A DNA stretch of 60,987 nt from an uncultured Bacilli bacterium (lineage in GTDB: Bacteria > Bacillota_I > Bacilli_A > RF39 > UBA660). Below the pieces are notes generated by a model. It was not told where the DNA came from, searched no databases, and saw only the letters and a program-made list of their open reading frames with translations. Where the stretch lies: positions 1 through 60,987 of the forward strand of contig CAKPIH010000002.1 in NCBI GenBank assembly GCA_934162325.1, read 5' to 3'. The position numbers and the translations under genes are program-made. This document shows, one piece after another, positions 1-60,987 of this stretch. Numbering within the stretch: position 1 is the stretch's first letter; every line of letters begins with the position of its first letter.

Positions 1-144
1 TTTAAGAGACAGCAATTATCAAAATAAATTAATAACCCTAATTAGTGATTCAATCGAAAAATATTATCAAAATAAATAAAACCCCTTTCAAAAAATACAA
101 AAATAGTGTATACTTCTAGTAGAGACTAAGAAGGGTGATAATAT

Positions 145-501
145 ATGCAAAAAATATATTTAAAATATGATGAATATACACCACCAGTAGAATGTGACTA
201 TGGCTTTATACCAGAAATGGTTTACCTAGGATTCTTATATCCAATCAAGAAAAAGAATTATAAAATGTTTTATATCATGTTAATGACTGAAGTAGCAGTA
301 TCAACTTTAATAATGTGCTTTATCCCATTTGTAATAGGCATAATCATATGTATAGCAATGTTATTTGTCATAAATCTCTTATTCGCAGCCAACTATAACA
401 TGATAGTAATTGAAGAACTACTAAAAGATGGCTATGTCCCATTAGACTATAATTCTTCAGATATTTTAATAAAAAAAGGAATATACTTTAAACTCCAGTA
501 G
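145..501 (+). CDS. small integral membrane protein, function unknown
   Basis: 118-aa ORF with SD-like AGAAGGGTGA upstream. Adjacent hydrophobic helices (AVSTLIMCFIPFVIGIIICIAMLFVINLLF). Co-oriented with the Abi_2 gene and 85 nt upstream of it. Confidence 0.4.
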   Translation: MQKIYLKYDEYTPPVECDYGFIPEMVYLGFLYPIKKKNYKMFYIMLMTEVAVSTLIMCFIPFVIGIIICIAMLFVINLLFAANYNMIVIEELLKDGYVPLDYNSSDILIKKGIYFKLQ

Positions 502-585
502 TAGATGTATTCCTTTTATTTTTCAAAAAAATAACAAAAAATATATCATTTTTTTCAAAACTATGATATACTTTAATACAGAATA

Positions 586-1527
586 ATGGGAGTTGATATT
601 GTGGAGAAAAATTTTAAGACAATAAATGAACAAGTAGAAATATTAAAAAACAAAGGTCTTATAATTGAAGATGAAAATGTCGTTAAAGATACCCTACTCA
701 GAGAAAACTATTTCTTTTTAATGGGTTATCGTCACGCCTTCCTTATATCACAAAAGGAAAGAAAATTCATACCCGGTACAACTTTTAATGAAATATACTC
801 ATTATTCACATTTGATAGGAATTTTAGAAATATAATATTTAAAAATGTACTTGTTATCGAAAATCAATTAAAATCAGTAATATCATATCAATTATCCAAG
901 AAGTATGGATATCGGGAAAAAGATTATTTAAATCCTAAAAACTTCACTCAAGATCATGATAAAGCACGCCGTGTTCGTGACTTAATTGATAAGATGAAAA
1001 GACAAATAAGAATTAATGCTACCACCCATAATGCTACAATACACTACATAAATAACTACGGTTATATTCCCTTATGGGTTTTAGTAAAAGTATTATCATT
1101 CGGAATAGTTTGTGAATTATATACCATATTAAAGAAAGAAGACCAAATAGAAGTAGCAGAAGTTTTTGATACTACTCCAAGCGTCTTATCAGATATACTA
1201 ATAATACTATCCAACTATCGAAATTTATGTGCTCATGAAGATATCGTGTTTGAACATAAAACTGAAAGAGTAATACCAGATACAGAATATCATGGCCTAA
1301 TGGAAATACCAAAGATGGATGGCGAATATATTTATGGTAAAAATGACTTATTTGCAGTAATTATAATCTTTAAAATATTACTAAATAAAAAAGCCTTTCG
1401 TTTAATGATGAAAGAAATAGAATATGAAATAGAATTGTTAGATGGAAGAGTGGATACCATTCCAATAAGTAAAATATTAGATAGAATGGGATTTCCAGAA
1501 AATTATATAGAAATAATAGATAAGTAG
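586..1527 (+). CDS. Abi_2 family (AbiD/AbiF-like) abortive-infection protein
   Basis: 313-aa ORF. N-terminal TINEQVEILKNKGLIIED and the C-terminal LSNYRNLCAHEDIVF block are the hallmarks I associate with Pfam Abi_2. GTG at 601 with a GGGAG SD is an alternative start. Confidence 0.7.
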   Translation: MGVDIVEKNFKTINEQVEILKNKGLIIEDENVVKDTLLRENYFFLMGYRHAFLISQKERKFIPGTTFNEIYSLFTFDRNFRNIIFKNVLVIENQLKSVISYQLSKKYGYREKDYLNPKNFTQDHDKARRVRDLIDKMKRQIRINATTHNATIHYINNYGYIPLWVLVKVLSFGIVCELYTILKKEDQIEVAEVFDTTPSVLSDILIILSNYRNLCAHEDIVFEHKTERVIPDTEYHGLMEIPKMDGEYIYGKNDLFAVIIIFKILLNKKAFRLMMKEIEYEIELLDGRVDTIPISKILDRMGFPENYIEIIDK

Positions 1528-2652
1528 GTGATAATAATGAATAAGAAAAATAATAAAATAATAATACCTCTTTTAGTATTAGTAGCCTTTATTGGAGGTT
1601 CAGTATGGACATATCTAGTAATAAATCAATTAAATAGAGGTACAACAAATTCAGTAACTAAAGGGGGAAACTATACAATAAATGAAAATAGCATATCCGG
1701 AGCAGTAGATAAAATATATGATGCCACTGTAACCGTAGCCACTTATAAAGATGGCAAAGCAGTATCAACAGGAACAGGTTTTGTCTATAAAAAAGAAGGC
1801 TCAACAGCCTATATAATGACTAACAACCATGTTATATCAGGAGGAGACTCTGCTAAAGTAATCTTTAGTGATGGAACATCAGCAGATACTAAAATATTAG
1901 GCGGAGAGACATATTCAGATATAGCAGTATTAACAGTAAGTGCTGCAAGTATAAAACAAGTAGCGACATTAGGAAACACAGATAATATAAAATTAGGAGA
2001 CACAACCTTTGCTGTAGGAGCTCCACTTGGTGATACTTATAGTGGTACAGTAACTAAAGGAATCCTATCAGGAAAAGATCGTTTAGTAGCAGTATCATTC
2101 TCCGGAAGTAATTCTGATTACTATATGAAAGTATTACAAACAGATGCTGCTTTAAATCCAGGTAATAGTGGTGGTCCATTATGTAATGTAAATGGAGAAG
2201 TAATAGGAGTAACATCTTTAAAACTTACTCAGGAAAAAACAAGTTCAACAACAAGTTATAGTGTCGAAGGAATGGGCTTTGCTATCCCAATAGAAGACGC
2301 TCTATCATATGCTGGTATTATCGAAAAAGGTGAATCAGTAAAGAGACCATATATTGGAATAAGTATGTTAGATATAACAGATAGTTATTACTTATGGCAG
2401 GCTGGAATAACTTTACCAAAAGGTGTTGAAAAAGGAGTAGCAATTCTAGAAGTAGTATCATCTTCACCAGCAGAAAAAGCCGGATTAAAGAAAGGTGATA
2501 TCATAACTAAATTAGAAAAAGAAGAAATATCTTCAGTAGCAGAACTTCGTTATGAATTATATAAACATAATCCAGGAGATAAAGTAACAGTAACATACAA
2601 CAGAAATGGTAAAGAGTTAACTTCTGAAGTAACACTTGAAGAATCAAAATAA
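1528..2652 (+). CDS. htrA: HtrA/DegP-family membrane-anchored serine protease with PDZ domain
   Basis: N-terminal TM helix. Trypsin-like triad contexts TNNHVI, DIAVL and GNSGGPL. C-terminal PDZ-like region (GLKKGDIITKL). ATG at 1537 behind AGGTGA is the likelier start. Confidence 0.85.
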   Translation: MIIMNKKNNKIIIPLLVLVAFIGGSVWTYLVINQLNRGTTNSVTKGGNYTINENSISGAVDKIYDATVTVATYKDGKAVSTGTGFVYKKEGSTAYIMTNNHVISGGDSAKVIFSDGTSADTKILGGETYSDIAVLTVSAASIKQVATLGNTDNIKLGDTTFAVGAPLGDTYSGTVTKGILSGKDRLVAVSFSGSNSDYYMKVLQTDAALNPGNSGGPLCNVNGEVIGVTSLKLTQEKTSSTTSYSVEGMGFAIPIEDALSYAGIIEKGESVKRPYIGISMLDITDSYYLWQAGITLPKGVEKGVAILEVVSSSPAEKAGLKKGDIITKLEKEEISSVAELRYELYKHNPGDKVTVTYNRNGKELTSEVTLEESK

Positions 2653-2678
2653 TCTAGATTAATTCTAGGTTATTTTTT

Positions 2679-2870
2679 TCCACTTCAAACTTAAATAAAT
2701 TTAAGTTTTCCGTGGTGTTAGTGAGCCAAAAATATTTGTCTCTCTAACAAACAATATTTAAGTATATATCCATTGCTTCTATATAATAGATATGGTTGAT
2801 ATACTACTTATAGGCAATACAAATATTGGCTATAAGTAGCACTGTAAGACTACATAAGACTTACAGTGAT
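2679..2870 (+). repeat. hairpin-repeat family, composite copy (degenerate left arm plus right arm)
   Basis: Left arm has hairpins AAACTTAAA/TTTAAGTTT and GTTAGTGAG-CCAAA..-CTCTCTAAC. Right arm has the box GTATATATCCATTGCTTCTATATAATAGATATGGTTGATA, then hairpins CTACTTATAGGC..GGCTATAAGTAG and CACTGTAAGAC..GACTTACAGTG. Confidence 0.7.
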
Positions 2871-2969
2871 ATTAAAAATAAAATAATAATGTAAAAAAAA
2901 TATAAAACTATTGTATTTTGTATGTAATATTTGTTATAATAAATATGACAAAAAGAAAGGTGAAGAAAG

Positions 2970-3419
2970 ATGGAAGAATACAAAATAACATCACATAGTG
3001 ATAATGAAACAATAGCAATTGCACAAAACATAGAATCAGAAAAGTTTCCTAATATGGTAATATGTTTAAATGGTGATTTAGGTAGTGGAAAAACAATGTT
3101 TACTAAAGGATTTGCTCATGCTATGGGAATAGATGAAATAACATCTCCAACATTTACAATAATAAAAGAGTATGTCGGAGAATTACCATTATATCATATG
3201 GATGTATATAGATTAGAAGATTCACATGAAGATATAGGAATAGAAGAATACTTTGATAAAGGTGGAGTAACCATAATAGAATGGGCTGATATGATAAAAG
3301 ATATCTTACCAGAAGAAAGATTAGATATTAAAATCAAAATCGCAGATGATAATACAAGAATATTAATATTAAAACCACATGGGGAAAAATATGTAAATAT
3401 ATGTGAGGCCATAATATGA
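2970..3419 (+). CDS. tsaE: tRNA t6A37 biosynthesis ATPase TsaE
   Basis: 149 aa with P-loop GDLGSGKT, conserved SPTFT and HMDVYRL motifs. Operon context with tsaB, rimI and tsaD. Confidence 0.85.
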   Translation: MEEYKITSHSDNETIAIAQNIESEKFPNMVICLNGDLGSGKTMFTKGFAHAMGIDEITSPTFTIIKEYVGELPLYHMDVYRLEDSHEDIGIEEYFDKGGVTIIEWADMIKDILPEERLDIKIKIADDNTRILILKPHGEKYVNICEAII

Positions 3420-4000
3420 TAAGTTTATTTATAGATACATCACTTGAAGATGTATCTATTGCCTTAGTAAAAGAAGGAAAAGAACTATCTCAAATACATG
3501 AATACATACCAGGAAAACATTCTATATATGTAACTCAGTATATAAGTGATATTCTAAAAAACAATAACTTATCCCCAGATAATGTTGATGAAATAATCGT
3601 CGTAAATGGACCAGGATCATTTACCGGTATCCGAATAGGAGTAACCATAGCCAAGATGTTTGCTTATATCGAAAAAATAAGAATTGTAACCATAACATCT
3701 TTAAAAGCAAGAGTCCTAGGCCATACTGGAGATTATCTATTAACAACAATAGATGCCAAACACAATAATTATTATGTTGGCGTATATGACAAAGAATATA
3801 ATACTATTGAAGAGAAGTTTACTTCCTTTAAAGAAGTAGAAGAACTAAAAGAAAAATATTCCCCAGTAGTCATAGAACAAACAACACCATATCAAGTAGA
3901 ACAAATTCTATCATATACAAAGAATCTAGAAAGTGAAAATCCACATGGTGTGAACCCTATCTATCTAAAACTACCTGAAGCGATGGAGAAAAAATGTTAA
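3416..4000 (+). CDS. tsaB: tRNA t6A37 biosynthesis protein TsaB
   Basis: 194 aa with GPGSFTGIRIG motif. 4-nt overlap with tsaE. Canonical tsaE-tsaB-rimI-tsaD order. Confidence 0.8.
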   Translation: MISLFIDTSLEDVSIALVKEGKELSQIHEYIPGKHSIYVTQYISDILKNNNLSPDNVDEIIVVNGPGSFTGIRIGVTIAKMFAYIEKIRIVTITSLKARVLGHTGDYLLTTIDAKHNNYYVGVYDKEYNTIEEKFTSFKEVEELKEKYSPVVIEQTTPYQVEQILSYTKNLESENPHGVNPIYLKLPEAMEKKC

Positions 4001-4347
4001 GAGAAGTAATAAAAGATGACCCAAGTCCTTATGTAAAATATATAGAATATATTGAAGAAGATAAAGTACTAGGTTATCTAAAATATTCCCTTATTTATGA
4101 CCGCATGGAAATAGATAATATTCTTGTTGAGCCAGAGTATCGTGGTCAAAAAATAGGAAATAAATTAATGAGTAGATTAATAAGTATAGCTATCGAAGAA
4201 CATGTCGTAAACATAACTCTAGAAGTAAGAGTAAGCAATGAAATAGCCAGAAATCTCTATAAAAAGTTTGGCTTTAGAGAAGTAGCCCTAAGAAAGTTCT
4301 ATTATGGAGATGAAGATGCTATACTAATGGAAAAACAGGTGATGTAA
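3994..4347 (+). CDS. rimI: GNAT acetyltransferase, RimI-like (ribosomal-protein-alanine N-acetyltransferase)
   Basis: 117 aa with the GNAT acetyl-CoA motif YRGQKIGNKLM. Lies between tsaB and tsaD as in other Bacillota. Confidence 0.7.
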   Translation: MLREVIKDDPSPYVKYIEYIEEDKVLGYLKYSLIYDRMEIDNILVEPEYRGQKIGNKLMSRLISIAIEEHVVNITLEVRVSNEIARNLYKKFGFREVALRKFYYGDEDAILMEKQVM

Positions 4348-5364
4348 ATGAAAGATGTATATATATTAGGAATAGAATCAAGTTGTGATGAAACAAGTAT
4401 GAGTATTGTTAAAAATGGTAGTGAAGAAATAGCAACCATTGTACTAAGTCAAATAGATATTCATAAAAATTATGGAGGAGTAGTCCCTGAAATAGCTAGC
4501 CGTAACCATATTGAAAATATAACAATTGTTTTAGAAGAACTTCTATCTAAAGCAAATATGAAACTAGAAGACATAACCGCTATCGGAGTAACATATGGTC
4601 CAGGACTAATAGGTAGTCTTTTAATAGGAGTACAAGCTGCTAAAACAATATCTTTAGTAACAGGAAAACCATTAATACCAGTTCATCATATTATAGGACA
4701 CATCTATGCCAATAACCTAAAAGAAAGATTAACATTCCCCCTAATAGCCTTAGTAGTAAGTGGAGGACATACCGAACTAATCTATATGAAAGAAGACTAT
4801 TCCTTTACCAAAATAGGAGGCACTTTAGATGATGCTGTCGGAGAATGTTATGATAAAGTAGCCAAAGTATTAGGGCTAGAATATCCAGGAGGACCAAAAG
4901 TAGATAAACTAGCCCATCTAGGAAAAGATACCTATAACTTACCATATCCTCTAGACGATAGTACCTATAACTTTAGCTTTAGTGGTATCAAATCCGCTGT
5001 CATAAATCTTGTACATAACGAAGAACAAAGAGGAAACATCATAAACAAAGAAGATTTATGTACAACGTTCCAAAATAGAGTCGTAGGAATAATAACAAAG
5101 AAAACAATGAAAGCTATAAAAGAATATAAAGTATCAAATCTTGTAGTAGCGGGAGGTGTGTCAGCAAACTCTGGCTTAAGAGAAAAATTAACTGAAGAAT
5201 GTCAAAAAGAAAACATTCACATATCTTTCCCTGAACTAAAATATTGTACAGATAACGCTACCATGATCGCCGCTGCTGCCTACTTTGCCTATCAAAAAAA
5301 TATCTTCGCCGACCTAACATTAAATGCTATGGCAACAGATACTATATATAAAGAGTGGAAATAA
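4348..5364 (+). CDS. tsaD: tRNA N6-adenosine threonylcarbamoyltransferase TsaD
   Basis: 338 aa with ILGIESSCDETS, HHIIGHI, GGHTELI and VAGGVSAN motifs typical of Kae1/TsaD. Confidence 0.95.
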   Translation: MKDVYILGIESSCDETSMSIVKNGSEEIATIVLSQIDIHKNYGGVVPEIASRNHIENITIVLEELLSKANMKLEDITAIGVTYGPGLIGSLLIGVQAAKTISLVTGKPLIPVHHIIGHIYANNLKERLTFPLIALVVSGGHTELIYMKEDYSFTKIGGTLDDAVGECYDKVAKVLGLEYPGGPKVDKLAHLGKDTYNLPYPLDDSTYNFSFSGIKSAVINLVHNEEQRGNIINKEDLCTTFQNRVVGIITKKTMKAIKEYKVSNLVVAGGVSANSGLREKLTEECQKENIHISFPELKYCTDNATMIAAAAYFAYQKNIFADLTLNAMATDTIYKEWK

Positions 5365-5365
5365 G

Positions 5366-5390
5366 GATTATAGAAATATAATCTTTTTTT
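5366..5390 (+). terminator. intrinsic terminator after tsaD
   Basis: GATTATA-gaaa-TATAATC stem-loop followed by T7. Confidence 0.7.
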
Positions 5391-5469
5391 AATTTCTAAG
5401 GACAATCTCTATTACAATAAAAAATAATTTCACATAAAATAAAGTGATTATGAATAGAGGTGAAAAAAC

Positions 5470-5775
5470 ATGGAATTCATAAAGCAAAATACCGAACTAG
5501 TAATAACCCTACTTACTATGACATTAACATGGATACTTGGTTTTATTTCTAAAAGATGTCCTTATGTAAATAACAATCTAATAATAATACAAAACATAGT
5601 AATTGGCCTATCAGTATCAATATTCTATTTTATAATAACCAAAGACTTCAATTTAGCCATAACCTTAAGTGGACTATTCGCCGAAACAGGATATAATCTT
5701 ATTCATAATATAGAAAAATTAATAAAGGAGGGAGATAATGGTAAACATAGTAAAGAAGATAGTACCAGAGAGTAG
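5470..5775 (+). CDS. phage-type holin-like membrane protein
   Basis: 101 aa with 2-3 TM helices and a charged C-terminal tail. Overlaps the downstream amidase gene by 38 nt, the arrangement of a phage lysis cassette. Confidence 0.5.
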   Translation: MEFIKQNTELVITLLTMTLTWILGFISKRCPYVNNNLIIIQNIVIGLSVSIFYFIITKDFNLAITLSGLFAETGYNLIHNIEKLIKEGDNGKHSKEDSTRE

Positions 5776-6682
5776 ATATTATCTAAAATGCCCTTATGAA
5801 ATGGCTCCTACTAGAATAGTAGTTCATAATACCGCTAACGACGCTCCTGCTCGAAATGAAATAAGTTATATGACAAATAATGACTATGAAACATCCTTTC
5901 ATTATGCTGTAGATGATAAAGAAATAGTTCAAGGTTTGCCTGAAAATAGAAATGGTTGGCACGCCAGTGATGGAAATGGTAAAGGAAATAGAGAAGGAAT
6001 AGCCATCGAAATATGTTATTCATTATCAGGGGGAGAACGCTTTATTAAAGCCGAACAAAATGCAGTTGACCTAATCGTAGACATATTAAATAGATATAAT
6101 TGGGATATCGATAAAGTAACAAAACACCAGGATTACACTAATAAATATTGTCCTCATAGAACACTAGATATGGGGTGGGATAGATTTCTAAATATGATAA
6201 ATGAAAAACTATCAGAAACTAGAGCCAGACCTTTCATAGTAGGAACAAAGATATATAACACTGAAGATATTTACCTAACTGAAACAGCAGGTTATGGCGG
6301 AGGGCAAATGTTACTAACTAAAAATACTGAGTCAATAGTAAAAAAATACCACTATAATAAAGGATTATATATGGCATTAGGAACAGAAAATACATATTAT
6401 GATGCAGCTTGGACTAATAATTATAGTAAGTTTACAACTACTAAACCACCAGTTGAAGAACCAAAAAAAGAAGAAAATACTACCCCAGTTGAAGACAATA
6501 AAGAGCCAATTAAAGAACCAGAAAAAGAAGATAATAATAAAGAAAATAATGATAATCAAGATAATAAAGATACAAATGATAATGACTTAGATAAAGAATT
6601 AGAAAGACAAAATCCATTGTTATGGTTTATAGATAAAATAATAAAATTACTAGTAAAAATATTTAAAAGAAGGAAAAAATAA
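5738..6682 (+). CDS. N-acetylmuramoyl-L-alanine amidase (Amidase_2/PGRP fold), endolysin-like
   Basis: N-terminal RIVVHNTANDA, GWHASDG, EICY and KHQDYTNKYCPH motifs of zinc amidase_2. C-terminal K/E/N/D-rich low-complexity linker and a terminal amphipathic/hydrophobic helix. Confidence 0.8.
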   Translation: MVNIVKKIVPESRYYLKCPYEMAPTRIVVHNTANDAPARNEISYMTNNDYETSFHYAVDDKEIVQGLPENRNGWHASDGNGKGNREGIAIEICYSLSGGERFIKAEQNAVDLIVDILNRYNWDIDKVTKHQDYTNKYCPHRTLDMGWDRFLNMINEKLSETRARPFIVGTKIYNTEDIYLTETAGYGGGQMLLTKNTESIVKKYHYNKGLYMALGTENTYYDAAWTNNYSKFTTTKPPVEEPKKEENTTPVEDNKEPIKEPEKEDNNKENNDNQDNKDTNDNDLDKELERQNPLLWFIDKIIKLLVKIFKRRKK

Positions 6683-6697
6683 ATCCTTCTTTTTTTT
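6669..6697 (+). terminator. probable intrinsic terminator after the amidase gene
   Basis: GAAGGA/TCCTTC stem spanning the stop codon, followed by T8. The stem is short. Confidence 0.45.
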
Positions 6698-6700
6698 CAG

Positions 6701-6730
6701 TTCACACTTCGTTGTTCACTGTTGTTGCTT
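6701..6730 (+). repeat. hairpin-repeat family, truncated left-arm box
   Basis: TTCACACTTCGTTGTTCACT is identical to the box at 36963-36982. The element is cut short by the 3' end of the convergent gene. Confidence 0.6.
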
Positions 6731-6735
6731 ATAGA

Positions 6736-7374
6736 TTAATGTTTAACACATTTACCAATTATCACTGGGCACTTATCGGGAAAAAAATCAAAATATTCAA
6801 ATTTAATGTTATAATTCGCAAAATTAGAGGTTTTAAACTTTAAGTAATTAATCCAATTTTTATAGTTATCAAATACTTTACCATCTTTTGAATTATGAAT
6901 GCATGGACATAAATATAAGATAAAATCTTTCTTATATTTATAACAATTATCAATAATATTTTCAGTAATATAACATGGTCTAATACCGATAATTAAATCA
7001 TATTTTGATAAATCATAAGGTTTATTTAAATCATATTCAATGGTGTTAATGCCTCTATAATTTTTGATTAATATTTTATTATTAATGGCATCAATATTAA
7101 TACCATTGTTTTTATATATTGCTGATAAAATAGGAATATAGCCACAAGCGACTTCTAATAAATTCATATTATCAATATCAAAATAAGCATTAACAACATT
7201 ATAAAAATCGAAATATACAGTTTTTTTAATGTCTATTAAATTTAAGTAACAATATATTTGATCTATATCACAGGTGTATCCGTAATTGCACTTTGATAAT
7301 CTATTGTTATGAAAATAATCTTCATAAAAAGTTTTATTTTTATATATAAAATTAATGACTTTTTTATTTGACAT
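6736..7374 (-). CDS. hypothetical Rossmann/methyltransferase-fold-like protein (UPF0146-like?)
   Basis: 212 aa. LLEVACGYIPILS resembles SAM-MTase motif I and DLIIGIRPC resembles the UPF0146 signature. Cys-rich. Divergent from the peptide/ThiF operon. Confidence 0.3.
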   Translation of the reverse strand: MSNKKVINFIYKNKTFYEDYFHNNRLSKCNYGYTCDIDQIYCYLNLIDIKKTVYFDFYNVVNAYFDIDNMNLLEVACGYIPILSAIYKNNGINIDAINNKILIKNYRGINTIEYDLNKPYDLSKYDLIIGIRPCYITENIIDNCYKYKKDFILYLCPCIHNSKDGKVFDNYKNWINYLKFKTSNFANYNIKFEYFDFFPDKCPVIIGKCVKH

Positions 7375-7533
7375 TTATAATCACCTAAAAATATTATAAT
7401 TTTATTTTGCATTAATTTCAATAATTATAATAAAAAAATTAAATTTATATAGAATTCCCCAATATACATTTAAAATCAAAACTAAAGATTAAGTTCCGTA
7501 AGCAACAAAAAAAGCATAAAAAACATAAAACAA

Positions 7534-7562
7534 TTGACATTTTGAGGTAAATTTGATATAGT
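7534..7562 (+). promoter_or_regulatory. sigma-A type promoter of the small-ORF/ThiF-like/ABC-F operon
   Basis: TTGACA (7534-7539), 17-nt spacer, TATAGT (7557-7562). Confidence 0.65.
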
Positions 7563-7613
7563 ATGCTCAGAAAGCTTGTAAATAATGGCTTTCTAAGAAA
7601 GTGAGGATTAACA

Positions 7614-7679
7614 ATGAAATTTACTATTAGAAAAATTAATGATAATAAGTTTGAATGTCATGTTGATCAAAACTGCTAG
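7614..7679 (+). CDS. 21-aa peptide MKFTIRKINDNKFECHVDQNC, candidate precursor (or leader) peptide
   Basis: Below the ORF-track size cut-off. SD GTGAGGA lies 6 nt upstream of the ATG. It sits between a consensus promoter and a stem-loop, directly upstream of the E1-like gene. Confidence 0.5.
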   Translation: MKFTIRKINDNKFECHVDQNC

Positions 7680-7701
7680 TTATATTCTAAATTATAACTG
7701 A

Positions 7702-7730
7702 TTACAAAAGGCTTTTTAAGCCTTTTGTAA
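7702..7730 (+). promoter_or_regulatory. 13-bp perfect stem-loop between the small ORF and the ThiF-like gene
   Basis: TTACAAAAGGCTT-ttt-AAGCCTTTTGTAA with no downstream U-tract. Candidate attenuator or mRNA-stabilising structure. Confidence 0.6.
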
Positions 7731-7750
7731 AATTATAGGAGGATAAATGT

Positions 7751-8779
7751 ATGTTAATAATAAATCCACTAAAACCATTTTACAAAAATACTGAAGAAAA
7801 AATAATTAGAATGGGCAACTTTAAAGACACAGGAAAAGAAATTAATTATGAAGACGATAGTTTGATTAAATTGTTTGAAATTATAAGAAAACCAACTTCA
7901 AGAGAAAAAATAGTAGAAATCTTACAAGAAAATGACAAATTATCTTTAGAAGAAATAAATGAGGCACTGGATTATTTAATAAAAGAAAAATTTATAATAA
8001 AATATGAAGATTATAACAAAATAATTAATAGTGGAAAGTTTAATAGACAAAGTTTATTTTTTTCAATGGTAAGTGATGATTTAAAAGAATGGAGAGTTAA
8101 TAATGAAGTAAATATTTTAATATTAGGGATAGGTGGAGTAGGAGCTAATGTAGCTGTATTACTATCAAGAGCTGGATTCTCAAAACTTACATTAGTTGAT
8201 TATGATAAAGTAGAAGAGTCAAATCTTATCCGTCAAATTCCATATTCTATTAATGACATAGGAAAAAGTAAAACAGAAGCCATTGCTGAAAAGATTGACA
8301 GTAAAGAAATAAGTACTATCAATAAAGAAATATTAAAAGAATCGGATATAGAAAGTGAAATTGCTAATACCAGCTTTGTAATATGTACTTTAGATAAACC
8401 ATCTAGAGTTATCAGAAGAACTATTAATAAACTATGTGTTAAATACAACAAGCCTGTAATCTTTTCTGGTTTTGCCGAACATGTTGCAATGATAGGCCCC
8501 TTTATTATTCCTTCAAAAACGGCATGTTTAAAATGCATAGAAAGAGAAAGTAATAATGAACCATTGAATAATGTTACTATTACACCATCATATGGACCAC
8601 TATGTTTAATTATAGCCAGCATAGTATCAAATGAAGTAATTAACTATTTCTTTAAGTTTAAAAGTAGTAATTTAATAAATAAAACAATGATGTTTAATAT
8701 TTTATCTTATGAAACAAATATAATAAATTGGCAAAAGAAAAAAGATTGTGAGGTGTGTGGTAAAAATGATAGTAAATAA
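7751..8779 (+). CDS. E1-like ThiF/HesA/MoeB-family adenylyltransferase with N-terminal winged-helix (RRE/peptide-clamp-like) extension; MccB/PaaA-like
   Basis: SD AGGAGGA. Motifs FNRQSLFF, ILGIGGVGANVAVLLSRAGF and LVDYDKVEESNLIRQ. Two CxxC pairs (CLKC, CEVC). About 95-aa N-terminal extension (EKIVEILQENDKLSLEEINEALDYLIKEKFII). Confidence 0.75.
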   Translation: MLIINPLKPFYKNTEEKIIRMGNFKDTGKEINYEDDSLIKLFEIIRKPTSREKIVEILQENDKLSLEEINEALDYLIKEKFIIKYEDYNKIINSGKFNRQSLFFSMVSDDLKEWRVNNEVNILILGIGGVGANVAVLLSRAGFSKLTLVDYDKVEESNLIRQIPYSINDIGKSKTEAIAEKIDSKEISTINKEILKESDIESEIANTSFVICTLDKPSRVIRRTINKLCVKYNKPVIFSGFAEHVAMIGPFIIPSKTACLKCIERESNNEPLNNVTITPSYGPLCLIIASIVSNEVINYFFKFKSSNLINKTMMFNILSYETNIINWQKKKDCEVCGKNDSK

Positions 8780-10376
8780 TTTAAAAAAACAATTAAATGG
8801 TAAAGAGATACTCCAGGATATTTCATTTACACTATCGGATAAAGACAAAGTGGGTCTCGTGGGTGTAAACGGTTCAGGTAAATCAACACTCTTAAAAATT
8901 TTATCTGGAGAATTAGAAAAAGATTCCGGCACTATAAAATTAAATGAAGAAATTATTGGTTATTTAAAACAAGAAATTCCATATATATTTAATGATTTAT
9001 CCGTAATTGAATACCTAAAAAAAGAAACTAATATAGAAATATTGGAAAAAAAACTTCATGCATTAGAAGAAAATTTAACTGAAGAAAATATGGAGGAATA
9101 TGGTATTATACAAAGTCAATTTTTAGCAATTGATGGGTATATGTTTGAAGAAAACCTTACTAATATTTTACTAGGATTACACTTTAATAAATCATTAAGT
9201 TGTAAAATAGGTACTTTATCAGGAGGAGAGAAAATAAAAATTTTATTAGCGGCACTAATTCTAAAAAATAATGATATTATTTTACTTGATGAACCAACAA
9301 ATAACTTAGATATCGAAGCAATAGAATGGCTTGAAAATCATTTAAAACAATCAAGCAAAAAAATGATAATCATTTCACATGATGAAGTGTTTTTAAATAA
9401 TGTTGTAAACAAAATATTTGAACTAAAGGATGGTAAAATTAAAGAATACAATCTATCATATAAAGAATATCTAAAACAAAAAGAATATGAATATAATAGA
9501 GAAAAAGAGGAATATATAAAAGCTCAAGAAGAAAAAGAAAAATTAAAAAAGCAAGTACAAAAAGCAAAAGAGTGGGCAAGCAAAGGGACAAGTAAGAAAA
9601 ATAGAAGTGATAATGACAAGTTATCAAATAATTTTGCTATAGAAAGAACAAATACAAAAAATATATCAAAATTAACTAGAACTCTACAAAATTTAGAAAT
9701 TCCGGAGTTTGAAGAAAAGATACCTATAAAAGTATTTTTTACCTTTGATAATTCTAAAGGAAATAAAGATATAATTTTAGAAAATTTAATATGTGGCTAT
9801 CCAGATTTTAAAACACCAGAAATAAACCTAATTATTCCATTTGGAACAAGGGTTAGAATAACCGGCGGTAATGGTTCCGGAAAAACAACAGTAATAAAAA
9901 CAATTTTACACGAAATACAACCATTATCTGGAAACATAAAAATAGGAAATGATGTAAAAATTGGTTATATTTCTCAAAATACATTAAGTGCAAATACTGA
10001 AGAAAGTATTTATACTTATTTAACAAAAAACAATCCCAACATAGATAAATCACAAGTATTTATATTATTAGATAAATTTAATATTAGTTATGACGAAAAA
10101 GACAAGCCATATTCAATTCTATCTCCTGGAGAAAGAACAAGAATAAATCTAGTTAAATTGGCTTTAGAAAAAATAAATGTATTAATATTAGATGAGGTAA
10201 CAAACCATCTTGATAAAGAGGCACTAGATTTAATATACGAGTTAGTTGAAGGCTATGAAGGAACAATAATAAGTATTTCACATAACAGAAGATATAATGA
10301 ATATTTAGACGCTGATATTGAAGTAGATATAACAAATGGAAATATAAAACACAAAAGTTTAATTCGCCATAGATAA
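8766..10376 (+). CDS. ABC-F family ATPase (two ABC domains, no membrane domain)
   Basis: Walker A GVNGSGKS and GGNGSGKT. Signatures LSGGEK and LSPGER. Walker B ILLDEPTNNLD and LILDEVTNHLD. K/E-rich interdomain linker. ATG 8766 overlaps the ThiF-like stop by 14 nt (the ORF-track start 8748 is a GTG inside the SD). Confidence 0.85.
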   Translation: MIVNNLKKQLNGKEILQDISFTLSDKDKVGLVGVNGSGKSTLLKILSGELEKDSGTIKLNEEIIGYLKQEIPYIFNDLSVIEYLKKETNIEILEKKLHALEENLTEENMEEYGIIQSQFLAIDGYMFEENLTNILLGLHFNKSLSCKIGTLSGGEKIKILLAALILKNNDIILLDEPTNNLDIEAIEWLENHLKQSSKKMIIISHDEVFLNNVVNKIFELKDGKIKEYNLSYKEYLKQKEYEYNREKEEYIKAQEEKEKLKKQVQKAKEWASKGTSKKNRSDNDKLSNNFAIERTNTKNISKLTRTLQNLEIPEFEEKIPIKVFFTFDNSKGNKDIILENLICGYPDFKTPEINLIIPFGTRVRITGGNGSGKTTVIKTILHEIQPLSGNIKIGNDVKIGYISQNTLSANTEESIYTYLTKNNPNIDKSQVFILLDKFNISYDEKDKPYSILSPGERTRINLVKLALEKINVLILDEVTNHLDKEALDLIYELVEGYEGTIISISHNRRYNEYLDADIEVDITNGNIKHKSLIRHR

Positions 10377-10388
10377 AAAATTATTAAT

Positions 10389-10430
10389 AAAGAGAAAAGT
10401 ATTTAACCATTATTTTTCTCTTTATTTTTT
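10389..10430 (+). terminator. intrinsic terminator after the ABC-F gene
   Basis: AAAGAGAAAA / TTTTCTCTTT 10-bp stem followed by ATTTTTT. Confidence 0.7.
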
Positions 10431-10538
10431 ATTATATTTTAATAGTCACTTATATTTGTTACTATCATTAAATTATAAATAATCAGCAGTTTTAAAAAAA
10501 ATTAATAATATACCCATATACTTGTCAAGAAGTTCAAA

Positions 10539-10650
10539 GTATATATCCCTAACTACTCTACTCTATAATAAATACGGCTGGTATCCTATTTAAAGACAAT
10601 AAAAAAATATTGGCTTTAAATAGCACTTTAAGACCCAAGACTTAAAGTGA
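10539..10650 (+). repeat. hairpin-repeat family, right-arm copy
   Basis: GTATATATCCC..CTATAATAAATACGGCTGGTAT box, then hairpins CTATTTAAAGAC..GGCTTTAAATAG and CACTTTAAGAC..GACTTAAAGTG. Confidence 0.7.
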
Positions 10651-10734
10651 CAAAAAATAACAAAATAAACATCTTACCCTTTATAATATCCCTAAAATAT
10701 GATACAATGAAATAGAGAAAAGTGAGGTAACAAG

Positions 10735-12816
10735 ATGCAAATACAAGAATTAAATAAAGAACAACAAAAAGCCGTTAATCATATAGATGGACCAATGCTT
10801 GTTTTAGCAGGAGCAGGTTCAGGGAAAACCAAAGTATTAACAAATAGAATAGCAAATCTAATCGAAAATGGTATAAGTCCATATAACATATTAGCTATAA
10901 CATTTACTAATAAAGCTGCTAAAGAAATGAAAGATAGAGTAGTAAGATTAATAGGCAAAGAAGCCTATAATATCCAAATATCAACATTCCATTCCTTAGG
11001 CCTAAAAATACTAAAAGAAAACTATAGCATGTTAGGCTATGAAAAAAACTTTACTATTATAGATAGTGATGATGTCCTAACAATCATAAAGAAAATATTA
11101 AAAGATAAAAATATGTCTAAAGATAGATATAACCCAAGAGAAATAAAAAATAAAATAAGTTCTGCTAAAAATGAAATGATGAGTATAGATTCATTTGCTA
11201 AAGTAGAGTTTGACCACAAAGTAGTCGAAGTCTACAAAGAGTACCAACAAAAACTAAAAAATGGTAATTCCGTAGACTTTGATGACTTACTAATACTACC
11301 AATAAAACTATTCAAAAATTACCCTCGTGTATTAGAAGAATATCAAGATAGATATAAATACATCCTAATAGATGAATATCAAGATACCAATGAAGCCCAA
11401 TATACCTTTAGTAAACTATTATCAGCAAAGTATCGAAATATCTTCGTAGTAGGAGACAATGATCAAGCCATCTATGCCTTTAGAGGAGCCAACTACAAGA
11501 ATATCCTAAACTTCGAAAAAGATTACCCCGAGGCTAAAACAATCTTACTTGAAGAAAATTATCGTTCAACCAAAACAATATTAAATGCCGCTAATAGCGT
11601 AATCAAAAATAACCATGAAAGAAAAGATAAAAACCTATGGAGTAATAATGCAACTGGTAATAAAATAAAATATAAAGAAGTAGCAAATGAAAAAGAAGAA
11701 GCATCATTTGTAGGAACTGAAATAAAAAGACTATTAAGTGAAGGCATAAACGAAGAAGATATAGCGGTATTATATCGTACCAATGCCCAGTCCCGTGTTA
11801 TTGAAGAAGAAATGCTAAAGAAAAATATTAAATATAGAGTTGTAGGAAGTTTCTACTTCTATAACCGAAAAGAAATAAAAGACCTATTATGTTACTTAAG
11901 ACTAATAAATAATCATAAAGATGATGTAAGTTTGCTTAGAGTAATAAATACCCCAAGAAGAGGAATCGGAGATAAAACAATTGAGACTCTAACTGAAGAA
12001 GCATCAGCTAAAGAATTATCCCTATATGAAACAATAAGTAAAGGAAAAGAACTAGAGTTCAAAAACCTAATCGAAGACCTAACCAAAGCTAGTGAATCAT
12101 TATCACTAACTGAATTAATAGATGAAATTTTAGAAAAAACAGGTATCAAAAAAGAACTATCAACATCCAAATTACTCGAAGATGAAATAAGACTAGAGAA
12201 CCTAAATGAGTTCAAGGGCGTAACCAAAAGTTATGAAGAAGAATATGGAACTGCCTCCCTTGGAGACTTCCTAGACGAAATCTCATTAGTAAGTGACATG
12301 TCCGAACATCAAGATAGTTCAAATAGAGTAAGCCTAATGACCGTTCATTCCGTTAAAGGACTAGAATTTGATTATGTCTTCATTGTTGGTATGGAAGAAG
12401 GAATATTCCCTCACTATAATGCTATCAATGATGGAAGTAATTCCGCTATCGAAGAAGAAAGAAGACTATGCTATGTCGCTATAACAAGAGCCAAAAAAGA
12501 ATTATATATCACATCAGCAGATACCAGAATGTTATTTGGTAATCCAATGAGAAACCAACCAAGTAGATTTATTGATGAAATAGATAAAGAATATATCGAT
12601 AAAGAAAGACCAAAAAAACTAGAAAAAATAATAACTAAAGTAAGAAAGGCTGTCGACAAAAATGCCACTTATGAAGTAGGAGAACATATCTTACATACCG
12701 AGTTTGGTGAAGGAATAGTCATAAGTGTCGATAAATCCATCATAACCGTAGCCTTCCCACATCCATTTGGTATCAGAAAACTAATGAAAGGCCATCCAAA
12801 CATAACCAAATTATAA
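10735..12816 (+). CDS. pcrA: ATP-dependent DNA helicase PcrA (UvrD/Rep SF1)
   Basis: 693 aa with AGAGSGKT, ILIDEYQDTN, VGDNDQAIYAFRGA, ENYRST, MTVHSVKGLEFD and CYVAITRAK motifs. Confidence 0.9.
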   Translation: MQIQELNKEQQKAVNHIDGPMLVLAGAGSGKTKVLTNRIANLIENGISPYNILAITFTNKAAKEMKDRVVRLIGKEAYNIQISTFHSLGLKILKENYSMLGYEKNFTIIDSDDVLTIIKKILKDKNMSKDRYNPREIKNKISSAKNEMMSIDSFAKVEFDHKVVEVYKEYQQKLKNGNSVDFDDLLILPIKLFKNYPRVLEEYQDRYKYILIDEYQDTNEAQYTFSKLLSAKYRNIFVVGDNDQAIYAFRGANYKNILNFEKDYPEAKTILLEENYRSTKTILNAANSVIKNNHERKDKNLWSNNATGNKIKYKEVANEKEEASFVGTEIKRLLSEGINEEDIAVLYRTNAQSRVIEEEMLKKNIKYRVVGSFYFYNRKEIKDLLCYLRLINNHKDDVSLLRVINTPRRGIGDKTIETLTEEASAKELSLYETISKGKELEFKNLIEDLTKASESLSLTELIDEILEKTGIKKELSTSKLLEDEIRLENLNEFKGVTKSYEEEYGTASLGDFLDEISLVSDMSEHQDSSNRVSLMTVHSVKGLEFDYVFIVGMEEGIFPHYNAINDGSNSAIEEERRLCYVAITRAKKELYITSADTRMLFGNPMRNQPSRFIDEIDKEYIDKERPKKLEKIITKVRKAVDKNATYEVGEHILHTEFGEGIVISVDKSIITVAFPHPFGIRKLMKGHPNITKL

Positions 12817-12836
12817 AAAAGAAAAGAGGAGTAGTT

Positions 12837-13790
12837 ATGAAAAAAACACTATTAGGTTTTACCATAGTATTACTATTAATGACCATAGAAATACTAATAC
12901 TAAATAATGATATTATGATTTTAAATGCTTCAAATAAATTATTAGAAGAAGACCTAAAAGATAAGAAAGATATAAGTACTTTAAAAGAAGAAAAAGAAAC
13001 TTTAAATACCTCAGTATCTGACTTGCTCGCGGTCTCTACCTTCAGTGATGAAGATATAGAAGAAATAATGACTAGTGAAAAAACAATCTCTAAGGACCTT
13101 GAAGACAATATAACATCACTAGAAAATACCATCGTAGATTTAGAAGATAAACTATCAAGTCTTCAAAAAGAATACTATAAACTAGTCAAAGAAAATGCTG
13201 AAAAAAATAGTTTCTATATTTCAAATGTACCCTTTATCAATCAGTATCCCAACTATCCAACCGGTTGTGAATCAGTAGCCTTAACCATTCTTCTAAATTA
13301 CTATGGAGTAGCAGTAACTCCTGACAATATCATAAACAAATTACCAAAGGGAAGTGTTCCCGTAACAAAAAATGGCAAACTATATGGAGGCAATCCTGAA
13401 GTAGAGTTTATAGGTAATCCCTATAGTTTAAATGCTTACGGAGTATATGAAAAACCAATTGCTAATGTTGCTAGCCAATATAAAAGTGGTATCAAAATAG
13501 CAACAGGAACCAGTTTTGAAAAAATACTAGAAGTAGTAAAAACAGGAAAACCAGTTATGGTATGGACTTCCATGTATTTAGCAGTCCCTTATATATCACA
13601 GTCTTGGATATATGAACCAACAGGAGAAACAATTTACTGGAAGGCCAATGAACATGCTGTAGTAATAATAGGTTATACCGAAGATAAAGTTATAATATCA
13701 GACCCAATAGATGGTAAGGCCAAATATCAATCAAAAAGTATCTTCAAAGAAAGATATAACTATTATGGAAAGAAGGCGTTATATTACTAA
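12837..13790 (+). CDS. membrane-anchored peptidase C39-like (YvpB-like) protein with coiled-coil linker
   Basis: N-terminal TM helix and E/K-rich coiled coil. C-terminal INQYPNYPTGCESVA (Cys) and EHAVVIIGY (His) fit the C39_2 papain-like fold. Confidence 0.6.
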   Translation: MKKTLLGFTIVLLLMTIEILILNNDIMILNASNKLLEEDLKDKKDISTLKEEKETLNTSVSDLLAVSTFSDEDIEEIMTSEKTISKDLEDNITSLENTIVDLEDKLSSLQKEYYKLVKENAEKNSFYISNVPFINQYPNYPTGCESVALTILLNYYGVAVTPDNIINKLPKGSVPVTKNGKLYGGNPEVEFIGNPYSLNAYGVYEKPIANVASQYKSGIKIATGTSFEKILEVVKTGKPVMVWTSMYLAVPYISQSWIYEPTGETIYWKANEHAVVIIGYTEDKVIISDPIDGKAKYQSKSIFKERYNYYGKKALYY

Positions 13791-14107
13791 TGAGAAATAA
13801 AAAAATAAACAAAATATTAACTACAATAATAATCATCATAACCCTAATAGTATTTAGCCTTCTAGTACATACCCTATATCAAAAAATAACTCTAAGTAAC
13901 AAAAATAAAGAACTAAATAACTACCTAAAAGAACATCAAGAATTAACTGAAGAGATAGAAAATTTAAAAAATATCAAAGAAAATTATGAACTAATCAAAG
14001 AAAATAATCAAAATCTAGAAAAACAAAAACAAGACTTAGAAGATAAAATAACTACTCTAAATACCAAAATAAATAAAGTAAAGAAAGATATAGATAAATT
14101 AAAATAG
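13790..14107 (+). CDS. TM-anchored coiled-coil protein
   Basis: 105 aa with one TM helix followed by heptad-rich K/E/N sequence. Start overlaps the upstream stop. Confidence 0.4.
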   Translation: MRNKKINKILTTIIIIITLIVFSLLVHTLYQKITLSNKNKELNNYLKEHQELTEEIENLKNIKENYELIKENNQNLEKQKQDLEDKITTLNTKINKVKKDIDKLK

Positions 14108-14152
14108 TATCTATTTCTTTTTTTATAACATATAATACAGTAGGAGGTATCT

Positions 14153-14710
14153 ATGGATTATAGTATTTTAGTAAATAAAGATAATCCCCTGCCAAGAGCA
14201 TATATACCAAATACATTAGAAAATGCTCATAGTGAATATAAAGAAAACATATTACTAGATAATAAAGCCCTAGAAGCATTTCAAGAACTAAAAAGAGAAG
14301 CCTTAAGATATGGATATCATATCGATATAGTAAGTGGCTATCGAGATTATGATTATCAAGAAAAAATATACAATAAATTACTAGAAGAAAAAGGTTTTAC
14401 CTATGCCATAACAAGAATAGCATCTCCTGGTAAGAGTGAACATCAAACAGGATTAGCCTTAGATTTTTGTATATATAAAGATGGAAAATGTTATATAGAA
14501 CATGATGTTGAAGATAAAATAGAAACTAAATGGATACATCAAAATAGTCATAGATATGGTTTTATCATAAGATATCCTGAAGGAAAAGAAGATATAACAA
14601 AGTATAGTTATGAACCATGGCATTTAAGATATGTAGGAAATATAGCTAGTAATATTTATAACAATAACCTAACGCTAGAAGAATATAAAGATAAAGAGTC
14701 TATTAAATAG
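14153..14710 (+). CDS. M15B D-alanyl-D-alanine carboxypeptidase (VanY-like)
   Basis: SGYRDYDYQ, SEHQTGLALD and EPWHLRYVG zinc-ligand motifs. Confidence 0.8.
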   Translation: MDYSILVNKDNPLPRAYIPNTLENAHSEYKENILLDNKALEAFQELKREALRYGYHIDIVSGYRDYDYQEKIYNKLLEEKGFTYAITRIASPGKSEHQTGLALDFCIYKDGKCYIEHDVEDKIETKWIHQNSHRYGFIIRYPEGKEDITKYSYEPWHLRYVGNIASNIYNNNLTLEEYKDKESIK

Positions 14711-14718
14711 ATTCTTTT

Positions 14719-14930
14719 TCAGTACCGTCTCACACTATGTTGTTCGCCGTTTTCTAATGCCTAAGGTCATTAGAAAAAAAGTTTTGAGCCTGTCATCTCA
14801 AAACTAAAATTATTTCTTCTTAGAATGATCACAGTACATAATAATTAACTTATATATAATAAATATGGTTGATATCTTGTTGTTAGACCCAGACTAACAA
14901 CAACACTGCAAGACCCTAGGCTTGCAGTGA
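14719..14930 (+). repeat. hairpin-repeat family, full composite copy (left arm plus right arm)
   Basis: Left arm: CTCACACTATGTTGTTCG box, hairpins TTCTAATG-CCTAAGGT-CATTAGAA and TTTTGAGCC..TCTCAAAA. Right arm: TATATATAATAAATATGGTTGATA box, hairpins TTGTTGTTAGAC..GACTAACAACAA and CACTGCAAGACCCTAGGCTTGCAGTG. Confidence 0.75.
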
Positions 14931-14950
14931 TAAAAAATAATATAAACATA

Positions 14951-15007
14951 TTGACATCTTATAGTAATAGTGATATTATTTAAATATATGAATATATATT
15001 CATATAT
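14951..15007 (+). promoter_or_regulatory. cad promoter with ArsR/SmtB-type palindromic operator
   Basis: TTGACA (14951-14956), 17 nt, TATTAT (14974-14979). A perfect 24-bp palindrome ATATATGAATAT|ATATTCATATAT (14984-15007) contains the TGAA..TTCA core of 12-2-12 operators. Confidence 0.7.
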
Positions 15008-15023
15008 AATAAGGAGGAATAAT

Positions 15024-15350
15024 ATGATAGATAATGTAGATATAAATAAAATACAAAAAGAATTACTTGAAGAAGATACAATTATTGATATAGCAGAACT
15101 ATTCAAAGTATTTGCAGATTCAACAAGAGTAAAAATAATAAATGTATTATTAGAAAATAAATTATGTGTTAGCGATATAGCAACACTAGTAGGAGGAACA
15201 CAGTCCGCTATTTCACATCAACTAAGAATACTAAAATCAGCAAAATTAGTAAAATATACCAAAATAGGAAAAACAGTCTACTACGAACTAAGTGATGACC
15301 ATATAAAGAAACTATTTAATATTGGAAAGGAACATATAAATGAAATATAA
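15024..15350 (+). CDS. cadC: ArsR/SmtB-family metalloregulator (CadC-like)
   Basis: SD AAGGAGGA before ATG 15024. LFKVFADSTRVKIINVL and CVSDIA...SAISHQLRILK wHTH. Overlaps the downstream P-type ATPase gene. Confidence 0.8.
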   Translation: MIDNVDINKIQKELLEEDTIIDIAELFKVFADSTRVKIINVLLENKLCVSDIATLVGGTQSAISHQLRILKSAKLVKYTKIGKTVYYELSDDHIKKLFNIGKEHINEI

Positions 15351-17376
15351 ATATAATATCAAAAATCTAGACTGTGCTAATTGTGCTAAAACCATTGAAA
15401 ATAAATTAAATGAAGATAAAAATATCAAAAAAGCCATCGTTAATTTTAATTCATCAACAGTAACTGTGGAAACAGACCTAAAAGATGCTTTTACTTATAT
15501 AAAAAAAATAGTAAGTGAAATAGAACCAGATGCTATCTTAAGTGAAGATAAAATAAAAGAAAATAAAAATATAGATATCTATAGAATAGTACTAGGAGGA
15601 TTAATAGGATTACTTGGAATAGTATTAAAATTACCAAACTATTTAAGTACTATCTTAATAGTAGTAGCCTATATAATCCTAATATATAAAACATTACTAA
15701 CTGCTATTAAACAATTAAGAAAGAAAGTAATAAATGAAAACTTCCTAGTAACAATATCTGCTCTCGGTGCTTTTGCGCTAGGAGATTCTCATGAAGGCTT
15801 AATGGTCCTATTCTTATATGATTTAGGAAAAGTATTAGAAAGCATGGCTGTAAATAAAAGTCGTAACTCTGTAGCCGAACTTATGGATATCAAAGAAGAA
15901 ACATCAAACTTAAAAGAAAATAATAAAATAATAGTAGTTCCAACAACCGAAATAAAAGTAGGAGATATAATCGTAGTCAAAGAAGGAGAAAGAGTACCAC
16001 TAGACGGAACTATAGTAAAGGGTTCTTCCATGTTAGATACAAGTGCTCTAACCGGAGAATCACTTCCAATATCAGTAAATATTGGAGATAACATCTTATC
16101 AGGAAGTATAAATAAAGGAGGTTTACTAGAAGTAAAAGTAACATCAATCTATAAAGATTCAACAGTAAATAAAATACTAGAATTAGTAGAAACTGCTACC
16201 GAAAGAAAAACCAAAACCGAAAAAGTAGTATCAAAATACTCATCTAAATATACATTAGGAGTAATCATAATAGCAGTCCTAACAGCACTCTTATTACCAC
16301 TATTTACAAGTCTAACATATAGTGAAAGTATCTATAAAGGATTAACAATACTAGTAATATCTTGTCCATGTGCTATAGCCATATCAATACCATTATCATA
16401 TTTTTCAGGTATTGGAGCATCATCTAGAGAAGGAATACTAGTAAAAGGAAGTAATTATCTAGATAGTATCAAAAATATCAAAGAAATAGCCTTTGATAAA
16501 ACAGGAACTATCACAACAGGAGAGTTCTATATATCAAAAATAAATATCCACAACAAAGAATATACTGAAGATAAAATAATGGAAATTTTTGCTAAAGGAG
16601 AATCCCTTTCAAATCATCCTATTGCTAAATCAATATTAAAAAAATATAATAAAGAAGTATCTCATAAAGATATCAAAGACTTTAAAGAAGTATCAGGAAA
16701 AGGAATAGAATTTACTTATAAAAAAGATAAAGTAAAAATAGGAAACCCTAAATACTGTGGTATCAAAGAAGAAAGTAGTAATATATATCTAACAATAAAT
16801 AATAGCTTAGTTGCAGATATCGAAATAAAAGACGAAATAAAAAGTACTGCTAAAGCAACAATAAAAAAATTAAAAGATATGAATATAATAGTTCATATGT
16901 TTACTGGAGATACCAAAGAAAAAGCCGAAGAAATATCAAAAGAACTAAATATCGAAGATGTAAACTATAGTATGTTACCAAACGATAAATATAACTATTT
17001 AGAAAAAATAATCACAAACAAAAAAGAAGGAACAATCGTAGCCTTTGTTGGAGATGGTATCAATGATGCCCCGGTTCTAAAACTAGCAGATCTAGGTATT
17101 TCTATGGGTCATCTAGGAACAGACTCTGCTATCGAAGCATCAGACATAGTAATAATGAATGATAATCTAGATAAAATAATAACTGCAATAAACATATCTA
17201 AAAAAACAGGAAAGATAATAAATCAAAATCTAATCTTTGCTATAGGTATAAAACTATTAGTACTAATATTAACTTTACTAGGAGTATCAACAATGCTAGA
17301 GGCTGTCTTTGCTGATGTAGGAGTAACAGTATTATGTATTCTAAATACTCTAAGATTATTAAAAAATAATAAATAA
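15340..17376 (+). CDS. cadA: heavy-metal (Cd/Zn/Co-type) P1B-type ATPase
   Basis: N-terminal HMA domain with CANC. TGES, CPC, DKTGTIT and GDGINDAP motifs. Confidence 0.9.
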   Translation: MKYKYNIKNLDCANCAKTIENKLNEDKNIKKAIVNFNSSTVTVETDLKDAFTYIKKIVSEIEPDAILSEDKIKENKNIDIYRIVLGGLIGLLGIVLKLPNYLSTILIVVAYIILIYKTLLTAIKQLRKKVINENFLVTISALGAFALGDSHEGLMVLFLYDLGKVLESMAVNKSRNSVAELMDIKEETSNLKENNKIIVVPTTEIKVGDIIVVKEGERVPLDGTIVKGSSMLDTSALTGESLPISVNIGDNILSGSINKGGLLEVKVTSIYKDSTVNKILELVETATERKTKTEKVVSKYSSKYTLGVIIIAVLTALLLPLFTSLTYSESIYKGLTILVISCPCAIAISIPLSYFSGIGASSREGILVKGSNYLDSIKNIKEIAFDKTGTITTGEFYISKINIHNKEYTEDKIMEIFAKGESLSNHPIAKSILKKYNKEVSHKDIKDFKEVSGKGIEFTYKKDKVKIGNPKYCGIKEESSNIYLTINNSLVADIEIKDEIKSTAKATIKKLKDMNIIVHMFTGDTKEKAEEISKELNIEDVNYSMLPNDKYNYLEKIITNKKEGTIVAFVGDGINDAPVLKLADLGISMGHLGTDSAIEASDIVIMNDNLDKIITAINISKKTGKIINQNLIFAIGIKLLVLILTLLGVSTMLEAVFADVGVTVLCILNTLRLLKNNK

Positions 17377-17389
17377 CTATTTGACAGCA

Positions 17390-17432
17390 AAAATGAGTAA
17401 AACCATATATCATAAGGAATTACTCATTTTTT
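17390..17432 (+). terminator. intrinsic terminator after cadA
   Basis: AAAATGAGTAA / TTACTCATTTT 11-bp stem running into a T-tract. Confidence 0.65.
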
Positions 17433-17512
17433 AATTGTTGTGATTTTATTAAAATAACTAGTTGTAATAAATAAAAAAATAATATATAATTATATTGTAA
17501 ATAGGAGGACAT

Positions 17513-18061
17513 ATGAATACAGTAATAGCCATAATTTTTATATCGGTAATAGGAACACTTTTACATTTCATGTATGAATGGTCAGGACATAATAAAGTAG
17601 TATCCCTTTTTGCCGCAGTTAATGAAAGTACTTGGGAACATATCAAAATAGCCTTAACTCCAACCTTTATATGGACACTATATGATGGAGCAGTATATGG
17701 CCTTAATCCCAATTACTTTGAAGCCAAAGCCTTAAGTATATTAGTAATAATAGTGCTAATACCATTACTATTTTATGCCTATCAATTAATAACCAAAAAA
17801 GCCATATTACCAATAGATATCACAATATTCTATTTAACTATTATTATAAGTAATCTAGTATTTAACTATGTAATAAATATGGAAGCATTACATTTCTTCT
17901 ATGCATACATATCAGTAATAGTATTATTTATAATATTCGGTTCCTATATGGTATTAACATTATTACCAATAAAAAACTTCTTATTCAAAGACCCAATAAC
18001 CAAAAGATATGGAATAAGAGGACATTCCCATCATGAACACAAAGAACATAAAGAAAAATAA
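17513..18061 (+). CDS. polytopic membrane protein (DUF6512-like) with His-rich C-terminus
   Basis: 182 aa with LHFMYEWSGHN and VNESTWEHIKIAL motifs and about 5 TM helices. Tail is RGHSHHEHKEHKEK. Confidence 0.45.
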   Translation: MNTVIAIIFISVIGTLLHFMYEWSGHNKVVSLFAAVNESTWEHIKIALTPTFIWTLYDGAVYGLNPNYFEAKALSILVIIVLIPLLFYAYQLITKKAILPIDITIFYLTIIISNLVFNYVINMEALHFFYAYISVIVLFIIFGSYMVLTLLPIKNFLFKDPITKRYGIRGHSHHEHKEHKEK

Positions 18062-18101
18062 TCAAAATATGTTTTAATAACATATTTTTTTTGATATAAT
18101 A
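18054..18101 (+). repeat. 48-bp direct repeat, copy 1 (terminator plus -10 box)
   Basis: AAAAATAATCAAAATATGTTTTAATAACATATTTTTTTTGATATAATA. Matches 19003-19050 with one mismatch. Confidence 0.85.
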
Positions 18102-18119
18102 GAGAAAAGGAGGAGTATT

Positions 18120-18494
18120 ATGAATTGTTGTTTTTGTGATGATTTTATTCCAAATAAAAAACCCATTTACGAAAATGAACTAGCAGCAGCATATTTTGAT
18201 GAATTTCCAGTAAATAAAGGTCATACATTAATAATTACTAAAAGACATACCGAAACTTTTTTTAGTACAACAAACGAAGAAAAAGAAAAAATGCTCGAGC
18301 TATTAGATAAGTGCAAAAATTATATAGATGAAAAGTATCATCCAACAGGATACAATATAGGATTAAATTGTGGTGAGGATGCAGGACAAAGTGTTATGCA
18401 TGTTCATATGCATTTAATCCCAAGATACAAAGGCGATGTTGAAAACCCAAGAGGTGGAGTAAGAGGAATAATACCAAATAGAAAGGAATATTAA
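18120..18494 (+). CDS. HIT-family nucleotide hydrolase/transferase
   Basis: 124 aa with the histidine triad HVHMHLIP. N-terminal CCFC and NKGHTLII motifs. Confidence 0.85.
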   Translation: MNCCFCDDFIPNKKPIYENELAAAYFDEFPVNKGHTLIITKRHTETFFSTTNEEKEKMLELLDKCKNYIDEKYHPTGYNIGLNCGEDAGQSVMHVHMHLIPRYKGDVENPRGGVRGIIPNRKEY

Positions 18495-18498
18495 AAAA

Positions 18499-19026
18499 AT
18501 GAATATAAGAAATGCAGTTAGAGTATTTGCTTTTAAAGAAGATAAAGTTGCATGTATAAAATACAAAAATACTACTAAAGATTATTATGATATACCAGGT
18601 GGAAAAATAGAAACTGGAGAGACAGAAGTACAAACCTGTATAAGAGAATTCAAAGAAGAAACAGGAATGAATGTAGATAATTTAGACTATATAGGAGTAA
18701 TAAAAACAATTTACCCAGATAAAAATAAGGTTTTTAATTTAAAGGTGTATATTGGAAACAATGTAATTGGTAGTCCTAAAGAACTAGAGGAGAATTATTC
18801 TTATTGGATGCCTATTTCTGAACTAATAGAAAAAGACAAAAGATTTGCTATAACTCATTTATTAGATAAAGATTTAATAAAGTACTTTGATACAAAAGGA
18901 TTTGATATTACATTTATATGTGATGAAAATCATAATATAATAAATGTAAGTGTAAATGAGCCAGGAGAAAAAGAATTAAAAAATAAATACAGTTTAACAA
19001 GAAAAAATAATCAAAATATGTTTTAA
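18499..19026 (+). CDS. NUDIX hydrolase
   Basis: Nudix box GGKIETGETEVQTCIREFKEETG. The last 7 codons are encoded by repeat copy 2. Confidence 0.75.
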   Translation: MNIRNAVRVFAFKEDKVACIKYKNTTKDYYDIPGGKIETGETEVQTCIREFKEETGMNVDNLDYIGVIKTIYPDKNKVFNLKVYIGNNVIGSPKELEENYSYWMPISELIEKDKRFAITHLLDKDLIKYFDTKGFDITFICDENHNIINVSVNEPGEKELKNKYSLTRKNNQNMF

Positions 19027-19050
19027 TAACATATTTTTTTTGGTATAATA
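19003..19050 (+). repeat. 48-bp direct repeat, copy 2 (terminator plus -10 box)
   Basis: Identical to 18054-18101 except A/G at one position. Contains the hairpin AAAATATGTT/AACATATTTT plus T-tract, then TATAAT. Confidence 0.85.
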
Positions 19051-19075
19051 ATAATGGAAAGTTAGAAGTGAAAAA

Positions 19076-20089
19076 ATGAGAAATATATATGATTTAACAA
19101 TAAAAGAATTAGAAGACTATTTCATATCAATAAATGAAAAGAAGTTTAGAGCAGTTCAAGTATATGAAGCCCTATATAAAAGAAGAATAAAATCATTTGA
19201 TGATATGACCAATATAAGTAAAGAAGTAAGAGAAAAACTAAAACAAGATTTCTCTTTCTATAAAATAAAAATGTTAATAAAACAGCAAGGCAAGAATGTC
19301 AATAAATATCTATTTGAATTAGAAGATGGAAACAAGATAGAATCCGTATTAATGTTTCACGATTACGGAACAAGTATCTGTGTATCATCTCAAGTAGGTT
19401 GTAATATGACTTGTGCTTTTTGTGAAAGTGGAAGACTAAAAAAAGTAAGAAACTTATTAGCCTATGAAATAGTACAGCAAATCCTTCAAATAGAAGAAGA
19501 TATAAATAAGAGAATAACTCATGTAGTATTAATGGGAATAGGAGAACCTTTTGATAACTATGATAACGTTTTAAGATTTGTAAAAATAATAAATTGTGGT
19601 AAAGGAATCGATATCGGTTCAAGACATATAACCATATCAACATGTGGAGTAATCCCTGGTATAAAGAAGTTTATGAATGAAGAAGGACAAGTAAACCTAG
19701 CCATAAGCTTACATGCTCCTAATAACACCCTTAGAAATAGAATAATGCCTATCAATAAAGCATATCCTTTAAATGAATTAATGGAAACAATAAAAGAATA
19801 TATAAATAAGACAAATCGAAGAGTAACCTTTGAATATATAATGCTTGATAATATAAATGATAGTGAAGAAAATGCTAAAGAATTAGCAGCTCTATTAAAA
19901 GGAATAAATTGCTATGTTAACCTAATACCATATAATGAAACAGAAAATATTGAATTTAAACGAACAAAAGAGTGGAAAATTATGAAGTTTTATGATATAC
20001 TAAAGAAAAATAAGATAAATGTAACAATAAGAAAAGAATTCGGAGGTTCAGTTGATGCCGCATGTGGTCAACTAAGAGCCAATAATTAA
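19076..20089 (+). CDS. rlmN: 23S rRNA/tRNA adenine-C2 methyltransferase RlmN (radical SAM)
   Basis: CVSSQVGCNMTCAFC radical-SAM cluster motif, MGIGEP, and C-terminal DAACGQL. Confidence 0.9.
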   Translation: MRNIYDLTIKELEDYFISINEKKFRAVQVYEALYKRRIKSFDDMTNISKEVREKLKQDFSFYKIKMLIKQQGKNVNKYLFELEDGNKIESVLMFHDYGTSICVSSQVGCNMTCAFCESGRLKKVRNLLAYEIVQQILQIEEDINKRITHVVLMGIGEPFDNYDNVLRFVKIINCGKGIDIGSRHITISTCGVIPGIKKFMNEEGQVNLAISLHAPNNTLRNRIMPINKAYPLNELMETIKEYINKTNRRVTFEYIMLDNINDSEENAKELAALLKGINCYVNLIPYNETENIEFKRTKEWKIMKFYDILKKNKINVTIRKEFGGSVDAACGQLRANN

Positions 20090-20103
20090 GAGGAAGTGAA
20101 ATA

Positions 20104-20844
20104 ATGCAAACATTTTATATGACAGATGCCGGAAAAGTAAGAACACATAATGAAGATAGTGTAATAATAGTTAGCAATAAAAATAATGAATTCATTCTAG
20201 CAGTAGCAGATGGAATGGGTGGACATAAAGCTGGAGAAATAGCTTCAAATATAGCTATAGAACATATAGTTCAAAGTTTTGAAAGTATGGAAACAATAGG
20301 AAAGAAAGAAGAAGGAATAGATTGGTTAAGAAAAATAGTAAAAGAAATAAATGAAAAAATATTTGAATATACCTCTATTCATCCAGAAAGTAAAGGAATG
20401 GGAACAACCCTAGTAATAGCCATAAAAACAGATGACTATATCCTTTATGGAAATATAGGAGATTCATCAGGATATGTAGTAAAAAATGAAAAACTACATA
20501 AAGTAACCAAAGATCATACCCTAGTAAATTTATTAGTCTCAACAGGAGAACTAACTCCTGAACAAGCCAAGTTTCATCCAAGAAAGAACTTGCTTACAAG
20601 AGCACTAGGAGCTAATGATCCAATCGAAATAGATATCTTCGATATCGATAATACCATAAACGGTTTATTCCTATGTAGTGATGGATTAACCAATATGGTA
20701 ACAGATGAACAAATAGAAAAAGTATTAAATAGTAAATCTTCAATCGAAGAACAAGTAGAAAAATTAATAAAAAAGAGTAATATAAGAGGCGGAACAGATA
20801 ACATATCAATAGCTTATCTGAAGAAGGAAAGTGGTGATAAGTAA
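20104..20844 (+). CDS. prpC: PP2C-family Ser/Thr phosphatase
   Basis: NEDS, ADGMGGH, GTT and SDGL motifs. Directly upstream of prkC with a 1-nt overlap. Confidence 0.85.
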   Translation: MQTFYMTDAGKVRTHNEDSVIIVSNKNNEFILAVADGMGGHKAGEIASNIAIEHIVQSFESMETIGKKEEGIDWLRKIVKEINEKIFEYTSIHPESKGMGTTLVIAIKTDDYILYGNIGDSSGYVVKNEKLHKVTKDHTLVNLLVSTGELTPEQAKFHPRKNLLTRALGANDPIEIDIFDIDNTINGLFLCSDGLTNMVTDEQIEKVLNSKSSIEEQVEKLIKKSNIRGGTDNISIAYLKKESGDK

Positions 20845-22619
20845 TGTTAACTAAAGGTCAAAAAATAAATGATCGTTATGAAATAATAAAAACCATCGGT
20901 GAAGGAGGAATGGCAAATGTCTATCTAGCAGAAGATACCATTCTCGAAAGAAAAGTAGCTATAAAAGTTTTAAGAGGTGATCTTTCAAACGATGAAAAAT
21001 TTATTCGTCGTTTCAAAAGAGAAGCCTTATCAGTATCAAACCTATCACATCCAAATATCGTTGAAGTATATGATGTTGGAGAAGAAGATGGAAACTATTA
21101 TATTGTAATGGAATATATCGAAGGAAAGACATTAAAACAATTACTTCAAAAAAGAGGAGCCTTAACCCTAACAGAAGTAATAGATATAATGAGTCAGTTA
21201 ACAGATGGTTTAGCTCACGCTCATGAAGCCTATATAATTCATCGAGATATAAAACCCCAAAATATAATGATTGAAGATAATGGCCGTATCAAAATAACTG
21301 ACTTCGGAATAGCAATGGCTTTAAATTCAACTCAATTAACTCAAACAAACTCAGTAATGGGTTCAGTCCACTATTTACCACCAGAGCAGGCCAACGGTAA
21401 GGGATCAACAGTAAAAAGTGATATATATTCATTAGGAATATTAATGTATGAATTGTTAACCGGTTCCGTACCATTCAAAGGAGATACTGCTGTTGAAATA
21501 GCCTTAAAACACATGAAAGAAAAAATTCCTAGTGTTAGAAAGCAAAACCCAACAATACCACAATCAGTAGAAAATATAATTCTAAAAGCAACAGCTAAAA
21601 ATCCAAAAAATAGATATGACTCTGTAAGAGAAATGTATAACGATTTACAAACTGCATTAGAAAGAGATAACGAAAAAAGATTAGTATATGAATATCCAGA
21701 AAATGATCTAGAGGAAACCAAAGTAATAGCTCCCATACCAAAAGAGCCAAAGAAGCCAGTCGTAGATAAACCTCTTGATAAAGAAGAAACTACTGAAACA
21801 GATGATTCAATACTAAAAGAAAAAGACGAAAAAAATAAACTACCAATTATATTGGCAGGTATATTATTAGCCTTTCTAATAGTATTAGCAGTAGTATATC
21901 TACTAATAAGTAATCATGATGTTAAAGAAGTAAAAGTACCAGATGTAACAGGTCTTACTTTAGAAGAAGCCATAAAGAAAGTAGAAAAACAAGGTTTAAA
22001 ATATACTACAAAAGATGAAGAAAATGCTGATATTGAAGAAGGAAAGGTAATAAGAACAGAACCAAAAGCTGGTTCAACAAAAACCAAAGGAAGTACTATT
22101 ACAATAGTAGAATCTTCTGGTAAAGAATACTTATTACTAGAAGACTATACTGGTAAAAATTATTATGAAATAAAAGCAAAACTAGAATTAAAAGGTATCA
22201 AAGTAGAAATGAAAACCAAAGAAGTAGAAAATACATCTGATTATAAAGACAAAGAAGAGCAGATAATAGATCAAGAACCAAAATTTGATAAAGAAAAAGA
22301 AACAAAATTATATGCTAATGATTCAGTAATACTATACATACCAGAAGTAGATGTATATCCAGATATGGTTAAAGAAAAATGGACTTTATCAAAGGTACAA
22401 GATTTTGCTAAAGAAAATAATTTAACGTTAGATATAACATATAAAGAAACAACAGATGTAGAAGAAAATATCGTATTATCACAAGGCAGAGATCCTGGAG
22501 ATCCAATTTATAATGGTTATACTTTAAAAATAACTATATCAAAGAAACCAGAAGATAAAACAGAATCAACAGATTCATTAATGCCAAAAGATGATAAAAA
22601 AGATAAAAAAACAGAATAG
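20844..22619 (+). CDS. prkC: Hanks-type Ser/Thr kinase with PASTA repeats
   Basis: GEGGMANVY, AIKVL, HRDIKPQN, DFGIA and SDIYSLG motifs. TM helix plus PASTA-like repeats (VPDVTGLTLEEA). Confidence 0.9.
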   Translation: MLTKGQKINDRYEIIKTIGEGGMANVYLAEDTILERKVAIKVLRGDLSNDEKFIRRFKREALSVSNLSHPNIVEVYDVGEEDGNYYIVMEYIEGKTLKQLLQKRGALTLTEVIDIMSQLTDGLAHAHEAYIIHRDIKPQNIMIEDNGRIKITDFGIAMALNSTQLTQTNSVMGSVHYLPPEQANGKGSTVKSDIYSLGILMYELLTGSVPFKGDTAVEIALKHMKEKIPSVRKQNPTIPQSVENIILKATAKNPKNRYDSVREMYNDLQTALERDNEKRLVYEYPENDLEETKVIAPIPKEPKKPVVDKPLDKEETTETDDSILKEKDEKNKLPIILAGILLAFLIVLAVVYLLISNHDVKEVKVPDVTGLTLEEAIKKVEKQGLKYTTKDEENADIEEGKVIRTEPKAGSTKTKGSTITIVESSGKEYLLLEDYTGKNYYEIKAKLELKGIKVEMKTKEVENTSDYKDKEEQIIDQEPKFDKEKETKLYANDSVILYIPEVDVYPDMVKEKWTLSKVQDFAKENNLTLDITYKETTDVEENIVLSQGRDPGDPIYNGYTLKITISKKPEDKTESTDSLMPKDDKKDKKTE

Positions 22620-22628
22620 GAATAAAAT

Positions 22629-23465
22629 ATGGAAGGTATAATAATCAAAAACGAAAGTAATAATTATACAGTAAGAACAAATAAGGGGATAAATATCTGT
22701 AAGCCAAGAGGAAAGTTTAGACTAGATAAAATAACTCCTCTAGTAGGAGATAAAGTAATAATAGATGATATAAATAATTACTTACTAGAAATAAAACCTA
22801 GAAAAAACTCCCTAATAAGACCTCAAATAGCTAATGTTGATATAGCGTTAATTGTAACATCAGTAAAAGAACCTAACTTTGATAGTAACTTGTTAGATAA
22901 ACTACTAACAATAATATCTTATAATAATATAGAACCCATAATATGCTTAACAAAGACAGACTTACTAAATGAAGAGGAAGAAAAAAATATTAAAGAGATA
23001 TTTAACTACTATCAAAGCATCGGTTACATAGTAGTAACAAATAATGATATCAAAGAAATAAAAAAACTAATTGCAGGTAAAATAGTAGTCTTTGCTGGTC
23101 AATCAGGAGCAGGCAAATCATCTCTATTAAATAAACTAGATAAAAATCTAAATCTAGAAACAAATGAAATATCCAAGGCTCTAGGTCGTGGAAAACATAC
23201 AACAAGATGTACAACTTTATATGACATTGATTCATCTTTAGTCGCTGACACCCCTGGTTTCTCATCAGTAGATTTCCGTGGAATGACTAAAATAGATATC
23301 CGTGATAATATGAAAGATATGTTTGATAACTTACATAATTGTAAGTATAAAGATTGTATGCATATCAAAGAAGATGACTGTGAAGTAAAGAGACTAGTAG
23401 AACAAAATAAAATATTATTATCTAGATATAACAATTATAAATCATTTATAGGAGGTCAAAAATGA
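22629..23465 (+). CDS. rsgA: ribosome small-subunit GTPase RsgA/CpgA
   Basis: Circularly permuted GTPase (LTKTDL, GQSGAGKSSL, DTPGF) with a C-terminal Cys/His zinc cluster (CKYKDCMH..C). Confidence 0.9.
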   Translation: MEGIIIKNESNNYTVRTNKGINICKPRGKFRLDKITPLVGDKVIIDDINNYLLEIKPRKNSLIRPQIANVDIALIVTSVKEPNFDSNLLDKLLTIISYNNIEPIICLTKTDLLNEEEEKNIKEIFNYYQSIGYIVVTNNDIKEIKKLIAGKIVVFAGQSGAGKSSLLNKLDKNLNLETNEISKALGRGKHTTRCTTLYDIDSSLVADTPGFSSVDFRGMTKIDIRDNMKDMFDNLHNCKYKDCMHIKEDDCEVKRLVEQNKILLSRYNNYKSFIGGQK

Positions 23466-24085
23466 AAATATCAGTATCAATACTAAATGCCAAAGATAAA
23501 AAAGAAACAATAAAAATATTAAATAACACTGATATATCATATTTTCATATCGATGTAATGGATGGTAATTTTGTTAAACAAATATCTTTACCAGCAAAAG
23601 AAACATTAGAAATATCTAAAGTATCAGAAAAAAAACTAGATATCCACCTAATGCATAGTAGACCTCTATCATATATTGAACAAATAAAAGACTTAAAAAA
23701 TATTGAATATATAACAATTCATCTAGAAATAGAAGAGAATATTCAAAATATATTAAACAAAATAAAAGAATATGGTTTTAAAAGAGGAATATCTATTAAA
23801 CCAAATACTGACATAAATAAATTAATACCATATCTAAATGATATCGATTTAATATTAATAATGACTGTCGAACCAGGTTTAGGTGGCCAACCATTCCTAC
23901 AAAACAGCCCAAATAGAATAAAAGAAATAAAGAACTTAACAAAAGATAAAAATATTTTACTAGAAGTAGATGGTGGTATCAATGATAAAACAATAAAACT
24001 ATTAAAAGATGTCGATATAGCAGTAGTAGGTTCATACATAACTACTAGTGAGAACATGATAGAAAAAGTAAAAACATTAGTATAA
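23462..24085 (+). CDS. rpe: ribulose-phosphate 3-epimerase
   Basis: HIDVMDG, HLM, MTVEPGLGGQ and VDGGI motifs. Conserved position after rsgA. Confidence 0.85.
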   Translation: MKISVSILNAKDKKETIKILNNTDISYFHIDVMDGNFVKQISLPAKETLEISKVSEKKLDIHLMHSRPLSYIEQIKDLKNIEYITIHLEIEENIQNILNKIKEYGFKRGISIKPNTDINKLIPYLNDIDLILIMTVEPGLGGQPFLQNSPNRIKEIKNLTKDKNILLEVDGGINDKTIKLLKDVDIAVVGSYITTSENMIEKVKTLV

Positions 24086-24130
24086 ATATAACTTCTCTCT
24101 TTATAATAAATAAAGAAAGGAGCTTTTAAT

Positions 24131-24253
24131 ATGAATAATGAAAATAAAAAGGAACCAAGTAAAGAAATAATTGAGGAAGAATATCGACTAGGTAAAGAAT
24201 ACTATAACAAGTTACTAGAGAAATCTCCTAAAGAAACAGAGAAATACAATTAA
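24131..24253 (+). CDS. 40-aa charged hypothetical peptide
   Basis: Below the ORF-track cut-off. SD AAAGGAG lies 8 nt upstream. Followed by the hairpin TACAAT..ATTGTA plus T7. Confidence 0.3.
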   Translation: MNNENKKEPSKEIIEEEYRLGKEYYNKLLEKSPKETEKYN

Positions 24254-24376
24254 ACAAGATTGTATTTTTTTGTAGATAATTGTCAAGTAAATTGTAAAGA
24301 ATAGTATAGCTATTGTCAATAAAGATATTATAAGTTATAATAAAATAAAAGAAAGTAAGGAGGTGAACAAAAGCAA

Positions 24377-24964
24377 ATGAAAGAAGATAAAAGTAAAAAT
24401 GTTATAATCATAATGCTAACAATAATTATAATTTTATTATTAATAATTCTTACATTAGTATTAACTGGTAAAGTAAATGTAAATAATAAAAATGACAAAT
24501 TAGACAATAAAAATGATGTAATAGAAAATAATAATACTGAAGTAAACTGGACTGATAAATTATTATCTTATAATATATCAGAAATAAAATTATCTAGAAA
24601 AAGAAATACTCAGTTAGGAGACTCTCAAGATATAGATAAAGAAGTAACTTTATCTAAAGAAGAACTTAAACAAATACTAGATAAAATAAGTACAAATAAA
24701 TTAGTAAAAACATATAGTCTAGGAAGAGGTGGACAAGATAGAGATCACTTAACTGTATCTTATCAAATAAATAATCAAAATTATACTTTTGAAGTATTTG
24801 CAGGTTCAATAGTATTAGATTCTGCTGATGAAGAAATAAAAAATATTTTTAATAATAATAACTATGAGGAAAGAAACACAGAATATAAAAATCAAGAAGG
24901 TGCCTTCTATTACTATTCAATAGAAGAATATAATGAAAATATATTTGATGAGTATTTTAAATAG
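24377..24964 (+). CDS. TM-anchored extracytoplasmic protein, unknown function
   Basis: 195 aa. Promoter TTGTCA-17-TATAAT at 24313-24341, SD AAGGAGGTGA, one N-terminal TM helix. Confidence 0.4.
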   Translation: MKEDKSKNVIIIMLTIIIILLLIILTLVLTGKVNVNNKNDKLDNKNDVIENNNTEVNWTDKLLSYNISEIKLSRKRNTQLGDSQDIDKEVTLSKEELKQILDKISTNKLVKTYSLGRGGQDRDHLTVSYQINNQNYTFEVFAGSIVLDSADEEIKNIFNNNNYEERNTEYKNQEGAFYYYSIEEYNENIFDEYFK

Positions 24965-25043
24965 AATGACTAGTAACTAGTCTTCTTTTTCTTTATCAAC
25001 AACTTCTGTGGACAAACAAAAAAATGGATATAAATCCATTTCA

Positions 25044-25223
25044 TTAAGCATCTTTCTTACTATTCTTCTTCATAGTTCTAGCTTCTCTAACACTAGTCTT
25101 AATTTTGTTACCATCTTTGTCAGTAACAGTAGTAAAGTTAACTTTTTGAGTACCTTTAGTTATTTTTAAACAGTTAGGTCTATTATTTACAGATCTAGTT
25201 TTTTTAGTTGTTACTTTCTTCAT
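25044..25223 (-). CDS. 59-aa highly basic protein
   Basis: Strong SD GAGGAGGG. K/T/N-rich: MKKVTTKKTRSVNNRPNCLKITKG... Occupies the position of rpmB (opposite strand after rpe) in Bacillus but lacks the L28 SH..N.TKR motif. Confidence 0.35.
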   Translation of the reverse strand: MKKVTTKKTRSVNNRPNCLKITKGTQKVNFTTVTDKDGNKIKTSVREARTMKKNSKKDA

Positions 25224-25299
25224 CGTATTCCCTCCTCATCAGTTCGTAATTAACTTTACCATAAAATTGCCTTTTAGTCAACAATTATTTATGATTTTA

Positions 25300-26001
25300 C
25301 TATTTCTTAGTATCATTTTTAATAAATTCTCTTAAAATTTTTGTTATTGCCCTTTTTTCAATTCTTGAAACATAACTTCTAGATATACCCAAATTTTTAG
25401 CAATTTCCTTCTGTGTTATTTCATCATTATTATCAAGACCATACCTTTTAGTAAGAACATCTCTTTCTCTAGGAGTAAGAATATTCATATATTCTTTTAA
25501 TAATTTAATATTATCATTTTTATATATTTCTTCATTAAAATCAGGATCTTCAGTTTTTAAAACATCAAGTATTGTAACCTCATTTCCCTCCTTATCATAA
25601 CTAATACCATCATAAATACTAACATTCTTAGAATTCTTTTTATCTGCTCTAAAATGCATAAGAATTTCATTTTCTGCACATTTAGCAATATAAGTAGTAA
25701 GTCTTACATTCTTGTTAGGAGAAAAACTATCAATACCCTTAATAAGTCCAACAGTTCCTATCCCAATAAGATCATCAACATCATTATAAGTAGATTCAAA
25801 TTTTTTAACAATATGTGCTACTAGTCTAAGATTATGTTCAATAAGTTTACTTCTAGCCTCTTTATCTCCATTTATCATTCTTTCTATATATTTTTCCTCT
25901 TCTTCTTTAGATAAAGGATCAGGAAAAACATTATTAGAGTAAGCACCACTAAAAAAAGTAAGATTACCAAATAAAAGATTAAATAAATTAAATAACATCA
26001 T
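25300..26001 (-). CDS. sigK: sporulation sigma factor SigK (pro-sigma-K)
   Basis: YSNNVFPDPLS processing-site context, LIEHNLRLVAHIVKKF, GLIKGIDSF, ENEILMHFR and GISRSYVSRIEKRA closely mirror B. subtilis SigK. The start is taken at MMLFNL; the 47 codons upstream in the ORF track are not part of it. Confidence 0.8.
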   Translation of the reverse strand: MMLFNLFNLLFGNLTFFSGAYSNNVFPDPLSKEEEEKYIERMINGDKEARSKLIEHNLRLVAHIVKKFESTYNDVDDLIGIGTVGLIKGIDSFSPNKNVRLTTYIAKCAENEILMHFRADKKNSKNVSIYDGISYDKEGNEVTILDVLKTEDPDFNEEIYKNDNIKLLKEYMNILTPRERDVLTKRYGLDNNDEITQKEIAKNLGISRSYVSRIEKRAITKILREFIKNDTKK

Positions 26002-26090
26002 ACCACCTATTAAATAATATAAAATTAAACATTTAATTATACCAAAATATATGATACAATATAAATATATATTGTATAAGAGGTATAACA

Positions 26091-27284
26091 ATGAAGAGAA
26101 AAATAAAAACTGAACAGAATATAATAATAATAATGGATGCAATCAAAAAAATAATGACCATATTTCTTGGCCCATTCTTAACAGCTTACTTTATAAGCAC
26201 ATCTACTAATAGTATATTAAATATATCAATATACTATATATTTACATATGCAACAATGGCATTAAGTACTTTAGTAGTAGCAGCCCTAGCCGAAAAAAGA
26301 AATAGAATTAAAATATTTAGAATAGGAATAATATTAAACTTTATTTATATTTTAATAATAATATTATTAAAAGAAAAAATAATAAATTATTTACCAATCA
26401 TATCAATACTATACGGTATATCAGCAAGTTGTTATTATTTTCCATATAATTTATTCATTATAAATAAAGTAAAAAATACCGAAAGAACAAACTACATGGT
26501 AAAATTATTTATAACTATATCAGTAGTAGGTATTCTATTTCCAATAATTTTTGGTAGTATAATAACTATAACCAATTATATATTAACCGCAGTTATAGTA
26601 TTATTTATATCACTTATCCAAATAATATTATCTTTTTCCATAACTGATAATCATAATGGAGATTTAGAAGAGTACAATTTAAAAAAAGCTTGGCTAGAAC
26701 TCAAAAAGAATAAACAAGTAATAAATTGCTTAGTAGGAGAATTCTTTATTGGTATGAACATTTGTAATGGGGCTTTAGAAACAGTAATGGTAATTTTAAT
26801 ATTAAATTCCTTTAAAACAAATATCAATCTAGGAATAATAACTTCTATAGCAACATTATTATCAATATTAGTAGTAAAAATATATGGTTTAATTTATAAT
26901 AAAAGAGATGATAAAAAAGTAATAATAATATCAAGTATAATACCAGTAATATCTTTAATAATATTTTTAATATTAAAAACAAATACTACAGTAATAATAT
27001 ATAAATTTAGTTATGTAATATTTGCAGAAATACTATCTCTAGTTAGAAAAATTAAAATATTTAATTTATCTAATAGCAAAATAGTAAATAAAAGTAATCA
27101 ATGTGAATTTAATGCCATAAGAGAAGTAACATTAAATGTTGGAAGAGTTACAGGTTATACTCTCCTCCTACTAGCGGGTTTAACTCAAAGTGCGGTAGTA
27201 TTAAATATAGTTACTATAATTTTAACCTTATCTCTTTTAGTCATGAGCATAAATTTAACTAAAGTAAAGAAAAATAACCATTAA
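26091..27284 (+). CDS. polytopic membrane transporter-like protein (MFS-like)
   Basis: 397 aa with about 10-12 hydrophobic helices and no soluble domain. Confidence 0.45.
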   Translation: MKRKIKTEQNIIIIMDAIKKIMTIFLGPFLTAYFISTSTNSILNISIYYIFTYATMALSTLVVAALAEKRNRIKIFRIGIILNFIYILIIILLKEKIINYLPIISILYGISASCYYFPYNLFIINKVKNTERTNYMVKLFITISVVGILFPIIFGSIITITNYILTAVIVLFISLIQIILSFSITDNHNGDLEEYNLKKAWLELKKNKQVINCLVGEFFIGMNICNGALETVMVILILNSFKTNINLGIITSIATLLSILVVKIYGLIYNKRDDKKVIIISSIIPVISLIIFLILKTNTTVIIYKFSYVIFAEILSLVRKIKIFNLSNSKIVNKSNQCEFNAIREVTLNVGRVTGYTLLLLAGLTQSAVVLNIVTIILTLSLLVMSINLTKVKKNNH

Positions 27285-27337
27285 CTTTCAATAATAAAAA
27301 AAATATAGTATAATATTTATAGCGAGGTGAATTATAT

Positions 27338-27859
27338 ATGAATTATTTTTATCCAGATGTTTATCAAAAAAGTATCTATACCATCAATTACGATAAATTA
27401 AAAGAAAATGGTATAAAATGTTTACTCTTTGATTTAGATAATACTTGTGTACCATATGTAGATAAAAAACCAACTAAAAAATTAAAAAATCATTTTGATA
27501 AACTAAAAGATTCAGGTTTTACAGTAATAATATTTTCTAATTCACCAAGAAATAGACTAGAACCATTTAAAAAATATTTAAATGTTGATTGTTGCCCATC
27601 TGCTAGAAAGCCAAGAAAAGCAAAATTCATAAAAGTATTAAAAGAATACAAATTAGACTTATCTGAAGTAGCGATTATTGGAGATCAATTAGTAACAGAT
27701 ATCTATGGTGGTAATAGAGTAGGTATAACAACAGTATTAGTAAATCCAATGTCTGATATTGATATGCCATTTACTAAAATACATCGTTATATAGAAAAAA
27801 AAGAAATAAATAAAATGAATAAAAAAGGAATATTTAAAGTAGGAGAATATTATGATTAA
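27338..27859 (+). CDS. yqeG: YqeG-family HAD phosphatase
   Basis: LLFDLDNT HAD motif I, FSNS, GDQLVTD. Conserved pairing with yqeH. Confidence 0.75.
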   Translation: MNYFYPDVYQKSIYTINYDKLKENGIKCLLFDLDNTCVPYVDKKPTKKLKNHFDKLKDSGFTVIIFSNSPRNRLEPFKKYLNVDCCPSARKPRKAKFIKVLKEYKLDLSEVAIIGDQLVTDIYGGNRVGITTVLVNPMSDIDMPFTKIHRYIEKKEINKMNKKGIFKVGEYYD

Positions 27860-28829
27860 GAAGTGTACAGGATGTGGCATTATTCTTCAAATAGAAGATA
27901 TAAATAAAGAAGGATATACTGAAAATATAGATAATGAACTATGTTTAAGATGTTTTAAATTAAAAAATTATGGTGAATATAAAGCTGTAACATTAAATAA
28001 TAAAGACTATACTGATATTTTAAATAGTATCCCTAAAGATGCGTTAGTAGTTTATCTAACATCATTATTAAATATTAATTTAGAATATATAAATAACTTT
28101 AATAATGTAATATTAGTATTAACCAAAAAAGATTTATTACCAAAATCAGTTCAAGACTATAAACTAATAAATTATATATCCAATATAACTAATAACTATC
28201 TAGATATTGAAATAATAAGTTCAATAAAAAATTACAATCTAGATAGCCTATTAAACAAAATAAAAAAATATAATAAAAGTAATAAAGAAATATACTTTGT
28301 AGGAATGACTAATTCAGGTAAATCAACTCTAATAAATAAACTAATAAAAAACTATACCGACAAACAGTTAGAAGTAACAACTAGTCTATATCCTTCAACA
28401 ACCCTAAATAAAATAGAAATAAACTTAGATAATTTAAAAATAATAGATACACCTGGCTTATTAAATGAAGGTAGTATTCTAAATAGTCTATCTTTAAAAG
28501 AAATAAAAAAAATAACTCCTAAAAAAGAGATAAAACCAAGAAGTTATCAGTTAAAAGGAAAAGGCTCTCTAGTAATCGAAGATTATATCAGATTAGATTA
28601 TTATATAGATAATAATATTACTATATATATAGCTAATAACTTAAATATAACAAAAATGACTCATAATAATCCAAAATTAAAAGAATGTAAAAAAATAACA
28701 TTCAATCTAGAAAAAGATAAAGATATCGTAATTGAAGATTTATGTTTCATAAAGTTTACTAAAAAAGGAAAAGTTGATATATATACCAAATATGATATCA
28801 ATATATATGAAAGAAATAATTTAATATAA
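27852..28829 (+). CDS. yqeH: ribosome-biogenesis GTPase YqeH
   Basis: N-terminal zinc ribbon CTGC..CLRC. Permuted GTPase motifs LTKKDLL, GMTNSGKSTLINKL and DTPG. Confidence 0.8.
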   Translation: MIKKCTGCGIILQIEDINKEGYTENIDNELCLRCFKLKNYGEYKAVTLNNKDYTDILNSIPKDALVVYLTSLLNINLEYINNFNNVILVLTKKDLLPKSVQDYKLINYISNITNNYLDIEIISSIKNYNLDSLLNKIKKYNKSNKEIYFVGMTNSGKSTLINKLIKNYTDKQLEVTTSLYPSTTLNKIEINLDNLKIIDTPGLLNEGSILNSLSLKEIKKITPKKEIKPRSYQLKGKGSLVIEDYIRLDYYIDNNITIYIANNLNITKMTHNNPKLKECKKITFNLEKDKDIVIEDLCFIKFTKKGKVDIYTKYDINIYERNNLI

Positions 28830-28843
28830 AAGGAGTTAGCAGT

Positions 28844-29533
28844 ATGAAGAAAATAAAAGAATATCTTTTAAAAGATAGAACACCTTTCGCTGAAGGTTTA
28901 TCTTTTAAGAAAATGTTTTTAATCTTTGTCATTTTTAGTTTCTTAGGTTGTCTTTATGAAGATATACTATTTATGGCTAAGAATTATATCAATTATGGAA
29001 TACTAGATTATTCCACTAAAAGAGGACTATTATATTTAGAATTATCTCCAATATATGGCTGGGGAGCATGTATCATGGTATATATTCTTGCTAGAAAGCC
29101 GAGGCAAAAATTAGATTATTTCTTAATAGGTTCTTTAATAGGAGGAGCCTTCGAATATCTAATAAGCTTCTTGCAGGAGACCTTTACCGGAACAACATCA
29201 TGGGATTATTCAACATATCTACTAAATATAAATGGAAGAACAACTTTACCATATATGCTATTTTGGGGTTTATTATGTTATATACTAATGGTTAAAATAT
29301 ATCCCTTTGTATCAAACAAAATAGAAAAGATACCATATAATTTAGGAAATCTAATCTATTACATTCTATTAGTAGTAATAACAATAGATATGTTTATATC
29401 GTTTAGTGCATGCATAAGAATGGGACTAAGACATGAAGGCTATAAACCACTGACAGGATATGGTGAGTTTTTAGATAAAGTATATAATGATGAAAGAATG
29501 AAGAAAAGTTATACGAATATGGTGATAAGATGA
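28844..29533 (+). CDS. membrane protein (putative ABC-transporter type IV / PF06541-like)
   Basis: 229 aa with 5-6 TM helices. LGCLYEDILF and PIYGWGA motifs recalled for that family. Confidence 0.4.
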   Translation: MKKIKEYLLKDRTPFAEGLSFKKMFLIFVIFSFLGCLYEDILFMAKNYINYGILDYSTKRGLLYLELSPIYGWGACIMVYILARKPRQKLDYFLIGSLIGGAFEYLISFLQETFTGTTSWDYSTYLLNINGRTTLPYMLFWGLLCYILMVKIYPFVSNKIEKIPYNLGNLIYYILLVVITIDMFISFSACIRMGLRHEGYKPLTGYGEFLDKVYNDERMKKSYTNMVIR

Positions 29534-30732
29534 CAACAATAATAAGTTTTTTATTAATAATTTATTCATTATTTTTATTAGTATATAGTTTCTTTGTAAT
29601 GACAAGAAATAACAATAGTCCCAAGAAGTCAGATACAGTAACTAATAAATATTGTATTTTAATACCTGCACGTAACGAGTCTCAAGTAATAGAACAACTT
29701 CTAATTAGTATTGAAAAGCAAACTAAAAAAATAAATTCCAAAAATGTCTATATAATTGTAGAATCAAAAGAAGATCCCACAGTAGAAATAGTCAAAAAGC
29801 ATAATATGAATATCATCTATCGAAAAGATTTAACTAAGAAAAGAAAAGGCTATGCCTTAGATGATGCTATTAAAGAAATATTATCAAAAAATAAAAAATA
29901 TGATGCCTATTTTATCTTTGATGCCGATAATATCTTAGATAAAAACTATATCAAAGAAATGATAAATAGTATTGAAGAAGGTTATGATATTGGCATAAGT
30001 TATCGTAATACTAAAAATAGTTCTACCTTAGTAGCAGCTTCTTCTGCCTTAACTTTTTCTATGATAAATACAATTGGTAATAAACTAAAAAGTAAATATA
30101 CCAATAATTTAACTATATCAGGAACAGGATATTATATCAAAGGTTCTTTAGTAGAAGATTGGCAAGGTTTCCCTTTTAATACCTTAACTGAAGATTATGA
30201 ATTAACTCTATATAGTACTTTGAATAACTTAACTACAACCTATAATGAGAAAGCTATCTTTTATGATGAACAACCAGATAGTTTTAAAATATCCATGAAA
30301 CAAAGAACAAGATGGGTAAAAGGATATTTTGAAGCACGTAAAATATATATCAAAGAAATTAGAAGAAGCCTAGACTATAAAGAAAAAAACTATGGTTCAA
30401 AAATAAGTACCGTAATAGGAGTACAACCACTAATATATCTCTTAATAGGAGTTCTTTTATTAATAGTAAGTTCATTAACAATAAATGATATTACAGCATT
30501 TATAAAAACCTTAGTAGTAGTCTTATTACTAATCTACTTAGAATTAGCGGGTATAACTTATATAATAATTAAAAGTGAAAAAAATAAATTAAATTTAAAT
30601 GTATCAAAAGCAAAATTAACATTATATAACCCATTATTTTTATTAAGCTATATCCCATGCCTTATGATATCAATATTTAAAAGAAATTTAGGTTGGGAAG
30701 AAATAAAACATAACAAAAAATTAGTAGACTAA
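29530..30732 (+). CDS. membrane-bound family-2 glycosyltransferase (processive synthase-like)
   Basis: ILIPARNES, FDADN, TEDYELT and QRTRWVKG (QxxRW) motifs. N- and C-terminal TM helices. Confidence 0.75.
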   Translation: MTTIISFLLIIYSLFLLVYSFFVMTRNNNSPKKSDTVTNKYCILIPARNESQVIEQLLISIEKQTKKINSKNVYIIVESKEDPTVEIVKKHNMNIIYRKDLTKKRKGYALDDAIKEILSKNKKYDAYFIFDADNILDKNYIKEMINSIEEGYDIGISYRNTKNSSTLVAASSALTFSMINTIGNKLKSKYTNNLTISGTGYYIKGSLVEDWQGFPFNTLTEDYELTLYSTLNNLTTTYNEKAIFYDEQPDSFKISMKQRTRWVKGYFEARKIYIKEIRRSLDYKEKNYGSKISTVIGVQPLIYLLIGVLLLIVSSLTINDITAFIKTLVVVLLLIYLELAGITYIIIKSEKNKLNLNVSKAKLTLYNPLFLLSYIPCLMISIFKRNLGWEEIKHNKKLVD

Positions 30733-30823
30733 TTCAAAAATTATTATAGATAAAAAGTGATATTTCTATTTACTTTTTATCTTTTTTATATTATAATTTA
30801 TTTATAATAAGGAGGGGCCTAAT

Positions 30824-31624
30824 ATGAAATATTTTACAAAAGAAGAGTTAGAGGATATAACAAATGAGTTATTACAAGAACCTACTCGTGAGACATTAAA
30901 AAATCTTAATAACAAATATAATAAAGAAGAAAAAGTAGAGTTACCTGTTCAGGAGTCGGTATTTAATACACCTAAAGAAAGTGTAGTAAATAGCATGCCT
31001 AGTTTTGAAGTTCCTACATTTAATTCAGGAGCATTCGATATGCCAAAAGAGGAACCAGTAAATACAGAAAGTATTCCTGTAAGTACTCCAAGTTTTGAAG
31101 TACCAGCATTTAATGCTCCAAGTAGTCCTGCTGTAGAAGTAACACCTCAAATGTCAACACCAGAACCAGTAGAAGTATCAAGTCAAAAAGGACAAGTACC
31201 AAATAATTTAAATATTCCTAACATGAATCAAACTGAGGCTATGCCAAATTTACAAACAAATAACTTTGAAGTACCAACACCAGTTCTAGAACCAACTAAT
31301 TATCAACTAGTGGGAGAACAAATTCCTAAATTAGATAATCAAGTAGTAAATAATCAAAGTAATGAACCAGTAAACTTCAGTGGTAATTTGTATCAACAAC
31401 CTATGCCAGAACCAACCAATCTAATGGATACAACAGACAATTTCAAAATAGATATAAATAGTACTCCAAACATGAATCCGGGAGTTAATACTAATTTAAA
31501 TAGTAATCCCTTCTTTGGTAATCCAGTAAATGAGTCTAATCAAGTAAATAATCCTATCCCAGTAGGAGGACAAACAACAACTGGACCATCAATGTTTGGA
31601 CAAATAATGCAAAATAATCAGTAG
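30824..31624 (+). CDS. N/P/Q-rich low-complexity protein with repeated PSFEVP(T/A)FN motif
   Basis: 266 aa. SD AAGGAGGGG. Internal repeats PSFEVPTFNSG, PSFEVPAFNAP and NNFEVPTPV. Confidence 0.4.
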   Translation: MKYFTKEELEDITNELLQEPTRETLKNLNNKYNKEEKVELPVQESVFNTPKESVVNSMPSFEVPTFNSGAFDMPKEEPVNTESIPVSTPSFEVPAFNAPSSPAVEVTPQMSTPEPVEVSSQKGQVPNNLNIPNMNQTEAMPNLQTNNFEVPTPVLEPTNYQLVGEQIPKLDNQVVNNQSNEPVNFSGNLYQQPMPEPTNLMDTTDNFKIDINSTPNMNPGVNTNLNSNPFFGNPVNESNQVNNPIPVGGQTTTGPSMFGQIMQNNQ

Positions 31625-31738
31625 CAGATAAAAATGCTACTTTTCTTTTATCAAATTATAGACAAAGATAACTATATATGATAAACTATATGTGTCATTT
31701 AAATATGAAGAAAAATAATATTTTCTTCAAAGAAAGAA

Positions 31739-32119
31739 GTGTATAAAATGAATACTAAAACAATAAATATTCAAGTATTAGCCTTGCTAGGAGATGCTGT
31801 ATTATCCTTATATATAAGAGAAAAATTATTAAAACAAGGTATCAATAATGCCAATAAATTAAACGCATCAGCAGTTCCTTATGTATCCGCTAAAGGACAA
31901 GTAAAAATATTAGATAAATTAACCAAAGATAACTTCTTAACTGAAGAAGAATTAGATATCGTAAAAAGAGGAAGAAATAATAAAAAAGAAAATCATCCTA
32001 AAAATACCGATATCATAACCTATAAATTATCTACTGGTTTTGAAGCCTTACTAGGAGACCTATACTTAAATAATAAAGATAGATTACAAGAAATATTAGA
32101 ACAAATAGAGGTGAAATAA
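31739..32119 (+). CDS. mrnC: mini-ribonuclease III
   Basis: LALLGDAVLSLYIRE and GFEALLGDLYL motifs. Precedes rlmB as in B. subtilis (yazC-yacO). ATG 31748 is an alternative start. Confidence 0.8.
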   Translation: MYKMNTKTINIQVLALLGDAVLSLYIREKLLKQGINNANKLNASAVPYVSAKGQVKILDKLTKDNFLTEEELDIVKRGRNNKKENHPKNTDIITYKLSTGFEALLGDLYLNNKDRLQEILEQIEVK

Positions 32120-32826
32120 TGCAAATATATGGAAAGAATGTAGCAAGAGAAAAATTACAAACAAAAGATAAAATAAAAAAAGTATATCTAAGTAATAAAT
32201 TTAAAGATAATGAAATAATCACTCTAATCAAAAAGAAAAATATAAATCCTATTCTTCTAGATATGCGTGATTTAGATAAAATGTGTAAAGGTTTACATCA
32301 AGGTATAATATTAGAAGTAGAAGATGTTAAAACCTATTCACTAGAAGATATCATACCAAATATCGATAAAGAGTATCCACTAGTGGTCATATTAGATCAT
32401 ATTGAAGATCCCCATAACTTTGGAGCCATCATAAGATCATGCGAAGCCTTTGGTGTAGATGCCATAATAATACCTAATGATCGTTCAGTAGATATAACCG
32501 GAACTGTTGTAAAAGCATCAGTAGGTACCATTGAAAAAGTAAAAATAATCAAAGTAACAAATCTAAATAATACCATCAAAAAATTAAAAGACTATGGTTA
32601 TTGGGTTGTAGGTACTGATATGGAAGGAACAGTCTATACCGATATTGATTATAAAATGAAAACTGCTCTAATAATAGGAAATGAAGGTAAGGGAATAAGT
32701 AGATTAGTAAGTGAAAATTGCGACTACTTAGCCAAAATACCTATGAGTGGAACAGTAAATAGTTTAAATGCTTCCGTAGCCTGTGGCATCTTTCTAGCAG
32801 AAATAAATAGATCAAGAGGAGTATAA
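32119..32826 (+). CDS. rlmB: 23S rRNA Gm2251 2'-O-methyltransferase (SpoU/TrmH family)
   Basis: DHIEDPHNFGAIIRS, IGNEGKGIS and SLNASVA SPOUT motifs. Confidence 0.85.
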   Translation: MQIYGKNVAREKLQTKDKIKKVYLSNKFKDNEIITLIKKKNINPILLDMRDLDKMCKGLHQGIILEVEDVKTYSLEDIIPNIDKEYPLVVILDHIEDPHNFGAIIRSCEAFGVDAIIIPNDRSVDITGTVVKASVGTIEKVKIIKVTNLNNTIKKLKDYGYWVVGTDMEGTVYTDIDYKMKTALIIGNEGKGISRLVSENCDYLAKIPMSGTVNSLNASVACGIFLAEINRSRGV

Positions 32827-32827
32827 T

Positions 32828-33409
32828 ATGGATAATGATTATGAACTATTATATTTAGCTAAAGATGATGATCAAGTAAAAGACCTAATTTATCAAAAAT
32901 ATAAAAATCTAATTTATTATAAAGCTCGAAAATATTCGCAAAGAAATAACACTAATAATGAGCTAGAGGACTATATAAGTGAAGGAACTATCGCATTATA
33001 TGAAACAATAGATAATTATCGCGATACTACTCCCTATAATATCTATTTAAATAGATGCCTAGATAACGCTTTAAAAAATGTTTTTAGAAAAAATAATACC
33101 AAAAAGAGTAGAGTCTTAAGTGAAGCAACATCACTTAATAGTACTGACTATCTAAATATATCCTCATATGATAAAAAGTATGACCCAGAACTACAAGTGT
33201 TTGAAGAATATAATTATAATAAATTAAAGAAAACAATCATAAGTAAATTAACTTGGCAAGAAGAATTAGTTTTTAAATTAAAAGAACAAAACTATAAACC
33301 AAAAGAAATATCTGAAATAATAGATAATAGTCAAAGAACTGTATATAATATAATTAATAAGATAAGAAAAAAAGTATCAAGTATAGTGTCAAATAAAAAT
33401 AATTACTAA
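32828..33409 (+). CDS. sigma-70 family factor, SigH-like by synteny
   Basis: 193 aa. Region 2-like EDYISEGTIALYETIDNY and a C-terminal HTH (EISEIIDNSQRTVYNIINKIRKK). Position after rlmB matches sigH in Bacilli. The sequence is divergent. Confidence 0.5.
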   Translation: MDNDYELLYLAKDDDQVKDLIYQKYKNLIYYKARKYSQRNNTNNELEDYISEGTIALYETIDNYRDTTPYNIYLNRCLDNALKNVFRKNNTKKSRVLSEATSLNSTDYLNISSYDKKYDPELQVFEEYNYNKLKKTIISKLTWQEELVFKLKEQNYKPKEISEIIDNSQRTVYNIINKIRKKVSSIVSNKNNY

Positions 33410-33469
33410 CTATAATATTTACTTTTTTTCTTTTCTAATATATACTATAAGTGTAAAGGAGGCACAAGT

Positions 33470-34015
33470 ATGAATAATAATTTTACCCCAGAAGAAAAAT
33501 TAAGAATAATAGACTTACTAGCGGTTACTCAAAGTAAAAAAGAATTTTTAGATGCAGTAAATAAATTACTATCTGAAGAATCAAAAAAAGAAGCGTTGCC
33601 TCCACAAGAAGAGAGTATATCATTACCTGAAGATACTAAAGTTGTAGAAAATCCTCCTAAAGAAGAAATTTTATCAAGTACTCCAGGTGAAGCAAGTATT
33701 TATGATTCAAAATATACTAACTTAGTAAACCAAGATAAACTAACTCATCCTCGTGATGAAGTTCTAACCATGGATATACCAGAAGAACCTATAAATGAAC
33801 TTGCGGTTACTTTTGATAAAGAACTTGATAATTCAGTTAAAGAAGATTCTAGCAAGGTAAAAGAAGAACCAAAAGAAGCAAACTACACAAGCCCAGACCT
33901 AGAAAACTTTATTCCTGAAGAGCAAGCAGAACATAAGGTACTAGAAAGAAAAATAAATAACCCATGGGCCGACTCAGGTGCTAGAACCGTATCCCCTGGC
34001 GAATTAAATTTTTAA
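33470..34015 (+). CDS. acidic, P/E-rich hypothetical protein
   Basis: 181 aa with SD AAAGGAGG and no recognisable motif. Confidence 0.35.
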   Translation: MNNNFTPEEKLRIIDLLAVTQSKKEFLDAVNKLLSEESKKEALPPQEESISLPEDTKVVENPPKEEILSSTPGEASIYDSKYTNLVNQDKLTHPRDEVLTMDIPEEPINELAVTFDKELDNSVKEDSSKVKEEPKEANYTSPDLENFIPEEQAEHKVLERKINNPWADSGARTVSPGELNF

Positions 34016-34108
34016 TAAATATAAAGTGCTATCAATTAGCATTTTTTTCTTGTTTAAAAAATTAAAAAAATGTGGTATAATACCAAAGGAAAAGGAAGCA
34101 GTGATAAT

Positions 34109-36928
34109 ATGGATAAAATAATAATAAAAGGTGCTAGAGAAAATAATTTAAAAAATATAAATATAGAAATACCCAAAAATAAATTAGTAGTAATGACTGG
34201 TGTGTCAGGCTCAGGAAAATCATCCCTTGCTTTTGATACAATTTATGCCGAAGGCCAAAGAAGATATGTTGAAAGTTTATCTGCTTATGCTAGACAATTC
34301 TTAGGTTCATCTGGTAAACCTGATGTTGATGTCATCGAAGGTCTATCCCCAAGTATTTCTATTGACCAAAAAACCACTAACAAAAACCCAAGAAGTACTG
34401 TTGGAACCGTAACCGAAATATATGATTACCTAAGGCTATTATTTGCTAGAGTAGGAGTCCCACATTGTCCTAACCATCATATTCCTATTTCATCTCAGTC
34501 AATCGAAGAGATGACTAATAAAATCTTAGAACTAGAAGAAAATACTAAGATAATGGTTATGTCACCAGTAGTTAAAGGTGAAAAAGGAACTCAAAAAGAT
34601 TTATTTGAAAAACTAAGAAAAGAAGGATATATAAGAATAAAAGTAGACGGTGAAATAAAAGACTTAACAATCGATTTAGAATTAGAAAAAAATAAAAAAC
34701 ATAACGTATCAGTAATAATTGATAGACTAGTAATCAAAGATGGAATAAGAAGTAGACTATATTCATCACTAGAGACTGCTAGTAAATTAAGCCATGGTAA
34801 AGTAGTAATAGATGTTGTAGGTAAAGAAGAAATAACCATGAGTGAAGACTATGCTTGTCCATATTGTGATTATTCTCTTGAAGAACTAGAACCAAGAATC
34901 TTCTCTTTCAATGCCCCATATGGTTCATGTCCTGATTGTAAAGGATTAGGAGTAAAATATAAAATAGATGTTGACTTAGTAATACCAAATAAAGATATCT
35001 CTATTCTAGATGGCGCTATCAAACCAATAAACCTAGATGAAGAATCAAGTATTATGTATACTGAACTAACAACACTAGCAGACCACTATCACATTGATTT
35101 GAGTAAACCTGTTAAAGAGCTAACTAAAGAAGAACTAAATCTAATATTATATGGTTCAACCGAACCTCTAACTTTTAATTATAAAGCCAAAAATGGAAAT
35201 ACTAGAAAGACAACAAGTTACTATGAAGGAATAATAACTAATCTTGAAAGAAGATATGTCGAAACTAAAAGTACTTGGATAAGAGATTGGATTGAAGGCT
35301 ATATGACAGAACTAGAGTGCCCTACTTGTCATGGTTCAAGACTAAAGCCATCAGTATTAAATGTCCTAATAAATAACAAAAATATCTATGAAGTAACATC
35401 CATGTCAATAGGAGACTTAAGAACATTTATTAGTAATCTAAAATTAACTAAAGAACAAAAAGAAATATCTGAAATAGTAGTAAAAGAAATAGATTCAAGA
35501 TTAAACTTTCTAATAAATGTTGGCCTATCATATCTAACACTATCAAGAGAAGCCGGTACCTTATCCGGTGGTGAAAGTCAAAGAATAAGATTAGCTACTC
35601 AAATAGGTTCAAGATTAACAGGAGTCTTATATGTCTTAGATGAACCAAGTATAGGTTTACATCAAAGAGATAACCAAAGACTAATAAATTCTCTATTAGA
35701 AATGCGTGACTTAGGTAATTCTCTTATTGTAGTAGAACATGATACTGATACAATGCTAGCAGCAGATTACCTAATCGATATAGGACCAGGTGCTGGACTA
35801 GAAGGTGGAAATGTAGTAGCGGCAGGTACTCCTGAAGAAGTAATGAATAATGAAAATAGTATTACTGGAAGATACCTAAAAGGTATAGAGAGAATAGAAG
35901 TACCTTCAGTAAGAAGAAAAGGTAATAAAAAATATCTAGAGATAAAAGGTGCCAAAGAAAATAACTTAAAGAATATCAATGTAAAAATACCACTAGGCAC
36001 AATGACTCTCGTAACAGGAGTATCAGGTTCAGGAAAGTCAAGTTTAATAAATGAAATACTATATAAGGCCTTAGCTCAAAAAATATATGGTTCTAAAGAT
36101 AAACCGGGTAAATATAAAGAAATAAAAGGCTTAGAGAATGTTGATAAAGTAGTTCAAATATCTCAAGCACCAATAGGAAGAACACCTCGTAGTAATCCTG
36201 CTACTTATACTGGCGTATTTGATGATATAAGGGATATCTTTGCTGAAACCAAAGAAGCTAAAATAAGAGGTTATGATAAAGGAAGATTTAGTTTCAATGT
36301 AAAAGGTGGAAGATGTGAAGCTTGCTGGGGAGATGGCGTTAAAAAAATAGAAATGCACTTCTTACCAGATGTTTATGTACCATGTGAAGTATGTAATGGA
36401 ACAAGATATAATAGTGAAACATTAGAAATAAAATATAAAGAAAAAAATATATATGATGTATTAAATATGCGTGTTGAAGAAGCCATACCTTTCTTTGAAA
36501 ATCATCCTAAAGTATTAAATAAATTAAAAGTACTAGATGATGTAGGCTTAAGTTATGTAAAATTAGGTCAAAGTGCTCCAACACTATCTGGAGGAGAAGC
36601 TGCTCGTGTCAAATTAGCCAAAGAACTTCAAAAGAAACCTACTGGTAAGACTGTCTTTATTCTAGATGAACCTACTACTGGTTTACATCAAGCTGACATC
36701 AAAAAACTACTTGCTATCCTAGAGAGAATTGTTGATAATGGCGATACTGTAATAATAATAGAACATAATCTAGATGTTATCAAAGTAGCAGACTATATAA
36801 TTGATTTAGGACCTGAAGGAGGTTCTGGTGGTGGTACAGTAGTAGCGGTAGGTACTCCAGAACAAGTCGCCGATAATCCAAATTCTTATACTGGGGAATT
36901 CTTAAAAGAAATATTAAAAAGTAAATAG
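34109..36928 (+). CDS. uvrA: excinuclease ABC subunit A
   Basis: Start at [17 protein letters not shown]. Two ABC modules ([10 protein letters not shown] twice, LSGGE twice, DEPSIGLH / DEPTTGLH) and CxxC zinc modules. Confidence 0.95.
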
Positions 36929-36958
36929 TTTAGTAAATTATACTAGACTATTTTTTTT
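36926..36958 (+). terminator. intrinsic terminator after uvrA
   Basis: TAGTTTAGTA / TACTAGACTA stem (one G-U pair) followed by T8. Confidence 0.7.
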
Positions 36959-36962
36959 AGAG

Positions 36963-37037
36963 TTCACACTTCGTTGTTCACTACTATAGAAAGCCTAAGG
37001 TCTTTCTATAGTAATTTAAAGCCAAAGTCTTTAAATT
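36963..37037 (+). repeat. hairpin-repeat family, left-arm copy
   Basis: TTCACACTTCGTTGTTCACT box, then hairpins CTATAGAAAGCCTAAGGTCTTTCTATAG and AATTTAAAGCCAAAGTCTTTAAATT. Confidence 0.75.
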
Positions 37038-37049
37038 AAGTTTTATCAT

Positions 37050-37076
37050 AAGCAAACAAAAATTTGCTTTTTTTTA
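37050..37076 (+). terminator. second intrinsic terminator, downstream of the repeat
   Basis: AAGCAAA-caaaaa-TTTGCTT followed by T7. Followed by the TGGTATAAT extended -10 of the next operon. Confidence 0.6.
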
Positions 37077-37119
37077 TAATATATGGTATAATACCCAGCA
37101 CATATGAAGGGGAATTGTT

Positions 37120-38148
37120 ATGGATAAAATAATAAAGAAAATATATAGTAATATAAATTATAATACTAGTGAATTAATAAGTAATATAAATCTAGGACTA
37201 ATATTAACAACTTTTGGTACAGGCTTCTTCTCACTAGGAGCAAATTTAAATAATGCCGCATCGTTAATGATGTTAAGTATATTAAATATGATATATTATA
37301 TATATAGTGAAGAAGAAAGATTATCATTACATACAAAAGATATAATAGAAATAAGAAAATTATATAATAATTTAATAAAAGACTATAATAAACTAAATAA
37401 AATATTTGACTTTCAAAATCCTGTAGAAATATATACATTATATAATAAAATGTTATATGCTGGATATTTATCTAAAGATAAAGAATTTCACTTTGGAAAA
37501 GATAAAGTTAAAGACATAACGACTATACAAGGAACAAATATAATAAATGGAGAAGCAGTATGTCGTCATATATCACAAATGTTAAAAGATATTTATTTAG
37601 ATTATGGCATAACAAGTTATGATATTAGTGTATTTCAAAAAGATACTACAACAGATAAAAGTATGTTATCATATTATCAAAAAGAATTACAAAAAGTAAG
37701 CGATATAAAAGGTATCCCAGTAGAAGATTTAACCTACTTACTTGAAGATAAAATACAGGAAGCTTTTAGCTATTATATATCACCAGAAGACATAGGTAAA
37801 TTAACAAATCATCGTATAACTAAAGCCACTTATCAAGGTAAAGATTATTATTTAGATCCAACTCAAACAAGAATGTATAAGCCAAGTATGAATAATCAAA
37901 AAATTTTAATATCTGAAGATGGACAAAGAGATACTAGAATAATACCAAGAGCAAATTCTACTAAAGCAATGAAAGCAAATCCATCAACATCATTTAGTGA
38001 AGATTTAAAATATGTCAAAAGTACTATTAATATTTATAAGCAAAATAAAGATATATTAGAAAGATTTTATAGGGAACATCAAGAACTATATAATTATATA
38101 TCAAATCTATTGTCAAATATAAAAGTAAAGAGAAAGGAAAAAAGATGA
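37120..38148 (+). CDS. membrane-anchored transglutaminase-like (papain-fold Cys-His-Asp) protein, paralog 1
   Basis: 342 aa with two N-terminal TM helices. GEAVCRHIS (Cys), NHRITKATYQGKDYYLDPTQ (His, Asp) in the order of the transglutaminase core. Paralogous to the next gene. Confidence 0.5.
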   Translation: MDKIIKKIYSNINYNTSELISNINLGLILTTFGTGFFSLGANLNNAASLMMLSILNMIYYIYSEEERLSLHTKDIIEIRKLYNNLIKDYNKLNKIFDFQNPVEIYTLYNKMLYAGYLSKDKEFHFGKDKVKDITTIQGTNIINGEAVCRHISQMLKDIYLDYGITSYDISVFQKDTTTDKSMLSYYQKELQKVSDIKGIPVEDLTYLLEDKIQEAFSYYISPEDIGKLTNHRITKATYQGKDYYLDPTQTRMYKPSMNNQKILISEDGQRDTRIIPRANSTKAMKANPSTSFSEDLKYVKSTINIYKQNKDILERFYREHQELYNYISNLLSNIKVKRKEKR

Positions 38149-38149
38149 T

Positions 38150-39199
38150 ATGAAAGAAAATTTAAAAGATAAAATATATGGAAACATAAGTTATAATACT
38201 AATGAAATAATATCTAAAGCTAATACTATAGCAATCATGTCATGTGGAATAGGAACATCTCTTTTACCTCACATAAGTGATAGTTTATTAGCAAGTCTTT
38301 TGTTACTAGGAGCAAATATTATAAATGTTAGTTATGCAATATTTTCAAGAAATTCAGAATCACATACTAAAGAAGTTCAAAAAATAAAAACTCTTTATCA
38401 AGAATTTCTTTCTGAATATGTAAAATTAAATAGAATATTTGAATTTCAAAACCCTATAGAGATATATACATTTTATAATAAGATGTTATATGATGGCTAT
38501 TTATCTAAAAATAAAGAATTTCATTTTGGAGAAACAACAGTCAGAGATATTAAAGATATATACTCATCAAATATAATGAATGGAGAAGCAGTATGTCGTC
38601 ATATAGCTACTATGTTAAAAGAAATATATAATGCTTATGGAATAGAAGGAAATACTTTAACTGTATATCAAAGTAGTTTTGATGTAACGCAAGATAATGT
38701 AGAAAATATGCTAAGTCTGCTAGAAGAAATTCATAATGAACACCAAAGAACAAACATTCCTTTTTTAGATTTAGTATATCAATATGAAGAAGAACTAAAT
38801 AAATATTATGAGTATACTATACCTAAAAAAGATAAAAAACTAACTATAATAGGTAATCATAAAATAACAACAGCAGTCTATCAAGGAGATACATATTATT
38901 TAGATCCAACTCAATCTAGAATATATAAACCAAGTAGTATAAAAGAAAACATCTTAATAGATACATCAGCAGCAGGAGATATTCGCATACTACCAAAACG
39001 AAAACAAAATAAAAAAGTACTTGCAACATTAACTGACTCGGTAACATCACCAAGTGAAGATAGAGAATATATAGACATAACTACAAGAATATATTCAAGT
39101 AATAAAGATATAATTGAAGCCTACTATCAAAGTCAAAAAGAACTATATAGTGATATTGCTGAAGAACTATCAAAAATAAAAGTAAAAAAAAGAAAGTAG
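38150..39199 (+). CDS. membrane-anchored transglutaminase-like protein, paralog 2
   Basis: 349 aa. Shares FxFQNPxEIYTxYNKMLYxGYLSKxKEFHFG, NGEAVCRHI and YQGxxYYLDPTQxRxYKPS with paralog 1. 1-nt gap from the upstream stop. Confidence 0.5.
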   Translation: MKENLKDKIYGNISYNTNEIISKANTIAIMSCGIGTSLLPHISDSLLASLLLLGANIINVSYAIFSRNSESHTKEVQKIKTLYQEFLSEYVKLNRIFEFQNPIEIYTFYNKMLYDGYLSKNKEFHFGETTVRDIKDIYSSNIMNGEAVCRHIATMLKEIYNAYGIEGNTLTVYQSSFDVTQDNVENMLSLLEEIHNEHQRTNIPFLDLVYQYEEELNKYYEYTIPKKDKKLTIIGNHKITTAVYQGDTYYLDPTQSRIYKPSSIKENILIDTSAAGDIRILPKRKQNKKVLATLTDSVTSPSEDREYIDITTRIYSSNKDIIEAYYQSQKELYSDIAEELSKIKVKKRK

Positions 39200-39207
39200 G
39201 ATAAACT

Positions 39208-40278
39208 ATGAAAGAAAAAGTTGATATTGAAGCATCTACAAATACCTTTTTAAAAAGTTTTTTTGATGCTACCTATAATGAAAATAAATTATTATTTGAT
39301 AATATGTCAAATATTTATAAATTAATATTCTTTCTATACTACAATATGGATAGTTTAGATGTAGAAAGATTAGATTTAAGAGATGGTACTCGTGCTGATT
39401 ATATGGCAAAGTCAAAATTAATTGATGCTTTTTATAAAGATATAGGAATAGACTTTAGAATGGAAGAAATAACAAGTAGCGGAGTACTTAACATAATAAG
39501 TACTAATAATCCTAAAAAAGCAACTTTTAAAGAAATATACACTGGTAATAATAATTATTTTATTCATGAAGAAGCTTATATCAATATTAGAACACAAGAG
39601 AGAGTAGTAGTAGAAACTACTTATCATAAAGTAATAAATGTTTATAATAATGATTTAGTAACTGATTCAATAATATGGGTTCATGAAATATCTCATTACC
39701 GAAATCAACCATCTATAAAAAGAGGAGAAGTAAATGATATTTTGACTGAACTACTTGCCTTTACTGAAGAACTAATTTATGCTGATTATTTAGAAGGTAT
39801 TGGCTATCAAGAAGCTGTAAATACATTTAAAATATCAGAGTATAATAATTTTTATAGCGTTATAAATCAAGGCTTCCATATCGTAAGAATAACTTTACTT
39901 TACTATTTACTTGGAAAAGTATCTGAAGAAAATTATAAATTATTATATCATGATGATAACTATCAAACATCATTAGAAGTATTTGATAAAGAAAGAATAA
40001 ATAATCAAAATATTATGTTTATAATATTATACTACTCAGTAGCTATTTTCTCACTATATAATTATATAGAATATAAAAAAGATTCCAACTTCTTAAAACA
40101 AATAGAAGAATTAAATGAATCATTATTAAATAATAGACATTCACTAGAAGATTCACTAAAAATAATAGATATAAAATTAAATAAAGAATCTTTAGTCACT
40201 TTGCTAGAAGATATCAATATATTTAAAGATACCTTACTAAGTAACAATAAAACTAAAACATTAAAACCAAATAACTAA
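39208..40278 (+). CDS. HExxH metallopeptidase, M3/PepF-like core
   Basis: 356 aa with WVHEISHY plus the downstream ILTELLAFTEE (third-ligand Glu context as in M3B). 8-nt gap from paralog 2. Confidence 0.45.
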   Translation: MKEKVDIEASTNTFLKSFFDATYNENKLLFDNMSNIYKLIFFLYYNMDSLDVERLDLRDGTRADYMAKSKLIDAFYKDIGIDFRMEEITSSGVLNIISTNNPKKATFKEIYTGNNNYFIHEEAYINIRTQERVVVETTYHKVINVYNNDLVTDSIIWVHEISHYRNQPSIKRGEVNDILTELLAFTEELIYADYLEGIGYQEAVNTFKISEYNNFYSVINQGFHIVRITLLYYLLGKVSEENYKLLYHDDNYQTSLEVFDKERINNQNIMFIILYYSVAIFSLYNYIEYKKDSNFLKQIEELNESLLNNRHSLEDSLKIIDIKLNKESLVTLLEDINIFKDTLLSNNKTKTLKPNN

Positions 40279-40329
40279 ATTAGAGACTACAGGCTCTAAT
40301 TTACCACGTAAGACTACAGGCTGAAGTGG
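40278..40329 (+). repeat. hairpin-repeat family, two right-arm-type hairpins
   Basis: AAATTAGAGACTACAGGCTCTAATTT and CCACGTAAGACTACAGGCTGAAGTGG carry the AGAC-N-GGCT cap. Confidence 0.55.
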
Positions 40330-40339
40330 CATAAAAAAT

Positions 40340-40375
40340 AAAGATAATTCTAAATATCAAGAATTATCTTTTTAT
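40340..40375. terminator. bidirectional terminator between convergent operons
   Basis: AAAGATAATTC / GAATTATCTTT 11-bp stem flanked by an A-tract (5') and a T-tract (3'). Confidence 0.65.
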
Positions 40376-40380
40376 TATAA

Positions 40381-42141
40381 CTAATTATGAATATACCAAG
40401 TCTTATTAATATCACAACTCTGACTAAGAGGTTCAGGATTAGGTTTATCAAGAATAGCAATCGTGGGCATCTTAAAGGCCGTCCCAAACATAATACAAGT
40501 ACCAGGATGTAGAGTCTTAATCTTATTAGTCAAAGTAATATCTGCACTAGAAATAATATCTTTAATAAATTGTAAATCCCTAGGATGAAACATCTTAAAT
40601 ACTAAGAAGTTACTACACTGTGATATTGTAGTTTCCGAAAGCTCAGAAGGTCTTTGAGAAACAATACCAAGAAGTAATCCATATTTTCTACCTTCTTTAG
40701 TAATTCTTTCAAAAATATTATAACCAAAAATACTAACATCTTCATCATTCTGAACATATCTATGAGCCTCTTCAAGAACAATATGAAATGGCATTGAAGC
40801 CCTCTGATTAAGAGATACAATATAATCAAATAAAAGTTTAGAAAATATTTTAACCAAATTCTTAGCAAATCTATCATCAACATAATTAATATTAAAATTA
40901 ACAATCTGTGCTTTCTTACCGTCATTAGTAGTAAGAAGTAAATTAATAAAACTCTCTCTATTAATATAACTATCAAATTCAAAGTATCTAGCATAATTAC
41001 TATTCATCAAATTATTAAATCTAACTTTAAGAATATTAGTAAGTTCAAAAGCCTTATCACTATTTAGCGTACCCTCAGATATAAGAGCAAACTCTAAAGC
41101 CGTACTAAAATCCTTCATAGTATACATATATTCTCCATTAGGAAGAGAAAGTTCAAAATTATCCAAGCATAAACTCTCTAAGTATTCAATAACAACCTCA
41201 ACATCCGAAAACTCACCAGTATTCTCTACGAATAAACACTGTCTAATAGTTCTAGTCCATCCACCCTTAACAAGTTTAACCTCTAAGTTAAGATTACTAG
41301 TATTAAATTTGGTAAGAATAGAAACAATCTTATTTCTAATCATACTAGCACTCTTACCAGAAAATAAAATATCTAATAAACATCTAGCAATAATATCATT
41401 CTTCTGATTAATAACTTCTTCTTCTTTTCTAGCAAAATAACTAACTAATTTTAAAGCCTTCTCAATAACTGGTAATTGTTCTTTAGAAGTAACACCCATA
41501 AGTAAAGCCAAATCATCAATACCAAGTAACCAAAAAGGATATTGTAAAATATCAAATTCAGTACTATTTAAATCAGTAGTATATACCTTATAATTAATAT
41601 TATCATTAACTTCATGTATCCTAGAAAAAGCCCTTTGATACTCTCCATAAGCATCAAATAAGAATATATTAGAATAGAAAGGTAAGCTCTTACATTGGTA
41701 GAAGACACTCTGAAGAATCTTAGCAACAGAGTAAGATTTACCACTACCAGAATTACCTAGTATAGCAAAATGATTAGAAAAGAAATTACCAACATCAAGT
41801 TTAATATCATAATCAGGATAAATAAAAGACTTACCAAGTTTAATACTATTAGGCCCATCATTATTTAAAATAATATCAAGAACACTATTATCAATCAAAT
41901 TACAAGTAGCCTTAAAAGAAGGCTTAGAAATATCTCCAAATAAAAACTTATTATTCCTAATTTCTCCTACTAAAGATACCTGCATAATACCATTACCAAT
42001 AGCAATAACTTCCCCAATACTAATTGCAGTAGTATCTTTAAATATAACATTCTTACTAATTAAACTATCATAATCATAAATATTAACAGATAATTGTACT
42101 GAAACAATATTATCATTAATAGCAATAATTCTCCCCAACAT
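40381..42141 (-). CDS. HerA/FtsK-superfamily ATPase (DUF87-like) with N-terminal HAS-barrel
   Basis: Start at MLGRIIAINDN behind AGGTGA. The barrel-like N-terminus is followed by Walker A GNSGSGKS, Walker B FHIVLEEAHRY and the VSQRPSELSETTISQCSNFLVFKM block. Confidence 0.65.
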   Translation of the reverse strand: MLGRIIAINDNIVSVQLSVNIYDYDSLISKNVIFKDTTAISIGEVIAIGNGIMQVSLVGEIRNNKFLFGDISKPSFKATCNLIDNSVLDIILNNDGPNSIKLGKSFIYPDYDIKLDVGNFFSNHFAILGNSGSGKSYSVAKILQSVFYQCKSLPFYSNIFLFDAYGEYQRAFSRIHEVNDNINYKVYTTDLNSTEFDILQYPFWLLGIDDLALLMGVTSKEQLPVIEKALKLVSYFARKEEEVINQKNDIIARCLLDILFSGKSASMIRNKIVSILTKFNTSNLNLEVKLVKGGWTRTIRQCLFVENTGEFSDVEVVIEYLESLCLDNFELSLPNGEYMYTMKDFSTALEFALISEGTLNSDKAFELTNILKVRFNNLMNSNYARYFEFDSYINRESFINLLLTTNDGKKAQIVNFNINYVDDRFAKNLVKIFSKLLFDYIVSLNQRASMPFHIVLEEAHRYVQNDEDVSIFGYNIFERITKEGRKYGLLLGIVSQRPSELSETTISQCSNFLVFKMFHPRDLQFIKDIISSADITLTNKIKTLHPGTCIMFGTAFKMPTIAILDKPNPEPLSQSCDINKTWYIHN

Positions 42142-42208
42142 ATTCTTCTTCACCTATTATAATTTTACCACATAAATAAATAATTGTATATAAAAATATT
42201 AAAAAAAA

Positions 42209-42646
42209 CTATAGATATTCTTTAAGTTCATCTATAGTCTTTTCTTGAAATTTCAAAAATTCTTTTGCTATCTTCAAATCACTCTTATCAACATTTTTAT
42301 CATAAGCCTTAATTTTCTTTTCCATATCCACAGACCCTGTTGATACACCCTTAATAATCATCTTAGCAATCGAAGAATCACTATTATCATTAATAACTTC
42401 TTTCTTAATACCCATCTTAGCCATCATTTTGGCCATAACTCCACTATCAGTAATTTCTGCTTTTCCTTTCTTTAAATACTTCATACTCTTCTTTTTCCAA
42501 GACTCATATTCCTTAAGAATATCTTCAAGAGTCTTCTTTATTTTATTATCTTTATCTTTTAAATCATTAGTAAGAGTAGTCAAAGTATAAACAGCCATTT
42601 CAGCATCTTTATAAATATGTTCCATCAATTCATAATTTTCTTTCAT
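42209..42646 (-). CDS. helical hypothetical protein (about 145 aa)
   Basis: Start at MKENYELMEH behind GAGGAGGA. K/E-rich, predicted all-alpha, no catalytic motif. Confidence 0.4.
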   Translation of the reverse strand: MKENYELMEHIYKDAEMAVYTLTTLTNDLKDKDNKIKKTLEDILKEYESWKKKSMKYLKKGKAEITDSGVMAKMMAKMGIKKEVINDNSDSSIAKMIIKGVSTGSVDMEKKIKAYDKNVDKSDLKIAKEFLKFQEKTIDELKEYL

Positions 42647-42707
42647 AAATATCCTCCTCAAAAATATTATGAACCAAAATAATAAAAATATAATAAAAAA
42701 TTATATG

Positions 42708-42785
42708 CCTCTCACACTATGTTGTTCGAGGTTTTGAAAGCCTAAGGTCTTTCAAAAAAAATTTCAGAGCCAAATATCTCTGAAA
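42708..42785 (+). repeat. hairpin-repeat family, left-arm copy (near-identical to 48078-48155)
   Basis: CCTCTCACACTATGTTGTTCGAGG box, then hairpins TTGAAAGCCTAAGGTCTTTCAA and TTTCAGAGCCAAATATCTCTGAAA. Confidence 0.8.
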
Positions 42786-42811
42786 TAAAAGTATATATAA
42801 TATAAAAAATA

Positions 42812-43249
42812 TCAAATAAGTATTCTACCACATAAATAATCCATAGAAATGTTATATTTTTTACATATCTCATAGGCAAAAGCTGTAAGAATAGTAGTCT
42901 TACCACTTTCATAAGCACTAATCGTTGAATGAGTAGTATTAAGAGTACTAGCTAGTTCTTCTTGGGTAATATTTTTTTCTTTTCTAAATTTTTTTAATCT
43001 CATACCAATAATCTTTTTATCAATATTATATTTACCATTATTAAAATTATTCTTATTAGAAAGCCCTAATACATAATCCATACTAACATTATAATAATTA
43101 CACAAAGAATTCAAATGCTTTAAAGGAATAATTTTGCTGCCATTTTCCCATAGTGAATAAGTTTGCTGAGTAATGTTTAATAGCTTAGCAATATCCTTTT
43201 GTTTAAGATTAAAGTCTTCTCTTAATTCTATTAGTTTTTGAAAATTCAT
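42812..43249 (-). CDS. XRE-family regulator with two HTH_3 domains
   Basis: Start at MNFQKL behind AGGTG. Two copies of the LKQKDIAKLLNITQQTYSLWENG / ITQEELASTLNTTHSTISAYESG type HTH. Confidence 0.75.
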   Translation of the reverse strand: MNFQKLIELREDFNLKQKDIAKLLNITQQTYSLWENGSKIIPLKHLNSLCNYYNVSMDYVLGLSNKNNFNNGKYNIDKKIIGMRLKKFRKEKNITQEELASTLNTTHSTISAYESGKTTILTAFAYEICKKYNISMDYLCGRILI

Positions 43250-43356
43250 ATCTAACACCTAATATAATTTTCCCATTAAAAATAAAAATATGATTTTTTT
43301 ACAAACAAATACGACAAAATATGATATAATTAAATAAAGTAGCAAAGGAGGTATCT

Positions 43357-44475
43357 ATGAAATGTATAAAGTGTAATGAAGAACTAGAAGTGGATGATAA
43401 CTTTTGTCCTACCTGCGGAGAACTAACTCCGCATGGTTATTTATCCCTAAAAGATAATAAATTAAGATATAAAGAAAATAATATTGGTCCATTATTTACC
43501 TTAACTTCTATTATCATAATAAGTTTTATTGCCATGACTTTAATAAGTGGTAAAGATATGTTTAGACCATATATAGAATTACAAAAAGAAATATCAAGTT
43601 TAAAACATGGTTATAAAGTATCAATTATGAATACTAATAATAAATATACTAATATTGCTGTTGATACCAAAGAAGAAGCCATAAATTTAATAATACAAGA
43701 TATCACAAAACAATCTTGGAAATGTAAAAGAAATATAAATGTATCTCTAATCGAAAAAGAAATAAGTGAAAACTATAATATTCCCAGTGTAAGTTTATGT
43801 GATGTTGATGAAGATGTATCAAACAAAATAAAAGAAGTAATAAGTACAACCTATCAGTTATTTCCTAATATAAAAGGCTATCTAACTAACATAACAATAA
43901 CCAATGCTCCAAGTAATGAAGATTATATAGCCTATTTCAATCCCACGAATACTTTTATAAATAATAACTTAGATATAAATGAATATAACAAAGTAAATAA
44001 AACCGAAATCTTATTAAATAGTTATTATTTCTTAAATAAAGATATTCTAAGTAAAGGATTAAAAGAAAACTGGTATCCAAATGATGCTAGTTATGAATCA
44101 CTAATAGCTCATGAACTAGGACATTACATAACCTTTGTAACGTTATTAAAACAAAATAATGTTGATAACATAACACTAGTAACCAAAAATAATATAAATA
44201 ATTATCAAAATATTCTGAATATCTTAAAAGAAGGAGTTTACTCTAAAGAACTAGTCGAAGAAACTATAACTAATTATAATAAGAAGTATAATACCAATAT
44301 TTCACTTGAAGACTTTACCAAAAACATATCAGGATATGCTAGTCAAAAAGTAAAAGAAAGTGTAAATTATGACGAAGTAATTGCCGAAGCCATTCATGAC
44401 TATTACTTACATAGAGATTCCTCTAGTACTAGTTCATTAGAAATAACAAATATTTTAAAAGAGAGGTTACAATAA
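43357..44475 (+). CDS. zinc-ribbon / TM / extracytoplasmic HExxH-domain protein
   Basis: N-terminal CIKC..CPTC ribbon, a TM helix (FTLTSIIIISFIAMTLI), and a C-terminal domain with LIAHELGHYITF. Confidence 0.5.
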   Translation: MKCIKCNEELEVDDNFCPTCGELTPHGYLSLKDNKLRYKENNIGPLFTLTSIIIISFIAMTLISGKDMFRPYIELQKEISSLKHGYKVSIMNTNNKYTNIAVDTKEEAINLIIQDITKQSWKCKRNINVSLIEKEISENYNIPSVSLCDVDEDVSNKIKEVISTTYQLFPNIKGYLTNITITNAPSNEDYIAYFNPTNTFINNNLDINEYNKVNKTEILLNSYYFLNKDILSKGLKENWYPNDASYESLIAHELGHYITFVTLLKQNNVDNITLVTKNNINNYQNILNILKEGVYSKELVEETITNYNKKYNTNISLEDFTKNISGYASQKVKESVNYDEVIAEAIHDYYLHRDSSSTSSLEITNILKERLQ

Positions 44476-44651
44476 TGAAAGAATGTCTAAATTGTAAAAA
44501 AGTCGTAAGAGATAGTGATAAATATTGTCGTAACTGTGGTATAAGAGTACTAAAACCATATCAAAATATCTTAATAAACATAACCAAAGTACTCTTAGTA
44601 ATAATATTAATAATCATGATAGTAATGTTTATTCTATCATATCTAATATAA
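44475..44651 (+). CDS. 58-aa zinc-ribbon / TM protein
   Basis: Below the ORF-track cut-off. MKECLNCKKVVRDSDKYCRNCG ribbon plus a C-terminal TM helix. The ATG overlaps the upstream stop (TAATG). Confidence 0.45.
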   Translation: MKECLNCKKVVRDSDKYCRNCGIRVLKPYQNILINITKVLLVIILIIMIVMFILSYLI

Positions 44652-44663
44652 AGGAGTAAAAAG

Positions 44664-47279
44664 ATGAAAGAAAATAATTATTATAATAAAAAAGTAGAAG
44701 AACTATATAAAGAATTAAATACCAGTATAAATGGATTAACTGAAGAGGAAGCAAGCAAAAGATTAGAGGAGTATGGTGAAAATAAACTAGCAGAACGAAA
44801 GAAAAAATCAAATTTTGTAATATTCTTAAGTCAGTTTAATGATCTAATGATAATATTACTTATCTTTGCTTCAGTATTTTCTGCAGTAATATCTTATATC
44901 CAGAAAGAATCATATGCTGACTCAGTAATAATCTTAATAATTGTCATAATAAATGCTACCTTAAGTTTTATTGAAGAGAAGAAAGCTGATAAAGCCATTG
45001 AAGAACTAAATAAAATGTTTATAACAAATAATAATGTCATAAGAGATGGTAAGAAAGAAACTATTGATGTTAGAAAGATTGTACCAGGAGATATAATAGA
45101 ACTAGAAGCAGGAGATTATGTATCCGCTGATGCTAGAATAATATCATCAGAAGCCTTAGAAGTAAATGAATCAACCCTAACCGGAGAATCAAAAAGTATC
45201 AAAAAAGATAATAGTGATATAACTGAAGAAAAAGAATTATACGAAAGAAAGAATATGGTCTATGCCGGATGTAATGTAACAAATGGTCATGCTTTTGTAG
45301 TAGTATGTAATACCGCTATGAATACTGAACTAGGTAAAATAGGAGCTAGCCTTATGAATAATAAAAATGAACTAACTCCTCTTCAAAAGAAAGTAAACCA
45401 AATAAGTAAAGTATTAACCTATATCATAATCGGTATAATAATAGTTATGATGGTTGTAGGTCTACTTAAAAAGAATGATTTCTTTGATATCCTAATGTTA
45501 TCCATCTCCCTAGCAGTAGCCGCTATTCCTGAAGGAATGTCATCAGTTATAACCATAATATTATCTCTTGGTATGTCCGAAATGGCTAAAAGAAATGTCA
45601 TCATAAGAAAGATGGCCTCTGTTGAAACATTAGGTTCCACTGACATAATCTGTTCCGATAAAACAGGAACTATTACTGAGAACAAAATGCAAGTAAAAAG
45701 TATCTATGTAAACAATAAATTATATACCGAAAAAGATAGTATAGATAACATGAATCTATATAACTATTGTTTATCAAGTTGTCAAAATGTAACTAAAAAT
45801 AATGACAAATATCTAGGAGACGAAACCGAAGTAGCCATCTATAAATACCTTGAAGAAAAAAATATATTAATAAATATCCCAAGAATAAAAGAGTATCCAT
45901 TTGATTCTGATAGAAAAATGATGAGTACTATAAATATAATAGATAATAAAGAATATTCCTTTACTAAAGGAAGTCTAGACTCCGTATTACATAATTGTAC
46001 TTATTATCTAGAAGATAACAAACTATATAATATAACTACAGAATATAAAGAAAAAATATTTAAAATAGAAGAGGAGGAATCAGAAAAGTCTCTTCGTATC
46101 TTAGCCTTGGCCTATAAAAATGAAAATACAAGTAATCCAGAGAAAGATATGATATTTATCGGATTAATAGGTATGATGGACCCTCCAAGAAACTCCGTAC
46201 CAAATGCTATTAATACATGTAAAAACTCCGGAATAAAAATAGTTATGATAACTGGAGATAGTATAAATACTGCTCGAGCTATAGCAAAAAGTGTTGGTAT
46301 TATCGATACTGATGAAGGAGCTACTACTGGTAAAATAGTAGACAAAATGACTGATGATGAATTAAAAGAAGCCGTAAAAAAATATAATGTTTATGCTAGA
46401 ATATCACCAAGTACCAAATTAAGGATCGTTGATGCCTTACAAAGTAATGGTTATGTCGTAGCCATGACTGGTGATGGTGTAAATGATGCTCCCGCTATTC
46501 AAAAAGCCGATATCGGAATAGGTATGGGTATAACCGGAACTGAAGTAGTAAAAAAAGTCGCAGACTGTATCCTTGTAGATGATAGTTTCTCAACCATCGT
46601 AGATGGAGTAGAAGAAGGAAGAAGAATAACTTCTAATATCAAGAAAATAATTCTTTACTTACTAGCCGGTAATATAGTAGAAGTACTTCTAGTATTCATA
46701 TCCATGGTACTAAATATGGAAATGTTTACAACATTACAACTACTATGGATAAACCTAGTAACCGATAGTATCCCCGCTATTATGTTAGCCTTTGAAAAGA
46801 AAACAGAAGACCAAATGGAAAATACTCTTGCTAATAAATACAATGAAAGTTTCTTTACTCCATTATTAACAGCTAAAATAGTAATCGGAGCAATCATAAA
46901 ATCAATAGTAATGTTAATAATATTTATCTATTTTGCAAAAGAAGTAGATGTAAATACCGCAGGTTCATTATTATTTATCTACTTAGTAACCCATGAATTA
47001 CTATTCTCGTTCTCTTGTCGTAATATTAAGAAGTCAGTACTAAATAAAGACATCTTTTCAAATAAAAAACTAACCCTAGGAGTCTTAACAATACTATTAG
47101 TTCAAGTCATAGTATTAGTAACCCCAATAAGTAAATACTTTATAGTACCAAGTATAAAAATAAATTATATCTTGATAACTATCGGAATATGTTTTATAAT
47201 GTTTATATTAGGAGAGTTAGTAAAACCAATATATACAAAATTATTTAAAGATTACAGGGAGGTTAAAAATGAAAAATAA
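44664..47279 (+). CDS. P2-type cation (Ca2+-type) transporting ATPase
   Basis: 871 aa with TGES, PEGM, DKTGTIT, TGDSINTA and TGDGVNDAP motifs and 10 TM helices. Confidence 0.85.
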   Translation: MKENNYYNKKVEELYKELNTSINGLTEEEASKRLEEYGENKLAERKKKSNFVIFLSQFNDLMIILLIFASVFSAVISYIQKESYADSVIILIIVIINATLSFIEEKKADKAIEELNKMFITNNNVIRDGKKETIDVRKIVPGDIIELEAGDYVSADARIISSEALEVNESTLTGESKSIKKDNSDITEEKELYERKNMVYAGCNVTNGHAFVVVCNTAMNTELGKIGASLMNNKNELTPLQKKVNQISKVLTYIIIGIIIVMMVVGLLKKNDFFDILMLSISLAVAAIPEGMSSVITIILSLGMSEMAKRNVIIRKMASVETLGSTDIICSDKTGTITENKMQVKSIYVNNKLYTEKDSIDNMNLYNYCLSSCQNVTKNNDKYLGDETEVAIYKYLEEKNILINIPRIKEYPFDSDRKMMSTINIIDNKEYSFTKGSLDSVLHNCTYYLEDNKLYNITTEYKEKIFKIEEEESEKSLRILALAYKNENTSNPEKDMIFIGLIGMMDPPRNSVPNAINTCKNSGIKIVMITGDSINTARAIAKSVGIIDTDEGATTGKIVDKMTDDELKEAVKKYNVYARISPSTKLRIVDALQSNGYVVAMTGDGVNDAPAIQKADIGIGMGITGTEVVKKVADCILVDDSFSTIVDGVEEGRRITSNIKKIILYLLAGNIVEVLLVFISMVLNMEMFTTLQLLWINLVTDSIPAIMLAFEKKTEDQMENTLANKYNESFFTPLLTAKIVIGAIIKSIVMLIIFIYFAKEVDVNTAGSLLFIYLVTHELLFSFSCRNIKKSVLNKDIFSNKKLTLGVLTILLVQVIVLVTPISKYFIVPSIKINYILITIGICFIMFILGELVKPIYTKLFKDYREVKNEK

Positions 47280-47643
47280 TAATAGTACATTTATAGTACT
47301 CGGAGGTATATTTATCTTATCAGTATTTAGTTTCATTGTAGCAAAAAATATCTTACCAGATAGTGATAATAATCAGTATTACGCTAAACCTAATGAAAAT
47401 ATGACAGCAAAAATAGAAAGTATTACTAAAGAAAATAATAAACTTATAATAACAACAACAGGAGATTCAACTGAATACTGTCTAAAAACAACTAAGAGTG
47501 TTCCTAGTATAGATTCATTATGTTGGAATAAAATAGAAAATAACAAAGTAGAGAGTAATTACTTTACATATAAAAAATATTATCTTTGGATTAAAGATAG
47601 TGATAATAGAATAAGTGGTAGAACTACTATAGAAAAGGAGTAA
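47269..47643 (+). CDS. TM-anchored small exported protein
   Basis: 124 aa. SD GGGAGG. Overlaps the ATPase stop by 11 nt. One N-terminal TM helix. Confidence 0.4.
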   Translation: MKNNNSTFIVLGGIFILSVFSFIVAKNILPDSDNNQYYAKPNENMTAKIESITKENNKLIITTTGDSTEYCLKTTKSVPSIDSLCWNKIENNKVESNYFTYKKYYLWIKDSDNRISGRTTIEKE

Positions 47644-47645
47644 AT

Positions 47646-48068
47646 ATGGAAAATGATAGAATAGAAACTACTAGAAATAGAGTATTTGTCCAAGAATTAG
47701 CTTTTGGCAAAGATAGTCCTATTGCTATGAAGACAAATGATAATTTTGTATATAGAGTAACCGGTATGGATCAAGTAGAAGATATTATAACTAGTGGATA
47801 TGCAAGAAGTAAAGATAAAGTAAAAGGTGGTCATAATAATGAATTATTTTGGACTAGAGGTGGAGATAAACTATTTTACTACGATAAAAGACCAGTACTA
47901 GAAGCCCCTTATACCAAAGTAAAAGATGGTCAAATTGGAGCTATTCCACTAGAAGATTTAACTGCTATATGGATATTTAATGAAAAAGAAAATAAATATG
48001 TTAATTGTATTGAATACTATAAATATCTAAGAGAAGAATTAATATCTTCTAAAGGAAAAGGTAGATAG
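47646..48068 (+). CDS. hypothetical cytoplasmic protein
   Basis: 140 aa. SD AAGGAG. 2-nt gap from the upstream gene. No recognised motif. Confidence 0.4.
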   Translation: MENDRIETTRNRVFVQELAFGKDSPIAMKTNDNFVYRVTGMDQVEDIITSGYARSKDKVKGGHNNELFWTRGGDKLFYYDKRPVLEAPYTKVKDGQIGAIPLEDLTAIWIFNEKENKYVNCIEYYKYLREELISSKGKGR

Positions 48069-48077
48069 TAGTATATT

Positions 48078-48155
48078 CCTCTCACACTGTCGTTGTTCGA
48101 GGTTTTGAAAGCCTAAGGTCTTTCAAAAAAATTTCAGAGCCAAATGTCTCTGAAA
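48078..48155 (+). repeat. hairpin-repeat family, left-arm copy (near-identical to 42708-42785)
   Basis: Differs from the 42.7-kb copy by 2 substitutions and 2 single-nt indels. A degenerate right-arm-like tail runs to about 48215. Confidence 0.8.
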
Positions 48156-48303
48156 TAAAAGTATTTATATAAGCTATAGATTTATGTCTATAGTTTTTCT
48201 TATATCCACATATATTGTTGATAAACGAAATTACTAAAAAATAATGACAAGAGTAAAAGTAAGTGCTATAATAAACATTAAAACAATTGAAGGGAGCACT
48301 TAC

Positions 48304-49032
48304 ATGAATAAAAAAGAAGAATATCAAGAAATATATATAAATTTAGATGATTCAGGTAAATTAACAAAAAAAGAAAAGGTATCAGTATATGCAGGAATAG
48401 TCTTTTTATCAAAACAAGAAAAAGATAAATTTATAACTCAGTATCGCAAAATAATAAATGAGATAAAATGTTCTTACTGTGACCAAACAAAAGGAGAATG
48501 TACTAAAAAATGTAAAGAAATAAAAAATACTAATATCAAGAAAGGCCATAAAAGAAGGATTATGAACTACATAAGTAAATATTATACTATTGCCCTAGTA
48601 ATAAATAATACAAAAGTATATGATCATATTATAAATAATAAAGCCTCAAAAGGAAGATATATAGATTATACAATAAGAAGACTAATAAAAAGTACAATAG
48701 AAGAATTAATAAAAAATAAAAAAATAGACCCACATAAAAATGTAAGGCTAATAATAAATATAGATGAGCAATCTACTAAAAGTAATGGTTATTATAATTT
48801 AAAAGATGGTCTAACTGAAGAATTACTACATGGAATATCTAATTTTAATTATGATATAACATATAAAAATATATTATATGGAAAATTAGAAATAAGATTA
48901 ACATACCAAGACTCAGGTAAGAGTTATTTAGTGCAGGCAGCAGATTTAATAGCAGGTACTACTAGAGGAAGAGCATTATCAGATATTAATACCAATATTG
49001 ATATTATCGATCATAAACTATTATTCCCATAA
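48304..49032 (+). CDS. DUF3800-like protein
   Basis: Start at MNKKEEYQEIYINLDDSGK behind AAGGGAG. N-terminal IYIxxDDSG and C-terminal VQAADLIAG are the two motifs I associate with DUF3800. Confidence 0.5.
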   Translation: MNKKEEYQEIYINLDDSGKLTKKEKVSVYAGIVFLSKQEKDKFITQYRKIINEIKCSYCDQTKGECTKKCKEIKNTNIKKGHKRRIMNYISKYYTIALVINNTKVYDHIINNKASKGRYIDYTIRRLIKSTIEELIKNKKIDPHKNVRLIINIDEQSTKSNGYYNLKDGLTEELLHGISNFNYDITYKNILYGKLEIRLTYQDSGKSYLVQAADLIAGTTRGRALSDINTNIDIIDHKLLFP

Positions 49033-49242
49033 AAAGAAAAGAGACTATCTAGTAGTCTCTCCCCAACTCAAGCGGTGTACTTAACATACACTTAATTTAA
49101 TAAAATCGACATTGAGCTATCGACCTGACGAGATTTCTCTCCGGTAATACAATAATACTATAACTATCATAAAAAGTCAAGTATATTGCACTATTATTAT
49201 ACTCAAAATAACAAAAAATATACCAATAATAAACTACTTTAA

Positions 49243-49341
49243 GTATATATTTTGTGCTTATATATAATAAGTATGGTTGATACTTATTTGGAGACCAACT
49301 AGGCTCCAAATAACACTAGCAAGACAAATGGCTTGCAGTGC
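49243..49341 (+). repeat. hairpin-repeat family, right-arm copy
   Basis: GTATATATTTTGTGCTTATATATAATAAGTATGGTTGATA box, then hairpins TTATTTGGAGAC..GGCTCCAAATAA and CACTAGCAAGAC..GGCTTGCAGTG. Confidence 0.7.
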
Positions 49342-49471
49342 TAAAACAATTGACAAAAGTAAAAAAATGAGATGTGGGTGTGAGTTTTTGTCGTGCCTAC
49401 ATCTCTATATATAAATAGAAGTTATATGGATGCAATATATTCATATAACTTTTTTTGATGGGAGGAATACT

Positions 49472-49825
49472 ATGATAGATATAAATATAAGTAAAGTATG
49501 TAAGTCATTTGGTTTTGACTTAGTATTAAATAATATAGATATAACAGTACAAAAAGGAGAAAAAGTAAGATTAAAAATATTCTGTCTAATTCAAGATTCT
49601 TATAACTTCTTAATCCTAGATGAACCCACTAATCACATTGATATTGATACAAGAGAAATGCTTGAAGAGTCACTAAAGGAGTTTACTGGTACTATATTAT
49701 TTGTATCTCATGACAGATATTTCATAAATAAAATAGCTACTAGTATAATAGAAATAAAAAATAAAAACATCACTAAATATATTGGTAATTATGATGATTA
49801 TCGTGAGAAAATAAACAAAATATGA
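49472..49825 (+). pseudogene. ABC-F/ABC ATPase remnant with internal deletion and C-terminal truncation
   Basis: The reading frame joins the pre-Walker-A strand (ITVQKGEKV) directly to the Walker B region (LILDEPTNHID, FVSHDRYF). Walker A, Q-loop, signature and the second ABC domain are absent. Confidence 0.6.
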
Positions 49826-49846
49826 TATAATTAAATAGGAGGAAAT

Positions 49847-50596
49847 ATGAATAACATACCAAAATTAAAATTTAAATATTTAACCCTTGAAGAAACATCT
49901 GACATACTATCATGGACACTTAAAGATACTGATAATATATTATCAGTAAAAGAAGGAACATTATTCCTATATCCAGAATTAAAAAGACTTACCAAAGAAG
50001 ATAATATCAAAGACATAATTCAAGATAGATATAATAACTTTATAAAAGAAAATAATAACTTGAGAGAAGAATATACCACTATCTGGAATGAATACAATGA
50101 TAAATATATGCTAGAAATAAGTAATTACTTTAATATAAAATGGCCGAAAGATTATAAAGAAATAATCGTGGAAATAGGTCTAATACCAGTATGCCCTAGA
50201 TATATTAAAGAAAAAGCCTTTGATATTCATAAGAAAAGTAAAGAAGATTTAATAGATACCTGTATGCATGAGTTATGTCATTTTCTTTTCTTTGAGAAAT
50301 GTAAAGAAATATATCCAAATTGGAAGTATGAAGATTTTGATAGTCCAAGTTTGTTATGGTACTTAAGTGAAATAGTCATAGACCCAATACTAAATAGTGA
50401 CGTCATACAAAAAATATATAAACATAAGTTTAAATGCTATGATATCTTTTATAATATAGAAATAGATAATATAAACTTATTAAATAAAATAACAAGCATA
50501 TATAAAAATAATAGTATAGAGACCGCTATTAAAGAAAGTTATAACTATTTAAAAGAACATGAAGAAGAGTTTATAAGAAAATGTAATAATAAATAA
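49847..50596 (+). CDS. hypothetical HExxH protein
   Basis: 249 aa. SD AGGAGGA. The only motif is CMHELCHFLFFEK. Confidence 0.4.
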   Translation: MNNIPKLKFKYLTLEETSDILSWTLKDTDNILSVKEGTLFLYPELKRLTKEDNIKDIIQDRYNNFIKENNNLREEYTTIWNEYNDKYMLEISNYFNIKWPKDYKEIIVEIGLIPVCPRYIKEKAFDIHKKSKEDLIDTCMHELCHFLFFEKCKEIYPNWKYEDFDSPSLLWYLSEIVIDPILNSDVIQKIYKHKFKCYDIFYNIEIDNINLLNKITSIYKNNSIETAIKESYNYLKEHEEEFIRKCNNK

Positions 50597-50708
50597 CTTA
50601 TCCACAGAAACTGTTGACAGATGAGTGTCAAGGTTTTTCTTTTTACAAAAATATTGTCAAATTAATAAAAATATTGTACAATAATGTCAGATTTAGAGGA
50701 GGTATACA

Positions 50709-51263
50709 ATGAAAATAGAAAATATAAAATCACCAGAAGATATACTAGAATATATGAAAGAAAACATAAAGTATGGTTGGCTAGATATAAATAATGAAGA
50801 ACATATCGGAAATATGAAAAACTTTCGAAGATTATATAGAACAATGACCATTGAAGAAACCATATCTCACGGAATTGGAACATGTATTGAGCAGGTAAAT
50901 CTAATAAGCAAGTTATTAAATAAATTAAATATACCAAATAAAATGTTCTGTACTAGAATATATGAAGAGAATAACTTTAATGACTTAGAAGCTGAAGAAC
51001 ATATGCATTGCTTTGTACTATATTATCTAAACAATAAAGTATACCAAATAGAACATCCTAATTGGATGAGAATAGGAATATATGAGTTTGCTAGTGAAGA
51101 AACCGCTATTAAAGAAATAAATGATTATTATATAGAAATGGCTGAAGGTATGCCAAGACCATTAACAGAGTACTATGAAGTAACACCAAATATATCATTT
51201 AAAGAATTTAATAACTATATTAATAGTCTAGATACAAAATCAAAAACACCTACTATCAAATAA
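50709..51263 (+). CDS. transglutaminase-like / papain-fold hypothetical protein
   Basis: 184 aa. HGIGTCIEQVNLISKLL (Cys) and HMHCFVLYYLNNKVYQIEHPN (His, acidic residue) fall in transglutaminase-core order. Confidence 0.4.
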   Translation: MKIENIKSPEDILEYMKENIKYGWLDINNEEHIGNMKNFRRLYRTMTIEETISHGIGTCIEQVNLISKLLNKLNIPNKMFCTRIYEENNFNDLEAEEHMHCFVLYYLNNKVYQIEHPNWMRIGIYEFASEETAIKEINDYYIEMAEGMPRPLTEYYEVTPNISFKEFNNYINSLDTKSKTPTIK

Positions 51264-51310
51264 ATTAAATTCTATGCTATAATAGAACTATCAAAAAGAA
51301 GGAGATAAAA

Positions 51311-51625
51311 ATGAAAGAAGTAACCAAAGAAATATTAAAATTCAATGCAGAAAGAGACTGGGACCAATTCCATTCACCAGAAAACTTAGCCAAAAGCATA
51401 TGCATAGAATCAGGAGAACTATTAGAATGCTTCCAGTGGAATAGTGAGTATAATATTGAAGAAGTAAAATCAGAATTAGCAGATGTCATAAACTATGCCC
51501 TTTTACTAGCGGATAAATTAGGCGCAGACCCAGAACAAATAGTTCTAGATAAAATGAAAGAAACCGCTAAAAAATATCCCGTTGAAAAAGCCAAAGGAAA
51601 AAGTACAAAATATAACAAGTTATAG
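51311..51625 (+). CDS. MazG-like all-alpha nucleoside triphosphate pyrophosphohydrolase
   Basis: 104 aa with ERDWDQFHSPENLAKSICIESGELLECFQW and ELADVINYALLLADKLG motifs. Confidence 0.75.
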   Translation: MKEVTKEILKFNAERDWDQFHSPENLAKSICIESGELLECFQWNSEYNIEEVKSELADVINYALLLADKLGADPEQIVLDKMKETAKKYPVEKAKGKSTKYNKL

Positions 51626-51637
51626 GAGGATCAAAAG

Positions 51638-53422
51638 ATGTCTATAGGTAGTCCAATAGTAGTAGAAATAGATGATAATAAGAAAGCACTAGATAAATTT
51701 TATAATTCTTTAAAAGAAGATACCAAAGAAAATAGGATAATAAAAAGTTACCCTACAGTATACATACATGCTTGGAAAACAGGAGATAAATATGAAGTAT
51801 ATGTAGGAGAATCAAATGACTTCTATCGTAGAACAGAAGAACATTATAATCAAAAAAATAATCCAAAGGCTTGGGAAAGCAAATTAACAGAAGAAAACTC
51901 CAAACTATACATAATCGCCCATCCCAATTTTAATAAATCATTAACACTAGATATAGAAAATAGACTATACCTTTATTTAAGTAGTTCCCAAAGCGTATCA
52001 AAAGCTCATAATAGTAAAGAAAATCCCCAAAATGATTATTATTTACACGAAATATTAGATGAAATATTTTCCAAGATATGGAGAAAACTAAGAAATATCA
52101 ATGAAGAACTATTCCTATCAGAAGGAGAAATAAAAGCATCCCATATCTTCAAAGCATCACCATTACATAAACTAAATAATGAGCAGTTAGAAGCCAAAGA
52201 ACTAGTACTAAGTAAAATAGCAAATTCTGCACAAAACTCAAGTGAAAATAATCAATTAATCTGGGTAGAAGGCATTTGGGGAACAGGAAAAACAGTCTTA
52301 ATAAGCAGTATCTTTTATGAAGCCATAATAAGAGCCAATAAAGATTTAAATGATGAAAATTCAAAGAAGAAAAAACTAGATATAGCGGTCATTGTCAATA
52401 ACAAAGAACAATTAAAACTTTATAAAGAGATAGCTAAGAAGTTATGCTTAGTAACAAATAAAGAAAAAGTAGTTTTTAACCCCAATAATTTTATTAATCA
52501 GTTTGTAGATAAGAAAAATTCTCCTAAAAAGAGAACCAAACCATATGATATCGTATTAGTAGATGAAGCTCATTTACTCCTAACAAGAAAAACACAAGCT
52601 TTTAATGGAGAGCAAGGTCAATTAGCAGAAATAATGAAATATGGAAAAGTAGTAGTGGCCATGTTTCATAGAAAACAGATAATGAATGCAGAGCAATATC
52701 TAAGTAAAGAAGAAATAGATAACTATGAAAATACCGCTAAAAGAGAAGGAAATTATATAAAGCTTACTAAGCAAATGAGAATGAATGCTAATCCAGAAAT
52801 AATAGATTGGATAGAAGACTTTTGTATATTAGGAAAATTAAAGCCATTAACAAAAAATAGAGGAAATTATGAAATAAGAGTATTTGATTCACCTAAGTTA
52901 TTAGAAAAAGCTATTAAAGAAAAAGCCAAAAAAGAAGATACAAAACTATCTCGTTTAATAGCAACCTACGATTGGGAATATAAAGAAAATAGACAACCAA
53001 AGAATGAAAAATATTGGTGTGTAAAAATAGATGATTGGTGTAAACCATGGAATTACCAATTAGAAAAAGATATTCAGAAAAATAAAAAAGCCAAAGATAG
53101 AGATTTATCTTGGGTAGAACAACCACTTACAATAGATGAAGTAGGATCAATATATACAATTCATGGTTTTGATTTAAATTATGCTGGTGTAATTATAGGA
53201 CCATCAGTAAAGTTTAGAAATAATGAAGTCGTATTCGATCCAAAGAGTAGTAAGAATAATAAAGCTACTCAAAATAGAACTTTAAAAGATGGTAGTAAAG
53301 AAAACTTTGCTGAAGACTTTCTATCAAATGAGTTAGGAGTATTATTAACTCGAGGAATAAATGGAATATATATCTATGCTTGTGATGAAGAATTAAGAAA
53401 TGAATTAAAGAGATATGTTTAG
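51638..53422 (+). CDS. GIY-YIG nuclease domain fused to a DUF2075/Schlafen-type SF1 helicase-like ATPase
   Basis: N-terminus TVYIHAW..YEVYVGESNDFYRRTEEHY (GIY..YIG..R..E). Walker A GIWGTGKT, Walker B DIVLVDEAHLL, C-terminal IHGFDLNYAGVIIG and LLTRGINGIYIY. Confidence 0.6.
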   Translation: MSIGSPIVVEIDDNKKALDKFYNSLKEDTKENRIIKSYPTVYIHAWKTGDKYEVYVGESNDFYRRTEEHYNQKNNPKAWESKLTEENSKLYIIAHPNFNKSLTLDIENRLYLYLSSSQSVSKAHNSKENPQNDYYLHEILDEIFSKIWRKLRNINEELFLSEGEIKASHIFKASPLHKLNNEQLEAKELVLSKIANSAQNSSENNQLIWVEGIWGTGKTVLISSIFYEAIIRANKDLNDENSKKKKLDIAVIVNNKEQLKLYKEIAKKLCLVTNKEKVVFNPNNFINQFVDKKNSPKKRTKPYDIVLVDEAHLLLTRKTQAFNGEQGQLAEIMKYGKVVVAMFHRKQIMNAEQYLSKEEIDNYENTAKREGNYIKLTKQMRMNANPEIIDWIEDFCILGKLKPLTKNRGNYEIRVFDSPKLLEKAIKEKAKKEDTKLSRLIATYDWEYKENRQPKNEKYWCVKIDDWCKPWNYQLEKDIQKNKKAKDRDLSWVEQPLTIDEVGSIYTIHGFDLNYAGVIIGPSVKFRNNEVVFDPKSSKNNKATQNRTLKDGSKENFAEDFLSNELGVLLTRGINGIYIYACDEELRNELKRYV

Positions 53423-53428
53423 AATATT

Positions 53429-53452
53429 AATGCCACTTTGTTGGCATTTTTA
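53429..53452 (+). terminator. intrinsic terminator after the DUF2075 gene
   Basis: AATGCCA-ctttgt-TGGCATT followed by a T-tract. Confidence 0.65.
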
Positions 53453-53460
53453 TATTATTA

Positions 53461-53565
53461 TTCACTCTAAGCCTTACAATGTAAGTCTTATGAGTGTTGT
53501 TATTAGCCTAGGGTCTAATAACAATATGCCATTGCATCTATTATATATAAGCAATAGGTATATAC
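53461..53565 (-). repeat. hairpin-repeat family, right-arm copy in inverted orientation
   Basis: The reverse complement reads GTATATACCTATTGCTTATATATAATAGATGCAATGGCATA.., then hairpins TTGTTATTAGACCCTAGGCTAATAACAA and CACTCATAAGAC..GGCTTAGAGTG. Confidence 0.7.
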
Positions 53566-53778
53566 TAAGATATTATTTTAGCATAAAGAAGTAACTATTA
53601 ATTAAATAGCACTGATGATGATATGGATAAATAAAAATACAATTGTTGCGTTTAAGTATAATGTAATAATAGAAATTAATTTTATGTATGAAAATAGGAA
53701 TTCAGTTAGAAATTATTATGGAAGGAATGTAAAAAAATAGTTTTTGGTGATATAATATTTCATCAAAGGAGAGGTATT

Positions 53779-54129
53779 ATGAAAGAATTTTATGAAAATG
53801 TGATAAAACCAATTTTAATCAATGAAATTGTAGTAAATTGGATTGCCTCAATAATTACAGGAATATTAGTTATAGCAATACCAACAACAGTTCTGAAATT
53901 TTTTCGTTTCAGAAAAGATATTGAAAAGATTAATAATATAAATGATAGATTTATTAATTCGATTAGACCTTACATAATAGAAAAAATCAAGATATCTTCT
54001 AATCTTATCATTGACATAAGAAGAACAATAATAATGGATTCTGATATTAAGGAAAGATTTGCTCTTTCCAAAATAGATTTAAGAAATAAATTAATAATGA
54101 ATATAAATGAGAGTAAATATATTGATTAA
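53779..54129 (+). CDS. TM-anchored hypothetical protein (possibly the 5' part of a disrupted longer gene)
   Basis: 116 aa with SD AAAGGAGAGG. After the TAA stop, coding-like sequence continues in frame for about 50 codons; a further frame-shifted ORF is 54279-54467. Confidence 0.35.
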   Translation: MKEFYENVIKPILINEIVVNWIASIITGILVIAIPTTVLKFFRFRKDIEKINNINDRFINSIRPYIIEKIKISSNLIIDIRRTIIMDSDIKERFALSKIDLRNKLIMNINESKYID

Positions 54130-54715
54130 GTTAATAAAAAGGAATTAATAGATTTTACATATGAAATATTTAAAGATTTTAAAAAGAAAAATGGGTTAAT
54201 TGATAACAAAGAAATTAACGTAAGAGAAAGAAAAGTTAATATCTTAGATAATTTTGTTAAAAATCAATTATTTTACTTTTGATTTCACAAATAATGATTG
54301 TTTTAACATTATTTTTTGATAAAAGCGGAGAAAACCAGAAGATAACTTTGCTATATTATTACCTTTGGTTTTGGGAACATTTTTTATTTAGCTTTTTATT
54401 AGATTTTATTTTTAAAACATTAAGAAGCGATGTTTCTGAAAACAAAAAAATATCCTCAGATTATTAGAAAATCATTTATAAATTAATGTTAGATAAAACT
54501 TTGAAAAAAAGACAAGAAAAAAAGAATGGTGATAATAAGATTAAATAAATTATTTAACAGTGGTAACTAAAATTCAGAGGTGGAGAGTTCAGTTATCTAT
54601 ACAAAAAATTGATTGGGTACTAAAGCATTAAAATTTAAAAAAAGTAAAAAAATGATACAAAAATCTATTTTTGACTATTAAATATTAAAAAAAATATAAA
54701 AATTCGGGAAATATA

Positions 54716-54779
54716 TGGTATAATTATTACATTGATAAGCAGTATTTAATCTTTTTAAGATGGATACTGTTTATTTTTT
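54716..54779 (+). promoter_or_regulatory. extended -10 promoter plus terminator-like leader hairpin upstream of hamA-like gene
   Basis: TGGTATAAT at 54716-54724. The AAGCAGTAT / ATACTGTTT stem (54737-54772) is followed by ATTTTTT, about 20 nt before the start codon. Confidence 0.45.
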
Positions 54780-54798
54780 GTAGTATGGAAGTGGTTAT

Positions 54799-55587
54799 AT
54801 GAAGTATAAATTATTGGATCTAGAATTGAATGTTGAGGCTTGCTTTGTTTATATTGATGAATATGATGATAATCTAAAAAAATTCATTGATGATAATTTT
54901 TTAGAAATAATTAAGGGTAAAATGATTGCAGAGAGAGAAACAACTGATACTATTAGGGATACTATAAAAGATGCTGCAAAATATATTTTGAAAAAAGACA
55001 AGACATCTACTGCAAAGGTAGGAATAATTGGGGAATTTCTATTTCATTGTTTTATGAGATTAGAAGAAGTGTCTTTTAAATTTCTTTCTTGCTGTCCAAC
55101 AATAGGTTATAGTGATACATATCAGGGATTTTTTAAAGGATTTGATGGTTGCTATTATTCCCAGAATGAAATTTGGATAACGGAAGTGAAATCAAAGGAA
55201 AAATGTACAGATTTAGATAAAGACAATCGTGCTAAATTGATAGTTGCTGCTAATCAAATAGAAAATGAGGTTAATGATGAAGATATAAATAGATGGGAAA
55301 AAACTAAAGGATATGTACACAATCAATTAACTAATAATGAATTAGATGATACTAACATACATAAATTGTTATCAAAAGCAAAACAAACTAATTACAACAA
55401 AATTTTAGGTACAATGATAATATGTAGTAATAATGAATTTGATGTGGATTATATAAAAAAATATTTAAAAAAATTGAAAGATCAAAATATCCCTGAACAA
55501 AAAATATTTATTATGTGTATAAGAAACTATGATTATAATATTTTATATAATTATATTTTGATGAAGTATGGTGATTCAAATGAATGA
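54799..55587 (+). CDS. hamA: HamA-like (DUF1837-type) PD-(D/E)xK effector of a Hachiman-like system
   Basis: 262 aa with GIIGEFLFHCF, then FDGCYY and EIWITEVKSK (E..D..ExK nuclease-like arrangement). Overlaps the downstream helicase gene. Confidence 0.55.
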   Translation: MKYKLLDLELNVEACFVYIDEYDDNLKKFIDDNFLEIIKGKMIAERETTDTIRDTIKDAAKYILKKDKTSTAKVGIIGEFLFHCFMRLEEVSFKFLSCCPTIGYSDTYQGFFKGFDGCYYSQNEIWITEVKSKEKCTDLDKDNRAKLIVAANQIENEVNDEDINRWEKTKGYVHNQLTNNELDDTNIHKLLSKAKQTNYNKILGTMIICSNNEFDVDYIKKYLKKLKDQNIPEQKIFIMCIRNYDYNILYNYILMKYGDSNE

Positions 55588-58018
55588 AATTAAACCATTG
55601 AATGTACAATTTGTTAAGGATTATATTGATTTTTTGAGGGGAGATATGTCAAAAATAGGGGGATTATTAAATTATGCTTTCTATTTGTTAATAAAGAAAA
55701 AAGATGAACTTAGTTTAAATTTTGCTTATAGCATTATAATAAATTATACTTTAAAATTTAAGGATTATAGTCCATTAATAGAATTTTCAATTATTTTTGG
55801 TTATTCTCCTATATTAAATATAATATATAACAAAATAGGAATTAGTACTAATAAAGAAATAGAAAATTTTATTGCTAATTACTACATAGAAAATAATAAA
55901 TATAATGATAAAATACTTACATCTGGTCAAAAAATTATTTATAGAATGATAGAAACAAATAATGATTATTCAATTATTGCACCAACATCTTTTGGGAAAA
56001 CAGATTTAATGTTAGAAAGTTCGCTAAAATCTAAAGGCGACTGCATAATAATAGTTCCACTTACGGCTTTATTAACACAAGTAAAGCAAGATTTATCTAT
56101 TTTGGCAAAGAAAGAAAAAACAAATGTAAAGTTGATAACTCACCATGAAATAAAAAGAAGTAATAATTATAAAAATATTTATATATTGACTCAAGAAAGA
56201 TGCTTTGAATTAATAAAAAAAAATAAATTTGAAAATATAACAGATTTATTTATAGATGAAGCTCATAAGCTTTTAGGAAAAGGTGAACGTAGTTATAAAT
56301 TATCCCAAATTATTTTTCTATTAAAAATAAAATTTAATTGTTGTATTAAATATTATTCACCTGTATTATATGATCCTAGTTCTGTTCAAATTAAGGGTGT
56401 ACATAAAAAAGAGTTACAATTGGTAAACGGTATTAGGGATATGAAATGTTATCATTATTATTTTTTTCATAATAATTGTAAAGAAATTTATATTCCAAAC
56501 ACTAATAGAATGACTAGTGACTATATATTAGATACTCATTATTTGGATTTTGATGAATATATATTAAGAAATTCAAAATCAAAAAATATAGTTTTTTTAA
56601 ACTCACCAAAAGATGTTGAACGCATAGCATTAAAATTTTCTGAAAATATAGATTTAAAAATTAATATAGACTGTACTGATTTAATAGATTTTATTGGTGA
56701 AGATTATTATATAGTGGACATTATACAAAAAGGAATAATTTATATTCATGGCGAAATGCCAGATATAATTAAGTCGTTTTTACTAGATGTATATAGAAGT
56801 AATAAAGATATAAAATATTTATTTACAAATTCTAGTGTCCTGGAAGGAGTAAATACGCCTAGTGATGCATTATTCATATATGATTACAATATAGGTGTAG
56901 GAATGATGAAACCACAAGATTTTATAAATTTACGAGGAAGAATTAACAGAATTAATGAAATTGTGAAGACAGGCAATTTAGAAAAAATTATTTGTGAAAC
57001 ACATTTTAATTGTCAATCAGATTACAAGAAACAAAAAATAAGAAATAAAGTAATAGATCCTTGTTACGGTGTTTATCATGAAGATGAGATAGAAAATGAG
57101 TATTTAATTGGATATTCAAAAGATGATAAAAGTTCAGAATATATTTCCAGCTTGGAACAAATCAAATTAATCGATGATAATATTGACATTAAATCTGTTT
57201 TTGATGAGGATATAACATCAAGTTGTAGTGATATATTAAATAAATGTTTATTAAATAATATTGTATTAAATGAACAGCAAAAAGAATCATTGGATGTTAG
57301 AATATCAAGATTTTATGGAAAAAGAATAAATAGTATTAACGATTTATTATCTGCAATAAATACCATTTTTAAATTGGAAAAATCAGATGATATATCTATT
57401 TCACGTTTATCTAATAATACGGCAAGAAATTTTTATTCTGTATTAATGCAATGGATTATTGAAGGGAAAACAGTTAAAGAGAAAGCTTTAAGAATTACAA
57501 GATATTATAATCAAAAGTCAGATGGAGAATTAATTTATGTTGGTAAACGTGGGGAGATATGTGCAGAATTAATTGGTGAAAAATTGGTTATATGTAATTC
57601 GGGTTATAGCTTTCTTAGGGTTGATAAATCAGGGCGACCTATTAGATTAAAGAGATTATGGATAATTAATAATCATAATATAAAGAAGTTATATAATATA
57701 TGTGTTATAAAAGTTAAAGTAGAAGAAGATTTTATTTCATATAAGTTAATACCGTTTATTGAAGCAATAAATGATATTGATAATACAATCATTGATGAAA
57801 AATTATATAATTTAATAAAATATAAATCAAATGATTTATTTGAAATTGAACTAATTAAAGAAGGTTTTTCTATTTATCTTGCTAGAGCTTTAAATGATGT
57901 TAATTATAAAAAATATATTAAATTTACAGATTTAGGTGTGATAATAGATGATGAAATTTTAAAATATTTTGTGGATAATAAAATAATTTATGAAGAATTA
58001 AAAAAGTTTTTGTTATGA
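55568..58018 (+). CDS. hamB: HamB-like SF2 DExH helicase
   Basis: 816 aa with motif I APTSFGKT, motif II FIDEAHKL, motif V TNSSVLEGVNTP and motif VI LRGRINR, plus a long C-terminal extension. 20-nt overlap with the hamA-like gene. Confidence 0.6.
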   Translation: MVIQMNEIKPLNVQFVKDYIDFLRGDMSKIGGLLNYAFYLLIKKKDELSLNFAYSIIINYTLKFKDYSPLIEFSIIFGYSPILNIIYNKIGISTNKEIENFIANYYIENNKYNDKILTSGQKIIYRMIETNNDYSIIAPTSFGKTDLMLESSLKSKGDCIIIVPLTALLTQVKQDLSILAKKEKTNVKLITHHEIKRSNNYKNIYILTQERCFELIKKNKFENITDLFIDEAHKLLGKGERSYKLSQIIFLLKIKFNCCIKYYSPVLYDPSSVQIKGVHKKELQLVNGIRDMKCYHYYFFHNNCKEIYIPNTNRMTSDYILDTHYLDFDEYILRNSKSKNIVFLNSPKDVERIALKFSENIDLKINIDCTDLIDFIGEDYYIVDIIQKGIIYIHGEMPDIIKSFLLDVYRSNKDIKYLFTNSSVLEGVNTPSDALFIYDYNIGVGMMKPQDFINLRGRINRINEIVKTGNLEKIICETHFNCQSDYKKQKIRNKVIDPCYGVYHEDEIENEYLIGYSKDDKSSEYISSLEQIKLIDDNIDIKSVFDEDITSSCSDILNKCLLNNIVLNEQQKESLDVRISRFYGKRINSINDLLSAINTIFKLEKSDDISISRLSNNTARNFYSVLMQWIIEGKTVKEKALRITRYYNQKSDGELIYVGKRGEICAELIGEKLVICNSGYSFLRVDKSGRPIRLKRLWIINNHNIKKLYNICVIKVKVEEDFISYKLIPFIEAINDIDNTIIDEKLYNLIKYKSNDLFEIELIKEGFSIYLARALNDVNYKKYIKFTDLGVIIDDEILKYFVDNKIIYEELKKFLL

Positions 58019-58045
58019 TTTATTGAAAAAAATAATTCGCTACTA

Positions 58046-58099
58046 TTGCAAATTGTAAAAAAAAATTGTATAATAAATTTAATTGCAAGTATTGCAATT
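58046..58099 (+). promoter_or_regulatory. promoter of the methyltransferase gene with downstream inverted repeat
   Basis: TTGCAA (58046-58051), 17 nt, TATAAT (58069-58074). Inverted repeat AATTGCA-agtat-TGCAATT at 58081-58099. Confidence 0.5.
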
Positions 58100-58143
58100 T
58101 GAAGTAATTATTGTTATACTTGAATAGTAGTGGGTGATAAATA

Positions 58144-59373
58144 ATGAGTAAGAAGAAAAAATATAGAGTAATTTCATTGTTTTCAGGTGCTGGCGGCATG
58201 GATTTAGGCTTTATAAATGCTGGATTCGATATTGTTTGGGCAAATGATTTTTTTAAAGAAGCAGTAGAATCATATAAGAAAAATGTTGATGAGCGAATTG
58301 TGTATGGAGATATTACCAAAATTGATAGTAGTGAAATGCCTGATGAAATAGATTTAGTAATCGGTGGGTTCCCTTGTCAAGGTTTTTCTGTTGCCAACAC
58401 TAAAAGAAGTATGAAAGATGAAAGAAACTTTTTATATAAAGAGATGTTACGTGTTATACGAGATAAAAAGCCGAAATTTTTTGTAGCAGAAAATGTTAAG
58501 GGAATTCTGTCTATGAAAAAGGGTAAAGTAATTGAAATGATAAAAAAAGATTTTAGATCTTTGGGTTATGAAGTGGATGCAAGGTTGTTAAATGCTGCAG
58601 AATATGGTGTCCCTCAAGCTAGAGAAAGGGTAGTCATAATAGGAAATAGAATTGGGGTGAACAATCCGTATCCGAAACCGACTCATTGGGTTGATAGTAA
58701 AACATATGAAACTAAAAAGGGATTGAAAGCGCCAGTAACTGTTGAACAAACAATAGGATTTTTAAGCGATGTTAGACTTAGTGATAATCCCATAACATTA
58801 GAAGATGGTACAATAATATATAATCATATGGCTGCAACTAATGTATATGATAAGTTTTGGGGTAGAAAATATAAAGTAAAACAATCTGCAATATGTGATT
58901 ATTTAAAAAAATGGCGTGATAAAGCAGGATATACAACAAAAAAAGTAGATGACCATTTTGGATATAAATATACTGCTGGACATTGGTTTAGAAAAGATAA
59001 CAATTCTGGTAGTATCCCAAAACCATCAGATTGGTGGGAGTTAAAAAAAATATTAGGATTTGATGATAAATATGATGAAAAGGTCACTACAATGGTTGAA
59101 AAAGAAATTAAATTTGAACAGTCATTAAGAATTACTAATTGGGATAGACCAAGTGATACTATTACAGCGACAGGTCCTGAAATTCATGTTAATAAAGAAA
59201 GAAGACTAAGTGCAAGAGAGTGTGCTATGCTTCAAACTTTTCCGATGGATTATCAATTTGTAGGGAGTCTAAATGTCGTTTATAAGCAAATAGGTAATGC
59301 GGTTCCTGTTAAATTGGCTGAACAGATAGCTAAAGAAATTTATGATGTATTAGAAAAAGAAGAATCAAATTGA
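58144..59373 (+). CDS. DNA (cytosine-5) methyltransferase
   Basis: Motif I FSGAGG, IV GFPCQGFS, VI ENVKG, VIII QARERV, IX RECAMLQTFP and X GNAVPV, with a long variable region. Confidence 0.9.
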   Translation: MSKKKKYRVISLFSGAGGMDLGFINAGFDIVWANDFFKEAVESYKKNVDERIVYGDITKIDSSEMPDEIDLVIGGFPCQGFSVANTKRSMKDERNFLYKEMLRVIRDKKPKFFVAENVKGILSMKKGKVIEMIKKDFRSLGYEVDARLLNAAEYGVPQARERVVIIGNRIGVNNPYPKPTHWVDSKTYETKKGLKAPVTVEQTIGFLSDVRLSDNPITLEDGTIIYNHMAATNVYDKFWGRKYKVKQSAICDYLKKWRDKAGYTTKKVDDHFGYKYTAGHWFRKDNNSGSIPKPSDWWELKKILGFDDKYDEKVTTMVEKEIKFEQSLRITNWDRPSDTITATGPEIHVNKERRLSARECAMLQTFPMDYQFVGSLNVVYKQIGNAVPVKLAEQIAKEIYDVLEKEESN

Positions 59374-59387
59374 TGAGATTCTTCTTT
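59356..59387. terminator. shared hairpin between convergent MTase and REase genes
   Basis: AAAGAAGAATC / GATTCTTCTTT 11-bp stem spanning both stop codons. Confidence 0.55.
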
Positions 59388-60401
59388 TTAAATTTTATTA
59401 AGCATTTCGTAGTATTCTTTTAAACCTTCCCATTTGTTTCCATTTGAGTCATATCTATCTTTTAAATAATTAGAATTATATCTAGATGAGTCACCACATC
59501 TAACAGCACAAAGATAATATTTTTTATTGCTACTTCCTTTTAACTGGTATAACCATATTACATCCTTATCTGGATCATAATAACCAACTTTAGATAAGAC
59601 CTTACCTTTAATCCAATTTTCTGGGATTATTATATTATTTTCAATAATTTCGTATTTTTGAGTATCTGATGTATTATCAAATATATTGCTATTTCCAATT
59701 AGTTTTTCTTTAAAGTATTCACCATCTAATTGCGTGTAATATTTGTATGTTTTAAAATTTGATAACAAATCAAAATCAAATAATTCGCTTAAAATACCAT
59801 TTGGAATACATGTTAGTGTCAATGTAGGATTATTTTTATCATTACTTATTTCAAAGTCATAGCCATCATCACTATATATAATTTTTATTAAAAATGTTAA
59901 ATTGATTTTTCCTGAATATTCGTCAATTGGTTTTAAATTAGCCATTGCTTCTAATCCCTTAAAATTTCCATTAGCACCAATTCTCTTGTTGTTAAACGAT
60001 GATTGGTTATGCTCTAATTGAGTGTTATATATATCACTTCTATTACTATTTATGTCGTCGGTTTTTACATCGATATTTAAAACTGCATCTTCTGTTTCAA
60101 CTGCTAAATCGCAACTGACTGGAGATGGAAAAAATGAACAACCCTCATCTGTATTAAATAAGGTTTTATATATATGATATCTTACTAATCTTTCTGCCGG
60201 AATTTTAATTTTATTTTTTACATTCCATATTTTTGCAAGTAATCTATAGTTGGTTTTTGTTTCTCTTTCTATATTTTTTAGATCGGCTAAGAAATCTTTA
60301 GAAGTGATTATTTCTTCTAATTTATTAAAATATTTTTTTTCCATTTCTAATATTTTCTTTTGATTTGGATTTGGAGTTAAATCATTTCTTTGTTTTGACA
60401 T
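59388..60401 (-). CDS. probable type II restriction endonuclease partner of the C5-MTase
   Basis: Start at MSKQRNDL behind GAGGTG. Convergent with and abutting the MTase. Candidate PD..(D/E)xK block CDLAVETEDAVLNIDVKT. No family recognised by eye. Confidence 0.5.
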   Translation of the reverse strand: MSKQRNDLTPNPNQKKILEMEKKYFNKLEEIITSKDFLADLKNIERETKTNYRLLAKIWNVKNKIKIPAERLVRYHIYKTLFNTDEGCSFFPSPVSCDLAVETEDAVLNIDVKTDDINSNRSDIYNTQLEHNQSSFNNKRIGANGNFKGLEAMANLKPIDEYSGKINLTFLIKIIYSDDGYDFEISNDKNNPTLTLTCIPNGILSELFDFDLLSNFKTYKYYTQLDGEYFKEKLIGNSNIFDNTSDTQKYEIIENNIIIPENWIKGKVLSKVGYYDPDKDVIWLYQLKGSSNKKYYLCAVRCGDSSRYNSNYLKDRYDSNGNKWEGLKEYYEMLNKI

Positions 60402-60679
60402 AAGTTTACACCTCACATTCATTATAACATGAAATTAAAAAAATTCCAAATTTGGTAAAAAAATATGTGCAAAAGTTTATCCGTATTTATCAATATCTTA
60501 ATATTTACTAAAGTGTCCATTCGTATAAATGCGGTATTTATATGATTTTATAGAGATTTTATACAACATTTATTACTTATTGACTTTCGACAATCACGTG
60601 ATAAAATATAGTAGAATATGCTGAATCGTTGGAGAGACTAGATAAATACAAGAATAAAAATCAATTATCAGTAGAATAG

Positions 60680-60987
60680 TTTGTTGTTTATGATGGAGAA
60701 ATAGATTTTATAAAATTAATAAAAACAAATAAAAGAAATCATTCAAGCCAAAGACAATTAGATATAATAAAAGAAATACTACCACAACTAAAAAGTAATG
60801 ATATAGGAATAATAGCATCATATAATAATCAAGTAGATTTAATAAAACAAAATATCCAAGATATAGAAGTAAGTACAGTTCATAAGTTTCAAGGTAGAGA
60901 AAAAGATGCCATAATAATATCAACAGTAGATGATGAAATATCAGACTTTGTAGCGGACTCTAATATCTTAAATGTAGCTATATCTAG
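60680..60987 (+). pseudogene. 5'-truncated SF1 (Upf1/DNA2-like, AAA_12) helicase C-terminal fragment, runs off the window
   Basis: The open frame starts right after a TAG with no start codon. It encodes IGIIASYNNQVDLI, VHKFQGREKDAIIIST and NVAISR (helicase motifs V-VI). Upstream 60423-60679 is stop-rich in all frames. Confidence 0.55.

Follow-up and report, generated by a model that had tools for sequence, protein, structure and literature searches.

The window, i.e. the whole 60,987-nt stretch of DNA that was analysed, contains a compact module in which a 21-codon precursor peptide gene is followed by a gene for an MccB-like ThiF/E1 adenylyltransferase and by a gene for an ABC-F ATPase. Its features, together with an optional accessory gene, are as follows.

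7534–7562, + strand: sigma-70-type promoter, TTGACA (7534–7539), 17 nt, TG-extended TATAGT (7557–7562); 11 of 12 positions match
7569–7594, + strand: stem-loop at the predicted 5′ end of the transcript (AGAAAGC...GCUUUCU); MFE −8.6 kcal/mol, z = −3.1
7601–7607, + strand: Shine–Dalgarno sequence of the precursor ORF, GTGAGGA, 6 nt before the ATG
7614–7679, + strand: precursor peptide gene, a conserved small ORF (sORF) of 21 codons, MKFTIRKINDNKFECHVDQNC
7702–7730, + strand: 13-bp stem-loop between the precursor and E1 genes (arms 7702–7714 and 7718–7730), likely a leaky intrinsic terminator
7737–7743, + strand: Shine–Dalgarno sequence of the E1 gene, AGGAGGA, 7 nt before the ATG at 7751
7751–8779, + strand: MccB-like ThiF/E1 adenylyltransferase of 342 aa with a predicted N-terminal peptide-clamp (RRE-like) domain (Pfam, PDB, Foldseek)
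8766–10376, + strand: ABC-F ATPase of 536 aa (domain and family match), coupled translationally to E1 by a 14-nt overlap
6736–7374, − strand: optional accessory gene for a 212-aa protein with a predicted class-I methyltransferase fold and invariant Cys residues (AF2/Foldseek)

Both Shine–Dalgarno sequences, the consensus promoter and the two reading frames behind them had been picked out by the first-pass annotation, and all are found at these positions and recur among homologous loci far more than chance would allow. Promoter-like matches are not enriched as a class in this 27% GC DNA (41 observed, 34 expected). In most homologous loci a near-consensus promoter with 9–12 matches out of 12 lies 37–68 nt 5′ of the sORF start, and in most, not all, the predicted +1 has a stem-loop within a few nucleotides of it, whose arms are often GAAAG/CUUUC. 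This stem-loop may stabilise the mRNA. A GGAGG-type Shine–Dalgarno sequence precedes nearly all homologous sORFs, and a few have a weaker one.

Wherever a homologous E1 gene is intact, which is the case in more than 55 loci, the sORF lies 5′ of it. It occurs in 30 genome and assembly loci, and a metagenome scan started with the peptide motif alone yielded 32 further ones, with an E1 gene 3′ of the sORF in all 31 loci for which downstream DNA is available. The peptide is exactly 21 residues long in 28 of 30 loci and combines a basic leader, M-K-[FI]-x-[VI]-[KR]-K-[LIV]-x3-K-F, with a core, C-H-V-D-Q-[N/H]-C, that runs directly into the stop codon. The core is essentially invariant apart from position 20, which is Asn in most precursors and His in several lineages (L044 among them). 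Asp18 and Cys21 are invariant and the terminal residue is Cys in all of the more than 55 loci, as fits the earlier remark that this peptide ends in Asn-Cys and not in a terminal Asn. Across 26 distinct nucleotide sequences the core residues are constant, while third codon positions vary freely (TGT/TGC 19:7, CAT/CAC 14:12, GTT/GTA 18:8, AAC/AAT 13:10, TGC/TGT 14:12). With a constant core and variable synonymous sites, the sORF is a real coding sequence under strong purifying selection, which acts at the protein level on its C-terminus. A lack of conservation in syntenic loci would have counted against the first-pass reading, but the small ORF is conserved in all of them.

All 29 distinct loci have a hairpin 3′ of the sORF (median MFE −15.8 kcal/mol, median z −4.4), starting 0 to 17 nt after the stop codon and with stem sequences that have diverged among these loci. 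The stem of the present locus had been described as a perfect 13-bp structure with no U-tract. The stem itself stands, but the absence of a U-tract does not, as the design is A-tract, GC-core and U-tract (ACAAAAGGCUU...AAGCCUUUUGU), with a U-rich 3′ side. In many homologues a U run comes immediately 3′ of the stem. Because of the U-rich 3′ side and of these U runs, the hairpin resembles, and likely is, a leaky intrinsic terminator; a strict terminator scan, however, called none. The E1 Shine–Dalgarno sequence lies outside the hairpin, which therefore does not sequester it. The same arrangement of precursor, hairpin and enzyme is functional in mccA-mccB (PMC4231749).

The E1 protein carries the motifs GIGGVGANVA, DYDKVEESNLIRQ, CLKC and CEVC, i.e. 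the E1 signature with two CxxC pairs read off earlier, and retains the residues that bind ATP/Mg and zinc. The Pfam ThiF domain spans residues 118–334 (9.5e-44), and the best PDB match is MccB (1.3e-46, starting at residue 58). In a PDB profile search the protein scores 162 bits with MccB, 95 with MoeB and 53 with TcdA; identity to MccB-type enzymes is 24–27%. An AF2 model (pLDDT 90.4) matches MccB over its full length in Foldseek (TM 0.77, ~360 columns aligned) and PaaA nearly as well (TM 0.72), while ThiF and MoeB cover just the C-terminal domain. Taken together, the two comparisons group the enzyme, as proposed, with MccB and PaaA and not with ThiF, MoeB or TcdA. The N-terminal extension, of which the first ~95 residues had been thought to resemble a peptide-binding domain, therefore matches the MccB peptide clamp in the model and is predicted to bind peptide; winged-helix Pfam matches in this region are weak and sub-threshold. 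Invariant residues comprise the G126-x-G128-G129-x-G131 loop, R161, K174, D215 and the cysteines C259, C262, C333 and C336, and the spacing of R161, K174 and D215 agrees with the Arg/Lys/Asp triad quoted for EnfB and MccB. A CBASS Cap2-like or other E1-E2 defence enzyme, in which E1 is fused to an E2 domain beside a cyclase or effector, was considered and rejected: PADLOC E1-E2 matches are confined to the adenylation core (≤59 bits) and the E2 region is unmatched.

The ABC-F gene starts at the ATG at 8766; the mechanical ORF list gives a GTG at 8748, yet all homologues align from the ATG. With the E1 gene ending at 8779, the 14-nt overlap noted earlier is confirmed. The protein has two ABC_tran domains and an ABC_tran_Xtn domain, and no membrane domain. 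It barely passes the cutoff of NF000355 (ribosomal protection-like ABC-F; 388.7 bits for a cutoff of 380) and stays under that of all named ARE subfamilies (CplR 294/780, Vga 254/725, producer type 233/800). In PDB comparisons the housekeeping YbiT is closest (231 bits), followed by the resistance proteins VmlR (213) and PoxtA (204). The alignments with YbiT and PoxtA run end to end, and the interdomain linker exceeds YbiT's by ~20 aa.

Linkage between the two large genes is tight. The ABC-F gene lies 3′ of E1 in 29 of 29 genome loci, with an overlap of 4–35 nt in 26 of 26, and this junction is kept even in lineages with only 44–46% E1 identity. Distance matrices of the two proteins are correlated (r = 0.88; Mantel 0/2000), while the genes flanking the module differ between loci and gene order around it is not conserved. 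Among the homologous loci searched in genomes and metagenomes there is no credible E1 without ABC-F. E1 and ABC-F thus behave as one unit, and collecting the E1 homologues, as had been advised, has recovered both the short upstream ORF with its conserved C-terminus and the adjacent ABC-F. A sister group with the same peptide core has an E1 that is 30% identical, and its available downstream sequence, 489 nt, contains no ABC-F.

The reverse association is looser. The first-pass annotation had allowed that the ABC-F would be a plain housekeeping neighbour if it occurred at this position in relatives lacking E1. Orthologues of 60–67% identity without E1 do exist, so that this objection formally applies. 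However, four of the five lineages concerned retain 8–13 codons from the 3′ end of E1 as relics (e.g. NDCEVCGNDSK), and one E1-less ABC-F is 90.5% identical to an E1-linked copy in the same gene neighbourhood. In the loci L024 and L030, E1 is decayed and ABC-F intact. The relics and the 90.5%-identical copy indicate that the E1-less loci result from secondary loss of E1, and that they do not represent an unrelated housekeeping neighbour. A producer gene and an orphan immunity gene would be expected to show just such an asymmetry. No sORF accompanies the E1-less ABC-F copies. The relic E1 codons overlap the ABC-F's own Shine–Dalgarno sequence, so that they may in part have been kept for their function and not as a historical remnant.

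The divergent Cys-rich gene at 6736–7374, earlier suspected of belonging to the locus, adjoins the module in about one-third of the loci, either divergently upstream or convergently downstream, and is thus an optional member. Its product is family-specific, with no Pfam or NCBIfam match and with homologues in only 35 clusters. The AF2 model (pLDDT 96) gives weak Foldseek matches to SAM-methyltransferases (TM ~0.45–0.57). When neighbouring genes are compared across 31 genome loci, the module shows no conserved exporter, leader peptidase or uptake gene, and neither MccC exporter, MccE/MccF immunity nor carboxypeptidase genes recur, in line with the earlier report that an exporter and MccE/MccF-type immunity are missing here.

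On balance, and with moderate confidence, the locus is proposed to be a self-contained RiPP-type operon of an undescribed subclass of ThiF-like adenylyltransferase (TLAT) peptides in which the ABC-F would protect the producer's ribosomes from the product. The strong promoter would drive synthesis of the 21-residue precursor, and the leaky terminator would make its transcript abundant while letting less read-through reach E1 and ABC-F. The N-terminal clamp of the MccB-like enzyme may then grip the basic leader (residues about 1–13), and ATP-driven adenylation would activate a carboxylate in the core CHVDQNC, the candidates being the carboxylate at the C-terminus, on Cys21 (compare MccB, EnfB and IndF), and the side chain of Asp18 (compare GrcB). 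An internal nucleophile would capture the adenylate, most plausibly the thiol of an invariant Cys to give a thiolactone macrocycle (−18 Da); since position 20 varies between Asn and His, the capturing nucleophile cannot be assigned. In some lineages, tailoring by the methyltransferase-fold protein may follow. The ABC-F, co-translated with the enzyme, would shield the producer's ribosomes, and relatives that lost peptide and enzyme would keep it as an orphan resistance gene. Against this reading, the module conserves neither an exporter nor a leader peptidase nor an uptake gene, which leaves the exit of a toxin unexplained; moreover, the ABC-F resembles housekeeping members about as closely as resistance members, a generally useful translation factor would also persist after E1 loss, and the same-core sister group has no ABC-F in the downstream DNA available.

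A different account is possible, though it falls well short of probable. The RiPP pair would make either a signalling peptide, namely an AIP-like thiolactone pheromone, or one that binds metal, and the ABC-F would be an ordinary translation factor of the lineage, upstream of which the peptide–E1 pair inserted by chance and with which it has been inherited since. Streptococcal and enterococcal thiolactone and TLAT peptides have been proposed as quorum signals, and metal ligands (C, H, D, C) make up much of the core. The persistence of ABC-F without E1, its proximity to YbiT in the PDB and the sister family without obvious ABC-F all suit an ordinary factor. However, neither a receptor kinase nor a regulator recurs beside the module; the 4–35 nt junction is kept in every locus while gene order varies, and the optional methyltransferase-fold gene accompanies the pair in two orientations.

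An intracellular, addiction-like translation switch is a further, unlikely reading. Here the cyclic or activated peptide made by E1 would not be a secreted antibiotic; it would act on the cell's own ribosome, or its activated C-terminus would be transferred onto a ribosomal or ABC-F target, with the ABC-F as obligatory antagonist. This would explain the absent exporter and peptidase, an E1 never found without ABC-F, and an antidote surviving alone.

A microcin C-type Trojan-horse peptide-nucleotide, for which Cys would have to be removed or bypassed so that Asn20 could carry an N-P-linked nucleotide, is improbable. By sequence as by structure, no solved relative is closer than MccB, most precursors have a penultimate Asn and the terminator architecture is mccA-like, but the terminal Cys holds everywhere, position 20 is His in several lineages, the E1 is only 24–27% identical, and no carboxypeptidase, MccC-type exporter or MccE/MccF is conserved. 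Slightly less credible still is a regulatory role of the sORF as a leader peptide, and not a substrate, on which stalling would relieve the terminator and induce a resistance ABC-F, as for msrD and vmlR. The layout of short ORF, terminator-like hairpin and ribosomal-protection-type ABC-F recalls such control, which is frequent among resistance ABC-F genes (PMC10314930). The sORF nevertheless always precedes a clamp-bearing MccB-like E1, including in the sister loci showing no ABC-F, and is missing from E1-less ABC-F copies; the stop-to-hairpin spacing ranges from 0 to 17 nt, the E1 Shine–Dalgarno sequence is not sequestered, and a fixed length of 21 residues with an invariant last seven suits a substrate spanning clamp and active site. 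Finally, a housekeeping sulfur-carrier or tRNA-modification enzyme (ThiF, MoeB, TcdA) next to a spurious sORF is effectively refuted: ThiF and MoeB models do top the NCBIfam list, but far under their cutoffs (e.g. 95 against 275 bits), MccB beats MoeB by 67 bits, the clamp is conserved, the sORF is under strong purifying selection, and no ThiS or MoaD gene is adjacent.

RRE-ThiF enzymes form a young and expanding RiPP enzyme family, and what the putative subclass contributes is an invariant Cys/His/Asp core with a terminal Cys, which occurs in none of the described members; its source, uncultured gut Bacilli, would largely have escaped RefSeq-based mining. The literature searched contains no paper linking ThiF with ABC-F, no RiPP cluster with an ABC-F partner and no CHVDQNC-type motif. 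The obligatory ABC-F partner leads to the prediction that the product acts on the ribosome and that the ABC-F confers resistance to it. Should this hold, the module would be the first RiPP/ABC-F producer–immunity pair found in that literature, it would give a natural ligand to an otherwise orphan ABC-F clade, and it would illustrate the spread of resistance-type ABC-F genes, in the role of orphan immunity genes, through the gut communities of humans and animals.

Among known systems, microcin C of E. coli and relatives is similar in the full-length enzyme including the clamp, in the ATP/Mg residues and the zinc-binding Cys tetrad, and in cluster layout, with a tiny precursor gene first, a terminator hairpin before the enzyme gene and no leader peptidase. 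It differs in that MccA ends in an obligatory Asn (giving an N-P-linked isoAsn) whereas the present precursor ends in Cys, and in its MccC exporter, MccD/E tailoring and MccE/F immunity, all of which are lacking here; the fixed partner of the present enzyme is an ABC-F. Pantocin A (PaaP/PaaA) has a central Glu-Glu-Asn motif that is absent from all precursors examined, and a PaaB oxidase, the like of which is not conserved among the neighbours of related loci. With neither a terminal Asn nor the EEN motif in its precursor, the module is a member of neither family.

RRE-ThiF RiPP enzymes are already known as a kind, and the known TLAT enzymes use five different carboxylate-activation chemistries. 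GrcB, of a GRC-type RiPP of Streptococcus pneumoniae, makes a thiolactone from a Glu side chain to the C-terminal Cys. Compared by description, GrcA/GrcB resemble the present pair in the RRE-ThiF enzyme and in a precursor ending in Cys with an upstream acidic residue, but GrcA has 39 aa with Glu35 and Cys39 (Glu at −4) where the precursor here has 21 aa with Asp at −3, and the grc cluster encodes two radical-SAM enzymes, a transporter, quorum-sensing regulators and a stand-alone RRE, for which there is no counterpart in the window or among the conserved genes of related loci. EnfB/IndF-type enzymes activate the C-terminal carboxylate with one ATP, followed by intramolecular cyclisation. Enterofaecin (EnfA/EnfB, Lactobacillales) shares the 21-residue precursor, a comparable leader motif ((V/I)RKA vs [VI]-[KR]-K-[LIV] here) and a cluster without leader peptidase. 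In contrast, Enf/Ind cores are hydrophobic with Trp (WWIVI, NWYFI; xWxxx) and CHVDQNC has none, regulators and transporters, of the ABC or another type, are encoded in their clusters, and the E1 is only 27% identical to IndF. The features of a TLAT system found here are an intact ThiF/E1 domain, a fused, predicted clamp-like domain and an adjacent conserved short precursor gene. As for the ABC-F, it departs from the ARE type, to which the self-resistance copies of producers (OleB, CarA, LmrC) belong, in reaching no named resistance-family cutoff and in its highest PDB similarity being to YbiT, and it agrees with that type in its twin NBDs, interdomain linker, lack of a membrane domain and passage of NF000355. 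Antibiotic producers place ARE-type ABC-F copies within biosynthetic operons (PMC8546547), and the gene described here likewise sits inside an apparent biosynthetic operon.

Every element listed in the first-pass annotation is found at its position when checked against the sequence of the window, which is AT-rich with a GC content of 26.7%.

Features of the module in the window
7534-7562, + strand: promoter (TTGACA, 17 nt, TG-TATAGT), read from the sequence
7601-7607, + strand: Shine-Dalgarno GTGAGGA, upstream of the 21-codon ORF
7614-7679, + strand: 21-codon ORF (sORF) encoding MKFTIRKINDNKFECHVDQNC
7702-7730, + strand: 13-bp stem-loop between sORF and E1
7737-7743, + strand: Shine-Dalgarno AGGAGGA, upstream of E1
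7751-8779, + strand: ThiF-domain protein of 342 aa (E1)
8766-10376, + strand: ABC-F gene, with its ATG at 8766 and a 14-nt overlap with the E1 stop

Promoter-like matches are not enriched in the window as such (41 found, 34 expected); the sORF promoter is also found, equally far from the sORF, in most related loci. The flanking genes are ordinary, including TsaD, a cell-wall amidase, PcrA and a C39_2-like peptidase. The last of these, a Peptidase_C39_2-like protein of 317 aa (12837-13790), lies two genes 3′ of the ABC-F, beyond pcrA; it was considered as a leader peptidase, but its homologues lie near no other locus and a link to the module is improbable. A mobile-element origin is rejected, since plasmid matches reach at most 27% identity, mostly on mcc plasmids, and phages hold no close match.

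The sORF is a gene under selection for its peptide. Homologues of E1 form more than 160 clusters, nearly all full length among the matches listed, and almost all derive from MAGs of uncultured gut bacteria labelled ‘Bacilli’, ‘Tenericutes’ or RF39-like, with humans, rabbits and ruminants as hosts. Wherever a genome locus extends upstream, one small ORF is present, preceded by a good Shine-Dalgarno sequence in nearly all of these loci, and it measures exactly 21 codons in 28 of 30 loci. The consensus is M-K-[FI]-x-[VI]-[KR]-K-[LIV]-x-x-x-K-F-[AES]-C-H-V-D-Q-N-C-stop. In 26 different nucleotide sequences, the C-terminal seven residues (the core, CHVDQNC) show only four changes, Q to E once and N to H three times, and their third codon positions are close to an even mix. 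Near-fixed residues with mixed third positions reflect selection on the peptide and not on the RNA. Scanning metagenome contigs with the core motif only yields 32 further loci, and an E1 homologue follows 45-120 nt beyond the sORF in all 31 that have downstream sequence. The core is kept at E1 identities as low as 44-46%. At one homologous locus (L023, 5881-8503), the sORF is shortened by an in-frame deletion to MKFACHVDQNC. The overlapping ORF in the +2 frame (7639-7701, MIISLNVMLIKTASYILNYN) is Asn-terminal and hence MccA-like; having no Shine-Dalgarno sequence and no conservation in other loci, it is a chance ORF.

A sister group keeps the core with E1 identities of 30-38% and 24-residue precursors, namely MIKSVKKVKAINDTPLLCHVDQNC and MIKNIKKMTKEEAIAVTCHVDQNC. 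It is represented by the loci L076 (6660-8348), L053 and L062 (reverse strand). In L076, genes for an MFS transporter, an ArsR-type regulator and oligoendopeptidase F lie upstream, and the E1 stop is overlapped by a hydrophobic ORF, not an ABC-F. Upstream in L062 are putative MobC-like and relaxase-like genes, named from their translations.

The only Pfam domain in E1 is ThiF (residues 118-334). Against solved structures, the family profile scores 162 bits with MccB, 95 with MoeB, 88 with PaaA and 53 with TcdA. The AlphaFold model (pLDDT 90.4) aligns with MccB (TM 0.77) and PaaA (TM 0.72) along its entire length, whereas ThiF, MoeB and UBA5 match only its C-terminal two thirds, so the first ~100 residues are the counterpart of the RiPP enzymes' peptide clamp. 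Sequence identity to MccB-type enzymes and IndF is ~24-27%, the 27% for IndF being approximate since that sequence was taken from a supplement with OCR gaps. The glycine loop, R161, K174, D215 and the two CxxC pairs are invariant in the family, and the three charged residues correspond to the Arg/Lys/Asp triad described for EnfB and MccB. With these site residues intact, E1 should be an active adenylating enzyme and not a docking scaffold. A SagC-type docking protein of a YcaO cyclodehydratase is rejected: the match to TIGR03603 is weak (46 bits, cutoff 188), no YcaO lies nearby and the ATP site is intact. A housekeeping identity as ThiF, MoeB or TcdA is likewise rejected, all NCBIfam matches falling far under their cutoffs; MccB is the best match by both profile and structure, which upholds the MccB-like placement made at first pass. 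A CBASS or E1-E2 defence enzyme is also rejected, the similarity being to generic E1 only.

Between sORF and E1, a hairpin is found in 29 of 29 distinct loci. Stem sequences have fully diverged and stability is kept, with a median of −15.8 kcal/mol over 60 nt and a median z of −4.4. The first-pass annotation had described a 13-bp stem-loop with no U-tract; the stem is there, but its 3′ side is U-rich, in an A-tract, GC-core, U-tract design, and in many relatives a U run directly follows the stem. The element is therefore read as a leaky intrinsic terminator, although a strict terminator scan of the window does not call it. The leakage would set the ratio of precursor to enzyme, a role that we consider somewhat more probable than its absence. 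The same arrangement has been established experimentally for mccA-mccB, where an abundant short precursor transcript is accompanied by rare read-through (PMC4231749). Most related loci have a second stem-loop near the predicted 5′ end of the transcript, often with GAAAG/CUUUC arms. Its counterpart in the window (7569-7594, AGAAAGC...GCUUUCU), a few nucleotides past the predicted transcription start, may stabilize the mRNA. Rfam gives no significant match to either stem-loop in the leader or intergenic region.

The ABC-F gene lies 3′ of E1 in 29 of 29 genome loci with downstream DNA. In all 26 intact loci the two genes overlap at the E1 stop, by 4-35 nt (14 nt in 17 of them), and pairwise distances among the E1 proteins closely track those among the ABC-F proteins (r = 0.88, Mantel 0/2000). 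Neighbour clustering indicates that the genes around the module vary from locus to locus. Overlap in every intact locus, correlated distances and varying flanks together argue that E1 and ABC-F are inherited and translated as a unit. The ABC-F has two NBDs and an arm-like insertion, with a linker ~20 residues longer than that of YbiT and ~12 shorter than that of VmlR. It just passes the NCBI ‘ribosomal protection-like ABC-F’ model (388.7, cutoff 380) and passes none of the named NCBIfam resistance families. The sole other ABC-ATPase similarity to it in the window (49421-49780) is weak, 30-34% over ~100 aa, so no second ABC-F of this clade is present within the 61 kb.

Loss of the two genes is asymmetric. 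ABC-F orthologues lacking E1 exist at 60-67% identity, one such group being nested among E1-linked groups. Between one unlinked copy and a linked one the identity is 90.5%, and their neighbouring genes are the same. Four of five E1-less lineages retain, in the 25-40 nt 5′ of the ABC-F start, coding relics of the E1 3′ end (NDCEVCGNDSK, KCKVCGLNDSK, KRNDCEVC and KCEVCSK).

Relics of E1 directly 5′ of the ABC-F start, 8-13 codons including the second CxxC
3960-4000 in L034
2965-3000 in L037
2960-3000 in L038
2965-3000 in L039

One E1-less orthologue, P0210 (L032, 3143-9608), has no relic; on one side of it is an rRNA adenine dimethylase family gene, on the other a divergent TetR regulator with an MMPL transporter after it. 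In L024 and L030, E1 is truncated or frameshifted and the ABC-F intact; in the decaying copy of L024 (5581-6732), a deletion starts within the 212-aa gene, spans the sORF and reaches into the N-terminal region of E1. In L023 (5881-8503), the whole module is decaying, E1 and ABC-F both being fragmented. No credible E1 lacking an ABC-F was found in this subfamily. The apparent case of L071 is a 2.5-kb contig of 1.8x coverage, and in the same E1 cluster the ABC-F is present at each of the three long-contig places listed, out of 24 contigs. The odd ABC protein of L049 (1245-1925), which starts as an ABC-F and becomes FtsE-like just past Walker A, is probably an assembly artefact on a contig of 3.3x coverage. 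An E1 never lacking its partner and a partner surviving alone are what a toxin-maker with its immunity gene, and orphan immunity genes, would be expected to show, with the caveat that the Shine-Dalgarno sequence of the ABC-F itself overlaps these relics. Retention of the ABC-F after loss of E1 would also fit a generally useful translation factor.

The 212-aa gene (6736-7374, − strand) matches neither Pfam nor NCBIfam and has only 35 clusters of homologues. The protein model (pLDDT 96) has a class-I methyltransferase fold with a motif-I-like LEVxCGYIPILS; similarities to solved methyltransferases are weak and scattered over rRNA, natural-product and small-molecule enzymes. Homologues at least 46% identical adjoin the E1/ABC-F pair in every case checked, either divergent upstream or convergent downstream. 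On this gene-neighbourhood evidence it is an optional module member, and could act in tailoring or supply a second means of resistance.

The model proposed here starts from the 21-mer as precursor and a clamp-bearing adenylating enzyme, a pairing that is very probably correct. The product would then act on the ribosome with the ABC-F protecting the cell; linkage, loss asymmetry and family assignment make this possible at slightly less than even weight. More tentatively still, E1 might activate the α-carboxylate of Cys21 or the side chain of Asp18, with a Cys thiol capturing it to form a thiolactone. This step is suggested by the precedent of GrcB, by reported work on MccB thioesterification and by the invariance of C15, D18 and C21. 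The weak point is that neighbour clustering of related loci reveals no conserved exporter or leader peptidase; it reveals no other conserved protease and no conserved regulator either. Perhaps the modified peptide is active at full length, which has been argued for microcin C and enterofaecin too; another possibility is that the system works within the cell. The system brings a clear experimental hypothesis.

The RRE-fused ThiF-like enzymes form an established family of RiPP enzymes, for which five outcomes have been characterised. MccB makes a phosphoramidate, PaaA a bicyclic core, GrcB a thiolactone from Glu to the C-terminal Cys, and IndF an indolylamide; EnfB forms a cyclic imide on a precursor of 21 residues that has a (V/I)RKA leader. 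MAGs of the present kind are largely omitted from RefSeq. It is RefSeq that was used in the published global mining of these enzymes. A literature search returned no paper with both ThiF and ABC-F (or ABCF) and none with the motif CHVDQNC. The system works like this RiPP kind and qualifies as belonging to it, and it lacks what defines each described subclass. Unlike those of the MccB, PaaA and EnfB/IndF subclasses, its precursor has no terminal Asn, no EEN motif and no xWxxx core, respectively, and unlike GrcB it has no radical-SAM or quorum-sensing context, the GrcB and EnfB systems being compared by description. The system is real and conserved, and within its known kind it is apparently a variant not yet described.

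What the first reader, a model, noticed from the sequence alone, without database searches (positions are those of the whole stretch)
14719..14930. Dispersed family of intergenic hairpin repeats with covarying stems and conserved AGAC..GGCT caps (at least 11 copies in 61 kb)
Copies are at 2679-2870, 6701-6730, 10539-10650, 14719-14930, 36963-37037, 40278-40329, 42708-42785, 48078-48155, 49243-49341 and 53461-53565 (inverted).

The full element has two arms:
- Left arm: the box (C/T)TCACACT..GTTGTTC, then two hairpins capped AGCC-N-GTCT.
- Right arm: the box GTATATATCC..TATATAATAnATATGGTTGATA, then two hairpins capped AGAC-N-GGCT and ending CAGTGA.
- The arms are inverted relative to each other (TCACACT versus AGTG(T)GA ends), like a MITE or PATE.
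- Solo arms are common.

Stem sequences differ between copies but stay complementary. Examples are CTACTTATAG, CTATTTAAAG, TTGTTGTTAG, TTATTTGGAG and TTGTTATTAG. The cap keeps the same A/G-opposite-G mismatch just below the loop. That pattern argues for selection on structure and for recognition of the cap, not recent copying.

The hairpins are not followed by U-tracts. They usually sit just after genuine terminators and upstream of the next promoter. No cognate transposase (Y1/RAYT or other) is in the window.
Basis: seen in the sequence. Interest (0 to 1): 0.65.

Follow-up and report, generated by a model that had tools for sequence, protein, structure and literature searches.

The report
Capped double-hairpin intergenic repeat family
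A common, uncultured human-gut bacterium carries about 100 copies of a small intergenic DNA repeat made of paired hairpins whose shape is kept by selection while the sequence drifts; it resembles the REP/BIME and MITE repeats of other bacteria, belongs to no described family, and often sits at the edges of spots where strains swap accessory genes.

Summary
All ten listed copies are recovered by profile and covariance-model searches.

**The unit.** It is a "capped double hairpin". A 9-bp stem abuts an 8-bp stem with no gap. Each stem is closed by G-C, an A·G (sometimes A·A) mismatch, then C-G. The unit is joined to one of three head boxes.
- The genome (1.14 Mb) holds 163 such hairpins. A reversed-genome control gives 4.
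- 97.9% of cells pair, and all 21 pairs show compensatory changes.
- At orthologous sites the stems diverge 1.0%, against 3.6% for flanks and 6.5% for loops.

**Distribution.** The family occurs in one genus only (1 of 86 genera sampled in the order). Copy number ranges from 0 to about 100 per genome. Rfam has no match.

**No mobiliser found.** A Y1/HUH transposase is present in only 8 of 30 genus genomes and does not track copy number. The local IS605 ends are not family members. Among strains I saw deletions but no new insertions.

**Orientation.** Hairpins just after stop codons face one way, and those before genes face the other.

**Cassette edges.** Left and right arms bracket strain-variable accessory cassettes.

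**Best reading.** This is a new REP/BIME- or MITE-like repeat, now kept as a folded structure at gene boundaries and read by an unknown protein. RNA evidence could not be obtained.

The parts
14719..14813 (+). L arm of the focal full element. L box: conserved loop TCACACTATGTTGTTC at 14730-14745, with a short closing stem. Two hairpins in 'L-type' orientation (cap AGCC..GTCT): hpL1 at 14750-14777 and hpL2 at 14780-14805. The arm starts 19 nt after the stop codon of the VanY-like gene (14153-14710).
   Evidence: nhmmer L profile, E=1.7e-14. R2 hit 14748-14809(-), 33.4 bits. Census hairpin 14750-14777. Fold.
14832..14930 (+). R arm of the focal element. R box: AT-rich, with a TATAAT hexamer at 14855-14860. 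hp0: ATAT-GGTTG-ATAT at 14863-14875. hp1: 14877-14903, 9-bp stem, cap AGAC..GACT. hp2: 14904-14929, 8-bp stem CACTGCAAG.., cap AGAC..GGCT. The arm ends AGTGA.
   Evidence: nhmmer, E=1.3e-21. R1, 100.6 bits. R2, 70.9 bits. Census.
14875..14932 (+). A 58-nt segment (hp1 + hp2) that is present or absent among near-identical strains and species. It is flanked by the 5-nt direct repeat TGATA.
   Evidence: Absent in G138, G129 and G122 and in strains L185-L187. Present in the window's own genome, L190 and G137, and in the outgroups G133, G130, G121 and G136.
2758..2870 (+). R arm. It is preceded at 2679-2752 by a degenerate L-type hairpin, GTGTTAGTGAGCC..GTCTCTCTAACA.
   Evidence: nhmmer, E=1.8e-16. 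R1, 105.4 bits. R2, 46.7 bits.
6701..6730 (+). Solo L box (TTCACACTTCGTTGTTCACT), 19 nt after the stop codon of the amidase gene. It is the left edge of strain-variable islet A.
   Evidence: Regex and nhmmer, E=0.0034. In other strains the same site carries a full L arm.
10534..10650 (+). R arm, 85 nt upstream of the UvrD-type helicase gene. It is the right edge of islet A and is present in all 10 strains examined.
   Evidence: nhmmer, E=1.6e-17. R2, 58.2 bits. R2 hits at 3432-3500 in L202-L211.
36962..37045 (+). L arm, 34 nt after the uvrA stop codon. In strain L223 a 428-codon gene is inserted exactly at its inner edge.
   Evidence: nhmmer, E=7.6e-17. R2, 55.8 bits. Junction comparison.
40273..40332 (+). 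Solo double hairpin with no head box, in a convergent intergenic region.
   Evidence: R2, 46.6 bits. Census.
42708..42794 (+). L arm. The closing stem of its L box is CCTC/GAGG.
   Evidence: nhmmer, E=7.1e-20. R2, 36.7 bits.
48078..48165 (+). L arm, 12 nt after a stop codon. With the R arm at 49238-49341 it brackets a DUF3800 gene and its DUF3800-I RNA.
   Evidence: nhmmer, E=7.8e-19. R2, 45 bits. Rfam RF02969 at 49028-49152(-). Pfam DUF3800.
49238..49341 (+). R arm. Its hp0 carries a compensated stem, GTAT/ATAC.
   Evidence: nhmmer, E=1.4e-13. R1, 95.6 bits.
53461..53570 (-). R arm in the inverted orientation, 40 nt after a stop codon. Its hp0 is ATGC-AAT-GCAT. It lies at the edge of the 53.4-60.7-kb accessory (defence-like) block.
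   Evidence: nhmmer, E=2.9e-12. R1, 89.4 bits. R2, 55 bits.

Best explanation
**What it is.** A lineage-specific, non-autonomous, modular palindromic repeat of the REP/BIME-MITE kind.

**Unit.** Two abutting hairpins, hp1 (9 bp) and hp2 (8 bp). Each carries the same asymmetric cap: G-C, an A·R mismatch, then C-G, then a free distal stem and loop.

**Assembly.** Units are joined to one of three head boxes and build 'L' and 'R' arms that face each other. The outer ends, GTTCAC...GTGAAC, point towards the flanking genes.
- R box, which includes the small hairpin hp0.
- A second 'type ii' box.
- L box.

**Shown.**
- The family multiplied inside one genus of uncultured gut Bacilli.
- Copies are then inherited at fixed sites.
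- Stems are under purifying and compensatory selection, while loops drift.
- Orientation depends on position relative to genes.
- Only deletions, not insertions, distinguish strains.

**Inferred.**
- The element now works as a folded hairpin module at gene boundaries.
- A still unidentified protein reads it strand-specifically. The fixed stem lengths and the conserved purine-purine mismatch are the signature of such a reader.
- In the orientation found just after stop codons, it would sit in the 3' untranslated region and protect or define mRNA 3' ends, as REPs do.
- In the opposite orientation it lies just upstream of promoters.
- Because the arms are repeated at many intergenic sites, they also serve as portable homology at which strains exchange accessory cassettes.
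For: **Copy number and controls.**
- 163 capped hairpins against 4 in the control. Stems are 9 bp (101 hairpins) or 8 bp (43).
- There are 40 double units, mostly 9+8 with a 0-nt gap.

**Covariation.**

**In-situ constraint.**
- Stem divergence is 7/732. Flanks are 80/2233 (p=7.6e-5) and cap plus loop 24/367.
- Orthologous compensatory changes are seen: hpL2 GTTTTGAG/CTCAAAAC becomes GTTTAGAG/CTCTAAAC, and hp0 ATAT/ATAT becomes ATAC/GTAT.

**True DNA palindromy.**
- G·U pairs are 8 of 1400 cells.
- G·T and A·C mismatches are equally rare, 3 against 4.

**Distribution.** One genus of 73 (R arm model R1) or 86 (unit model R2) sampled in the order. Copy number is 0-101 per genome.

**Stability.** Between genomes 92.7% identical, there is one deletion among 28 comparable units.

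**Polarity.**
- 0-60 nt after a stop codon: 46 L-type against 20 R-type (p=0.002).
- 20-150 nt before a start codon: 72 R-type against 27 L-type (p=7e-6).
- The type ii head box is co-oriented with the downstream gene in 17 of 17 cases.

**Cassette edges.**
Against: - No RNA data could be obtained. Whether the hairpins act in RNA or in DNA is therefore open.
- No partner protein has been identified.
- The hairpins lack U-tracts, and canonical terminators often precede them. They are therefore not needed for termination.
- The near-absence of G·U pairs argues against a purely RNA-level constraint.
- The gene-related polarity follows automatically if the arms are simply the outward-facing ends of an element that fills the intergenic space.
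- Some genus members have no copies, so the element is dispensable.
Confidence: 0.5

Rival explanations
1. An active or recently active single-strand DNA transposon remnant, of the PATE/REPIN type. In this reading hp1 and hp2 are the left-end and right-end hairpins recognised on one strand by a Y1 HUH transposase (IS200/IS605 TnpA or a RAYT) supplied in trans. The double hairpin inserts 3' of the TTGAT in the R box.
For: - Both hairpins of a unit have the same polarity and an asymmetric mismatch, as TnpA and RAYT substrates do.
- TTGAT lies immediately 5' of hp1 in R arms.
- The 58-nt unit is present or absent cleanly among strains.
- A Y1 pseudogene and TnpB genes exist in the genome.
- Copy number varies from 0 to about 100 within the genus.
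Against: - Y1_Tnp is found in only 8 of 30 genus genomes. It is absent from G121, G130, G133, G134 and G138 (64-101 R-arm-model hits each). It is intact in G141 and G145, which have 1-3 such hits.
- The ends of the local IS605/IS200 elements do not score with the unit model.
- The one polymorphism is a deletion between TGATA repeats: outgroups carry the filled state with the same stems.
- L and R arms are inverted, unlike IS200/IS605 ends.
Confidence: 0.17
2. A promoter plus structured-leader (or small-RNA) cassette. In this reading the invariant TATAAT of the R box and of the type ii box is a real -10 element. Transcripts would start about 7 nt downstream and carry the double hairpin at their 5' end, as a stabiliser or protein-binding handle.
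For: - The TATAAT core is invariant or nearly invariant across 111 R arms.
- Two unrelated head boxes share ATATAATA, followed 13-16 nt later by hp1.
- All 17 type ii copies point at the downstream gene, 111-313 nt upstream of its start (15 of 17 within 111-168 nt).
- R-type hairpins are enriched before start codons.
Against: - About 11 of 26 type i R arms point into the 3' end of a convergent gene.
- There is no recognisable -35 and no TG extension.
- Canonical promoters lie downstream of the element.
- hp0 would be cut by the predicted start site.
- No terminator follows.
- G·U pairs are almost absent.
- Rfam has no match.
Confidence: 0.13
3. Dispersed, attC-like recombination sites. In this reading the folded arms, especially the L box and its hairpins, are crossover sites at which circular accessory-gene cassettes are integrated and excised by a structure-specific recombinase.
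For: - Three of three arm-bearing intergenic regions examined at strain level hold alternative cargo. About 3 of about 35 arm-free regions do.
- Islet A alleles: HNH, Dam MTase, DnaJ, DpnII R-M, none, or ThiF + ABC-F.
- Islet B alleles: none, SpaA lipoprotein, HTH + Zn-ribbon, or a membrane protein.
- The third site is after uvrA.
- Cargo junctions fall 0-12 nt from the last L-arm hairpin in four independent events.
- The Dam cassette is flanked by an approximately 85-nt direct repeat (terminator + L box + hpL1). The cargo-free allele is the recombinant, with the crossover inside the L box.
Against: - No recombinase has been identified.
- Ordinary homologous recombination between repeated arms explains every junction.
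- A genome-wide test linking indels to elements was not significant once intergenic length was controlled: 4/39 against 6/77.
- Hotspots without arms exist, for example the HIT/NUDIX cassette.
- The attC core motifs are absent.
Confidence: 0.12

Closest known systems
REP/BIME elements and REPINs of Enterobacteria and Pseudomonas (PMC3116915, PMC2817692, PMC3479197)
   Same: - Short extragenic imperfect palindromes at about 100 copies per genome.
- Arranged in alternating or inverted orientation around a spacer, as in BIMEs and REPINs.
- Vertically inherited and long-lived.
- An asymmetric hairpin that suggests strand-specific protein recognition.
- Located in 3' untranslated regions.
   Different: - No GTAG head motif.
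- The unit is two abutting hairpins with an internal A·R mismatch.
- Stem sequence is free and covaries.
- No RAYT in most carrier genomes.
- The host is a small-genome, 26% G+C gut Bacilli lineage.
PATEs, the miniature derivatives of IS200/IS605 elements
   Same: - Two hairpins of the same polarity make up most of the unit.
- There are no long terminal inverted repeats within the unit.
- TTGAT lies 5' of the unit. From my own knowledge, this is the ISDra2 target.
   Different: - The ends of the IS605 and IS200 copies in this genus are unrelated to the unit.
- The transposase does not co-occur with the repeats.
- Whole elements have inverted arms.
BOX elements of Streptococcus pneumoniae and Correia elements of Neisseria (comparison from my own knowledge; no sequences compared)
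   Same: - Modular build from boxes.
- Strong secondary structure.
- Intergenic position next to promoters and terminators.
- No linked transposase.
- Possible promoter content.
   Different: - Sequence is unrelated as far as recalled.
- This family shows fixed 9/8-bp double hairpins with a conserved mismatch and extensive stem covariation.
Integron attC sites
   Same: - Structure is conserved while sequence varies.
- Asymmetry within the hairpin marks one strand.
- They adjoin exchangeable gene cassettes.
   Different: - No RYYYAAC/GTTRRRY cores.
- No cassette arrays and no integrase.
- Sites are dispersed and occur as inverted L/R pairs.

Membership tests
REP/REPIN-RAYT system | High-copy short imperfect palindromes confined to extragenic DNA | tested here: met
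   163 hairpins in 1.14 Mb. Only 4 of 109 units lie inside crude ORFs.
REP/REPIN-RAYT system | Conserved GTAG-type tetranucleotide at the 5' foot of the hairpin | tested here: not met
   The feet of the stems vary freely. Conservation lies in the internal cap G-A-C..G-R-C.
REP/REPIN-RAYT system | A cognate single-copy RAYT (Y1 HUH, PF01797) that co-occurs with the repeats | tested here: not met
   PF01797 is found in 8 of 30 genus genomes and is absent from most high-copy genomes.
IS200/IS605-derived PATE | Ends homologous to those of an autonomous IS200/IS605 in the same lineage | tested here: not met
   LE and RE of the IS605/IS200 copies were read. R2 gives no hit at their ends.
IS200/IS605-derived PATE | Insertion 3' of a fixed tetra- or pentanucleotide, with no target duplication | tested here: inconclusive
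   TTGAT precedes hp1. The only polymorphism is a deletion between TGATA repeats. No fresh insertion was found.
DDE-type MITE | Terminal inverted repeats plus a target-site duplication, and a related autonomous IS | tested here: inconclusive
   The outer ends GTTCAC/GTGAAC are inverted. No duplication could be read because the empty sites are too diverged. DDE transposases were not searched for.
Any Rfam RNA family | A covariance-model match at or near the gathering score | tested here: not met
   The only window hit is DUF3800-I at 49028-49152. In the focal region, nothing scores above 22 bits against gathering scores of 38-70.
Intrinsic terminator | A G+C-rich hairpin directly followed by a U-tract on the transcribed strand | tested here: not met
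   A T-rich tail arises only from the 5' strand of the neighbouring hairpin, and in one orientation only. On the + strand of the focal copy no T-tract follows, apart from one weak scan hit at hpL2 (tail AAAATTATTT). Separate canonical terminators are often present.
Integron attC | R''/R' core sites (RYYYAAC...GTTRRRY) at the stem base, and cassette arrays next to intI | tested here: not met
   The stem bases are not conserved. Copies are dispersed. intI was not searched for.

The most novel reading that the evidence does not exclude
The arms are the sites of a dispersed, integron-like cassette system. A structure-specific recombinase of an unrecognised kind would read the capped hairpins and the L-box loop on one strand. 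It would insert or excise circular accessory and defence gene cassettes at many intergenic 'docks' in a reduced gut-bacterial genome.
Probability: 0.12. Interest if true: 0.85.

Novelty: new variant of a known kind. Interest (0 to 1): 0.55.

Why it matters
- **A tractable case of repeat domestication.** The host genus is very common in human guts: one neighbouring protein is indexed in 1610 blocks of the assembly collection. Its genome is small, about 1.2-1.5 Mb, yet roughly 1% of it goes to these repeats. A repeat whose stems are demonstrably under selection, with a fixed geometry and an asymmetric mismatch, predicts an unknown hairpin-reading protein.
- **Use in annotation.** Models R1 and R2 mark gene-block boundaries and the docks where strains differ, including restriction-modification, HNH, DUF3800 and a MccB-like operon. 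This helps strain typing and the search for defence islands in metagenome-assembled genomes.
- **If the arms are true recombination sites.** This would be a new route of cassette exchange.

Tried and rejected
- **RNA evidence.** No transcript data could be used.
- **Rfam.** Scans at the gathering and E-value thresholds matched nothing.
- **Viral origin.** Three IMG/VR contigs hold the 22-mer but have no unit-model hit. One, on inspection, looks like an unrelated AT-rich virus. These are chance matches.
- **Y1/TnpB as mobiliser.** Rejected on phyletic pattern and on the end sequences.
- **Low-copy genomes as home of a master element.** The G141 and G142 copies sit in ordinary 3'-UTR positions with no mobile genes nearby.
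- **Moving cargo.** The SpaA-type lipoprotein cassette has only 39-51% identical paralogues elsewhere. There is no sign that cargo and arms move together.
- **Link between large indels and element-bearing intergenic regions.** Genome-wide, 10% against 3.3% (p=0.07). The difference vanishes after controlling for length.
- **Self-templated palindrome correction as the cause of perfect stems.** Rejected. The mismatch persists, and orthologous differences are rare single changes with no doubles.
- **Short ORF starting at the ATG in ATATGG.** Not conserved (sequence inspection).
- **Look-ups that gave nothing.** Exact-protein look-ups for two other loci showed no strain variation. One failed because of a GTG start.
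- **Earlier notes.** No look-alike stretch is recorded in earlier scan notes.

Full report
**Setting.** The window is contig C2 of a 1.14-Mb assembly: 66 contigs, 91% complete, 26% G+C. Related loci come from uncultured human-gut Bacilli. Their records are named Firmicutes bacterium CAG:321, Clostridium sp. CAG:302, 'uncultured Tenericutes' UMGS1185/1739, and the closed genome CP091726.1.

**Observation.**
- Profile searches find about 40 R arms and about 15 L arms in the genome. Several lie at contig ends.
- A structural census finds 163 hairpins of the form stem-GAC-loop-GRC-stem. The reversed genome gives 4.
- Stems outside the closing G-C pair are almost always 9 bp (101 hairpins) or 8 bp (43).
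- The partner of the unpaired A is G in 143 hairpins and A in 20. Distal stem and loop vary from 3 to 14 nt.
- Hairpins pair up as 9-bp then 8-bp units with no nucleotide between them.
It scores the cap strand far above the opposite strand.

**Anatomy.** Three head boxes carry the unit.
- **R box.** (A)AGTATAT..N9..CTTATATATAATA, followed by ATAT-GGYTG-ATAT. RNAalifold and the pair counts show that this last motif is a 4-bp hairpin (hp0) with compensated variants ATAC/GTAT, GTAT/ATAC, ATGT/ACAT and ATGC/GCAT.
- **Type ii box.** GTTAGAAAGTACTTCACCCTAAATATAATATCTTATAATTAT. There are 17 copies, and all point at the downstream gene.
- **L box.** A conserved 16-nt loop, TCACACTNNGTTGTTC, closed by covarying stems CCTC/GAGG, AGT/ACT or CAGT/ACTG. 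It is followed by units in the reverse-complement ('L-type') orientation.

L and R arms face each other with outer ends GTTCAC...GTGAAC. The stems of an L arm are not complementary to those of its R arm. The element is therefore a chain of separate hairpins, not one long hairpin.

**Covariation and constraint.**
- In 111 R arms, 90.2% of cells pair, against 34-49% when partners are slid. There are 410 double-change cells against 124 in shuffles.
- In 67 units from five genomes, 97.9% pair and all 21 pairs show compensatory change. That alignment was fitted to the model.
- G·U pairs are very rare (8 of 1400 cells). Among imperfect stems, G·T and A·C are equally rare, 3 against 4. The constraint is therefore on true DNA palindromy, not on an RNA of one strand alone.
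- At 28 orthologous units, compared with genomes roughly 87-93% identical overall, stems differ at 1.0% of sites. Flanks differ at 3.6% and cap plus loop at 6.5% (p=7.6e-5 and 4.5e-7).
- All seven stem differences are single changes. This argues against self-templated palindrome correction and for purifying selection.
- Across deeper splits (about 80% identity), the same sites keep intact hairpins with compensated changes.

**Distribution and dynamics.**
- Both models hit one genus only: 1 of 73 genera sampled in the order for R1 and 1 of 86 for R2.
- Inside the genus, counts run from 0 to about 100 per genome. The family therefore multiplied in one clade.
- It is not visibly moving now. Over 348 kb aligned with a genome 92.7% identical, the only element-related indel is loss of the 58-nt double hairpin at 14875-14932, between TGATA repeats.
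- The same two alleles segregate among strains with identical neighbouring proteins. Outgroups carry the filled state with the same stems, so this is a deletion.
- A second small deletion joins the identical caps of hp1 and hp2.
- Some orthologous R arms carry quite different stems inside near-identical flanks. This fits gene conversion among copies.

**Mobiliser.**
- The genome has a Y1 transposase pseudogene and three TnpB genes, none in the window.
- Across the genus, PF01797 occurs in 8 of 30 genomes and does not track copy number.
- The ends of the IS605/IS200 copies are unrelated to the unit.
- Rfam has no match. Hits in viral contigs are chance.

**Position and polarity.**
- Units are intergenic. 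They are slightly depleted from divergent regions.
- Hairpins that start 0-60 nt after a stop codon are L-type on the mRNA strand in 46 of 66 cases.
- Hairpins that end 20-150 nt before a start codon are R-type in 72 of 99 cases.
- In both positions the hp2 or GTTCAC end faces the nearer gene.
- At the focal copy, a canonical terminator precedes the L arm (sequence inspection). A strong sigma-70-type promoter (14951-14979) follows the R arm.
- This polarity fits two readings. One is a transcript-level role. The other is simple geometry: the arms are the outward ends of an element that fills the intergenic space.

**Cassette edges.** Strain panels built from exact-protein look-ups show that arm-bearing intergenic regions are where gene content differs.
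- **Islet A.** It runs from the amidase gene and the L box at 6701 to the R arm at 10534-10650 and the UvrD gene. It holds HNH, Dam methylase, DnaJ, a DpnII restriction-modification system, nothing, or (in this window) the ThiF + ABC-F operon.
- **Islet B, the focal element.** It holds nothing (with or without the double hairpin), a SpaA-type lipoprotein, an HTH plus Zn-ribbon pair, or a small membrane protein.
- **After uvrA.** One strain has a 428-codon gene inserted exactly at the inner edge of the L arm.
- **Direct repeats.** The Dam cassette is flanked by an approximately 85-nt direct repeat of terminator + L box + hpL1. The cargo-free allele is the recombinant, with the crossover inside the L box.
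- **Elsewhere in the genome.** 2-kb cargo blocks lie between or beside arms, relative to G138: a VirD4-like ATPase set, and an AAA ATPase pair (both named from sequence motifs, not from a family search).
- **Against a special mechanism.** An arm-free hotspot exists, the HIT/NUDIX cassette. A genome-wide indel test was not significant after controlling for length. No recombinase is known. Ordinary homologous recombination between dispersed arms explains all the junctions.

**Verdict.**
- The best reading (about 0.5) is a new REP/BIME- or MITE-like family. It spread in one genus and is now kept as a folded, protein-read module at gene boundaries. A side effect is that it supplies portable homology for cassette exchange.
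- The rivals are HUH-mediated single-strand transposition (0.17), a promoter plus leader cassette (0.13), and attC-like site-specific recombination (0.12).
- Transcript maps, phyletic profiling for the partner protein, and population-scale junction mapping would decide between them.

Noticed in passing
Other contigs of the genome, e.g. C43:3774, C1:61514, C29:12828, C39:9348, C64:1869: A second head box, GTTAGAAAGTACTTCACCCTAAATATAATATCTTATAATTAT, is followed by the same double hairpin. There are 17 copies. All are co-oriented with a housekeeping gene (typA/bipA-, trmD-, lgt-, ftsW- and rsmE-like, guessed from N-terminal sequence, not checked) whose start lies 111-313 nt downstream. A canonical TTGACA-type promoter often lies in between.
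   Followed up: partly
window 49028-49152 (-): Rfam DUF3800-I RNA (65.6 bits) lies directly after a DUF3800 gene (48244-49032). The pair sits between an L arm and an R arm.
   Followed up: partly
window 6736-10376 and loci L202-L211: The MccB-like ThiF + ABC-F operon of this window is one of at least six alternative cargo sets at the same dock in other strains. The others are HNH, Dam MTase, DnaJ, DpnII R-M, and an empty dock with a 26-codon hydrophobic ORF.
   Followed up: partly
window 18054-19050; loci L222-L231: The HIT + NUDIX pair, bracketed by 48-bp direct repeats, is present in some strains and absent in most others. It is a cassette hotspot without capped hairpins.
   Followed up: partly
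L207:3285-3375 and L204:1640-1730: Another repeated intergenic module, ACACTCAATT.T.ACTATT.AATGTTTCCT.TTTTTATTTTAT..TTACATACTAATAA, and a shared promoter segment, GGTGTTCGCTTGTTTTTAA.AT.TAAAAAATGTTATAAT, recur next to different cargo genes.
   Followed up: no
Genome contigs C13:10082-11278, C4:39488-39838, C12:19410-20118: There is one intact IS1341-type TnpB (398 aa), with conserved left and right ends shared with a truncated copy. There is also a decayed IS605 (TnpA with stop codons plus a TnpB fragment). The right end of the IS605 type (TTCTAAT..TTAGAA hairpin, then GTGTGA.GTTCAC) loosely resembles the reverse complement of the focal L arm.
   Followed up: partly
Genome contig C12:56-83: A 28-nt indel relative to G138 lies inside tandem AACGGAC..GTCTTTG-type repeats. 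This is a different small repeat.
   Followed up: no
L205:432-1013: In one strain, a NUMOD4/HNH_3 homing-endonuclease-like gene splits the amidase gene region upstream of islet A.
   Followed up: no
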